Part shown: piece by piece, positions 1-64,000 of the stretch
Position numbering within the stretch: position 1 is the stretch's first letter
Layout: each line of letters starts with the position of its first letter
NCBI GenBank assembly: GCA_951406725.2
Contig: OX597817.1
Span: 88,412,001 to 88,476,000 of the forward strand
DNA: 64,000 bases
Direction of reading: 5' to 3'
DNA from: Octopus vulgaris
Taxonomy: Eukaryota
Notes under the pieces: model-generated
What the model saw: only the letters and a program-made list of their open reading frames with translations
The model's database searches: none
Told to the model about the DNA's origin: nothing
Position numbers and translations under genes: made by a program

Positions 1-499
1 AAGGTTCAAGAGAAAATTAACAGACTCTTTTATTACAAATGATAATCATTGGTGGCAAAAAAGGGGGCTAAGAAAAACTGAATGAAGTTAGTTTGGCTGT
101 CCTCTCAGATGTTTTGATGGTTTCACATGAGCATGACATCCATCAAGGTCCCCCATGCATGTTCTTAATTAAACATTTGCCATCCACTGTCCTGAAGCTA
201 GTTGTTCACAAAGGTTAAATGTTTTCTTCCCCTGTTGATTCTTCCTTCAACTAACTGCCATAAGACAATTGGCAACAAGGGTCTTCTGGGTACCTGATGC
301 AGTGACCAACAATTCACATCCTTCTCTGCTGAATCTTCTCAGTTACTTTGGGTAGATCTTGATAAAGATACTCATTGGTCAAATGAGCTCTCCATGTAAT
401 ATTCAGAGTCATTCTTAACATTCTTGTGTGACATTGTGTACTATAAGTCTTACAATATACTAAAGTGTTATAGTAATAATCAGTGTTATTATTTTGCAG

Positions 500-790
500 G
501 ACTTTTCATATGGTTATCTACCACAAACTATTTGTCTACCAGAACAGACTTACACGGCTAGAAGAGCTTACCAAGTATTTTGTCAATATCATACATATAT
601 TGATTCAATAAGTCAGTTTGTGGAGAATAACCTTAAAAATATAATTGTTATGAACTCACAAAGATACAGTGAAGACAACCAATGTCTTATAGAACAAGGA
701 GAAGATTTCAATAAACTCCGATCACTTCAAACATATTTGCTAAGTGAATCAATGCAAATGGAAATGGATAGATTTCTGGCTGACCTCTGA
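500..790 (+). CDS. Probable terminal coding exon of an unidentified gene that starts upstream of the window
   Basis: Acceptor ttattattttgcag at 486-499, then a 96-codon non-repetitive open frame (DFSYGYLPQTICLPEQTY...MDRFLADL) ending in TGA. No family recognised. Confidence 0.45.
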   Translation, partial: DFSYGYLPQTICLPEQTYTARRAYQVFCQYHTYIDSISQFVENNLKNIIVMNSQRYSEDNQCLIEQGEDFNKLRSLQTYLLSESMQMEMDRFLADL

Positions 791-864
791 CAGAATGTAA
801 CTTTGACACTGAAATATATAACTATGACCACTATATTTTTAGAAAATTTAAAAAGAACATAGAT

Positions 865-975
865 GCAGTGAGCTGGCGGCATTTCGCATCTTTACATTCG
901 GAGTTCAAAATCCACTGAGGTTGGCTTTGCCTTTCATCCTTTTGGGGTCAATAAAATAAATACCAGTTGAGTACT
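865..975 (+). mobile_element. tRNA-derived SINE family A, partial copy
   Basis: gtgagctggc...gagttcaaaatccactgaggttggctttgcctttcatcc...aaataaataccagttgag; the same sequence recurs more than 10 times in the window. Confidence 0.75.
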
Positions 976-977
976 GG

Positions 978-1310
978 TTTTAGTCAGACAAATGGACCCT
1001 AGTACTTATTCGATCAGTCTCTTTTAGAGAACTGCTAATGAGGTTGTAAACAACCAACATCAGTTATTAAGTGGTGGTGGGGCAAACACAAATACAAAGA
1101 CACACACATATACATCTTTCCTTCTATATAGACATATATGTTTGTATACAATGGGCTTCTTTCAGTTTCCATCTACAAATCCACTCACAAAACTTTGATC
1201 AGCCTAGGACTATAGCAGAAGACACTTTCCCAAGGTGCAATACAGTGAGACTGAACCAGGAACCACAGTTAGGAAGCAAGCTTCTTAGCACATGATCATG
1301 CCTGTGCCTC
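978..1310 (-). mobile_element. tRNA-derived SINE family B
   Basis: Reverse complement of the element at 35230-35640 (caccttggg..agtgtcttct..tatag...gagtggattt). Confidence 0.75.
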
Positions 1311-1354
1311 AGATCAATTTGATCCAGATGCAATATTGATTTAAAATTTAGGGA

Positions 1355-1540
1355 CAAGGTCAGTATTTTCAAGGGAGGGTGAAAGTCAATTAGATTGACC
1401 CCAGTGCTCAACTGGTACTTATTTTATCGATCCTAAAAGGATAAAAGGCACAGTCAATCTTGGCAGAATTTGAACTCAGAATTTGAAATGCTACTAAGCA
1501 TTTTTCCCAGCATGCGAATGATTCTGCCAGCTTACCCCCT
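1355..1540 (-). mobile_element. SINE family A
   Basis: Reverse complement of the copy at 11095-11310. Confidence 0.75.
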
Positions 1541-2476
1541 TAGAAACATCTGCAATATTAAACAAACTAGTGTGTAATTATTAGTCTGTGATAACAATGC
1601 TTTCTGGTAATTATCAATTTCCCCCAACATTATTGATATTCACAAGCAGTGATCTCAAATAATTAACACTAATGTGTGTGTGTGTGTGTGAGTCTATTAT
1701 TTTAACATGACACTCCCATATTGGTATCGGACTATTTGGAACATGAAATGAAGTAGAAGGAATAGGTTGGTGGTTTCCTAGACATCCCTTTGGTTACATC
1801 TTTGCAACTGGCTCAGAAGATAGACTCAGTAAATGGCAACCTGAAAATACATTACAGGGTCCTTTTGTATGCATGCAAGCTAAGTTCCACTGGTTAAAAG
1901 TGATTCAAGGCAATGAAAATGTAGATAAGAGAAAATAAGACAAGGACGTATCAAATAATAACAAATAAGAATTTATTTGAAGAAATTTCAATATTTTAAA
2001 TGTGAAAACAGAAAAATTATAAGAGTAAATTTAAATAATTTTTAGTCTTGGTAATCATTAAATTTCAATAAAAAAAATCAAAACTATTTGTTTAAAAAAT
2101 ATTTTTTTAATTGAATAAAACAAAAAACATAAGATAAAATGTTAAAGTTTATTGAGGCACCAAGTTTAGGAAATAAACACTTTGATATTTCACTGTGTTT
2201 ATTAAGAAAAAAACTTTTTTATAGAAATTTGAATTATAAAAATATTTGATAGAAAACATCTGAAGTAGATATGCTCTGACTTAAAATAAAAATACACAAA
2301 GGATAAAGAGAAAAAGAAAGTGAAAGTAGGTTTGAAACTGGAGATTTCAAACAAAAAGAGTTACAGAAAGTTTTCACCGAGAAATTAAGGAGAATGTTTT
2401 ATTCTGTATAGTTAAGATTCAACTATCATTTTGAAAGGCAAAGATAAGTGATTCTGATACTCTTTTTGTTGTTAAC

Positions 2477-2577
2477 TCTTTGTACATTTGATGTTAGACT
2501 GATACTTCCAAAATGAGGCTTTCCAAATATGGCTCTGGCCTCATAATTTCATGAGTTCTAGCAAAAATATACAAAGA
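2477..2577 (-). promoter_or_regulatory. SECIS element (type II) in the MSRB1 3' UTR
   Basis: Minus strand reads ctttgtatattt-ttgctagaactc-ATGAA-ATTATGAGGCC-AGA-G-CCA-TATT-TGG-AAA-GCCTCATTTT-GGAA-gtatcagtctaacatc-aaatgtacaaag. It has the AUGA/GA core, helix II ATGAGGC/GCCTCAT, an apical mini-stem CCA/TGG and a 12-bp basal helix with one G-U pair. It lies about 1.65 kb downstream of the stop of a gene with an in-frame TGA. Confidence 0.85.
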
Positions 2578-4200
2578 ATAAACTTCAAAATGAATATTTT
2601 GAAGGGAGATAGATAAAATCATATTTTGGTTTCTGATTAATGTCTCTTCTAGAAAAAAAAAGTAATGAAAATAAAAATGCTATTGTAGATTGTGCAGTGA
2701 GAATAAATCAATATTAATTTAAACCATAGTTATATTGAGACAGAAATACAGGTATATCTTCCTCAAGAAAAGTAATTAAATATAAACAATTCTTATAAAA
2801 ATAATTTACCTACAGATCAACATCAACACTTTTAACAGAAATTTAAGTAACATATAAATGAGTTATGTTACCTTCAATAACCATAAAAGAAATTAATGTA
2901 TAATTGAAGATATATACATACATATATAGTGCAAAAGATGATGATAATACTAACTTACTGATTTGATGTCTTAAAACATAGTTATGAGTATCTCAATGCA
3001 TACACAACATTGTTTATTTAACACAAAGGCAAGTCAGAAAATATATAAAGTCAACATTAAATCATATTGTGAAATGTGAAAATAAAGCTCCCTTTGGCAG
3101 GAATTTTACTAACTCATGAAAATTCCATGGAACTGTATGCTTTAATGAATCAAAGAATCACATAAATCAACATAAGGAAAACACTAGATTGAAAAATAAG
3201 ATAGCCTTCAATCAGAAGACTACATGGTCATTTAGGAGAGTAATAATTGTTAACTTTACATTTAAAACATAGTAGTATGTAAGAAGCCAGTTATTTGGAG
3301 ATGGTTAACATCAACCAAATACTATTGTGAGATATTGGATGAAAAAGAAAAAAATTAACAAGAATAGAGAAACACTGGTCAGTCACTATTCAATGACACC
3401 TGTTTAGATGATATGAAGTTGAAGAATAAAACATCATCAGTTTTCTGCACCTAAGAGTGAGGAAGAACAACACAGATATGCCATGTATAATAGGATATGT
3501 AGAAGATATATTTTATGCTGTTTTTCAAGTTTTAGATATTCTTTTATGAAACACAAAGCTGCCATTTTATATCATAGGATTCTGAAAGACACATATTATA
3601 TATATTTCTAACAGCAATAAAACATTGATAAACCCATGTAAACATACACATAAAAGTGGATTAAAATAAAAACAAGTCTCAGTTCTTTAAAACATAATTT
3701 CAACTACAGCAATCTCTGCAAGAAATCTTGGAAGTTCATCTTCTGTTTAAGGATATACCATTTTGTTTATTAGTTACAAATTCTGGTCCAACTAATTTAA
3801 TCTGTACACAAAATCAATACATTTGGGTTATTTTCTTCATTTAAAATTTTAAAAATAACATTACATAATAATTCAATTAATAACTAGTATGATAAGTGTG
3901 GTCATTACTCTGGGAGACACTCTCATTCATTCTAAAAAAAATATGAAAAAAAAAAACAGCTCCATAGCAGTGCTATAATTCTATCCTAATGACAATGCTA
4001 GATTTTCAAGTTTGTTCCAAAATGAAAAACTAGCATAAATTTATGAAAATTAATAAGATTGTATAAATTACTCTTTTAATAAGCTGTTACAAGAACATAT
4101 GAAGAAAAGTGAAGAGGTTAAAGAATTGTAAGCAACTCAATTTCAGAATACTCAAAATATATTTGAAGTTCAATCTCTCTTCCTTTCATAAATTAGTGCC

Positions 4201-4323
4201 CTAAGACTTTCTAGGAACAAATTTCAGGGCACTACTAAATATTCAGTATCGATTTTTACCAAGCTGAGGTCCGTCATTCAAGAATTCATGTCCAAGACTA
4301 TTGCCACATTTTGCACAGGAAAT
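4201..4323 (-). CDS. MSRB1: MSRB1 coding exon 3 (last), containing the selenocysteine TGA at 4243-4245
   Basis: Polypyrimidine tract and ttggtag acceptor, phase 0. Translates [26 protein letters not shown](TGA=U)IFSSALKFVPRKS-TAG, matching recalled vertebrate [38 protein letters not shown] on both sides of the TGA. Confidence 0.95.
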
Positions 4324-4793
4324 CTACCAAATAAAAAAAAGGAGAAAGGAGATAAATTAAAACAAAAATACTTCAAAAATAACTAAAATTATCTTGAAAA
4401 GTAAACTCTTTTAGATACACCCCAACACAAAATTCAACACTGTTTACCCACATTGAAATATCTGGTAAGTTTTCAAGACAACTCATTCTTTAAAAGAATT
4501 TTAAGGCTTACAAATTTGAACATGAGCCACTAATATGGTAACAAATTGCATTAGGAAAGGCATCCAGCTGTAGAAACCATGCCAAATAGGCTCTAGAACA
4601 TGATGCAGTCCTTGGGCCCAATGGATCTTGTCAAATACTGTCAAACCATGTTAGCTTGATAAATGAATGTTTAATGATTATTTGTTATTTCATAAATAGC
4701 TCAATACTTGATTTCCTTAAAAGAAAAAAAAAAATCAACAGAATCCCAACAATTCCAAAATCATGTCAATCAAACTATCAAATTATGTTGTAC

Positions 4794-5000
4794 TGGTGAG
4801 CTGGCAGAATTGTTGGCACACTGGATAAAATGCGTTGTGGTATTTTGGCCGTCTTCACATTCTGAGTTCAAATTCTGCTGAGGCTGACTTTGCCTTTCAT
4901 CGTTTTGGAGTCGATAAGTACCAGTTGAGTACTGGGGTCAATGTAATTGACTATGCCTCTCCCCCAAATTTCAGGCCTTATGCCTATAGTAGGGAGGATT
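4794..5000 (+). mobile_element. SINE family A
   Basis: ggtgagctggcagaattgttggcac...ttctgagttcaaattctgctgagg...cctttcatc. Confidence 0.75.
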
Positions 5001-5457
5001 ATTCCTTTACAAGACCATTCATATTTCATTCATATTTCTATACAGAGAATTTGTCACATCTTTAACAATTAAGAATCTTTTAGTTAGATTTTAACTGAGA
5101 TGCTCTCTCTCTCAAAGGATGGAAAGTTAACACCTTTTGGTTTCATTTCAGTTTTCAATCCTTATTATGTATTCTTCAATCTTAGTCACTTTTCTTCTCT
5201 TTTCTTTCCTCTTCTACTCCAGTAAAATAGTGTGGCTATCTATTTCAAAAATAATTTAATATACATGTGTATGTGAGTGTATCTAATCAGATTAACACTC
5301 ACCCATTTACTCTCATTAAACCATTAAAATAAATTTAAAAGACACAGATACGAAATATAAATATATATATACCAGACAACACATTTACCTGCAAGATCTG
5401 TATTTGATGGCTTCTTTATTGCTTATGCAATAAACACACACACACAATATATATATA

Positions 5458-6405
5458 CTAGCTTAAGGTGACCCACTCTACATGCGGGTAAGAGTGTGGT
5501 TGTTACTTTCTGTTGCTTCCTTTCTGTTTTTTATCACCACATTCTCCTTCTTTGTTTCTCTCCTTTCTCTCTCACTTTCTCACTCTCTTACTCTTCCTTT
5601 CTCTTGGACTCTCCCTCGCTGTCTCTTACTCTCTATCTTTCTCTATCTATCTCTCTCCCATTTATAAACAACAAAAGATCTTGAGTAAGTTGAGAAATAA
5701 AATATTTTGAAAGATCAATCATAAATATCAGGCAATGACAATGGAAAGGTCTGCTTCAAGGCAGACAGCAAAACACTAACATTTAAAAGGGACAGACGAA
5801 CTTGCTAGCTGAAAAAAAAATATTGGAAACCAAAGTTTGAAGGGATAGAATCTGAGGATAGTAGAGTCACCATGGCTGGCATTTCTTAACGATGGACAGC
5901 AACGTTTTGACAGTTTAACGGCTGGCGTAAAATTTTGAACTTGATGTGAAAGAAAATCCCTAAACATCAAGTTTTGAAGTGATTCTTTCTCACGACAGTA
6001 GACTCACCATGGCAAGCATTCAAAACTTCTTCATCATGGACGGCAACACATTGACGATTAAAAGGCTGGCGCAAATTTTTTTAGTTTGATGTAACAGAGA
6101 ATTCCTAAACACCCACTCCTTTAAATTTTAATCCCCTTCCAGCCCCATTTAGACCCCTTTTCACATTTTGGTTAATATAACCCGATTTCATTCGGGTCTA
6201 CTGGGGCCACATTTTATAAGATGAGGAATTTTGTCCTAGAGGTCACGCCTTTCATTTGAGGAAAAAAATAGTTGCCATGCGAACTCGCCAGCACTTTTAA
6301 CATAGGTGTGCATATTTTCAGCTCAACCGACTACATAATGCACACATTATATATATGTGTGTGTGTACGCATTATATATACAAATTATATATATATAATA
6401 ATAAT

Positions 6406-6437
<32 letters not shown>

Positions 6438-7050
6438 CAATTCAAAATGAACAATTTTGAATTGATAAAAGGTGTTTTTTTTCTAATTTTATATATATAT
6501 ATATATATAAATACATATATATACACTTTGTATATATACATTATATATACATATTTATATATAGAACACACACACACATACACATATATAAATTAACCCA
6601 ATAAATATCTGATTCATAATATTTGTTCTCATGATTGTGTGGTGGTGGTGGCGATAATAAAACTCTATGAGACAGACATACAGAAAGAGAGAGTGGGAGG
6701 CAGTGGTAGAAAGTGTGACAGCGCTGGCGAAGGTGATGGGGGAAAAGATAGTAGTATCTGTCAAACGTCATTATAGAGAGAAAGTGATGGGAAGGGAGGA
6801 AACAGAGAGAGACGGAGGAAGACATGCAGATAAGAGAATGAGAGTAGACTTGTCAAAGTGTGCGTTTTTTGCCCTAGCAACGACACCTTTTAAGATAGGG
6901 ATTTCTAACCTTGCCCACTCACATCCTCATCTCATTTTACATGTCCCTGTAAATTTTGGAGTCAATCCAACGGGATCTAGTGGCCTTTAACCCGTTCTAA
7001 TGCCAAAACCAGACAAACAAATTTTTTGCATTTCAGAATTATAATATATA
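5458..7050 (-). mobile_element. Non-autonomous Helitron-like element, followed by the 3' end of a second copy starting at 7051
   Basis: CTAG terminus with subterminal hairpin (ctagcttaaggtgacccactctacatgcggg) at 5458, repeated at 7051; internal microsatellites and an internal duplication (about 5860-5970 vs 6000-6110). No clear TC at the 5' end. Confidence 0.6.
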
Positions 7051-7791
7051 CTAGCTTAAGGTGAGCCGCTCTACGTGCGGGTAGGAGTACTTTAGTACAA
7101 CTGGATTTGGCAATAGGTCTAGAAAAAGAATAGTACTTATGATTTTGTAAATAGTGCTAATTAATACTTATCCAAAATATGCCCATAAAGTTGTTACATT
7201 AGTGTACTTACTGATATACTTTAAAGACCAACCGCCTGTTGTCTGTAATATATATATATACTGTGAAAAACCAATGTAATTTGCGCACTTGTGTAATTTA
7301 TGCACATGGTTTACAGGATAAAAATTTTTAAAAAAGCTTCTACTCATTTAAAATTTGCACCCAAAAGTTTTCATAATTGCCAGTATGGCCAGGAGAAAAA
7401 AGTCTTCACTTTAGTTGTAATTAGCATAATTTCACTTACTTATGATTAGATTTTATTAAATTTTCATTAAATAAAAATAATTTCTGTTTAACAGTTATCA
7501 CATTGAAAGCTATTAAATTATGAAGTGTTTGTGTTTATAATAAACATTGTTTTACATTTCTTGCTCACAAGAAATTATGTCTGATCTTTAGCATACTTCT
7601 GTATGTCTTCTCAAATCACGATCACCAGAAAAGTTGTTGATAATTCTTATCAACAAAAACAAAGCTGATAAATATGCTCAAGAGTTGCAAAATAATTTTA
7701 ATTACCAATAAACATCAGTTTGGATGACAGTTTACTCAATCGACAGGGGAAGATGACCGATTAAACTGATTATGTAAACAGAATTCTGATT

Positions 7792-8311
7792 AGAAAACTA
7801 CTCATTTTAAATCTCACAACAAGAGATATTCAGCAACAGTACTTTGTAGTACAGATTGTTTGCCAACATAACATGGCAGTCCTGGTTTAGGACGAATGTT
7901 GCTGTAATTTAGCCCCTGGAGACATCGTCTCCAGCTAGCTATATGACATGATCTGTATTCTTATATTTTTGAACAAGGGAATCTCGTTGTGAGATTTAAA
8001 AATAGTAATTTTGTAATTTATAGATCAGTGACTAGTTGTCACATTGAAAACTATATATTTCGAATGGGAATTTGGCAGCACCACCTCTAACCAAACAATT
8101 ATTCTGTGCTGATGAAGGGAAACAACCTGGAAATCGCAATACACAGATATTGTTTTGGGCTGAGTGGGGGTGCTAGATTCCCTTGTTCAAAAATATAAGG
8201 ACACAGGTCATGTTGTATAGACAGCTGGAGACGATGTCTCATGGGGCTAAATTACAGCAACATTCGTCCTAAACCAGGACTGCCATGTTATGTTGGCAAA
8301 CAATCTTTACT
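7792..8311. mobile_element. Penelope-type inverted-repeat element with a central hammerhead motif
   Basis: Inverted arms of about 135 bp (7852-7984 vs 8175-8306); 14-bp direct repeat acagaattctgatt on both flanks; CTGATGA...GAAA motif at 8103-8147. Confidence 0.65.
8103..8147 (+). ncRNA. Minimal type I hammerhead ribozyme motif with imperfect stem II
   Basis: tctgtg-CTGATGA-agggaaacaacctg-GAAA-tcgcaa-TA-cacaga; stem I tctgtg/cacaga. Confidence 0.55.
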
Positions 8312-10084
8312 ACAGAATTCTGATTGGTTGAAAGTGTCTTCTTGTCTCAACCTCTGATTTTCAACCTATTCTTGTCAGAACCTTTGATACAGAGTATTGA
8401 AACTTGAATCCCTTTCATACTTATAAAATGTCAAGCAAACTGAAAAATTTGTCATTACCATTTTACCTGGGAGACCAAGTTTGGTAACCCGTTAAAATAA
8501 ACATTAAAAATTGAAAGGAGAAAATAAACAGCTTTGCAAGTTTAATTCAGTGTTTCTTCAACAAGAGAGGTGCGAAATTTAAGAAGCGACTTGTTAGAAT
8601 ATACACATCTATATAGCAAAAGAACCAGTAATACATACATTACAAGTGTTCTGTGAAGAGAACATAAGATTGCTGTGTAATTCAACATGAATGTAAAATG
8701 ACATTAAACATCATATAGGGTAAATGAAGGTTTCTGTAGGAACGCTAAGTCATATTCACTTACTGAATTTATATGCACAAGGATGAATTATGATCTTGTC
8801 GTCGGTGTCAGATGCAGTGAGAGCTGGTAGCAGCAATATCAGTGGTGATGAATTTCATTGTCCTAATATGGAGAAAGCAAGCAATAGCTTCCTGGAGGCA
8901 AACACAAGCTAGACTTCTTAAGTGGAGAAAAACTGATCTATTTAAGGAAATTGCTGGGCTCCATTGCAGTAGGTAGAAACTCCAAGCAATGTAAAATATG
9001 ACCCAGACTGTGATTACCAGCATGAACGTCAAACTTCAAAAAGTAGTTATCTATTTAATGGTTTTAGTAAATTTATACAGGAAAAGTAAGCATTATACTA
9101 TCCATCATAAATAAAAGTCAACATCATTATATTTAAGCCATTATTTTTTCGGTAAAAACCTATTCTGACATTAAATGAGTCAACTTATGGTATGAATGTT
9201 TACATTTATATGTCATTTTCCAACAAAAGAATTTCTAAAAAAATTTTGGAAACAATCTACTCATGTAATTTATGCAACCACTAAAGTTTATTTTCGTTTT
9301 TGTGAAAAAAGAGCATAAATTACATGGGTTTTTATGGTATATATATATATATATATTTCTCTTTTCTTCAGACTTAATGAAGATGGGAGGAAGTGCTTAT
9401 AACTTTTGAAATTCCTTCTAAAGACTGGTGATAATGATATGGCTGATGTTCCGTGTGAATACCAGCAGGAAAACCATAGGTAGGAAGGAAGGTGAAAATA
9501 GCGAGAAGGAAAGACTGGACATGGTAGTTAATGCAGGACATTGGTGGGTTTCAGATACTATATCAATGACAAGATGTGGAGAGACAGGGAAAAGTTGTCT
9601 GGTGGGTCTAGATGGAGATAGCATGAAGTTAGCTAGCTCTGAGGAATTGAGCTTTGGACTTTCTTACACATAATAGAGGGTGTGTGTGGAGATGTGTGTG
9701 TGTGTGTGTGTATACGCGTGTGTGTGCACGTGTGCTTATATAGATTTCAATGCATTTTGTTAACATAAATTTAATGACTATGAAAATATGGATGATTACA
9801 CAAGTACACACATTCTCAAGGTGTTTTTATCATTTACTATGCTTACTAATGTTAACAACACTTCTTTCTCAATAAGTAACAAACAGAATGCAATAGATTT
9901 TGAATAATGAATGATCTTGATTCCTTAGTATAGATTAAGAAGAAATAAAATATTTAAATCAAGTTAAAAGCCAATATTCCCTTTAGTTAGAAAATCTCTA
10001 TGAGATGAAAGTAGAAACTAACCTGAGAAGTAGTCCTGTATGAACTGATGTTACTACCATTTTTAACATCCAAGAGGATGCTTC

Positions 10085-10225
10085 TAGCTAATGCAACTGC
10101 ACCCAATATATTTTGCAAGCAGGGGAGCAAATACCTACCATCTATTAACCCCTATCAACCAGGTGGTCCTGTTGACTCGCTAGTAGATGGCAGGGGTTTG
10201 CTCCTTTGCTTGCAATGTATATAGG
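10085..10225. repeat. Imperfect palindrome, MITE-like hairpin
   Basis: gcaagcaggggagcaaatacctaccatcta pairs with tagatggcaggggtttgctcctttgcttgc. Confidence 0.55.
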
Positions 10226-10584
10226 ACACAGATTACATTGATAACCAGCTAGAGGAAGTTAAAAATGGTAACAATGCCAGTTCATAAGGAAGACCCATGT
10301 TGAAGAGGCAACAAATATTACTTCTCAATATTCCTTTTATTTTCTGGAGTAGAAGAAATTTCTTAATCTCAGTTACCCAATTTCCATATTGTATAAGTGA
10401 CTGAGATTCCAATATTCTCCCTGAACAGGACACCAGTCTGTCATTTGCAGCTGAGTGGATTAGAGCTACACAAAAATGAAGTGTTTTGCTCAAGAAAACA
10501 ATGCACTATCTGGTTTGAGAATCAAAACCATGATCTTGTGATCATAAATGCAATACGCTAATCACTAGGTCACATGACTTCACA

Positions 10585-10760
10585 ATCATCATCATCCTTT
10601 AATGTCTGTTTTCCATGCTGGCATGGGTTGGACGGTTTGACTGGAACTGGTAAGCCAGAGAGCTGCACCAGGCTCCAGTTTGATTTGGCATAGTTTCTAC
10701 AGCTAGATGCCCTTCCTAACGCTAACCACTCTGAGTGTAATGGGTGCTTTTTACGTGCCA
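10585..10760 (-). mobile_element. Short retroposon family C with (ATG)n tail; other copies near 4545-4680, 31835-32110, 33395-33560, 45060-45370 and 46800-47105
   Basis: Shared gagtggttggcgttaggaagggcatccagctgtagaaac...atgccagcatggaaa...atgatgatg. Confidence 0.7.
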
Positions 10761-10841
10761 TTTACATGACACCAGTAATAGCCACAACTAAAGAAATAAA
10801 TTTAAAAAAAAAACAAAGAAACATTAGAAATAATAAATTAC

Positions 10842-10984
10842 TTTGATTGCAGAAGGAGATTCTTGATATCTGCTGACAAGATCTGGATGAATTAAACTGA
10901 AAAAAGCTGGCCACGGAGAAGTGTGTTCATACTTTTTCAAACTGTCAAACAAAGGAGTGTTGCATTCAGCACAGTTGTATGTAC
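10842..10984 (-). CDS. MSRB1: MSRB1 coding exon 2
   Basis: tttcgtag acceptor, gtaatt donor, 143 nt, phase 1 to 0. (G)TYNCAECNTPLFDSLKKYEHTSPWPAFFSLIHPDLVSRYQESPSAIK carries the first CxxC zinc motif and the MsrB1 SPWPAF signature. Confidence 0.95.
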
Positions 10985-11094
10985 CTACGAAATGAAAGAA
11001 GAAAGCAATGAAATAAATAGCATAAATATTCTAATATCTCAAGTACTTAGGGTATTCTAGACTATTAACAGCATTGTTATATTACTATTAATTA

Positions 11095-11585
11095 GGGTGG
11101 CAAGCTGACAGAATCATTAGTACACTGGGCAAAATGCTTAGCGGCATTTTGTCCGACTTTATGTTCTGAGTTCAAATTTTGCTGAGGTCAACTTTGCCTT
11201 TCATCTTTCAGAGTCAATAAAATAAGTACCAGTTGAGCATTGGGGTGGATGTAATTGACTTACCTCCTCCCTGAACTTGCTGGCCTTGTGTCAAAATTTG
11301 AAATCAATATTATTATCAATTAGGGCAGCAAACTCATGGAATTGTTAGCACATTAGGCAAAATGCTTAGCGGCATTTTGTCTGCCTTTATGTTCTGAGTT
11401 CAAATTCCTCTGCGGTTGACTTTGCCTTTCATCCTTTTGGGATTGATAAAATAAGTAGTAGTTGAGCACTGGGGTTGATGTGATCAACTTATCCCTTCCC
11501 GAACTTGCTGGCCTTGTGCCAAAATTTGAAAGCACTATTACTATTAATTAGGGTAGTAAACTCACAGAATTGTTAGCACACTGGG
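11095..11585 (+). mobile_element. Tandem SINE family A copies (two full plus the start of a third)
   Basis: Near-identical units at 11095-11310, 11323-11535 and from about 11550. Confidence 0.75.
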
Positions 11586-11591
11586 TAAAAT

Positions 11592-11745
11592 ACTACTAAT
11601 TTCAGTACATTGGTCATAGTAAAAATAGGAGAGTCTTCCCTTTCCTAAGTTTGTCTCCAAGTTATATACCAATTGCTCTCAAATCAAAGTGATTTATTAA
11701 AGATGCTGAGAACTTCATTGCAGGGAAAAATTGCCATTTACTCTC
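11592..11745 (+). repeat. Fragment of the Gypsy-like element found at 47400-48960
   Basis: High similarity to 48412-48560 (tttcagtacattgg.catagtaaaa.t...accaattgctctcaaatcaaagt). Confidence 0.65.
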
Positions 11746-12627
11746 AGACACATAACTCTACAGCAACAAATACTACAACCCATGAACATTTCTGCATTTC
11801 AAGTGCTTTTCCCATGGAAATTCATTGCTCTTCTGGGTAACGATACCTCCTGGACTTACATAAACAATTAGTCATTCAAACAACAAATTGCGTGCCTAAA
11901 CACTACTCAATAAATAACAAGCCGTAACCACATTGCATAGAACCAGATAAATGATAAATATTTAATTCAGGTATTAGAAGCCAACTGATATTAATAGCTC
12001 AAAAGTATAATAATAGGAAAATAAGAAAAAAAATTGTTTCGAAATTCTAATAGAGCAATAATTCTGTTTTCTTGGCAACTTTATGTTCAATCAACAGCTG
12101 TTAAATATAGCATGCTTTTCCCTAAATGTATCTTTGTGCTTGTGCATGTGTAATAATATCCATTAATAATTAGTCATTCATGGAAACATAATGGATTAAT
12201 TTTAAAGTTGTTAAAACACACACACACACACATACATACATACATAATGAACACATGAGACACAAAGACCTTAAACTTCCAAGATACAACAGCAAGTGTC
12301 AATCAAATTATTCCTCTGTAGAGGACATAACACATGTAATTAACAGCTGTCCCAAAAAGGTCATTGAGATACTACCTCCCACTGTGACATGATGTTGCAG
12401 AAAAGACTTCCTGGAGATAAATATTAAAAAGATACTTGTGGAATTCTGCTTTATGCATGCCATATAACCCCCTCATAACTTTTTTATTTTTTGGGAATTT
12501 TCAGAAAATTTTTGTATATTTGTGTTCTACACAGGAGAATTCATTCGACTATGGAAAAAAAAAAAGAATACTTTGTATGTACAACATCTTCATGTTTTTT
12601 CTTGTCCTTTTTTCTCCTTTTTTTAAT

Positions 12628-12662
<35 letters not shown>

Positions 12663-13369
12663 GTGTGTGTGCCTTTGTGTCTATATTTGTACCCCCACCA
12701 TTGCTTGACAACTGACGTTGGTGTGTTTATGTTCCCATAATTTAGCGGTTTGGCAAAAGAAACCTATTGAATAAGTACTAGGCTTACAAAGAATAAGTCT
12801 TGGGGTCAACTTCTTCAACTAAAAATCCCTTTAAGGCAGTGCTCCAGCATGGCCGCAGTCAAATGACTGAATCAAGTAGCAGAATACCAATACATGGAAT
12901 ATTGGTAGAATATTCCAATCAAGACTTTGACTATGTCCAAAAACAAAAGGCTTGATATAATTATTTGGGACAGAAAAGAAAAGTTATACACAGTCATAGA
13001 GGTTAGTTACCCTGCCATTGGTGCAATTGGTTATGTTAGTAAATGCCTAAGTTGAAATCTGGAAAAGCTAGGATTTTCAAGAATAGCAAGGAACTGGCCA
13101 ACATGAAACTTTACAAATACAATCTGTTAGTGAAACAGTAAAAACATGCAGGAATTTCTTAAAGTTCAATATGTAACAATTATCATTATTGTTTTCCAAA
13201 TTCCAGTGATGGAACTTTCTGTTTTGAACCTGCTACAGCCCTCAAACAAAATTTCTAATAAAGAAACTGAAGGCATACATGTATCATGCACACCTATATA
13301 CATACATGGAAACACACACACAGACACACATAAATATACATACACATACATGCAAATATATATACCTAT

Positions 13370-13405
<36 letters not shown>

Positions 13406-13849
13406 ACATATACACATACATATTCACACATATATACATACATATACTCACATATATACAAACATATAGACAGATAGATAGAACACACACATATAAACAT
13501 ATATAAGCACACACCTACAAACATTTACATAACTATATGCACATACATACACACACATTTTTTCTAGTTACATAACAAACAGCTAAAAATATACCTGCAA
13601 ACTATGAGAAAAATAAATTCCTTCTTAAAAGTTTGACTGCCTTTTATCAAAAGAATATTTGCTAATAAAATCAGAATCTCAATTTTTAAACATGGAAACC
13701 ATCCTTAATAAATAAACAAATTAATGGATTAATTTAATTAGGTCGAATAAATCGGACTATATTAATATAAAAACAAAACAAAATGTAGCCCTCACAAAAA
13801 AAACAAAAACATCCCAGCTGAAAAACAAGACTGCCTCAAGATATTAGTT

Positions 13850-14315
13850 AAAACTTAGTTAATGTAATAATTAAAACTGCATTGATTACGGTAATTATCA
13901 AAATTACCCAAGTTAAGGTAATACTTAAAACCGCTCCAATTAAGGTATTAACTGAAACAGCACCAATTAAGATAGTAATTAAAACTGTTCCAATCGAAGT
14001 AATAATTAACACTGCTCCAATTAAGGTAATAATTAAAACTACTGCAATTAAAGAATTACATCTTCCAATTAAGGTATTAAGTAAAACTGCACCAATTAAA
14101 GTATTAATTAAAACTGCAACAATTAAGGTATTAATTAAAACTGCGACAATTAAGGTAATAATTAAAGCTGCCGCAGTTAAGGTATTGATTAAAACTGCTG
14201 TTTAAGGTATTAATTAAAACTTCCAGTTAAGGTAATACTTAAAACTGTACCAATCAGGATAATAATTAAAACCATCTCGGTAAAAGTATTAATTAAAACT
14301 ACTCCAATTAAACTA
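13850..14315. repeat. 27-bp minisatellite, roughly 17 degenerate copies, in the intron after MSRB1 coding exon 1
   Basis: Unit approximately ccaattaaggtattaattaaaactgca; it produces the repetitive ORF 13882-14205. Confidence 0.85.
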
Positions 14316-14479
14316 TTAGATAGTAATATTGCCGTATATTTTTGTCCCAATATTTGCCTACGTCTTCGGAATGAGTTGCGATTCTGTCGCTTTAAAACAA
14401 ACTGCTTTTGAACAATTGTAAAGCGATAGAAAAAGTAAGCCGTAAGGGCGAATGAAAAGAGATTTTGTGCTTACAATTT

Positions 14480-14680
14480 AAATCAATAACAAATCAATTC
14501 GATCAACACCAATCAGTTCCATTATCAACAAGATAACACATCTGTTCGATCAACAAGACGTAATAAGAAATCAGTTCCATCGTCAAGAACTAATCAGTTT
14601 GATCAACAACAAATAAATTATAACAAATCAGTTCACTCATCAATAACCAATCACTTCGATCAACAGCAATAAATCCATAA
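14480..14680. repeat. Degenerate short tandem repeat
   Basis: Recurring aatcagttc(g/c)atcaacaa-like units. Confidence 0.6.
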
Positions 14681-14864
14681 TTACATTACGTAAAACCAAA
14701 TAAATATAAAGTAATAATTAGTTTCTAAGCGTTACTGGTTGATCCTAATGAAAATAGGTTGGTTATTTCATGTGGTTTACCTTAACGACAATAACTGGGA
14801 TCAATTAATATCGACAGACAGAATAAAAGAGGACAATTATTTGAAATCAAAATTACTTCCTTAC

Positions 14865-14919
14865 CATCTTCGAAATGGTCTCGGTAATGTTCAGAACCAA
14901 ACCAACAGGAGAAAGACAT
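14865..14919 (-). CDS. MSRB1: MSRB1 coding exon 1
   Basis: ATG at 14919, 55 coding nt MSFSCWFGSEHYRDHFED(G), donor gtaagg. Matches recalled vertebrate MSFCSFFGGEVFQNHFEPG. An acceptor ctttgtag one base before the ATG implies an upstream non-coding exon. Confidence 0.92.
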
Positions 14920-15354
14920 TCTACAAAGACATCAAACAATATTAAGTAAAAAATAAACACGAAAAAACAGCTCCAATAATTACAAAGAATTTATAGAGAA
15001 AAAAAGGTTATATAAGAAAAACAGATGACTTATTATGTAATTTAAAAAAAAATTATGTTTATTTTTTCTTTACTTCTACTAATTCTTTCTTGATATTTCA
15101 GGAGAAGCTGCGTAGCGAGATCTAAAAAATTAGAGCAATAACAGTTACCAGGTAATCTTAAATAAAAATACCTGAAATAAGGCGAAGGATTTTTCGGATA
15201 TATATATTCACACGTTATGTAATATACACGTTAGCAGATTATTCTATCCAAAGTGTACATAAGTAGAATCAAAGAAAATTTAGAGTATACGAACTTGTAT
15301 AACGACTAACTGTCTCTCGAAGTTGGTTTCGTTGGTGAATAAGCTAAAAATTAC

Positions 15355-15680
15355 TTCGAAGGAAAGTTTAAATTGACAATTTCTTTTGTGTCCTTTCAAC
15401 ACATCACCCTCTAACCGGAATAAACTGTTTGTGTTTACCGGTTTTAATGCTGATTAGTAAACAAGGAAGTCACAAGTACTTTAACGGACCAAGGATAACG
15501 ATGATTGCTGCACGGATAAGTAGCAAACATCAACCTACGTTAATCACGTTGAAATAAAAAAGAAAGATGAGACAACAATTTAAATAGAAGAAACTATTAT
15601 TAGAAAGGTATCCGTTTTTGTATAACTAATGGCGACAACGGAACATGACTGTAGCTAACAGTAAAAGACGCAATCAACAC
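15355..15680 (-). promoter_or_regulatory. Putative MSRB1 promoter and non-coding first exon (about 15420 to 15355)
   Basis: Repeat-free, CpG-retaining segment with ETS-like cores (ccggaa near 15415, aggaagt near 15464), an aatggcg motif near 15628 and a minus-strand donor gaa|gtaatt at 15354. Confidence 0.4.
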
Positions 15681-16289
15681 AATTAAAAAATATTATATTT
15701 ATTCTTCATGTCTCTACAAAACAAAAAAGTGGCATTAAATGAAGACTGAAATCTATTCACGAAATCTCTCGAAAACAACAACAGACTGCAAATAAAAATC
15801 TGAGGTGGAAGAAAGAAACAGAAGAGTTGCTTCCCTTTATAGTGAGCTTTTAAACGGAGTGTAGAGCTATCTTTTTTCATTGCCTAATAGGGTAATGAAA
15901 CCTAGTCTTTTGCAACATCCCAAAAAGAAAATTTTCTCACATTTCCAAGCAATATTACTTATGAATAAAATACAAAGGAAGCCTTCAAATTCGATAAAAT
16001 TTCTAAATCTCAACCTCTCATGGTGACCTCACATCACCAAAACTGCATCCCAAAGGCTAGGGTTTCTTGGCTAGAAAACACTTCAGTCCTGAACAGTAGT
16101 TGATTTCATATAAATTAAAAGACAACATTAGAGTTCTGGTTACATACTACAATACTTCTTATAACCTATCCAAAGAATGGCCATTTAACTGAATGCTAAA
16201 CACTTACTGTTACACTTCTGTTTTTAGCTTATAGCAGGAATATTTGGCAAAGTCTCATACACTAACTCACTACCTAGAAATCGAATTTG

Positions 16290-16680
16290 AATCACTGTAT
16301 TCACAAGCAGTTAAGGAGGAAGTTTTGAAAGTATAGTTGCTAGAATAAGAAGGCTGGAGAAAGTTGAGAGAGCTAGTCATAGTAATAAAAGGTTTCTGTT
16401 TCAGAATGAAAGGTAGATTGTATGATGTTTGTGTAGAAACAGCAATGCTACGGGGCAAGGAGATGTAAGCCTTGAATGCAGAGGACTTGCAAAAATTAGA
16501 ATGAAATGAAATTAGCATGCTCTGTTGGATGTGCAATGTTAATGTGCATAAACAATGAAATATGTGTTGAGAGAAAAACTGTGCATAAATGGAGTCAAAT
16601 AAGGTGTACAAAAGTGAAGACTGAGCTGGTATGGACGTGTGATGTGTGTGGATGAGGGTGGCTGCATAAATAGGGATATA
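16290..16680 (+). mobile_element. Decayed RTE-like LINE 3' ORF fragment; related pieces near 33700-33950 (-) and 37540-37850 (+)
   Basis: Translates to KGRLYDVCVETAMLRG...RLSWYGRVM with stops. Confidence 0.55.
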
Positions 16681-17184
16681 TCTTATTATTTCATCTGTCT
16701 TCACATTCTGAGGTTGACTTTGCCTTTCATCCTTTCAGGGTCACTAAAATAAGGACCTTACTCCTCCTCTGAAACTGCTGGCCTTGTGCCAGAAATTTGA
16801 AATCAATATGGATGGAGCTTGTTGAAAAGGGAGATCTAGGAATATATTGGAGAAAGCATTGATGGCTGTCCTGGGACTTTAAACCTCATGGGGGAGATGA
16901 CAAAGAACTTGGATGATTGATGATATCTGGTGCTTGAAAAGACACACATCTCAACTAAGTTTCCGGAAGCACTATATATATACGGGGATTCTTCAACTCT
17001 TATCAAACCTTCTCCATAAACCATCATTTCTCTCTCACTGATCTCTCCATCACTTGCCTGACTGCAGTATTCTACTGCTGCAATTAAATAAAATGGAACT
17101 ACATACTGCATCATTATCTTTTTACTGTGATACTACTTGTCTTCCTTACTATCCAGGACTATATCATTTGATATCCACTCTTTA

Positions 17185-17841
17185 TCTATAATAATAAATG
17201 CCAAAACGAATTTCTGTGTGTCAGTGTGTCACACTTTGATCCCCTTCTCTCACTATTGAATGACACATCTTCTACACTTCTTGCTGGGGTAAGAGTAATA
17301 GTAGGCATAGAGATGTTGAGGGCGGTAGTAGATTGATAGTTGAGATGGTAATGGGGTGATAGTAACAGTATGAGCTGTAGTTGCGATAAAGGTGGAGGTG
17401 ACGGTGATGATGGTGGTGGTGGTGGTGGTAGCTGAAGTGGTCAAGATTGACGGTGACAGTAAGGGATGTGAAAGACAGTGGTGATGGTGGTGGCATCAGA
17501 AGTCTAAATGGTGTGTGTATAGTTGTGGTGGCGATGGTGGTGGTACTGGTGATGGTTGAAAGCAATCAACAAATAGAGAGAAAGAAAAAGGTTAGATAGA
17601 AAAAAAAAATTGTACTGACCCTTGAATGGGAAGACAATGTTGTTTATCATGAAGCTTTGCAATAAGCTCTGAGTCAACATATTATATCATTGTTTTGACG
17701 AAAATTGTTCATAGCTTGAAAAATGATGGTCAAGTTTAATAAAATTTAATATGTATTCAATGCATGAAGTGTCATTATTGGGCTCAAGGCCCAAAGAAGA
17801 GCCAGCTTAAAAGCCACCAGTTAAGGCGGCTTTTAAGCTAG
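17185..17841 (+). mobile_element. Non-autonomous Helitron
   Basis: A|TCtataataataaa 5' end; 3' hairpin aaaagccaccagttaaggcggctttt followed by CTAG|T; inserted between A and T with no TSD. Confidence 0.75.
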
Positions 17842-18018
17842 TTCTTAATATTTCCTCCTCCATTCACAGTTTACATTAATCACTCTTCTGTACCACCAAA
17901 TCATGTCAGCTTTTCTGCTAACATACATCTCTCACCCTTCTAAAGCAGTGTTTGCCATTACTTGCACATTCTTGCAACTTACCTACCAAAATGTTACCTC
18001 TTTCTCTCTAATCATTTC

Positions 18019-18058
<40 letters not shown>

Positions 18059-19224
18059 AGTTCCACTGAGGTTGACTTTGCTTTTAATCCTTTTGGGGTT
18101 GATGAAATAAGTACCAGTTACACATTGGAGTTGATGTAATTGATTTATCCCCTCTCCCCAAATTTCAGGCCTTGTACCTATAGTAGAAAGGATTATTATT
18201 ACCTCTGCCTTAGTGAAGACAGAGGTATTGTTTTCAGCCATGTTTGTTTCTCTGTGGACAAGATATCTCAAGAACCGCTGGATGGATTCAGATGAAACTT
18301 TCAGAGATGTTTGGCCTCATGACTGGTACTGATTAGATTTTGGGATCAATCCAGTACCAGACAAGGGTTCTGGATTATTTTTCCAGTTTTTTGCTTAATT
18401 TTTGAGAGTGGTCGGGTTAATTTTTAGTGTTCTCATTTGTGAAAGCAGTCGAGTTATTTCAGATATTCTTATTTTAAAAATCATCTCCAGTTAATTGTTG
18501 AGAGGATGTTGGTGTTGCCTTGGTGGAGGTTTGCCCTCTCTGAGTGCTCTTGTTATTATTATTATCCTCTTTCAATTTTGTTTCCATTTCTTGCTAAGTG
18601 TCTTCCTGACACATAGGGCAAAGAAACTCACAGTACACATTGGTAAGCCATTAAAATAAAGACATCAGATTGTTCATTTACAAAATCATGTGATAGAAAA
18701 AAGGGGAAGAAAGACAGAGAGTAAAAAGAAATAAGAAAAAATGGAAAAAAAAATGAAAATAATGGAGAAAGAGGAAAGAAGATTCACAGTGACAATGCTT
18801 TTATTATTATTATTATTATTATGATTATTGTTATTATTCTGCTATACTTCATCTCTTTCATAACTGTCAGTTATGACTAACTCTTTCCTACCTTACCTTC
18901 AACCCATCAACCATTCCTCTACCCTTTTTACCACTGACTACTTCTGCTTTTCAACCTTAACTAATCTTTACAGCTATCACCTTCTCCCTCCTACCTGCCA
19001 TCTAACTCATATTTTCATTGACCACCTCTTTTCAATATTCATTATATTCAGCTCTCACCCCTACTCCATCTTTAATCATCCCTCACTTACCCTATATGCT
19101 CTTGCAACCTCAGCACATCAGCCCTTCCAGTTACTCTATCCCCATTCCTTTTCACCTTAAAAAAGGAAAGTTTGGTTCTCAAGTCATGCTGACTCATAAG
19201 AGCTGGTTTGCTAGTTTCATGGCA

Positions 19225-20342
19225 TATCATCATCATCCTTCAAACAACCATAGGTTGGTCGAAACTCCATTGACAATCCCTTTCCACACCACACGGTCCT
19301 GCATTGCTGCATTCAGATCTCTAATATCTAGCCCTGAGTCCTGAGATATAGTATCTGAAAATATCAATTTCCTGGAGAAAATACTTCCAGAGGATTCCAT
19401 AGGAGCAGGGATGAGATAACCGTTTTCTCTGCTTGATGACAGTGGCCAGCAAATTGTAGCCATTTCTGCTTTAGCTTGAGGGATATTGGTATCAGATTTC
19501 CATAAATGTTACTAAGTGTTGGGTGTGATCTCCAACTGATGTTCTGTATTTTTCTGAGCAGGTTGGTATATGTTCCATCAAGTTGTTTTTCTAAGAGAGC
19601 TGATAAGGTCCAGGTCTCTGATCCATAGAGAAGGGCCAGCTCAATCAGTGTTCTAAATATTTTAACTTTTAACGTGGGCGGAAGGTTTGAGTGCCAGCCC
19701 TTATCAGGTCTGTTACAGACATCTCAAGCAAGAGCTCTGCAGTTGCAAAAGTCCTTTTGGGAGTCTACTGTGTGTGAACAAAGATATTTGCAGTTGTCAA
19801 CGTTTTTGATTGATATATTATTGAGTGATTTAACTTGGAGGAGGTCATGTTAAACTCTGTCTTACTCTCATTGCAGTAAAGGCCGACCTTGTTTTCTGCT
19901 TTCTCCAGTGCTTGTAACAAAGATTCTGCATACAATGGGATATCAAAGCAAGATCGTCAGCAAAGTCAAGATCAGTTAAATATTGTGCACAATGCCAACT
20001 GCTCTGGTGGGGTTTCAAAAGGAGTCCCTTTTCTTACATGCCGTCTAGGGAAATGTGTAAGAATTAGAATGGATTTAGAAGGGGATGGTCAACAACTGCT
20101 CAATTCCTCTCCATATGTTACATACTAGAAGAAATGCAAACGTTTAACAAGAGCATCAGAATCTGTTTTGTTGACTTTTGCAAAGCATTTGATTCCATCA
20201 GCAAAGATCTTATGTTTAAAATCGTTGAACTCTATGGTATTCCTCCCAGGATTGTTGATGCTATCAGAACGCTGTACACAAACACTACTGCCACAGTTGT
20301 ATTTCCTGATGGAGAGACTGATTTCTTTGAAGTTGAGGCAGC
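19225..20342 (-). mobile_element. RTE-clade LINE relic with an inverted 5' segment
   Basis: Minus strand from about 20060 to 19225 encodes LTDLDFADDLALIS through to an (ATG)n tail. Plus strand 20068-20342 encodes the preceding RT part GFRRGWSTTAQ...FVDFCKAFDSI...YGIP...EVEA. Confidence 0.75.
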
Positions 20343-20355
20343 TTGTTTGACCTGC

Positions 20356-23030
20356 TGTCAAAGGGAGTAATGCGCCAAGAAAGACCCTCCCCACTCTTAG
20401 ACTGGAAGTGGTCAATTAATAGTAGTGTAGGTGGAGTGTACTAGGAGGGCACAGAAGAATGAACCATTGCAAAAACAGTTGTATGAACAATTGAAAAAAT
20501 ACAATACAAGGAAAAACGTTCAGCAAAGAAAGATGTGCAATCAAGTAGAACAAAGCATATATGTACAATGATACAGAAGAGAGAAAATGTGAATGCAGTG
20601 TCTCAAGCAGCATAAATCTATTCTCTGGAACAGTCACTGGTGAGGTAAAGTTAAGATATATGAATAGTCTGAGACAATTTCTTTGGCCAATTAACCAGTC
20701 TGCCAGAATGTGTCCTGTAAGGTGAAGAATGTGTTTGTGTAGTTGGCGTTTTGGTGAGTGGAGGTGGTGCTTGTGGGGGTGGGGGTGGCAGTGTTTGTGG
20801 AATGATGGGTATGTCAGCAATGTTTCGGAAAAGGCTTTTTTTACTCTGTCAATAGAGACAGTCTCGTTTTCCCCCATGAATGACCACAGTGAACAGTTCC
20901 GGTATGCTTTTAAGAACATGATAGAGTCCAGTGTTGGGAGGTGTGAGCAGTCCCTTAACAGCGTCATTTCTTACAAACACATGAGTCCAGATAGAAATAT
21001 CCAGAGGTACTGCAGAGGAAATAGACTGGTCACTAGGAAACATTGGTGGCAGGTCAGCAAAGAATGACCTGAGTTGCATGAAGATGTTGGGTTTACCTGC
21101 TGCAAGTTTGAACACCTACCTCTGGTAAGTTGACAGGCACCAACATTTGTTCAGGTAGTGCTAAGGTGGTGCCATACAGAAGCTCAGCAGAGGAGTAGCT
21201 TAAGTCTTCCTTGACAGCTGAGCAGCACCCTACCAGAACAATGGGGAGAAACTTGGATCAACAATGAGGGTCAGGAGCCGTGTGAATAGCGGCTTTAAGT
21301 TGTCGGTGTAATCTTTCCACCATACAGTTTGTGGTGGGATGGTAACTGGTGGTGTGGATGCGCTGAACTCTGAGCAATCTCGAAAGTTCACAGAAGAGAC
21401 AAGCTTCAAATTGGCATCCACGATCAGTAGTAATTCTAGAGGGTACTCCGAAGTGAGATATCTACCCAGAGATGAGTGCTCTGGCGACTGTTCTGTGGAA
21501 ATGTCCATGAGAGGGATGGCTTCAGGCCTTCTGGAGAAATGGTCGACACAGGTCAATATATAAGTAAATCTGCAACTGATCGGCCAAGGACCAACCAGGT
21601 CGATGTGTATGTGATGGAACTTGGTGTCCGGTGGCTGGAAATGTCCAAGAGTTGCTCTCATGTGATGATGCACTTTGGAATGCTGACATGGTAGACAGGC
21701 ATGGGACCGAGCAGTAATAGACCGTCACATATTCGTCCAGAAAAAGCAGGCTGAGACAAGCTTTACTCTGACTGTAGTGCCAGGGTGCAGCAGTGAATGC
21801 AGTGCTTCAAAAACAGCACAACAGAGACATTCAGGAACGAGGGCTCATGTCGATCCGGTAGAAACATCACAGAGAATGGTTCCTTCAGAAAAGGCAGAGG
21901 CAGATATTCAAACTTGCAGCAGGAAAACTGTGGTGAAGAGGTGTCCAGAGAGTCCAAGGAGGATTGATCAGTAGCCATAGCAACCAAATCAATCAAAGCA
22001 GGAGAGATGTTGTCAGTGCCAGAGATGTGGTGGATGTCACTAGTGAACTGTGATATATAATTCAATTGATTTTGTTTCTCTGGGCAAGTACCGGTCCATT
22101 TTTGCAAAGAGAGTGGACATTAGTGGTTTGTGGTCAGTGAAAATCGTGAAGTCTCTACCTTCAAGAAGATAAGAGAAATGCTTCACCACCAGGTAAATTG
22201 CTAGGAGTTCTTTACCAAATACACTATATCTCATTTTGGCATTTTTCAGCTGGTACAAGAAAAAGGCTAATGGCTGGTTTTGGCTGTTTACAGATTGCTC
22301 TAAAACTGCCCCTGTATTAGATGATGATACATCGACAGTAAGTGATAATTTTGCATTTGGAACAGGATGAGCGAGGAAAGATGCTTGAATAAGGACAGCT
22401 TTGACAGATTCAAAAGCTTGGACGGCTGTAGAAGACAGTATTATCGATGTGTCTTTCATTGATCTTTCAAGTGCTGGGTCAAGGGAAACAACTTCTTCAC
22501 ACATTTAGGAATGAAGCGTCGATAATAATTAAACCAATAAAATTTCCACTTTAGAGGGAAGTAAATGAATAACATCGGTGTCAATGAGATGCCCCAAGAA
22601 TTCCAAACTTGTAGAACAGAAGACACACTTAGCTAGGTTAATCTTCACATCATAGGAATGTAGATGCTTGAACAGCTGGGTCAAGTGTTGTAGGTGCTGT
22701 TTTGGAGTATCACTTGTGATTAAAAGGTCATCGAAGTACACAAAGATAAACTGTAACCCACAAACGTCCTCATCAATTAATGTTTGGAACATGCTGGCTG
22801 CCTTACGAAGTCCAAATGACATAGACAAGAATTCAAATGCTCCAAAAGGCGTGGTGACAGCTGTCGTTGGAATGTCATCGGGGTCATCAGGGATTTGATG
22901 GTTCGCGTGTACCAAGTCAATCTTAGAAAAAATCTTACAACCATGCAGTGCAGATGGAAAATCATGAGCTTTAAGAAGGGGATAGCGATCTGCGTCAGTG
23001 ACGGTGTTAAGACGTCTAAAATCTCCAACC
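20356..23030 (-). mobile_element. Decayed Ty3/Gypsy LTR retrotransposon (RT, RNase H, integrase, probable 3' LTR at about 20356-20860)
   Basis: Frameshifted ORFs contain TTPFGAFEFLSMSFGL, YFDDLL, ELLAIY...FTIFTDHKPL and HIHIDLVGP...TCVDHFSR in Gypsy domain order; purine tract near 20870 on the minus strand. Confidence 0.88.
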
Positions 23031-23709
23031 AGTCAGAAATCAGTACAAATGCACGAACGATGTCATAAATAACAATGACGATTGAAAAATACACCGCCGA
23101 TAGTTTTGACAAACAACGGCAGTAATTTTATTCAGCTGAATACACGTCATTGATTGGTTGAAATTACCGAAGTAGGACTACTTTAACGTGAAATAACTTC
23201 GTAAATATAAGTTTTTCTCAAAAATGCTAAAAGTAAAAGATGTTTCATATGACACATTCTACCAGTGTCCGAAGTTTAAAAGTGTTTAGTTACAAAATCT
23301 TATTTTTTAAATCAGTAGGTCAAAAGGTAAAGATCCCTTCTGCCCGTCCCCCTACCAGAACCACCCTTAAAAAAAATTTTTTTTTCGACACAGTCCCCGC
23401 TCCCTTTTCGGCTACGGGGAATACGATTCTGCAAAAAAGTTGTCAAAAATCTACATTTTAATTCCATCATTTTTCACTTTTTCAGAATTTTTTTTTCAAA
23501 AGATGCGGGAAAATACTATTATGATTAAATCCTTAAAAATGTTTTAGCCCGAAGGACGCGGCCATGCTGGGGCACCACCGCTGATTTTGAATAAAATTTC
23601 CAAAAATTTTTGCAAAATTTTTTTTTTAAGAATTTTAAAAAAATAAATGCGGAAAAATACGGATATTATGATTCGGACAAAAATTTCAAAATATTTCTGT
23701 ACATACAGT

Positions 23710-23830
23710 TATGGTTAGGATTTTAGGGTTAGGGTTAGGGTTTTAGGGTTAGGGTTCAGGTTAGTGTTTTAGTGTTAGGGTTAGGGTTAGTGTTGGGGTT
23801 TTAGGGTTAGGGTTAGGGTTAGTGTTGGGG
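23710..23830 (+). repeat. Degenerate (TTAGGG)n telomere-like tract
   Basis: ttttagggttagggttagggttttagggttagggttcagg... Confidence 0.85.
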
Positions 23831-24439
23831 AAAAAGGCAAAATTGAAGAATTTTAGCGGTGGGGGGATTTAACAATGCCGATTTTTGGCAATTTTCCGGA
23901 ACCTCCGTATCCGAAAACGGGGGTTTTTGACAAAAAAAATAAATAAATAAATATATACAAATTTAGGAGAAAAAAAAGGGGGGGGGGGCGAAGTCTTTCC
24001 AAAATCTGATTTTTTTTTTCTTTTAGTGAAAAATCGTGCGGGTATTAATATAAAAATTTACCTAAATGATGCTTATCGAGGTTTACGAGCACATCATCCA
24101 ATGTGCCCCTCTTTTACTTTAGTGGGTTTTTTAAACTCTTTCACTGTAAAGATGGTTATATATAATTTGAGGGAGATTTGGCCGTTTCTGGCCGGTCCAG
24201 CGATAGATCAGAAGTGATAAACTCATTAATTTCTCTGGTGATATTTTCTCTGTGAGGAAAGGTATTTTTAATGTCTTGTAACATTCTTACTATGTTGGAT
24301 ATTAGCATGTATAAAGGTAATGATTAAATAGAGCTAATCAATCACTCTTATTACAGATATTATTAAATAAAGTTCTATATTTCCATTACCGTGGTGTTTA
24401 ACAGATTTCTGAAAACCATATGTCGACAATCGCGTGTGC

Positions 24440-24500
24440 GTTTGTAAATACGAAACTGCGTGTAAATATAGCCAACTCTACTTTGGTTTCTAAGCAACGT
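24440..24500 (+). promoter_or_regulatory. Candidate CFAP54 promoter elements: RFX X-box and forkhead-type sites
   Basis: GTTTCTAAGCAAC at 24486-24498 and two TGTAAATA near 24443 and 24461, about 210-270 bp upstream of the ATG, in a CpG-retaining repeat-free stretch. Confidence 0.5.
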
Positions 24501-24710
24501 ATTCAATAACAATTAAGTATCGTCTGAATCCCATTTTGGTCGAAACTAACGTCTGGAACTAACCATAACTCACTCACACGTAATTACAGTCACGCCCATA
24601 CACAAACATACATACGTGCATACACACACGCATATATACTAATATAGAAATATGCACAGGCATACACTTAAACTCACATAAGATTAATAATAAACTTCAC
24701 ACTATTTAGA

Positions 24711-24892
24711 ATGGCTACTAACATCAGACTGAAAGCGGCAAAATTACTCAATAGACAGTATCCAAGCAGTTATTATGATGCTGTGGGCTGCAAAATCAAC
24801 CCCGTTTTTATAGCTTTTAAGAAAGAAAAGGAAGATTTTTTTAATCTTTTCCGGAATAAGCCGACTGATGTACCTTCAGTATGTGGCCGACC
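24711..24892 (+). CDS. CFAP54: CFAP54 coding exon 1
   Basis: MATNIRLKAAKLLNRQYPSSYYDAVGCKINPVFIAFKKEKEDFFNLFRNK resembles recalled LPLAVFYGPLDAKNPLLASCEKEIQELLGFMRKK; donor gtaagt, phase 2, compatible with exon 2. Confidence 0.8.
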
Positions 24893-25057
24893 GTAAGTAC
24901 ATACTTTCCTCAGTGTTTTTTTCGTCCCTTTTTCATTTATTTATTCGTCTTGAGTTTTAGTCACTGAGCAGTGGACATACTGGGATACGGCCTTTATTAT
25001 CATTATTATTATTTAGAAGAAGAAGAAGAAGAAGAAGACCTGTCCACCCCAACAAGC

Positions 25058-25625
25058 CATTCACTGTGTTTACTATAGAGAAAATTTATTGCTGTCGATA
25101 ATGGTATAAATACACCTAAATCAGTTCACAGCACTCCCTTTCCAGACTGTGAGATGTAGCATTTCGGAGTAGCTATCTCCTCTTCAGTGACAGACACTGG
25201 GCAGAGGGCACCATGAACTGATGAAAGAGAGTGGTTGTCTTATGCTATTTCAGTCATCATACAATGGCTGAGAATACTACGCAGTTGCTCACCATAAGTA
25301 AATTATGAAGTTAGGGCCCTAAGCAGTGATAGGTATAAATGCAATGTTATTATCAGTTCAAATATGCCTGTGGCACGTTTGGACTAATAATCATGCCATT
25401 CACTGCGTTTTGTCATGAACAAAATTTATCACTGTTGACAATGGTGTAAATACACCTAGATCAGTTTGCAGTGACCCCTTTCCAAACTGTGAGATACTGC
25501 ATTTTAAAGTAATTATTTCCTCTTTGGTCACAGACAGGTGTATTTACACCATTGTCAAAAGTGATAAATTTTCTCTGTGACAAAACACAGTAAATGACTT
25601 GTTTATCAGTCCAAATGTGCCATAT
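25058..25625. repeat. Compound direct plus inverted repeat
   Basis: A unit of about 135 bp at 25058 and 25397; acaggtgtatttacaccattgtcaa at 25534 is an inverted partial copy. Confidence 0.6.
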
Positions 25626-26189
25626 TCGAAATGGTAATAACATTGCCTTGCTGGTAAGAGTTCCTAGATATGTATTGTCATTCACATAGTCTGATGCAGT
25701 GGTCCCAAAACTGTGTCACACCAAGAGTGAGAATATATTTTTTAAAATGTAGAGAATCCATTTCAAGTGTGCTCATAGTACGTACTTACTGCTCCAATGC
25801 ATCTGTCACATATGAAACTTACTTTCTCTGTTAGTCAGCCTGTAGTTCATCTTCACCTCTTGTTACAAAGGAGATGACAAAGGGACAAACAAGAAAAAGA
25901 AACACATACACACACACATGTACACGATGGACACAAGCATGGTCAAATCTTCATAAATTTTCGACCAGATATTATCATGATTTCAACACACTTTGACAAT
26001 ATAGTTCGATTTGGCTGTTAGCAACACAGGTTGCTGGCTTATAAATAAGTAAACATAATGGGTGAACATGAACAGAAAAAAATGAGACAAATACAATAAT
26101 ATGTAAATGTAAATATATATATGGCTTGGCTTTGTGAATGAAGATCAGGAAGGCTGTCCACGTCGCGTGCATGCACGCTCATGACTGAC

Positions 26190-26375
26190 CAGTCCAATAT
26201 GGTAAAGGCAGGTCCGTGAGTAGTGTCCACAGAAGAAGGTAACATCTGGTGTGGTGTCAGGGATACAGGCATCCAGCAACAGGACCTCCGTAATGCCATA
26301 ATGGACCGTGAAGTCTGGCGTAGCATGGTAAATTCCATTGTCTCGACCACGGTCGAACAATGATGTTGATGATGT
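26190..26375 (+). mobile_element. RTE LINE 3' terminal fragment
   Basis: QQDLRNAIMDREVWRSMVNSIV followed by a (TGA)n tail; related to 19230-19350. Confidence 0.6.
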
Positions 26376-26497
26376 GGTGTCAGAGGCGGCTCACGCCTTC
26401 CTCCTGCATCTCTTGTCTTTAAGTGTGTCTCTTCTTTGTTCCTCCAACTTACTGACTGCGTTGAAGATCCTGTGGCACCAGACATCACGGTCTGCAG

Positions 26498-26530
<33 letters not shown>

Positions 26531-26536
<6 letters not shown>

Positions 26537-27573
26537 CAGGGCAAGACTGCTAGGTAGTCGGACGTATGCTAGAAATAGATCATCACCAATCAAACAACAA
26601 AGAAAGTTCTCTAGAGGAAAAATTCAGCGAATGCCAGAACCAAATTTGGCGGGCAGGACAGATGAAAATTTATATAAAAAACAGAATTAATTGCATACCT
26701 CGGTTTTGGCCTTTAACAAAAGAATTACTTACATAATTCAAATGTCCGTGGCCTCATCAGTACAATCGTTCAGTGTAAATGCAATCTAAAAAACTAACCC
26801 CAGCTTTCTGTGCCAAAACAGACACGTGTTTAGTTTTACCGATTACATTAGGGATAAAATTTCCAATGTCTTAGTTCCGGCGCGCTAAAAAATTCCTGAA
26901 GCGAAGAACTGTAGTAAATAATACACATATATTAGAATTTTCTCTGATTTCTCAGATTTTTTGTATGCTAGACTACTGGATTTAAATTGATATTGAAATT
27001 AATATTAATTTATCTCCCTCATTATTTAAATATTGAAATAAATACGTTCTCTAGTAGCAAGCGCTAACTGCAGTGAATTATTTACTGCAGTTCTTTGCTT
27101 CAGGAATTTTTTAGCACGCCAGAACTAAGACATTTGAAATTTTATCCCTAATGTAATCGGTAAAACTAAACACGTGTCTGTTTTGGCACAGAAAGCTGGG
27201 GTTAGTTTTTTAGATTGCATTTACACTGAACGATTGTACTGATGAGGCCACAGACATTTGAATTATGTAAGTAATTCTTTTGTTAAAGGCCGAAACCGAG
27301 GTATGCAATTAATTCTGTTTTTTATATAAATTTTCATCTGTCCTGCCCGCCAAATTTGGTTCTGGTGTTAACTGAATTTTTCCTCTAGAGAACTTTCTTT
27401 GTAGATTGATCGTTGATGATCTATTTCTAGCATATGGCCGACTACCTAGCAGCCTTGCCCTGCCAATATACACATATATTAGAATTTTCTCTGATTTCTC
27501 AGATTTTTTGTATGCTAGACTACTGGATTTAAATTGATATTGAAATTAATATTAATTCATCTCCCTCATTATT

Positions 27574-27580
<7 letters not shown>
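26531..27580. mobile_element. Penelope-type long inverted repeat, arms about 390 bp (26531-26920 and 27078-27470)
   Basis: Arms are near reverse complements; part of the spacer (26919-27032) is directly duplicated at 27468-27580; each arm holds a hammerhead motif. Confidence 0.75.
27233..27309 (+). ncRNA. Type I hammerhead ribozyme with intact core and long loop II
   Basis: attgta-CTGATGA-GGCC-(38 nt)-GGCC-GAAA-C-cgag-G-TA-tgcaat; predicted cleavage after A27303. Confidence 0.72.
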
Positions 27581-27608
<28 letters not shown>

Positions 27609-30600
27609 CAGTGGCGTGCGGTGACTTCCGGCGTTGGGCATGCAATTAATTTCATTGCCCCCCCCCCCCCCCGGCAATTTTTCAGTAAAACATTTTCGTA
27701 TTCCTACGATTTACATATAAGAGATTCTGAATATGCAGAATAAACAGGGAATAAAAAATGGCTGTGCAGAGATGATCCTGAAATAAGTGTATTGTTTGTA
27801 TTATTCTTTGCTCTTCGAAACGTCAGTACTTTCCCATCCTCATTCTCCCTTAGAAAAGTCTAAAAATCATAAGTGAAATGTAATAAAGATGAAATTGGAT
27901 TCTGTCAATATTTTTGCATATTCAGAATCTCTGTTAAAGGTAGGAATCCGAAAAAAAATTTTCACATAAATTCGTTTTTCAAAGGGGTGCGATTCTGCAT
28001 TAGCCCCTATACCTATCGGTTGAGCTGAATGAAATGATTTAATTAAAAGAACACATTTAGTTACATTATATGGCCATGGTTTTAGATCGTTACGCTCTCG
28101 AAGACAAGTCAGGTTCTTTATCATGCTACTTGTCAATTCCGGGAAAATTATTGACTGTTCTGAGACTTACTGAACTCCGTACATTAAAGGACTACGTCTC
28201 ACGCACAAACATTGAAAATACACGCATATACATGAATACGCACACAATGAAAGACAGCGAAAATTCAACATTGTAAAAAGCCTCCCAAAACTGTTGTGGC
28301 AGAAGTCAACATCTCTGAGATTGAAACAAGACACTTATTGAAAGTGAAACAAAACACTTATTTACGGCCGTAAATAGACTACACCCAGCAGCACAGAAAG
28401 GGAAATCTATGTAGGTTAGGTTTCACGAAGAAATCAAAATATTTCTCCTGCGAAACAATACTGATGTAAGAAGGTCGAACCTTACGTTATAACAAACACT
28501 TAGCAAAACCTGTAATATATGCTCTTTAATATATATTTTTTTAATGTTTTAAAATGTTACTTAGCTCATTTATAAATTAATTCAATTCTTCGATCTTTCT
28601 GGGCAAATATATCTATCACATTTTCATAGAAATCTTCTCTTTTCATCAATTCTTGTAATAAATCTTTTTCAATTGACATTAGTGCTAACCCAGACAGTCT
28701 TCTTTCTCCTGTCGCATTTCTTTGGTATGTTTTAATTCTACTTAATGCAGAAAAGTATCGCTCTACAGAAGCAGTGGTAGACGGAATTGTCAAAATCAAC
28801 TTGCACAGATTGAAGAGTTCTGGCATAGCTTCCACAAGATCAGTGCTGTTAATGTAACTCATTAAATGACTTACACTTGGTTTTTTAAAATTTTTCATTG
28901 AATACATCACATTGAGCTCACTTTGTAATCGTATTACATCAAAAAATCTGCCATAAGTTGTTCTTAAAGAATCTAAAGAGTCCACAGGAAATTGTTTGCA
29001 ATACTCATCAACTTTGTTGAAATTCAAAAGTTCCATGAATTTAAACTCTTCTAAGGATGAATATCGTGCTTTTATTTGGTCAACTATTGTACTTATAATT
29101 TTGTTATAAAGCGTTCTATAATGTCGTTGGGGATCAATAGATATATTCTTGGATCTCTGAATTCCGATTCCTGCATCGACTCCATATTTTTCCCCTAACC
29201 TATCATAAAAGACTGAAAAATTATCAAGTTTGTTTTCGAGTACAGTTCTAGTTTTATCTATTTGCTGTTTACAATACACTATGTCATGACTTTTACTCTG
29301 GAGTATGTTAAATAAGACGTCAGTAAAAGAAAAAATGTCACTGAATACCTCTAACAAAAATACGAAAACAGGAGCTTTTAAAGTGTGTAAGAATCCAATT
29401 GCTGAATTTATGGTGATATCATCCCATGCTTCAGGATTTTCAATGATGTGTTCAAAAAGGCTGATTATGAAATTATAATTTTCCTTTGTGGTAATAATAA
29501 GACGTGAGGAGTAATTCCATCTAGTTGCTGTTGCTTTCGGAAATCTTTTTTTAACAATATTATCTAATGCATTAGTCCTTTTCGGTGATTTCGTAAAAAA
29601 TGTACCGAGTCCGTTTATTGTAGAAAAAAATATCTTGCATTCTTTCATAGCAGAGCATGATTGTGAAAGAACTAAATTTAGGATATGGGCACAACAATGA
29701 ATAAAGATCGCACATTCATATTTCTTTCTTACTTTTACCTGTAACCCATTTAGTTGTCCTGCCATTGTAGCGGCACCATCATATATCTGCGCAATCAATT
29801 TGTTTCCACATTCCCACGTCTCAATGCATTTAAAAACATGTTCAGATAAAGCATTTGCAGATCGATCTGCACTAACATCACTAAAACCAATAAATCGTTC
29901 TTTCGTCACACAGTCTTCTGTAACATAACGTAAAACTGTTGACAGTTGTGAAGATGCTGAGACATCAGATGTCTCATCAACAAGAATAGAAACAAACTTA
30001 GCTTGGTCAATTTCCTTCTGCATCTCATTCAACATAACTTTATGAATTGCTTCGATCAAGTCATTTTGAATTCTGTTCGACAGACCAGTGAAGATAGAAG
30101 CTGTATCTAAATGCCTTTCCATTTGTTTGTCATACTTACTGATCAAATAAACGAGTTCTTTATAATTTCCCCGATTATTAGAGCCTTCAGATTCAAAATG
30201 ACCCCGAAACGATAATTCCTGGAGGCCTAAAAAAATAACAACATCGATCAATCGTTGCAGAATGGATCTGTTTCGTCGAACTTTCTCATTATGCTGTTGT
30301 ATGCTTTGATTTTTACGTGCATCTAATTGTAAGTCTATGCGAACATTCCCGAATATTTTAAGGTCTATCAAACATTTTATATGCCTTTGAGAACGCTCGT
30401 GCTTTAGCATAGCCATATGTAAATTATTTATATCATCATAGCCTTTATCATTCCAAACATTTTTTTCTAAGCCAAAAAGTAAACACGGCCAACAGAATAA
30501 TTTATTAAGAGCAACACTTCCAGTTAACCATTTCTTCTTTTCATACGAATTAACCTGAAATTGTCTCGTGAATTTCTAGTTGTAGCTTCGCAAATTAGGT

Positions 30601-31407
30601 AAATTCGGTGTTGGTCTCCCGCGATTTATAATTAATTTTTTCCCATCGAAGTCCCTTTTAGAAAAACTAGTTCTCAAAATATCATTTATAGCACACATTT
30701 CACTCATTTTGAAAAAGGCTGCTCTTATTTAAGGACCCACGTGGAAGCGCCGGCGTAAATTTTAAGTCAATTTCAACAAAACGGAAAAATACCCTTTGTT
30801 AAATTAATTTAAGATTAATTAGCTATTTCTGAAATAAGAAATATAATGTAGATATTTTTGCTTTCAAAACTTTTTAAAAATATGATAGTGCAAACGGATG
30901 TTTTGGATAAAAAATTTCAAACTTACATGCGAAGGCTATTCCAACATTTCAGCTGGCTAAAACAAGAATTATGGGATGGCTCTTGTTCCGGTCAAAATAG
31001 TCAGAGAGGCGTGAAATGCGATTTTAGCACAGCATGACACGCCAAACTGAATTTGTCGAATCGCTGAGAGAGAAGGGGGTGACCATTCCTTGTAGTATAT
31101 CTTTTAAACAAAGAAAGAGGAAGAAGGGACAAACTATCAAAGACAGAGAGAAGGGACTCATGCTGTCTTCCCAACGCATGACAAGCGATAAATTTATCGA
31201 GTCACTAAGATAGAGAGAGAGAGAGAGGAAGGAAGGACAAACTAATACAGACAGAGAGGGAGTGTGTATCATGCGATCTTCTAAAAGCATTTATCAAAGC
31301 AGATGTACGAAGTGGAGACAATATTTCTAAAACAACTGGACGTATTTTCTTTGAAACAAAGAAGGCATGCAGCGCATACCTTGCATTGCTGAGAGTGCAC
31401 GCCCCTG
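27609..31407 (-). mobile_element. Full-length hAT DNA transposon (3799 bp) in CFAP54 intron 1
   Basis: TIRs CAGTGGCGTGC / GCACGCCCCTG (1 mismatch in 11); exact 8-bp TSD ATATATAA at 27601-27608 and 31408-31415; internal transposase. Confidence 0.93.
28566..30707 (-). pseudogene. hAT transposase (ZMYM1/DUF4371-like), 713 codons with one in-frame TAG at 30576-30578; a 616-aa ORF downstream is still open
   Basis: Motifs LFCWPCLLF (TTF-type zinc finger), LSFRGH, VDETSD, YDGAATM, HCCAHILNL, TRW, SVERYFSAL and RLSGLALMSIE. The frame is continuous from ATG 30707 except for the single TAG. Confidence 0.9.
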
Positions 31408-31427
31408 ATATATAAGTATATATAAGT

Positions 31428-31668
31428 ATATCAAAATAAGCAACAAGGATATCCAGAGGTAATGTTGTACGATCGTTTCATGCGAATCCATTTAATTGAA
31501 CAATGCAAACATTACATCAATTTAAAATGTAGAGCAATCTTCTAGAGCAATCTAGAAGATTGCTCTACATTTTAAATTGATGTAATGTTTGCATTGTTCA
31601 ATTAAATGGATTCGCATGAAACAATCATACTGCATTACCTCTGTATATCCTTGTTGCTTATTTTGATT
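31428..31668. repeat. Near-perfect palindrome with arms of about 118 bp and a 4-nt loop
   Basis: atcaaaataagcaacaagg...tcttctaga-gcaa-tctagaaga...ccttgttgcttattttgat. Confidence 0.85.
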
Positions 31669-31800
31669 ATTATCACCCCATTTTGAATTATAAGGATAAT
31701 ACCATACTAAATTCTGGTGCCTTTAACTTAAGTACCATATTCATCTGAATCTAAATTTTACTGAACTTATCTACCATACCTGGTATATATATATATATAT

Positions 31801-31832
<32 letters not shown>

Positions 31833-32081
31833 CAGCCTCATCTGGCACCTGAGTCGGTGGCACATAAAAACACCATCCGAGCGTGGCCGTCTGCCAGCCT
31901 CGTCTGGCACCTGTGTCGGTGGCACATAAAATCACCCACTACACTCTTGGAGTGGTTGGCGTTAGGAAGGGCATCCAGCTGTAGAAACACTGCCAGATCT
32001 GACTGGACTGGTGCAGCTTTCGGGCTTCCCAGACCCCAGTTGAACCGTCCAACCCATGCTAGCATGGAAAGCGGATGTTAA

Positions 32082-32151
<70 letters not shown>

Positions 32152-32489
32152 GAATTGGTTCAGAAAGATGAAATCCAGTCTGGAAAGGATGGCTGGATTG
32201 TAAAAATTTTTACAATATCAGAAAAAAATATATATGTCAAAACAATTTGTTGGACTTTTACGTTTTTTATAATTATTTATATAATATTATGTTATGATAT
32301 ATATTATATTCATAGTATTTAATGTAATATTGTAATATAAATAAATTATTGAATATCAATAGAATATCTCTATATTTAATTTATCTTTATTATTGCATTA
32401 TACTGATATTTTTATGTTATTCAACTGACATACCAGTGAATTGGATGTTTAACACACCCCTTTGAAGGATTTCTTTTCCTCAGTTTGTA

Positions 32490-32549
<60 letters not shown>

Positions 32550-32906
32550 ATCAATTTAGGGTAGCAAAAAATTCAATAGAAATTATTTTGCCACCAGCGG
32601 TCTAGTGAGAAAGAGGAAATAGTCAGAGACTATGAATAAATTCAACAACAATTGAGGAATGGCTACAATAGGCCGTTCGACCCACTAGAAATAGCAGCCA
32701 GGGCTCCAACCGCAAATAGTAGTTCCTCCTGATGATGTCTTGAGCTAACTGGATTCTATAAAGGAGCTGTTGTGGTAGCAGACCACGAAACATGGTTGAA
32801 ATTCCTTAATTTTAAATTCAAATTTTTAATCCCACTTCGTATTATGAAAAAATGATTATCACCCTTGCAATAATTGACCACTAGGAAAACCACCTGCATA
32901 TGTAAG

Positions 32907-32938
<32 letters not shown>

Positions 32939-33158
32939 TGTATGTATGTATGTATGTATGTATGTATGTATGTTTGTTTGTTTGTATGTATGTATATATG
33001 TATGTATGTTTGTTTGTTTGTATGTATGTATGTATGTATATATGTATGTATGCATGCATGTATGTATATGTATATATATATATATATATATCATTCCATC
33101 CATATTTTCTATTGCCAACTTTCTTCATATAATATAATGATAAAAATTTCTTTCATAG

Positions 33159-33264
33159 GTCAATAACATTATTTGAAATGTTAAAAAAGTACCAACCATT
33201 ACTTCCACAAGTGTACTTTTTAAAGCAGTTATTGAAAATTGGAAATTTCCTCAGAGATGAAGAA
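33159..33264 (+). CDS. CFAP54: CFAP54 coding exon 2
   Basis: tttcatag / gtaagt, 106 nt. SITLFEMLKKYQPLLPQVYFLKQLLKIGNFLRDEE resembles recalled TSLFNIWTKYAPRLPADYYNEKLLKVGDSL. Confidence 0.88.
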
Positions 33265-34489
33265 GTAAGTTAATTTTGAAGAAAATATTCTCAAGCATTT
33301 TAGTTTTTACTTTTGTTAGTTTTTGATTTTATTACTATTTCTTAATGTTTGCTCAAGGTGAATTCTAATTTTTACAAAAGAAATTAGGATGCAGTATCAT
33401 CATCATCATCTTTTAATGTCCATTTTCCATGACATACGTTGACAAGATCCAACAAGTCCAAGGACTGCATCATGCACAAATATCTACTTTTGCATGTTTT
33501 CTACAGCTGGATGCTCTTCCAGATGCCAACCACATTACCAAGTGTATTGAGTATTTTTTGTTTATGTAGCATCAGTGCTTGTGAGATTGCCATGAAACTT
33601 GCATTATTAAGTTTCCCTTCAATAAATTTGTTCCTCGTCTTCCTAGGTATTCCTCTTCTACAGGCACTGTCTACTTTGAGTGCTCAGCACCTTTTAATAC
33701 AGCTGTTTTCATTTGTATGCATTACATGACTGTACCAGCATTTGATTCCTCTTATGCACAGTTTTTTCTTCCCAAAGTTATGTGTATTCTGCTGTTCATA
33801 AAAACTGTCATTACACATCCAACAAATTATATGTACTTCATTTCTTTCTGGTTTTCAAATGTCTTCTGTATTTAAAACCCATATCTCACTACCATGTTGC
33901 AATACACTTTGCACACAAGCATTATACAGTCTGTCTTTCACTCTGAAGGAGTGATATTTTCCTGCCAGTACAAATAATTGCCAATTGGTAACTTGTAATC
34001 AAAGATGCTATAGTTCATTACTTGTTGTATAAAGAAAAACCCCAATACTGATTGATGAAAGCAGGGTTTCAGAGCTGACTCTGAAAGACCTTTCAGTGTG
34101 ACACAAGACCATGCATTTTCATTAGAAGCTACCAAAACATAAAAATATATAGTAAAGCAGAATACACTAAGTAACTGTAGAATATATGAGGTTTTGATAA
34201 TGACACACCTGAGACTGCACCTATTTCTCTGATACAAATTTATTTAAAAGTGATCTAAATTATATCTACTCGATCCAAATTTAATGTTAATTTATAGTCC
34301 TAATACCAACTTAATAACAACCAGGCTTCATTATTTTTTAAATTACTGGAAACGAAGACAGTGCATTTCTATAGATATATGGTAACAAAAGAGTTGAAAG
34401 AAACTATTAATTATTTATATTGTTTTTGTCTGGCTTGTAAATGAGAATATACAAGCAGACAAATCAGAGAGGTGCTTCCATACACAGGA

Positions 34490-34900
34490 AACTGTGTTAA
34501 TAGTATGAAATATTGATTGAAACAAGATAGTATAAACATACACCAGAAAATGTTTCACTGAATGATAAGGCAACCATGCTCTTGAATATGTCAATCCACA
34601 CAGACAAGAAAATCAACATGGTACTGTTATCAAAGACTGGTCTTTGTACTTGTTCTAACAGATAATGATTCTTTAAAGAAGTATGGAAATTATTCAAATA
34701 TAAAGATCTGCAAACAGAGATAACCAAAATGAGGGAATTGTAAACAGAAGCCATCCTTATGATACTACTAGATTTCTTAGGAATGATTAAAAAGGGGGCA
34801 AATAAATACATAAACAAATCTCCCACACTTACATGTATAGACAACATACAACAAAAGGCAATACTGGGTATATCACATATTTGAAACATAGAGTACTTAT
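34490..34900 (+). mobile_element. Decayed 3' end of a LINE with restriction-like endonuclease (R4/NeSL-like)
   Basis: SIHTDKKIN...VLLSK and LFKYKDLQTEITKM...QQKAILGISHI motifs, with frameshifts. Confidence 0.5.
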
Positions 34901-35229
34901 TATACCATAGAAAATACAGAACCATAACAAAACTCTGTATGTCCTCACACTGACCTGCTATTGGTTGTGTAGTGAAAGCACATAGTTAAAAGAATAACAA
35001 TATTTCTCATATTGGCACAAGGCTAAACAATTCTTGGTGGAAAATATGGTTGGTGAACTGACTAATAGATTTTTATTGTCTCAGTGTTGAATGATGAAAG
35101 CTAAGTTGACACTACTGGGATTAAAGTTTAAATATGAGAGGATAGAGCTAAAATCTGTTTAAATTTTCTGCAGCTAGAACTGAATTTGTAGCTTGTCAAA
35201 GTTATTGAACATGGATGGTTAGGTTGGGG

Positions 35230-35640
35230 GAGGAGTGGCTGTGTGGTATGCAGCTTGCTTACCAAACACATGGTTCTGGGTTTAGTCCCATTGCGTGGCA
35301 CCTTGGGCAAGTATCTTCTACTATAGCCTCAGGCTGACCAAAGCCTTTTGAGTGGATTTGGTAGACAGAAACTGAAAGAAGCCCATCGTATATATGTATA
35401 TTTATATGTGTGTGTGTGTGTGTGTATTTGTGTGTCTGTGTTTGTCCCCCCAACATCGCTTGACAACCGATGCTGGTGTGTTTACGTCCCCGTAACTTAG
35501 CGGTTTGGCAAAAGGGTACGATAGAATAAGTACTAGGCTTACAAAGAATAAGTCCTGGGGTCGATTTGCTTGACTAAATGTGGTGCTCCAGCATGGCCAC
35601 AGTCAAATGACTGAAAGAAGTAAAAGAGTAAAAGAATAAA
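35230..35640 (+). mobile_element. SINE family B, full copy; others near 12660-12885, 53500-53800, 55140-55295, 59990-60130 and 60856-61230
   Basis: tRNA-like head gtggctgtgtggt...gggtttagtccc, body ggcaccttgggcaag, internal (TG)n and an AAAAG-type tail. Confidence 0.8.
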
Positions 35641-35745
35641 AAAGTAATTGAGTAATATAAGTAATTGTTTCATATAAGTAAAAGAAAACACAATTGTTAA
35701 AGATATAGCAAATCATCCTAAATTTTTCTTGTAATTTATTTTCAG

Positions 35746-35886
35746 GAATATTTACTTGCATTGTCTTGTTACAATTTTTATTTTCTGGAATCGGATATCA
35801 GTAAGTGCACTGCGCACTATGATTTAGAGAGCTATAAGAAATGCTTTTTTCCTGAAGGATTACAATCAAATACAGCAATTCTAACA
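35746..35886 (+). CDS. CFAP54: CFAP54 coding exon 3
   Basis: ttttcag / gtaagt, 141 nt. EYLLALSCYNFYFLESDISKCTAHYDLESYKKCFFPEGLQSNTAILT. Confidence 0.88.
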
Positions 35887-35935
35887 GTAAGTATTTGGCT
35901 GACAGCTTATTGAATAAATAAGAAATTTCTTTCAG

Positions 35936-36060
35936 CTTATAGTGAGATGTAACTACTATATTAACTTCTTATAGGGAGATGTAACTAGTATATTAACTGC
36001 TTATAGTGAGATGTAACTAGTATATTAACTGCTTATAGTGAGATGTAACTAGTATCTTAA
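35936..36060. repeat. 32-bp tandem repeat, about 4 copies
   Basis: cttatagtgagatgtaactagtatattaactg at 35936, 35968, 36000 and 36032. Confidence 0.9.
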
Positions 36061-36169
36061 TATGTATTTTAAAAATTGTTGAGTTTCTCCCCTCTCTGCA
36101 CACTAAAAAATCTTCATGCTTCATGTTCTTGCTTGATGGGCTGAGGATCATCCTAGATTAGTAGTTGCA

Positions 36170-36945
36170 GTGGTGTCATCATGTGTAGAGCCAACCAGGT
36201 CCACTAGCATACTTCCAATCATTGGCAGTCCCGTGCCAGCCTGTCTGCATCCTCCAAGGTGATGTCAAGCCTCTGGAGATTTTCCTTAATCCCATCCAAC
36301 CATCTGGTGTGGGGCCTGCCATAGGGTGTCTTCCAGCTCATAGCTGTGAGAGTGAGGCCCTTGTAGGATAATCTGGCTGGTGGGAGGACATGTCTGTACC
36401 AGTGCATGTGGTAGACAGCAATGAGGCAGGAGGCTGTGGGCTGATGTGTGAGTGCACACAATATTTTGTGGGAAATGTGATGGTAACATCTGATGTTCTT
36501 AATGGTTCTTAGGGCTCTGCTATTGAAACTATCAATCCTTTTTTTGCCAGGGTCTTCATGTGGGGCCATGTTTCTGTTCCATAGAGGAAAATGGAGAGGA
36601 CTGATGCATTGTAGAGGCAGAGCTTTATCTTCCAGGAGATAGAGCAGTGGTGCTAGAGGGGCTTCCATAGAGAGTACATGACCCTGGTGGCCAGGTCACA
36701 TCAGTGGTTGATCTCTGGGGTCAGGTCTCCATTCTTGGTAACTGTGGAGTCCAGATAGAGGAAGGAGTTAACAAACTCCATGACGTCAGGGCTAACATGG
36801 AGAGGCGGTAAGTCAAGGCCATTGCTGACATGCATCAGCTTGATCTTCATCTGACTTGCTTGAAAGTCAAGCTTTGCTGATTCCACTCGATATATGGTCA
36901 GTGCATCCCTGAGCTGGTCAGTTGAGTTGCTGAATAGAGTGCTTT
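36170..36945 (-). mobile_element. Decayed RTE LINE 3' part
   Basis: EFVNSFLYLDS, KRIDSFNSRALRTI, WYRHVL and GRPHTRWLDGIKENL motifs. Confidence 0.75.
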
Positions 36946-37957
36946 ATATCTACAAGTCCTTCTGACTGTTTCAATTAATTTTGAAATAAAGAATATACTA
37001 AAATAACATTACCATTTCTAAAGCTGAGGAAGCTTTAAAACAGACAGAACTATACATCAATAACTATAAGACTGAGTTTATGGTTTTCAGTCAACCAAAA
37101 GAACACATTATATTGTCAAAGGATGCAAATTCAAAATGTGTAAATGACTTTGAATAACTGAGATCATGGCTTGAAAGCTCAGAGAGATGATAAAGTAAGA
37201 ACTGAATCAAAATGGTCTGCAACAGACAAAATGCCATGCAATATGAGAGTCAAATCTATCTAATGACCTGAAAATATAGTTATTTAGAGTTGCTGTAGAA
37301 AGCAGCAGGGACAGGCTTGGAAAAAGTAGAACAAAAGACAGCAAAGAGTTATTCTAGGTATCTAGAAAGGAAACAAGGTAACAGATTGACTTAGGAAAAA
37401 CTAAGAAGTTAATATTAGTATACTAGAGAGAATCAATGTTGTTTGGCAGAAGTGTGTACAGATGCACAGTGATACATTTGCACCTGGTGATTCTGAAGTG
37501 AAAGGTTCCATGGAAATGCCTAATATGAAAGGTTATTGAATATGCAGAAAACATGAGAGGTTTTCCCAATGTGGACCCAAGATATTAATGATCTCGTTCT
37601 TAGAACTGGAATCTGTTGTAGGCCTAAAGGAGTTTCAGATAGTGAAGAAAAACTTGGAATCAAAAGATCTCAAAGTTAACTTAGCAAAGACTAAAGTATT
37701 GATAAGTAAAAAAAATAGATAGTATCCTTCTCCATCAGGGAATGAATTTGGTCAGTATGTTGAGAAGGAGTGTATCCAATTCAAACTATAGACAAATAAG
37801 GGGTGCAATTTATCGGTTGATCTTGTATATGGCAGATGCATTAGAGTAATACATTTCTGTGTGCAAGGAAATGCAAATTTATGACTATATTTGTGTATTG
37901 ATACCAATAAATATGTGTTTTAGGCTAATATTTTATTATTTTCAATTGACATTTTAG

Positions 37958-38123
37958 ATTCAGATTTTAATTGCAAATTATTTTTGCATGTACCAAATTG
38001 AAAAGATGCACACTCTACAGACTTGTCAGTCGGCTGATGAATGTGAAAAGATTTTATTATCCTACCAGATGTTGACGCAAGTTTTGTTACCTGAGAAATC
38101 ATATTGTTGGCTGCTTTACAACT
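37958..38123 (+). CDS. CFAP54: CFAP54 coding exon 4
   Basis: ttttag acceptor (alternative in-frame cag 6 nt downstream) and gtaagt donor. ...MLTQVLLPEKSYCWLLYN resembles recalled LIMQVALPQEHLCWIIFN. Confidence 0.9.
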
Positions 38124-38629
38124 GTAAGTTATTTATGAAATTATACTTGGAAAATGACTTGTCAAACAATGTATGCAAAATATCTATGCATTGAGACTCC
38201 TCTGATTCACCAATATAAAATGACAAAAAAACAAACATCCGATTATGAAAAGTTGTCTATGTGATTCCAATACTTATAAGGCCAAAGGCAGTGAGCTGGC
38301 AGAATCGTTAGTAAGCCAGGCAAAATGCTTAGCAGCATATCATCTGTCCTTATGTTCTGAGTTCAAATTTTGCTGAGGTCAACTTTGCCTTTCATCCAGT
38401 TGGGGTCAATAAAATAAGTACCGGTTGAACACTGAGGTCGATGTAATCATCTTACACACTCCCTCAAACTTGCTGGCCTTGTACCAAAGTTTGAAACCAA
38501 TATTTATAAGGCCTCACTGTATTCTACCTCTTCTACTTGATCAGTTCAAAAATGTCCCCTTAATGCCAAATAAAGAGAAGGATTATTCAATTTTTACCTT
38601 AAATAATCCCTTAGTTTGAAATAAAACAT

Positions 38630-39380
38630 TTACAATATAATATAACTGTGAGCAGCATCTAACACTAGAGACCTTGGAGTAATTATTGATAACAATCTAA
38701 GCTGAAGTTCCCACGTAAACAGTAAGGTTGATTTGGCCTGCAAGGTGTGCTCCTGGTTTCTGAGAACTTTCCAGTCTAGAGATGCCTGCACCATCAGTGG
38801 GCAACCTTGAATACTGTTGCCCACTGTAGTCTCCCCATACAAAGCAACTCATTATGAAAATAGAAGCACTCCAGAGGTCAATAACAAAAAAGATAGACGG
38901 CATGAGAGGCATTGATTATTGTGGCTGACTAAAAAACTCAATCTCTACTCTCTCCAATGCCACCAGGACTGCTATATCATTTGTGTTATGTGGAAAATAT
39001 TCCATCAATATTGCACAAATGATGTTGGCATCAATTTTAAAATCCATTCACGGCTTGGCCCCCATGCTATCCGTCCACTACAAAAATCGAACTTGGTACA
39101 CATAGCAACATTATGTCACAATTACTTTACCTCAACTGGTCCAGCTCTCTTTAATACCATACCAAAATATGTCAAAACGAAAACGGATCCCATAAAATTC
39201 AAATGTTCACTGGACAAAGTTCTTCAAAAAAATCCTAGACCAACCTCCTACACCCAGACATGTCTCCAACAATAATAACTTTTTGCTAGAGTGGGCTATA
39301 GTGTCCACCAGGTGGTGCTATTAAGTTAGACATGGCCTGGGCCTATACTGGCTGAAACCTATAAAAGTTATCAAAGTTAC
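38630..39380 (+). mobile_element. Decayed CR1/L2-group LINE 3' part
   Basis: DLGVIIDNNLS, LEYCCPL.SP, KIEALQRSITKKI, KLNLYSLQ and FKCSLDKVL motifs. Confidence 0.7.
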
Positions 39381-40044
39381 TTAGTGTATCTCAGACAGGT
39401 AGAGAAAGGACATTCATTTCAGCCAGTAAGCTTCTGACAGTCTGGGAGCTCATCATAATCATGACTTTTTATTTGTTTATGTCTGCTTCTTTAAAATGTA
39501 CTTTTCTTAAGTTTTAATCAAATATTTTAACACAAATTTAACACTAGATGGCTTTTTAAAACCAATGATTCTTTATGAATGTCTTTCATGCATAAATGGA
39601 ATGCCTCTGTAAAATTTATTAGATTATATGCTTTCAGTAAAATGAATATAATATGTAAGCTCTAAAACTTTTGTTAACATTTTAAATCAAATAGTTTGCT
39701 AGAATGAATATTCTGTCAGGAACAGGTGTTAATTTCTTTGAAAAGTAATATCTTAGGAAATTTATATTTAAACTGGCAGAGATCCCCAGTGCTGCCTGAG
39801 TATTGTATCAAAGTAATTCTATGCAGTACTGGTAATTGGCACATGTTACAAACTAAAAGACTAATATAATAGAATCTTTGTCTAATTTCACTAAAGCAGG
39901 AATTACAGTAGAAATTTCTTAGTCACTTGTTCAATCCAATGCCTCGGAGTAAATGTTTGGTTTTTATTCTATATATAAAACAGGAGGGTGTGATTTTTAG
40001 GGAGATATGTCTGCTATTCTAACATGTCTAGCTACTATGTAGTA

Positions 40045-40806
40045 CAACAGTTCTTAAACTGGGTGTTGTGACCCTGGGGGAGGCAGGGTCACAGAGCGTT
40101 TGGGAGAAAGTAATTTATTACATGTATTTAAGGTATTGTATTGCAGCTGTACTGCTGTATTGCAGTGTAATATATTGCAGCTGCTAGTGATACTGTGACT
40201 ATGTGCTTTGCTCCTGCTCTGTGACTTCCAAGACACAGCTTTCTTCCTTCAGATGACAACTATCCTGCAGACCCTTTTCAGTGAAGGACAGTGCCATCAG
40301 TGATACTGATATTTTCTTCAAATTTGTGAGGATACTCAGTTGATTTTTCTGAACAAGAGGTTCTGACATTTTGGGCGAAACTGAAGGATGACCATTCTCT
40401 TCTTTCAATGCAAGCACTGATCCAGTCCTCCTTGACCTACTGCTGCAAGACTGGGTTCTCAGCAATGATGGCACTGAAAACAAAGACAAGCAGTAGGCTT
40501 GTGATTGACACTGACAGGAGGTATTGTCTGTCAAGCACTGTTCCTCACTTTGATATACTTATGGCTGGAAAATAATATCCACCCTCCCACTGAGTGAGTA
40601 AGTATGATGTTCAGTAGTTCCATGTGTTTTTTTAGCACTTGTAGGTCTTTCATTTGTAACATTTTCAATAAATTAAGATCTTCATATAGCTTTGTTTTAT
40701 CTTAGCTTTCTGCAAAGTTCACCATTACAAAATTTATTATCGGGGTCATGGTAATACCCTGGAGAGTCTCATGGAGTAAGATGATGAAAAAAGTTAAGAA
40801 CCATTG
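40045..40806 (-). mobile_element. Old hAT-Charlie-like deletion derivative
   Basis: Ends caacagttcttaa / ttaagaaccattg; flanks atgtagta vs atgtaacc resemble a decayed 8-bp TSD. Confidence 0.5.
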
Positions 40807-42314
40807 ATGTAACCACTTGGTTACTCAGATATATGTATACATATATAACAATAGGATGTGACTTGAAGGAGATTTGGCTGCTATTTCTACCAGATTTAGA
40901 TATCATGTAGACGTCTTCAAGAGGTATCTGGTAATGTCCAAGTATTGTATCAAAGTAATATAACCAATAATGTGAAGATTTTGGCATGTATTACATATTA
41001 CATTGACTAATGATTTAGAATCCCTATGCATTGTCATTCAAAAGGAGATTATAGTAATGTTTTGATATGGATAGTACCTTGATACTTCTGTCAACTACAT
41101 TACACAGTTAAAAAAAAACTGTGTAACAGTTAAAAAATTATGTAACAGTTAAAAAAAACTGTTAAAAACTGTTGTATTGGAACAGCACTAACTCAAAATT
41201 TTGATGCCTTCACAGCTAAATTGTTTCAACAACTGAATCAAAGTAAAGCAAAGTTCTAGTTTTATATATATATATGGGACTCTTTGAACACCCTGGATTA
41301 TATCAACCCTTTTGAAACTACTTCTGGTCCTTTCATATATAAACCACCAGTTTAAAATCTTTGATATTAAAGGAAAAGTACCTTTATAATTTGTATCCAG
41401 TTATTGTATCAAAATAATATGAGACAAAAATGTGATGTGACTTGAGGGAGAATTGCTTGCTATATCTGACATCCTTGTTAAGATGTTAGTTTCACTTGTT
41501 GGTTCTTGTATACATATAAACATATGTCAGGCAGTAAGATGTGTTTGAAGAAAATCTGGCTACTACTTCTTCTGTTTGTGATACCATGTGGAAGCTCCCA
41601 CATTTGTTGTAATTTGAGAGCGAATTGAATGTTATTTTAATCAGATGTGAGCCAAAATGGTGTAATCTGTCATTTTTAAATGGGTGTCAGTTTGGCTGTG
41701 TAGTTTAGAAGTTCAATTCCAAACTGCTCAGCATGGTAAGTCTTCTGCTAGGGCCTCAGGTTGATCAATGCCTTCTGAGAAAAATTTCATAAACATATCA
41801 TGCAAAAGCCCATTGTAGATTTGTATATGCATATGTCTTTGTTGATGTTTATCAGCTGAAGATGTAAACATGGGCAAGAAAATCAAAATAGAAATGCAGA
41901 AAATTGCTGATTTGTCTGTTGGTAAACTGTAACCAACAATGTCATATATAAAATAAGTAAAAAATATATTAAATATGTAAAAAAAACTTCTGACAATAGT
42001 AAAACTTACAAATAATCTTTCTTATTTTGGTACAAGACTAGTAATTTTGAGTGGAGGGGTCAAGTTGATAACATTGGCCCCAGTACTTGACTATTTTAAT
42101 TTTATTTGTCCTGAAAGGATGAAAAGCTAAGTTAACTGTGGCAGAATTTGAACACCGAACATAAGGCAAAATAAATGCTGCTAAGAATTTTGCCTGATGT
42201 TTTAATAATTCTGTCAGCTCACCATCTTAGAAATAATAAAAACAGGAGTAATACATGTGGTAATCATTTTAAAGAATTAAGTCTTTACTTATCCATTCAC
42301 CTTATATATATATA

Positions 42315-43334
42315 CTAGCAGTATCGCCCGGCGTTGCTTGGGTTTGTAAGGGAAATAACTATATAAGCATTTTTAGAGAGTTACTTCCCTTATAGATGCC
42401 AATTCGGGCTTTCTTAGCCATTTCTGTTTTGGTGTCTTCAAGCCATGAAGTCGATGTTCTAAAAGAACGCTGGTCTCCTTGACAACGCTTTACGACGTTG
42501 ATTTCCTTACACTCCCTTCTCCACAGCTTCACGAGGGAGGGAAGATGGGGGAGAAGCAACACAGGTGCAGATGTGACCATGGACGCCAACTCCGCCGCCA
42601 TCGACACACGAAAAATTATGCATTAAAATGGAATAAAAAATGATGTTAAATTATTTTTAAAATCGTAGACTCATCGTAGACGCGCGCTAATACCCAGACG
42701 GGCTCGATATGAATCACGACTATAAGATACCTGAATTTGGTTAAACTGCACCGCAAAATGTGGGAGTAGTTAGGAATCTAAATCGAAGGGGACAGACACT
42801 CACACAACTACAGTTTTATATATATAGACTAGCAGTATCGCCCGTCGTTGCTCGGGTTTGTAAGGGAAATAACTATATAAGCATTTTTAGAGAGTTACTT
42901 CCCTTATAAATTCGGGCTTTCTTAGCCATTTTTGTTTTGGTGTCTTCAAGCCATGAAGTCGTTGTTCTAAAAGAACGCTGGTTTCCTTCACAACGCATTA
43001 CGACGTTGATTTCTTTACACTCCCTTCCCCACAGCTTCACGAGGGAGGGAAGGGGAAGAAGCAAACAGATGCAGCTGTGAGCGTGGACGCCAACTCCGCC
43101 ACCATCGACATACGATGCATTTTATGCATTAAAATGGAATAAAAAATGATGTTAAATTATTTTTAAAATCGTAGACTCATCGTTGACGCGCGCTAATAGT
43201 CAGACGGGCTCGATATGAATCACGACTATAAGATACCCGAATTTGGTTAAACTGCACCGCAAAATGTGGGAGTAGTTAGGAATCTAAATCGAAGGGGACA
43301 GACACTCACACAACTAGAGTTTTATATATATAGA
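42315..43334 (-). mobile_element. Head-to-tail dimer of a ~510-bp non-autonomous Helitron (42315-42828 and 42829-43334)
   Basis: Each unit reads TCtatatatataaaac...hairpin (cccgagcaacgacggg)...CTAG on the minus strand; host A|T target; junction CTAG|TC. Confidence 0.88.
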
Positions 43335-44254
43335 TATATATAGCTCTTAAAGCCCTACTGGCTCAAGCTGGGAAGGGAAGCCTGTAGTGTTCTAGGCCAT
43401 GTTTTATGATGTTGTTAAGGGTAGCATGGTGTGGAAGGTCCCTCATTTCGGATGCCACATGCTATGGCACCTTCACCAGCAGCAATTTGGTGTGTTCAGC
43501 CATCAGCCTAGGCTTCATGCTTGTCAGGCTGAGAAAAGCAAACTATCAAAATATTGGTTGCCCTCTGACAACTTTATATCGAGCCTGTGGCAGTGGAGAC
43601 CTCCAGTGTTCTTGGCCTCAGCACTATTGGAGCAGAGATAGTTATCCACAAGTGTGATCCTGTGATTCAGAGTGGCTATTCCAGTGCATCTACCTCACCA
43701 TCCTCTGGGGCAACGCCTTTTCCATTTTATCTGCTGGGACCATAAAGTGGTCTGAATTACAGGAAATTGTATATTTCACTCCTTAATGTAAATTATCATT
43801 ATTATTACATTAAACTACCCTTAAAATATATATCAGAATATAACTCATAATTGAAACAATCTCCCATGTTTAGCTTATCAGGAAGCTACTGTGTTATGGA
43901 ATAACTCTTTAGAGAATAGCCATTTTCAAGAAATCTTCCTCATCTAGAAACCAGATATTCCTTTCCAAACCTGAATCAAGAAAACTTAGCTTCTCTACCA
44001 GAATAAGATGTAACTTAGACAATGTCTAATTCTTCCAAAACAACAGTCACTTTAGGACTCAGTTCTTTTCATGGCAGCATGCTACAATTGTTTTTCTTTC
44101 TCTGACTAATCTTCATTGGTCATATCCACACTTCAATTATCTTTCAATTAAAACCACTTGCCCAAAAATGTCCACATGCTTTTAATATAGATTTAGTGAT
44201 TTTTCTCCAGACACATTTTAGCCTATTTTAAAATATTTCCACTATGTTTTTCAG

Positions 44255-44313
44255 GCACTGTACTTATATACACTATTTGTCAAGATATGATGGTGGCTGG
44301 ACACGCTACAAAG
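44255..44313 (+). CDS. CFAP54: CFAP54 coding exon 5
   Basis: ttttcag / gtaaca, 59 nt. (C)TVLIYTICQDMMVAGHATK resembles recalled GTIYIYTICRKLMVIGQSSK. Confidence 0.92.
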
Positions 44314-44662
44314 GTAACATGAATTTTTAGCATAACCTTAATTTTTAATTTCTGAGCAAGCAAATATACATAGCACTGTATTGACCAGACCATCAGATGT
44401 TGTTATACATCACTGGTCACAATGCACTTACTTTCATTATTGTAGCTTTCAAATAATGCTACCCCACTGGCTAGACAGGCAGGCCAACATACCCACTGAC
44501 TGGAATGCCATTCTGTCACAGGACCATCCATTCACAAGTGAGTGGAATGGAGCGACATAAAATGAAGTGCTTTTACTCAAAAACACAATGCACCAGCAAT
44601 CTAGGAATCAAAACCAAGATCTTGTGATTGTGAGTGCAATGCCCTAACCACTAGGCCATTTG

Positions 44663-44710
<48 letters not shown>

Positions 44711-46035
44711 CACTGAGTTTATGAAATACATTCTGATTCCCATTCCTTGTGAGTATGCCCTGCACTTCAACACCATCTCTCTCCTGCTCTCTCTCTCTCT
44801 CTCTCTCTCTCTTGCACTCTTGCTGTCTTCCACTCTCTCTCTCTCCCTCTGGTTGGGTAACCATGCATCTCCTCTACAGCAGTGCACCTGTTTCTGTCCT
44901 CATTCTTGATCATACTCTCTCTCTCTAGCCAGGTAACCATGTACTGCCTCTACAGCAAGACACCTATTTCTGTTTTTCTATCACTCTCTAACCTTTCATC
45001 ATCTGGTACAAGATCACCTCCTCAATGGCCCCTCCCCTCTTAAAGGATCTTTGTCTTGCAAGCTATTTGGTGGTATCAGTGCTGGTGCCATGAAAAAAAG
45101 CATCCAGTTCACATTGTAAAGTGGTTGGTGTTTGAAAGGGCATCCAACTGTAAAAACCATGCCAAAACTGACCTCGTCTGTGCTGGTGCCACATAAAAAG
45201 CAGTCTATCCACTCTGCAGGGGTGGTTGGTGTTAAGAAGGGCATCCAGCTGTAAAAAACCATGCCAAAACAGACACAGAAGTCTGGAGCAGTCTTCTGCC
45301 TGGTCAGCTCCTGTCAAACTATCAAACCCAATGCCAGCATGGAAAGTGGACATTAAATGATGATGAGGATAATAATGATAAACTTCATAATAACTAATTC
45401 TTAACAAGAAATTTAATGTTATTTTGCATTTTGTGTAATAATTAGTTATTAAATTAACAATGAATGATTAATGCTAATGATGTACATTTACAAAATGTAA
45501 AAAAATGATAGAAAGATTTTTTTTCCCCCCTTAGATTACAGATTCCATAACTTCTTTTAATACAAGTGTAAGTAAGGTGATACAAATTGGGTGGTTTCAG
45601 GTGAACAATTAAATTGCAATTTAATAAAAGATTTGTTTAAATTAAACAAATATTGTTACATTGTTTCCTTTTTATAAAAAAGTTACACTTTTCTGCTTTC
45701 TTGTCAATAAAATATTTTTGATTTATCATTGTTAATATATCTGTTGAAGAGAAGGCCGTGACCTGGCAGAATCATTAGCATGCCAGGCAAAATGCTTAGC
45801 GACATTTCATCTGTCTTTATATTCTGAGTTCAAATTCTGCAGGGGCTGACTTTGCCTTTCATGCTTTTGGGTTCAATAAAATAAGTATTGGTTGAATTCT
45901 GGGGTTGATGTAATCTCTTGAATTTACTGGCCCTATGCAAAAATTTGAAACTAATATTATCAGTTGAAGCTAATTTCGAATCTCTTCAATCATATTTGTT
46001 TTACATTTCCTATTCCATCACATTTTTTGTTTTAG

Positions 46036-46293
46036 GTTCTACAATACTTAATTTGGGCTTGTCTGTGTGTAGAGAACTCTCCCCTTCTCACTGACATTTC
46101 CTTCTTGTCTTGGCGGTGCACAATATACACAGCTGTATGTCAGTGCTATTGGGAATGTAAAACAGGAGAGCATACAGAAGCCTTTGCCAGAAGAGGATTG
46201 TGCAAAATAAATGACGTCTTGAATGTTCAGAAAAAGAGTGAAAGGGCAAGAACCACTCAACACACAGCAGCTATTCGAGAATGTACTTTGAAG
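46036..46293 (+). CDS. CFAP54: CFAP54 coding exon 6
   Basis: 258 nt. VLQYLIWACLCVENSPLLTDISFLSWRCTIYTAVCQCYWECKTGEHTEAFARRGLCKI resembles recalled YLLWASMCMESSVPLLSVRYLTWRATLYTAVCQC...EAFARRALAKI. Confidence 0.95.
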
Positions 46294-47399
46294 GTATTCT
46301 TAATCTTTTTTCTTTTCACTTTTCACATCAATTTTTATATAATAGCATGGATGGAATACTTCAAATTTAAACATTTCTATATATATATTTAAGTGTTTAT
46401 ATATATATATATATATCAACATCGATAATGATGATGATATATATATATATATCATCATCGATGATGATGATGATATATATATATATATCATCATCGATGA
46501 TGATGATGATGATGATGATATATATATATATATATAATGCATTTACATCTGTGTAATCTTCTTACATTGTTCTGCTTTGTGATACTCAAAGATAAGGGTT
46601 GGTAGAGGAGAAAAGAATTTGAACCTCCTTTACTATACCTTTTCTTTTACTTACCCATTCATGTATGATATATGTATGTCTATAACAAATCTGAGGAACA
46701 TGATCACAACTGTGCTCAACAAATAGTTAAGAATAAATTAGGAGTTTTGACGAAAGGCTGCGGGATAATTATGAAACATATAATGTTACAATCTTTGGAT
46801 GCTGAGTCTCATGGAGGCAATGACAGTGATCGAGACCTCTGGTCATTTGCTGTGCTTGAGAAACAAAGTGAAATTGTAGCCGTGGCCAGTGCTGGTAAAA
46901 TGTAAATGGCACCTGTGCCAGTGACATATAAAAGGCACCCATTACATTCTTGGAGTGGTTGGCATTAGGAAGGGCATCTAGCTGTAGAAAGCAAGCCAAA
47001 TCAGGCTGGAACATGGTACTGCTCTCTGGCTTACAAGTTCCTATCAAACCATCTAACCCATGCCAGCATGGAAAATACACACTAAATGATGATGATGATG
47101 ATGATGATATAATGTTACAATTAATTGGTTCATATGTATAAGTTTCCATACATGCAACAAGAACTGAATGGTAGAACTAGAAGTTGTTGAGGCAACCTTA
47201 GTATTATGTAATTGCACATAAAGTACCATGCTATTCTGAACTGTAACTAAACAACTGAGTTGAATAAAGCTTGGGAAGAAGCAACCACCTTTTGGCTATC
47301 ATTACAATTTATTCAACCCAAATTCAAAAATGAAGATGGTGTAGAAACCTAAGTTTTAGATATTGACCTGAGTTCACAGAACACCAATACCAGTGAACC

Positions 47400-48960
47400 A
47401 TCTTTACAATTTGTATTGAAGAGGACTATCGGGACAAAATACCAAATAAATATAGGACTCTATTAGCCTGAGTAGGCTCCATTGTTTTTACTAGATACTT
47501 ACCAGATGAATCATTGGATTAATTTTCCAGAGAGTTAGAGAAGCTATAGAGGAATTGAAATTACCAGGATTATAGCACAGCGCAGTACGACTATTATGCA
47601 ACACATAACATTCATTGCTGGTATAACCTCAACTTCAATACATCAGCACCTTTTAGAAAATAAAGCACTGGGCTTCAAGATCGTTTATAATAAAGCCTCT
47701 GTGATAGATATAGCCCAGCGCAGTAACAATATATACACAACCCCAAAGGTCAATACAGTGACAGTAGTTAACTCTGGTCAACAATAGATATCACAAGTAT
47801 ATGAGAAAGATTCATATAAGCTTTCAGTTGTTCTTAATGAACCAGTTCTGTATGCTGATTATAAATTACTAAGAGGAAATGTTTCATTTGTTGTTTCTTT
47901 TACCATTCATATGATAACTGTCCAGCATAAATGCAATAAATGCCTCAAGAAGGAACATTATGCTCCCATATGCAAACCCAAGACCTTATTAAGCTTACTG
48001 GTGACAGTGGTCACTTCTCACATACTAACCCAGTGAATGAATGACAGGGACTCATTCAAGCTGCGACTTTTTTGATTAGGAAGGGACAAAGGTTAAGTGG
48101 TGTCTAGAATTCTGTCTAGGATTCTGCGGCACTGTTAGTTACTTAGTAAGAAAGCTGTGCAGGAACTAAAATTAAAGACTCCCCTCTCTAGTAAAGACAC
48201 CATTATGGTTCAGAAAACCTAAAATATTAGTTCCAAGAGTTATGTTGTTGTGGACCTAACTGTTAGCCTTAATAACCAGTTACTTGTTGCTGCATGACTC
48301 CGTAATTTGAGGGAATTGTGAGCTGATATGTTACTTGGCCAAGCTTTCCTGCACCAATATCTGAGGGTAAAATTTGAATATGGGGAAGTCCTGTCTGACA
48401 TAACTGTAAATGCTACTGATTTCAGTACATTGGCCATAGTAAAAGTAAGAGAGTCATCCCTTTTCCAAACTTGTCTCCAAGAGAAAAACCAATTGCTCTC
48501 AAATCAAAGTAATTTAGTAAAGATGATGAAAACTTCATTGCAAGGGATATTTGCCATTTGTTGTGACTGAGGCAAGCATGTCCTCATGGTGAGTTCCAGT
48601 AGTTTAAGTGACAGCCGACCAATATATGAAGTCAGATGCTTATCCCTTGCCTTTGATAGATGAGCTAATAAACAAACTTACAAAATAGAGACCATTCTTC
48701 ACCTTTGACATGAAAAGTGTCTGGTACTAGGTGTGGCTGAAGGATTCTAGACAATATACAGCTTTTGAAGCCAATGGCTATCTGTATCAGTTGTGTAGGA
48801 TTTCATTGGAACCTCAAATATGGTAGATGACTTCCAACAAGCTATGGATGGGGTAGTGAGAGAAGAAAAGTTGTGTGGTGCCTTCTTTTATCTTAACAAT
48901 ATGACTATGACCAGGCACACATTGGAGGAGAATGATCAAAATATAAAGGAATTCATTTGG
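47400..48960 (+). mobile_element. Heavily decayed Gypsy-like gag-pol relic
   Basis: CCHC knuckle CNKCLKKEHYAPIC near 47932; DMLLGQAFL protease-like segment; RT remnants DAYPLP, TAFEANGYLYQ and FFYLNNMT. Confidence 0.6.
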
Positions 48961-49356
48961 AAGGAATGGAATCACACAATCAAAATCTTTATCTCAAAGA
49001 TGTAAGTGTAAGAATTACACCTGCATTAACTTTATCTATGGGGTGAAATTGAAGATATGATGAAAATATTTAAACAAAATGGAGCAATTTTAAAAAGATC
49101 TATTAATGCATTTAAATTGAAATTAATCATTTATAAACATAGAATATCCACAGAATCCATTGGTAATAAAAATGGTGGTTGTGTTAATGTTAAAGAGAAT
49201 GATGTGAATGATGAAAACAATAAAATATTTGTGTACAATGAACAAGCTATTTTCATAAACCATTTTCTCATATATTAAATTAAATAATCAGATTGTGAAA
49301 AGAATATTCGAATTGTTTTTCTGAGTGAAATAATGGAATTATTTTCTCTTCTTTAG

Positions 49357-49458
49357 ATGGCAATCATGATCTTTAAGCGAGTTGTCTTTGAAACCCGTCG
49401 AAAAATGAAAGGATTTATACGCTTGAAGAACAGGTTTAGTGAAAGGGATTTTGTGAAT
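49357..49458 (+). CDS. CFAP54: CFAP54 coding exon 7
   Basis: ctttag / gtgagt, 102 nt. MAIMIFKRVVFETRRKMKGFIRLKNRFSERDFVN resembles recalled MAVMIFKRGVFESRRK. Confidence 0.93.
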
Positions 49459-50628
49459 GTGAGTCAATTCTTTAAGTTATACATTAAAAGAAAAAAATCT
49501 CTAAAGCAAAGTACTTTAATATGAATTTTGGTACTTTGGGCAAGTGGCTTCTGCAATAGCTTCACACTGAAAAAAGCCTTGTGAGATTTGGTGGACAAAA
49601 GCTGAAAGATGTCCATTACACTCACACCTCCCCCCCCCCCACAACACACATGTTGATTGCCCTATCTTCTCAAATGATAGCCATCTCACATTCAATAGTG
49701 AGACATCTGTATGTCATTAGATTTAAGTGACAAAAGCTTGTCTAACACTTTTCCCACTGTCACAGTTGTCATGGTAGATTCCAGTGACAAGCATTGCAAG
49801 ATGGCTAGCATTATTTTAAATGTCAGAGTATCTGCCTTCGCCATGGTTTTGTCAAAAATAATGGGAGTATTCTCTACGTCTGGGAAATCTATTTAACCCA
49901 CAGATGGGACCCCAATAAGTACTACTGTTCTGGGTCAGGATGGACCTGGGAGTAATGGTCATTAAGGGATAACTCCATGTTCCCCACAACTCCAGAACTT
50001 CTGAGGTAGAATCTCACCACCAGATGCAGTTATGTTTAATGTCTCTCTCTCTCTCTCTTTCTCTCTCTCACACACACACACACAAACTTACTTTGCTTAT
50101 GATAGCTCATCAAAGGTGATGGCAGCATTGATTGAAGACATTCATCCTCCTCCACTTCCAGCATGTTGTTTGTCAAGGTGACTGACAAGACCAACATGAA
50201 ATAGGCAGATCCTGTGACACTGAAGGCACTGAAAGTGCCCCTGAACAACAACTGCAGAGGGTTGATGAAAACATCTCTTTTCATGCAGTCTCCGACATTT
50301 GGTTCCAAAGTGTTCTAATCCAGTAACACACATGGGCTTCCATGCCTTCTGATTAACAGCCTGGGAAGGGGCTTCAAGTGAGTGGGAGAGACACCACATG
50401 AAATGAGAGATCACTTGAGTTGATCATGAAAATGAAGTTTTGGATGTCCATATATGTACACATATGTATATATATATATATATACGTTATTTAAAGCAGC
50501 AGAAAATTCAACAAAATCTGTTACTCTGAGTTTCTCGTTGCCATTCATCACATTTATGTGTTTACTCCGGTATATATATATATATATGTATGTATACATA
50601 TGTGTGTGTGTGTGTTAGTGTGTGTGCG

Positions 50629-50678
<50 letters not shown>

Positions 50679-50875
50679 TACGTGTTTGTGTATTAAGGCT
50701 ACCCTTGGTTTCATGAAAGAAAACCAATGAAAACAATGGTAGCCTTTATACACAAATAAAGTTATGATTGCAGTGTGGAGCAATCATTCTCATTGTTTGA
50801 CATTGACATATACATATATGTTGCTTGTGCCATGTCCACACACACACAAACACAGACATGTTCACATACATATGT

Positions 50876-52070
50876 ATGTAAGTAAAAAAATTACATGCAC
50901 TCTTGTTTCTGTAATTTCTGAAACAAAAGCAGGCGGTTGAACAATTATATCATTTTTCGACATAGTCTTCTTGCTTTTCAATACCTTTCTTCCAGCAGTC
51001 AACAAGCTCACTTATTCTATCAAAGAAGATTTTTGGTTGGTTGCACAGCCATTTATGCACCACTTCCTGCACTTCCTCATCCATAACAAATTGATGGCCT
51101 TGAACACGATGTTTTTTGTAGGGGTTTAAAGAGGTGATAATTGTGAAGAGTGGGGTCTAGACTGTATGTAGAGTGTTCCAGAAATGTGAAACCCAATTTT
51201 TCAAAAGTTCCAAAGGTATATGGGTGGCCATATGTGGGTGTGCAAGGTCATGCAACAATAACACTTGCTTTGGTGCAAATTGCTAGTTTCAGTTTGCTGA
51301 CCAGGATTTCACTGTAGCCTACACTAGTGACACTCAACCCCTTTTCCAGGTAATGTTCCTGTATAGGCCCTTTTGTGTTGCAAAAAACCCAGTTAGCATC
51401 ACTTTTTTAGTGGATGGTTTGAGTTTTGAATTTCTTTTTCACTGGCGCTTCCAGGTATTTCTGTTCCAAACTCTTCCAATTTGATTTCTTTCCAAAAAAG
51501 CTTCACCTTTATCATTGTCATGGCCAAGTGAGCATTGATGGATCCCTACACAATTGTGCATATGTGCTTCAGTAAGCTCACTTGGCACCCATCTCACAAT
51601 GACTTTATGAAAGTGAAGCTTGTCATGAATGATTTTGTATGCAGAACCATGACTAATTTGCAGAGAGCATGCCACCTCAATGATGGTCACTAGTTGGTTT
51701 GCCAGAACCCTCTCTCAAACCTGTTGAATCTTCATGTCAGTGGTGGAAATTGATAGGTGTCCTTCTCCTTCTTTGTTCTTCATACTTGTCCCCATATTGT
51801 ACTGAAAGCCTACAATGAATTTCAGCCCCTGAAACACCTTCAGACCAGAGAAATCGGATCAGTGATCTCTGTTCTTTCATAGTTTACACTGCCAGAAGAG
51901 CAGCCATGTTCTGTAACACAAGAAAGAAAACAGGAGCGATCAAGGTCAAATCTTGGTTAGTTATATAACCAGTAGAATACCACCTTTTAGCATGTGGGTG
52001 CTGAACGCAGTGCAGCCAACTTAAAGAAAGTTTTGGTGAAAGTGCAGATAATATTTGACTTCCCCTAATA
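50876..52070 (-). mobile_element. Mariner transposon fossil
   Basis: WVPSELT (WVPHEL-like) and YSLDPTLHNYHLFKPL (YSPDLAP-like) motifs; degenerate TIRs ending in tgcact; many stops. Confidence 0.8.
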
Positions 52071-52111
52071 TATATATGCTTATGTTTATATATGTATGTG
52101 TGTGGGTTTTT

Positions 52112-52156
<45 letters not shown>

Positions 52157-52157
<1 letters not shown>

Positions 52158-52190
52158 TAGCAGAGATACCCGGCGTTGCCTGGGTTACAT
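52157..52190 (-). mobile_element. Helitron 3' terminus
   Basis: ctagcagagatacccggcgttgcctggg, the same type of end as 42315. Confidence 0.55.
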
Positions 52191-54033
52191 GCAATTGAAG
52201 AATTAGACTTTTCTGTTATATTTTCTGTAATGAACTGGAATATCTATGTTTCGAATTTCATCAAAATTGCTGGTAAAGGTTATTTCCCTCTTTACACACC
52301 CTAAAAAATTGTAATTGTGCCACATGTATCCCATACTACTGATTTTTATGCACATATTCCAAATTTCCAGTCTTATTGAACCTGTTAAAAAGATTTTGCT
52401 CCTGAAAAATGGAGGTCATGGAGCTCTAAAATGTGAGAGTTAAGGACCCTGTTGGGGGTGGGCATCTTAATGTCAACCAGAGAAGTTGAATTGTTGAGAA
52501 TCTTTTTAACTTGGGTCTTATATCTATTGTTTGAATTTCTTTGAAATAGGAAATATATGTTCATTGGGTTTGTAAAAGAGAGCAAAGCTACAGGAAACCA
52601 AAAGATGAATGATCACAATAAGTAGTCAGTTACCCTACCCTAGTCGTTACCACTCCCAATGTAGGATTCCTCACCATCCAGCTGACAGGCACAGCCATAA
52701 GAGGCATTACAAATCTATAGCAATTGGAAGGGCATGACCCAATTGAAATAAACATTAACAACTGTGTGACGTGAGGGCTAAGGAGAAAGGAAAGTGTCAC
52801 CTCTGGAGTTTGCAAATGACCACTATACTGATATGTAACTGGACAGAATAAATTTACAATCTATAAATGTTTTTGAATAACCAGTCACTCATCTGGGAAG
52901 GCCTTGAAATCAATGTTACCATCTGGGAACTATGTGTGACCCAGTGATAATTAAAAGACTGAAAGGAGGTCTGCGATCAAATAACTTTACTCAACACTTT
53001 GCAACTGAATCAGTGGCGGCAAAGATGCCTCTCATTTACTTGACAATTTATGCACCACATTGCAGAAATCACAATGTAAATGTATGTCAAAGCAAACTGT
53101 TACACTGTTGTACCAATGAATTACAAATAATGCTCATCTTTTATGTTCAGGTAACCCTACAGCTTCCAAGAGCACAACTGTATTCATTTTTGCTTGGATA
53201 AAATGACAAAATTGTGGGTGTTAAGTTCCCATGGAGGAGGTCTTTGTAACTTGTAAGAAGATGAAATTTTATAAATATAGGCCTGGTACTTATTCTATTA
53301 GTTTGTTCTTGTGAAACCAGTAAGTTATGGGGATGTAAATAAAACACTTACATATATACATACATATATATACAAATGATTTGTTTCAGTTCCTGTCTAC
53401 AAAATCCATATATATATATATATGTATACACACACACAAAGATAAATTGATAGATACAACTGAGTGAGCAAACAAAAATATGAGACACTGCCAAGTGTTT
53501 TTTTTATTTTGATAAGCCTGGTACTTATTCTATCAGTTTCTTCTTGTGAAACCTGTAAGTTATGGGGATGTAAATAAACAAACACCAGTTGTGAAGCAGT
53601 GGTGAGGGAGAAACACAAAGACACACACATATAGATACATATACATACATTTGATTTCTTTCAGTTTCTGTCTACAAAATCCACTGGCAAGGCTTTGGTT
53701 GGTTTAAGGCTATAGCAGAAGACTCATGCCAATTTACCACACAGTGGGACTGAACTGAGGACCATGCGTTTTGGAACCAAGTTTGTTACCACACAGCCAC
53801 ACCTGCACCTATGTATGTGTGTGTGGGGGCTGGCTGTGTATGGGTGTATATATGTATGCATGTATATATGTGTATATATAAATGTACACATTACATGTAC
53901 ATCTATATATATACATCTACACATACATGTATACATATACATCTATATCTATAGAAATACATCTATACATACACATGTATACATATACATGTATGCATAT
54001 ACAGTTATACATATACATGTATACATATACATC

Positions 54034-54081
<48 letters not shown>

Positions 54082-54087
54082 TATAAA

Positions 54088-54943
54088 TTAATAGTTATCG
54101 CCATACTAATATGGCAGTCTACAAATATAAGACTAAAGCTGTCACTGATTAGCTCCAAGAGGCCATCGCCTCTAGCTAGCTATATGACACATGAACCTGC
54201 ATCCATTACAACCTTCGAACAGGGGAGGTCAGCCGCTTCACCTTGCTAGTCAGACATCTGCAGACATGTTTCAGGGTTGTTGCCCTTTATCAATGCAGCG
54301 TAGTCAGACCCGCAGGTGTTGCTACTGACCGTCTGTTTGAAGATTTCATTTACCTAGTTACAGTGGAATACATCCACTTGTTTTCAATAATAGAAATATT
54401 AAAATTACCAAGTCTCTCTAAAGGAGATTACGGCAGCGTTACTGGATATTAATAGTTATCGCCATACTAATATGGCAGTCTATAAATATAAGACTAAAGC
54501 TGTCACTGATTAGCTCCAAGAGGCCATCGCCTCTAGCTAGCTATATGACACATGAGCCTGTGTCCATTACAACCTTCGGACAGGGGAGGTCAGCTGCTTC
54601 ACCTTGCTAGTCAGACATCTGCAGACATGTTTCAGTGTTTCTCCCTCACCACTGCTTCACAGCTGGTGTTCGTTTATTGATAAAGGGCAACAACCCTGAA
54701 ACATGTCTGCAGATGTCTGACTAGCAAGGTGAAGTGGCTGACCTCCCCTGTTCGAAGGTTGTAATGGACGCAGGTTCATGCGTCATATAGCTAGCTAGAG
54801 GCAATGGCCTCTTGGAGCTAATCAGCGACAGCTTTAGTCTTATATTTATAGACTGCCATATTAGTATGGCGATAACTATTAATATCCAGTAACGCTGCTG
54901 TAATCTCCTTTAGAGAGACTTAGTAATTTTAATATTTCTATTA
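54088..54943. mobile_element. Penelope-type pseudo-LTR array: 361-bp unit, truncated tandem copy, and inverted copy
   Basis: ttaatagttatcgccatactaatatggcagtcta at 54088 and 54449; reverse-complement copy at 54677-54943; contains hammerhead motifs. Confidence 0.78.
54258..54298 (-). ncRNA. Minimal type I hammerhead ribozyme, U3:A8 core variant
   Basis: ctgca-TTGATAA-AGGG-caacaa-CCCT-GAAA-C-at-G-TC-tgcag; perfect stems I and II, palindromic ACATGT stem III and a GUC cleavage triplet. Confidence 0.72.
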
Positions 54944-55781
54944 TATATATATATATATACATGTATATATATGGATGTATATAAACTTTCTACATTGTCA
55001 GAAGCCTTCTATTTTCTCTCTTTTTCCCTTCTGCATATGTACACACGCACGTACGCACGCGCACACACGTATGCATGCACACGCACACACACACAAATAT
55101 ACACCTGCATATACACACATGTGCACACTCATACACCATGGACTTCTATCAGTTTTCGTGTGCCAAATCAGTTCAGAAGGCTTTGATTGGTCATAGCCTA
55201 CAATAGAAGATATTTGCTCAAGGTATCATGCAGTGGGACTGAACCCTAGACTATGTTGTTGGAAAGCAAGCCTCTTAAACACTCAACCACACCTATGTAA
55301 TTAAAAATATATAGATATTTTGATTTAAATATGAATAGGTAAATGTGTTTATTTGTATTTTACCTGTTACTCAGATGGATTGAAAAAGTAGAATCTTAAA
55401 ATGTAATTTTGCACACATATACTATCAATCCATTATGTACTATATTCAGGACTGGCACTAGGTGGTGCTTGGCTCAATTAGAAAATTATCAGTGGGGCCA
55501 TTTCCTCTACAAAAGCTGAAGATTGATGTTTTATGCTTCATGTAGTTTGCCAGTCCCAGCCAAAAAGTGTTAAGAGCTTGAGGCTCCACCATTAGCCACA
55601 ATAATTCACTAAAAAATCATCATAGTATCCTCTGCTTGAGCATGTGTACAGGGTCCTCTCTTGGTGCGGGGCCCAATTTGAACAAATCTGTCCAATTGGC
55701 TTAAAACAAACCCCGGATATATTTCCATTATGAAAAAAAAAAAAAAAAAAAAAAAACTCACATCTAAGAATTTTTTTTCAG

Positions 55782-55980
55782 TTGTCTTGGCCAAGAACTA
55801 ATACAGAAAAGTTATTAGTTGAGATGTTTGATAGTGAATCAGCACAATTCTTAGCTATCGTGGAAAGTCTGAGTGACAGTCACATACGTCTCATAACACC
55901 AGGTGGTGTTTTCCAAGGAGAGATGGAGTTAAACGATGTAAGTTTAGAACTGTTTGCTGCTGCCAAAGAAATAGTCTCAG
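55782..55980 (+). CDS. CFAP54: CFAP54 coding exon 8
   Basis: 199 nt. LSWPRTNTEKLLVEMFDSESAQFLAIVESLSDS resembles recalled LSWPRTVTERLLDEMFDSTASQFLAVLEALSDS. Confidence 0.95.
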
Positions 55981-57247
55981 GTTAGTGAAATCCAAGTTTT
56001 GTAATTCTTTGGTTTTAATGTATGAGTGTAATGTATGAGAGTATAGCACTTGAGTCACTCTTTCCTAAATAAAATGATTAAAGAAAAAAATACAAAATAG
56101 TTTGTTACCTAGTTTTTTTTTTCTTTCACTGCTTTCACAGATTCTTATGACTCTGTCACCATCCAATTCCATTATTATGAATTTGAATTGGGAGCCTGAA
56201 TCATAGTGAATCTTTCATTAACTGATTACACAACCATGGATACACCCCTATGGATGTGTTGCAGTTACTCTCTTGATAGAACTTGGGGATCTGGACTGTT
56301 GATCTTCTAGGATTCCTCCACTCAACATCAATGCAAGAAGCACTGTTAGCTCAGTTGAGCTCTTCACAATCTGCCATCCTTTAGCCTCATGACTTTGCAG
56401 TATCCCTGGCAGGATGGCTGAGTGGGTACTCTGCCTTGTTAAAGGGCAGCCCATAACTATGCAGAGCAGTCATCACTCTGTGAGGTATTTTCAAGATACC
56501 AGCATACTCGTGATACCAAGTTAATTCTATGCAAATATGTGATTTACTTACAATATCTACATTCAGCCCAGTTGTAGCTTGAAGATTTTTGTTGGTGTTA
56601 TGACAAAGAAGTAATAAAGTTTGAGTATAAACAGATTGTTTTTATCCAGATGTTTTAGTGGCTAAAATCCTGTTTTTAAGTCATATTCAAATCATATGTT
56701 ATAGTGTCGAATAAGTAGAAGGTTGTTGGGAAAGCTGAGACAAAACTGATTTGAAAGGAAGTTTCATCAAATGAAATTAATATATAGCATCAAAAAAAAA
56801 AGAAAGAAAGAAATATTATTATTAAGGTCTTGAGGTCAGTGGATTAATAAATTGGTATGGCGTCAGGCAAAATGCTTTGCAGTGTTCAGTTGTGTACTTT
56901 TACTTTGCTGGTCTTTCTTCTTTCATGGTATTGGAACTCAGAAACATGATTTAATACTGCAAGATATTTAGTCCTGTATATTTACAATTTTTGTTACCCC
57001 ATTCCTCTCAAGGAAACATATTTGTTTTGGATTGACATATGCTATGAATGAATAATATTAAAACTGGGTTAAATAAAAGAAAATATGCCAAGTAAGGATA
57101 AGACTTGGTGTAGAGCCATGTCCTCTCCATCTTGAAAGAATAATGTAAATATCTCTAACGACAAAGAAAGCATTCTCTTTTAAGTAATCAATTAAAATTA
57201 ATGGTGCAGTATGCTTATTTCTAATTGATATTCTTTTGCCTTTTTAG

Positions 57248-57349
57248 GAAATATAACAGCTAACCGCTCAAGAAAAGATTCTTATACCAATATTTTCACT
57301 AACGTTGTCCACCTTGAAGATAATTCTCTTTTAGAATTAGCAATACTTG
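57248..57349 (+). CDS. CFAP54: CFAP54 coding exon 9
   Basis: tttttag / gtattc, 102 nt, phase 1 to 1, open: (G)NITANRSRKDSYTNIFTNVVHLEDNSLLELAIL. Confidence 0.75.
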
Positions 57350-57751
57350 GTATTCATATGTCTTTTTATTTAATTTCTCCAAAATGTTACTTTAATATCC
57401 TATAAATATATCTCACTCTCATGTAATTCATTTTGATTGCTTCTGTTTTTGTCCAAAATTATTTATTCAATGAATGAATAATCCTTTTTACTAATGGCAC
57501 AAGGCCCAAAAACCAATATGTGTACTCAAATACACAATTATTATCATCATTTTATTTTTTTGTATTGAACTCTACATTTGTTAACTGACCTATTCACATC
57601 AACAATAACCAAGAATCTCACATAAGGATAATTCTATCATGTTCAGTGCTGGTTTTTACTCTATATTTCTACCATCCTTTTCCTATGTTATAATTGTTAA
57701 ATTTATTTATATTTATGTTCATTTTAGTTTTTTGTTTTATGTTCTTTGTAG

Positions 57752-57852
57752 GAGAAAACAAAATACCTATGAAAGCAGTATTTCATCTTACTGTCCTGGC
57801 ATTCTGTTATGAGCAATGGGAATTTTTTATTAACTTCGCAGAATTTTTGCAG
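57752..57852 (+). CDS. CFAP54: CFAP54 coding exon 10
   Basis: ttgtag / gtatta, 101 nt. (G)ENKIPMKAVFHLTVLAFCYEQWEFFINFAEFLQ resembles recalled KLAFTYEEWSLF. Confidence 0.85.
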
Positions 57853-59159
57853 GTATTATCTGTTCATTGTTTTAGTGTTAATTTTTGATGAAACTTATAA
57901 ATAAATTGTTTGATGTTGAAATAAATTTATTCTGAAGTAGAGTTCAGTTTGAAAAAATATCATTAATTATTTAAATATATTGATTATTATTTTAAACTCC
58001 AAAATCTTGGAAAATGTTAGGCATGACTTTACATATCAGTTTTAGCTTTTTAAAAGAAAAAGTATATTCAATATAATTCTAATGTCAGTTCTTTACAGAA
58101 AAAAAAAATTTATTCTTACATTTTGTTATAATTTCACTTAATAAGCAGCTTGTTAAATGATAAAGTATTTCTTTTATTCTTTAGTTTTTAGCATATGTTT
58201 CAAAATAGAAAAAATCTAACATTATTGACAAAACACAAACATGATCTAGACATGAATAGTGTTTACACATTTAAAACAGAGCTGCTACACACCATCCATG
58301 CTCCTCACAAATTCCATTTAGATCCCCAAAGTATTCAACATGATAAACCAGTCTATTCTTTTCAAATAACAGCTTGTCATGAAATAATATTTTACTCTTT
58401 CGGTCTATAATCTCTTGTTAAATCAACATTTGTTATACAGCTAAGCTTGTTCCAGTGGTTCCCTGTATTATGTGACACTGCATTTACTAAGCATTTAGTT
58501 TCATTATTCTCCCTTAGAACTGCATCAGTCTGAAATTTCATTTCCCACCTATTATTTTTTCTTTTAGCTATTAACTTAGAATAACTTCAAACTGAATGTC
58601 AACATCTGATTAATTAAACCTAAGTTATCTCTGCCCTTGTAGTATTTGGTTACATCTCCCTACTTTCTGAGTTCAAATTCAATAAATATCAACATTACTT
58701 TTTTGCCTTTGAGATTCATACAATAAGTACCATTCAAGTATAATTTAAATTAACTGAGTCCTTTCTTTCAAAATATGTGACTTTGAGCCTGCATAAAAAA
58801 ATTATTATTGTTAGAACAAGGGGTATGACATCAATAATTTCAGTCCATCAGTTTTGCTGAATGCAAAGTTTAAAATTTTGGCTAAGTCCTTTGAAAATAC
58901 GAAGTGTCATTAGACATGCAAAGATCTGTGTAGTTCCCAGTAGATCTATCTTTAATAATCATTACCTCATGCAATACATCACAGGGTAAGTAACAAATCT
59001 GGTTTTGGGCAGGTCTGATCAGTTTATATCAATGAAAAATGCACAAGTCAACCTCACTAGCTAATGGCTCTCTTTAATACAGACAGTCTCAGTCTAAGTT
59101 TCAGAGTCTGGATTATTGTCATGTACAGCAATATCTACTTGATGGTTAGAATAAATGAC

Positions 59160-59430
59160 CACATAGGCTCTTCTCTCTTCACTTCTGGACATTTTGACTC
59201 ATGCTACTACTGCAGAAAATGGAAATGTTGAAGGGCTTCCACTCAAGTTGGGATGTGGGAGAGATGTGTTGGCATTTGTGGGTATCATCATTATGATGTT
59301 GGACATCATGGAATCTGAGATAGTTTGCACTCTACTGAAAGAATATGAAGTGACAATAGGAACATGCCTTGACCAGGATAAGTTGAAAGGCTTACGGGAA
59401 CTCCATACTAGTCAAGATATGTTGCTGAGA
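59160..59430 (+). mobile_element. L1/Tx1-like RT fragment
   Basis: Similar to 63670-63890 (ctactgcagaaa.tggaa...gaatatga). Confidence 0.5.
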
Positions 59431-59708
59431 AAATCCTACTATTTAAAATGATGCTATTATTTAAGCAGTATACATAAGCAGTTGACTCATTTGCAAAAAC
59501 AATACATCTCATTTTAGATTTAACTTGTTAATGTTGATAATTTTTTTCAAGTTTTATAGAAATATTTTCAATTAAATTTTTTAGCAAATTTGCTGTAATT
59601 TCTGCTTCTATTTATTTTGTTTACATTCATTCTTTCTTGTAAAACCATTGTTGTGCTAGGTATATTTTATAATTTTTTGTGTGTATAAAAATTTCTTTTT
59701 CTCTACAG

Positions 59709-59889
59709 AAAATTAAAGATGAAAGATATGCTTGGGATGTTAAAATCATACAGCTTCTTATTGTAATGGAGAAATTGGTACATGGGCGAAAAGTTCGAAA
59801 AGCACAAGCATCTGCTTCGTCTCCTGAGGCTGATAATGAGGATGATTATGAGGCTGATATCTCTGACCCTCTTCAGCCCACACCGTCAG
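59709..59889 (+). CDS. CFAP54: CFAP54 coding exon 11
   Basis: ctctacag / gttatt, 181 nt. KIKDERYAWDVKIIQLLIVMEKLVHGRK resembles recalled DLTLLIAMEPL; phases fit both neighbours. Confidence 0.82.
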
Positions 59890-61626
59890 GTTATTTAAAA
59901 TTTCATCTATCTTAAGACAACTAAATACACTATCTGCATCTATTTTTTTTTATTCAACTTTTTCATTGTAAATAGAAAACTAATTTGTTAATTTCTGCCT
60001 ACCAAGTCCACCCACAAGGCTTTGGTCAGTCCAGGGCTACAATAAAAGACACTTGCCCAAGGTGCCACACAGTGGGACTGAACTCAGGACCACATGGTTG
60101 AGAAACAAGCTTCTCAACCACACAGCCATTCCTATTCATATTTTTTTGTGGTGGGAAATTAGTATTTACCAGTTTGAGAACCTAACTTTATAATCAATTT
60201 ATTAAAAACCAATGTTTCAATTTGTTTTTGATTACACTGCATAACAAAATTAAAATTTTCTTCGTCTAGATATCAAAGAAAATTTTGCTTTTGTGACCTG
60301 GACATCAATGTTTTGAAACTGATCTATTTTCCATTCCACTTCAGAGAGATTCAGTGCTGAGTTACTGAAGCAGAAATATTGTTATTGCAAATATTCTGCT
60401 CAGTACCAAACATTTGCTTGTCAGTTGCTTGACCTTAACCACTTGAGCATGTCCCTTAGAGGTTCACAATATGTGCATCTCTGATGATGAACAGGAGTAG
60501 TGGGAGAGCATCACAGCCATGTGTTGAGAGGGATTCTTTGGAAAATGAATAAATGTAACAAAAGTTTGAAAAAAATATTAGCCATTTTGCACTATTTAGG
60601 GGTAAACAAATAGGAAATAACAGTTGTTACCCTAGGACAAAGATCGTGTTATACAGTGTTATTCAATCTAAAATACAGCCAATATATTTTGTTCTTATTT
60701 ATCTTTTTAGAAAAGGAAATGAGGTAACCTTAAGCTGTTCATTCTCATCGGGAAGTAAAAGATGGTACGGTTTATTAAGATGGGGAAAGTTGATATTAAA
60801 TTTTGAAATTTCAAAATGTGCTTAATAATAAGAATGTATGATCATTTAGTATTTAGGTGTGGCTGTGTAGTAAGAAGATTGCTTCCCAAACACATGATTC
60901 CAGGTTCAGTTCCACTGCATGATACCTTGGGCAAGTGTCCTCTACTATTATCTCAGGCCAATCAAAGCCCTGTGAGTGGATTTGGTAGATGGAAACTGAA
61001 ACAAGCCCATCATATATGTGTGTGTGTTTGTCCCCCACTACCTCCTGACAACCAGTATTGATGTCTTTACATCTCTGTGATTGAGCAGTTCAGCAAAAAG
61101 AGACCAATAGAATAAGTACTTGGCTTTAAAAAAAATAAGTACTGGGGTCGATTCATTTGACTAAAAAATTCTTCTTATGCCCCAGCATAGTCACAATCTA
61201 ATGACTGAAACAAGTAAAAGTAAAAAGATAAAACAAGGATTTAAACAAAAAACAACCATTTTATGGATGTTTTTTTTTTGTCTGCCTAAGAATATAGCAA
61301 TTATAGCAATTGTGTTAATGAAAATTTAGTTTCTTTAAGCTTCCTAATCTGAGTTATTGTTTTTTGAGTTCTATGTTGTTAAAAATATGAAACAAATACA
61401 TTAATAATTAAAATTTCTTCTGTAAATATGATTTGTAATAGCATATCTTTATATTTTAATTTGTAACTTCTAAATTCATTAACTGGACTTGATCCCAAAT
61501 TTGGATATTTCAGAATTTAATATGATACTCAGTTTAATATTCATAAACTATCATAGAACTTTTAACAAACTTATGTATGTAAATAGATAAGCTATAAAAG
61601 TTCATATAATCATTGTATATTTCCAG

Positions 61627-61703
61627 GATATAGTGCACTTGGTGCTGACGACTTACTCACCTTGACTCAAGTTCTGAAGTCTCTTTTAACAAACAATTTT
61701 TGT
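61627..61703 (+). CDS. CFAP54: CFAP54 coding exon 12 (gene continues beyond the window)
   Basis: tttccag / gtaagt, 77 nt, phase 1 to 0, open: (G)YSALGADDLLTLTQVLKSLLTNNFC. Confidence 0.7.
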
Positions 61704-62299
61704 GTAAGTTGTTGTTGTTGTTATTGTCCTAGTGACTTATTGTAATCTGCATGTAAGTCTTTTCATTCTTTTGTTTATAGATTTAAGGAAAACACTTTGT
61801 TGATATTATTGCAACATTTTGTTAATCCAATCAACTTTCTAGAGATGTGGCTGGTTACCTGATATTTTTGGCCCTTCAGATGTATGATGCTGTTTTTTAA
61901 AACTGACATATTTTTTAAAAAAAAACAACATACAAATGTGATGTTCAACAAGGAGGATGTTGATGGTTATTGGAATAGCAGCTATGGACAGGATTTCTCA
62001 TACTTTCTTCTTCTTTGAGAAAAATCAAGAAGCATAAGAAAACAGTCATAGGAGTAACACAATCTCACTACCACTACTTTGACTAACTCTGTTGTAATTA
62101 GTAACTGCAACAACTGTAACAAACAAAGTAGAGAACCAAACATTGAGAAAATACCATCATCAATACTAATATCATTAGCACCAGCACCATGACTTGTAAA
62201 CTAATTGTTAATGATTTCTTAAACACAGCACCTAATAACTTTATTACCATTATATCTGAATGATGTAAAGAAGTTGCTAAGTAATATTAGATTAAATTC

Positions 62300-64000
62300 C
62301 GGAGGAGACCTGTAAGAGCAGTATTCTACAGTTATGTAGAAACTTGTCTGAAACCAATCTGAGGCATCATAACCTACATTGTTCATGGGAAAGGGTTTGG
62401 CATAGTTCAGATGAAATGTTTGACCTTAGTGGTGCCAAGAACCACTTAATAACATTCCTAAAGAGTGATGATCCATTCCTCAAATTGACCTAGCTTGGCC
62501 TGAGATTGGTGAAAATAAAGTTGACAGTTGTCTTGCTAGAAACAGAAGAAAAGACACCCAAGTTAGAAATTCATCGGCTGCATGATGAAAACTGGTTGGG
62601 TACAGGGATGATCTGAGGATCCAAACAGATGAAGGAAGCATAGAAACTCCTCCTGACCTGATCAACATGCTGAGTGGATGTAACTGTTTTTAGTGGTTGG
62701 TAGCAGAAGGCTTAGTTGGCACTTGTGATTAGAAAAGGCATTGCAACTCATGTTCAAATGGTGATAATGGTTTCAATGTGAAACATAAAGTTGCATTTTG
62801 AGAATTAATGTTCATGCTTTAGGTCATGAAAGTACAAAAGCCATTTGATGGGCCCAGGTGGTAGAGTTGCAGCATGATAAGAAAGCCATAATTTAGTTTT
62901 TGACAGACTAATGTACAGTTTTCTAGTGTCACTTAGCTCAACTGTTTGGGGGTAAGAAATGGAATGTAGACAGATGTGGATTTAGTACCTACCTTGGCAG
63001 CCTGTCATGGTATATGGCAGAAAATACAGAGTGCTGTGAGAAGCTGGGATATGATAAACATCTGCATGAGGTGCAATCACTTGGTTTGGATGGCCTGGCC
63101 TACAAGCTATACACATACATGTCAGAGTTGTTCATTGACATCTTGACACACATCTACTGCAACTGATGGCAGAATGGGAGAATTCTCAGTTTTGTAAGTT
63201 TGAAAGTGGTGGTACTGCTGAAGAAGAATGCATGTAATAGGGGTGTAATTAATAATTTCCAGCCCATAACTCTGGTAAGTGCAGAGTTTAAGGTTTTTGG
63301 CTAAGATGCTAGCAAAGAGGTTGGCATTTGCCATTGAAAGTGTGGATGGGAAGACAGACATGCACATTTGCAACCAGATCTCTCCTCCAAAACTTCCACT
63401 TCAGGATACATTCTAGAGAAAGTAGGTAGTAAACCTGTTTTTGGTGGAACTCTCGTCAACTTAGATCAACTGAAAGGCTAGTAGAGTCAACCATAATTAC
63501 CTAATGGCTATCCGCAAAGTTACCTGTTTTGGTTTTGTCTTTAGAGGCTGGATCACTTCAGTGCACAGTGGAATTTGTACAGTGGTCAGAGCAATAAGCC
63601 ACTTTTTTTAATCATTTCAGATTATGCACTCAATTTGTCAAGGATGTCCTCTCTAATCTCTTCTCTATGTATTGATTCTTGATTCACTACTGCAGAAATT
63701 GGAATTGTTATGGGGATTTCCATTCAAACTGGGATATAAAAAAAGGCTGTATGCCAACAATGTCACAATGTCACCATAATAGTGTCTGCCACCATGAAAA
63801 CTGAGGTAGTTGGCACCATTCTAGAGGAATATGAGACTTGGGTAGGAGCAAAAATAACCCAGACAAGTTAATGGGTTTGTAGCTTGGTACATGCAAAAAC
63901 AAATCTAGGCTATCAGACAGCATCACTGAATTCTAGATAGAGGGTTCTGATAAGTTGCTTGGGGACTGGTTCAGTTCAGACCTTCAGGTAGATAGGAACA
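62300..64000 (+). mobile_element. Decayed L1/Tx1-like LINE ORF2
   Basis: SLGLDGLAYKLY, NFQPITLVSAEFK, KMLAKRL, LVNLDQLK and ICQGCPL remnants with frameshifts; left boundary approximate. Confidence 0.7.

Follow-up and report, generated by a model that had tools for sequence, protein, structure and literature searches.

The MSRB1 gene of Octopus vulgaris has a UGA in its reading frame and, far down its 3' UTR, a hairpin that probably works as a SECIS element of type II whose apex is relaxed, a reading to which we give a probability of roughly 0.8. This hairpin (minus strand, 2577-2477 of the window, that is, of the whole 64,000-nt stretch of DNA that was analysed) is predicted to have the core, the helices and the apical bulges of a SECIS, while the conserved apical AA is missing. 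From what is known of selenocysteine (Sec) insertion, the intact kink-turn core (GA/GA) would recruit SBP2, eEFSec would bring Sec-tRNA with its domain 4 contacting the apex, and the UGA at 4245 would then be decoded as selenocysteine, the lost AA being tolerated, possibly at lower efficiency. The apex itself would be under relaxed constraint: an unpaired bulge at the right height with isolated adenines may suffice, its middle base being free to vary.

The MSRB1 gene and its transcript

The gene that hosts the hairpin is a three-exon MSRB1, which is laid out as follows.

14865..14919, minus strand: first coding exon, with the ATG at 14919 (18 codons and one further base, then a GT donor)
10842..10984, minus strand: coding exon 2, with the first CxxC (Pfam SelR, E 1.6e-8)
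4201..4323, minus strand: coding part of exon 3, with the second CxxC and the Sec codon (Pfam SelR, E 1.4e-7)
4243..4245, minus strand: in-frame TGA, the predicted Sec codon (by exon count, residue 93 of 106)
4203-4201, minus strand: TAG stop
1956..4200, minus strand: 3' UTR, about 2.25 kb

Exons 2 and 3 each exceed the Pfam SelR cut-off, exon 2 is 94% identical to the MsrB of Octopus bimaculoides, and exon 1, which matches the N-terminus of a database protein (P0001), is probably spliced to exon 2, judging by homology. The features of the family are all present (a SelR domain, two CxxC motifs and, close to the C-terminus, R[FY]UIFS with the predicted catalytic Sec), and this membership suggests that octopus MSRB1 acts as a methionine-R-sulfoxide reductase. 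The TGA, at which the four runs with spliced contigs have no other letter, aligns with the position left blank (the mammalian selenocysteine) in three mammalian database MSRB1 sequences, the 13 residues past it continue the alignment, and exon 3 is 64-69% identical to these three proteins, residues beyond the UGA included. The genome also holds eEFSec exons, including those for domain 4, and tRNA-Sec genes with a UCA anticodon. There are at least three tRNA-Sec-like genes (L058, L059 and L060); two of them, with equal scores, sit on C24 in opposite orientation and 57 kb from each other. A second MsrB gene (L047 and L048, on C3) has no stop in its matches and is probably a Cys-type paralogue.

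The reading frame bears on the idea that the hairpin is a decaying or very weak SECIS and that translation of octopod MSRB1 mostly ends at the UGA. Such decay would fit an apex with AA in no register, the silence of the Rfam SECIS model RF00031 and an apical base that differs between two close species, and AA is essential in the mammalian assays described in the consulted parts of PMC2761289 and PMC1802603. However, the frame of exon 3 has kept its likeness to mammalian MSRB1 through the post-UGA codons, the core is intact, and the related species discussed below has a compensatory change in helix I. Moreover, database MSRB1 proteins (P0001, P0002 and P0003, which include those of O. bimaculoides and Argonauta) end directly before the Sec position, and the ends of the O. 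bimaculoides and Argonauta proteins, exactly at the Sec codon, are consistent with a retained UGA. We therefore consider decay unlikely.

Since the RNA labels of the sequencing runs are guesses, transcription is inferred from the exon 2-exon 3 junction (loose end 4323), which is found in contigs of five runs. In four of four runs (X8, X9, X10 and X14, from four studies), contigs that depart from the genome at 4323 and continue as exon 2 sequence cross the hairpin unbroken, with no other letter in 2477-2577, which places the hairpin in the transcript, as the original prediction had required. Of the other runs, X1 and X19, which are of genomic type, agree with the hairpin sequence (the window itself may derive from X1), X21 yielded nothing, and the near-identical runs covering the AGA site (6/6) have no other letter there, at the resolution of contigs, which lose rare variants. 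The notion that AGA stems from a faulty assembly or a private allele, with AAA as the true sequence, is thus refuted at contig level, all the more as the related species has U rather than A; nothing was found in its favour, and its probability is negligible. A-to-I editing is ruled out as the origin of the G, which is present in genomic DNA. Among the near-identical runs, allelic differences in the UTR occur at 2214 (three alleles), 3182, 3623, 3946 and 3956, and none lies in the hairpin.

Single contigs span from 4323 down to 1956, 1958, 2028 and 2051, and two of them end 14-16 nt past an AAUAAA at 1977-1972. The hairpin was also proposed to be subject to an on/off switch, in which alternative polyadenylation upstream of it would deprive the mRNA of Sec insertion. 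Hexamers that could serve this purpose lie between stop and SECIS (AAUAAA at 3771 and 3018; AUUAAA at 4080, 3801 and 3146), and poly(A) variants without SECIS are described for human SELENOP in the consulted part of PMC5133445. Yet such hexamers are common in AU-rich sequence, four contigs pass them unbroken (contigs cannot show RNA ends), and in run X24, from the related species, contig depth is similar before and over the SECIS (20.7 and 17.6), which is weak evidence against the switch. With the hexamers as the only local point in its favour, we find this switch quite doubtful.

The distance from the stop to the AUGA of the hairpin is 1,648 nt, in agreement with the predicted 1.65 kb or so into a long 3' UTR. 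Within this UTR, the hairpin gives the most stable 113-nt segment (-32.0; best elsewhere, -23.5). It is also the single match in the 2,251-nt UTR of a SECIS-shape filter that accepts any apical motif (RUGA..KGA, at least 8/10 pairs, inner energy of -9 or lower) and that was defined when the hairpin was already known; among 500 dinucleotide shuffles, three gave any match and none gave one as stable. If another, canonical SECIS in or beyond the UTR directed Sec insertion, the hairpin would be incidental, and two further pattern matches might be invoked for this, namely AA at 3437 (loose pattern, the sole AA match) and CC at 3117. Neither folds as a SECIS: the inner stem of the former reaches -1.9 to -5.3 kcal/mol and lacks helix II, and the latter folds in another register. 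Re-implemented strict and default SECISearch1 patterns match nowhere in the UTR, and the transcript contigs end at 1956-2051. No second canonical SECIS was thus found in the UTR, and an incidental hairpin is very improbable. Outside the gene, about 1.4 kb before the MSRB1 start codon, the SECIS filter accepts a GUGA..AAA..UGA hairpin at 16304 of the window (minus strand), probably by chance.

Predicted fold and its fate in a related species

All the motifs that had been named for the hairpin are found on the minus strand at the places given for them, and the predicted fold arranges them as follows.

2552-2548, minus strand: AUGAA, followed by 11 nt to AGA
2536-2534, minus strand: AGA, followed by GCCA-UAUU-UGG
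2522-2520, minus strand: AAA of the 3' bulge, followed by 10 nt to GGAA
2509-2506, minus strand: GGAA, 3' side of the core
2544-2538/2519-2513, minus strand: helix AUGAGGC/GCCUCAU
2576-2565/2489-2478, minus strand: 12-bp basal helix with one U-G pair
2583-2565 with 2489-2471, minus strand: full basal stem, 18 predicted pairs (pair probabilities 0.75-1.0)
2560-2554 with 2500-2495, minus strand: predicted helix I, which closes the internal loop below the core
2506..2552, minus strand: hairpin from core to apex, with the AUGAA/GGAA quartet, helix II, the apical bulges and helix III

The fold as a whole (2585-2470) has a predicted energy of -34.9 kcal/mol (z = -4.93), and none of 200 shuffles is as stable. 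The prediction gives a SECIS shape, with core, helices I-III and apical bulges, as had been claimed. The AUGAA/GGAA quartet fits UGAN/KGAW with an unpaired 5' R. Helix II is predicted to consist of seven firm pairs plus A-U, U.U and U.U; 8 of the 10 positions above the quartet are paired, seven of them at a probability of at least 0.9, and the weak part is confined to the three positions directly above the core (A-U at a probability of 0.45 and the two U.U). Its predicted height is within the type II range (about 11-16 bp including the quartet). Helix III would be CCA/UGG with a UAUU loop (pair probability 0.88-0.94). Between helices II and III, five bases are predicted to be unpaired on the 5' side (CAGAG, 2537-2533), and the AAA at 2522-2520 on the 3' side has an unpaired probability of 1.0. 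In this model, 'AGA' is one of several registers within the CAGAG bulge: the triplets found 11-13 nt above the core are CAG, AGA and GAG, the dinucleotides are CA, AG and GA, and AA occurs in none. An alternative apical fold, in which CAGA pairs with UUUG, was rejected, being 2.1-2.2 kcal/mol worse and broken by the U that the related species has at 2535.

This species, organism C (run X24), is approximately 91% identical, with 39 differences in the 452 nt around the hairpin, 35 of which are listed, and it too yields a spliced contig. Among the differences listed, nine substitutions lie in 2477-2578, and they can be set against the predicted pairs: (i) two form one compensatory pair in helix I (C2555-G2499 to U-A), (ii) three keep a pair (G2540-C2517 to G-U, U2569-G2485 to U-A and U2578-G2476 to C-G), (iii) two are at unpaired positions (2564 and 2535) and (iv) two, at 2481 and 2571, break basal pairs. 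The extended basal stem of the original prediction is therefore present and stable, but it is not strictly conserved, 2 of the 12 pairs of the 12-bp helix being broken. The core, helix III and the 3' AAA are without substitution among the differences listed. Organism C probably also has a 2-nt deletion somewhere in 2500-2516, deduced from distance-to-end values by arithmetic that reproduces the five reported gap letters, and this deletion could touch helix II or the core. Two substitutions in the 47 nt of the upper hairpin, compared to 8.6% (39/452) around it, are no clear excess of conservation. Overall, the pattern is consistent with a kept structure and proves little, a single compensatory pair being thin evidence.

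At the apex, position 2535, the G of AGA, is U in organism C. Because the slot then reads AUA, AGA is not a conserved alternative motif. Neither species has AA at this place, and the middle apical base appears to be free; relaxed constraint is the simplest reading of an AGA/AUA apex.

Search models and other SECIS elements

Rfam scans of the window (1-12000 and 2450-2610) return no SECIS match, and RF00031 run on the 161 nt around the hairpin gives no match at E values up to 10. The gathering threshold of this model is 35 bits, and it confirms three AA-bearing candidates of the same genome, used as controls, at 35.3, 32.0 and 30.2 bits. A genome-wide RF00031 search gave 0 matches with 129 of 47,867 candidates scored, and it missed elements that were found locally, so that this zero carries no information. 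Given the blank on the 161 nt, the hairpin should not be filed under RF00031, and a model that is blank on it while AA-bearing elements of this genome score is a point against a working SECIS. As for descriptors, four SECISearch1 patterns were re-implemented from supplement S1 of PMC3753652 (this is not the original program, and it runs without the energy filter). The strict, default and loose patterns, which five AA controls pass, miss the hairpin, and Loose+ (AR|CC) matches it at p2 = 11; the AU that organism C has in the AG register is outside Loose+. SECISearch3 filters do not demand AA, which the grading merely rewards (PMC3753652, supplement S4). The claim that strict searches could miss the hairpin thus holds for Rfam and for patterns that require AA, but not for Loose+, which foresees AG.

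For comparison within the genome, 10-20 kb behind 12 candidate exons were scanned, and 11 loci were left once one weak SelM-like match had been dropped. Convincing SECIS candidates were found at eight of them (Sep15, three Rdx-family copies and four GPx); the other three, which yielded none, are a GPx whose match contains no TGA, an Rdx exon of a gene that probably extends past the scanned stretch, and an unverified SelK match. All eight candidates have AA in the 11-13 slot. This count is partly circular, two GPx candidates having been chosen partly for their AA, and it includes three Rdx copies that are not independent of one another. Weaker hairpins without AA were found in the scans as well, in either orientation (17 matches in sense and 27 in antisense). 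Because these eight have AA, the loss of the apical AA in MSRB1 looks like a gene-specific exception in this genome. Family searches of the genome gave no matches for deiodinase, AhpC-TSA_2 or SelS, which is no proof of absence, and weak low-complexity matches only for SelK. A MAFFT alignment of ten AA-type elements left their cores unaligned.

Two of these loci deserve a mention of their own. Rdx-family exons on C18 (56.81-56.90 Mb) are accompanied by three or four similar SECIS elements (L033:4818, L034:4766, L035:6456 and L035:1344), which lie within 90 kb and make up a tandemly expanded SelW/SelT/SelH-like cluster. In the GPx candidate at L036:1675-1716, the 3' side of the core reads AGAU, not KGAW, and the AUAA bulge overlaps an AAUAAA hexamer.

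A scan of metagenomes for MSRB1 gave seven loci with five distinct sequences. SECIS candidates with AA are found at L053/L054, L055 and L057; L051 has a weaker candidate whose AA lies one base higher, and L052 has none within reach. The candidate without AA (1/5 distinct sequences) is at L056 (3360-3403), a second and unrelated MSRB1 locus whose intron is at the same place as octopus MSRB1 intron 1. This candidate is well paired (z = -3.29), lies approximately 100 nt past the stop and is followed by AAUAAA; the base before its UGA is U, and its apex has GCAC instead of AA at the 5' side, with an A-run at the 3' side. A non-AA candidate at another MSRB1 argues for a working SECIS in the octopus gene.

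The 3' adenines of these two elements allow a more specific variant of the working SECIS, with which its probability overlaps. In this 'flipped' SECIS, the functional adenines would be on the 3' side of the apical loop, where the AAA at 2522-2520 might now do the work of the absent 5' AA and present eEFSec domain 4 with adenines stacked on the other strand, leaving the 5' slot free to drift (AGA, AUA). The AAA is indeed unpaired in the predicted fold, organism C has a substitution in the 5' bulge but none in the AAA, and L056 also combines a non-AA 5' bulge with a 3' A-run. At 91% identity, however, chance alone would leave three bases unchanged in about three cases out of four, pairing is predicted for two of the three adenines of L056, and no precedent was found in the literature searched. 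Both the take-over by the AAA and the flipped arrangement that it implies seem rather improbable to us.

What the apex of a SECIS must provide

Set against published elements, the hairpin of the preferred reading, a working type II SECIS, departs from the norm at its apex. The SECISaln consensus calls only UGA/GA invariant, with the quartet UGAN/KGAW (PMC2647825, in the part consulted). The octopus hairpin shares with type II SECIS elements (i) the location in a 3' UTR, (ii) the unpaired A before a UGAN/KGAW quartet, (iii) helix I, (iv) a predicted helix II of normal height and (v) an apical bulge with helix III. It differs in lacking AA 11-13 nt above the core, in its bulges of five (CAGAG) and three (AAA) nucleotides, and in that RF00031 is blind to it.

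A close comparison is the human MSRB1 (SelX/SelR) SECIS, which the consulted sections of PMC2761289 describe as a strong type 2 element with an AAAC apex and a fully paired helix 2. The two have in common the gene family, the aligned Sec position and the type 2 shape, whereas the octopus element has AGA (AUA in the relative) and two U.U mismatches near the core. According to the same sections, deletion of AAAC from the human element causes a dramatic drop in recoding, swaps of the whole apical loop shift activity only 2- to 5-fold, and helix 1 is a variable, minor determinant. In viral GPx4, a change of AA to TT abolished expression (PMC1802603, consulted in part). That the AAAC deletion and the change to TT cripple other elements counts against a working octopus SECIS.

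Natural exceptions are known. A CC apex is reported for vertebrate SELENOM and SELENOO (PMC3316567) and for human TXNRD3, as listed in PMC2761289, and the DsbA apex is CC in Ciona savignyi but AA in C. intestinalis (PMC2874816), each according to the part of the source that was available. The octopus hairpin resembles these in a gene- or lineage-specific loss of the apical AA from an otherwise normal element, and differs from them in that its replacement is neither CC nor fixed, being G in one species and U in the other. The available parts of PMC2375036 and PMC2792357 contain no further non-AA case, and neither this element nor AGA/AUA apices turned up in the literature searched, which extended neither to subscription papers nor to the SECISaln supplementary table (this table may list apical base frequencies and may hold AGA/AUA cases).

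The practical consequences are that Rfam and AA-based patterns overlook the hairpin and that the MSRB1 entries for O. bimaculoides and Argonauta in protein databases break off at the Sec position. As for the mechanism of recoding, it would be unchanged unless the 3' AAA proved to be the active part. Should the flipped arrangement be true, eEFSec domain 4 would recognise how unpaired adenines are arranged and not an AAR on one particular strand, and Rfam and AA-based searches would pass over a class of SECIS elements, of which L056 may be a second case.

Of the conserved parts of the SECIS, the apical adenines are understood least: their role is called unknown in the consulted part of PMC3316567, and they are placed at the contact with eEFSec domain 4 by secondary statements in parts of PMC12254956 and PMC12861234. 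The octopus element, a modest exception, suggests that they may be less strictly required than assumed, and the AGA/AUA pair, on an orthologous gene, amounts to a small natural mutational series on what the apex must provide.
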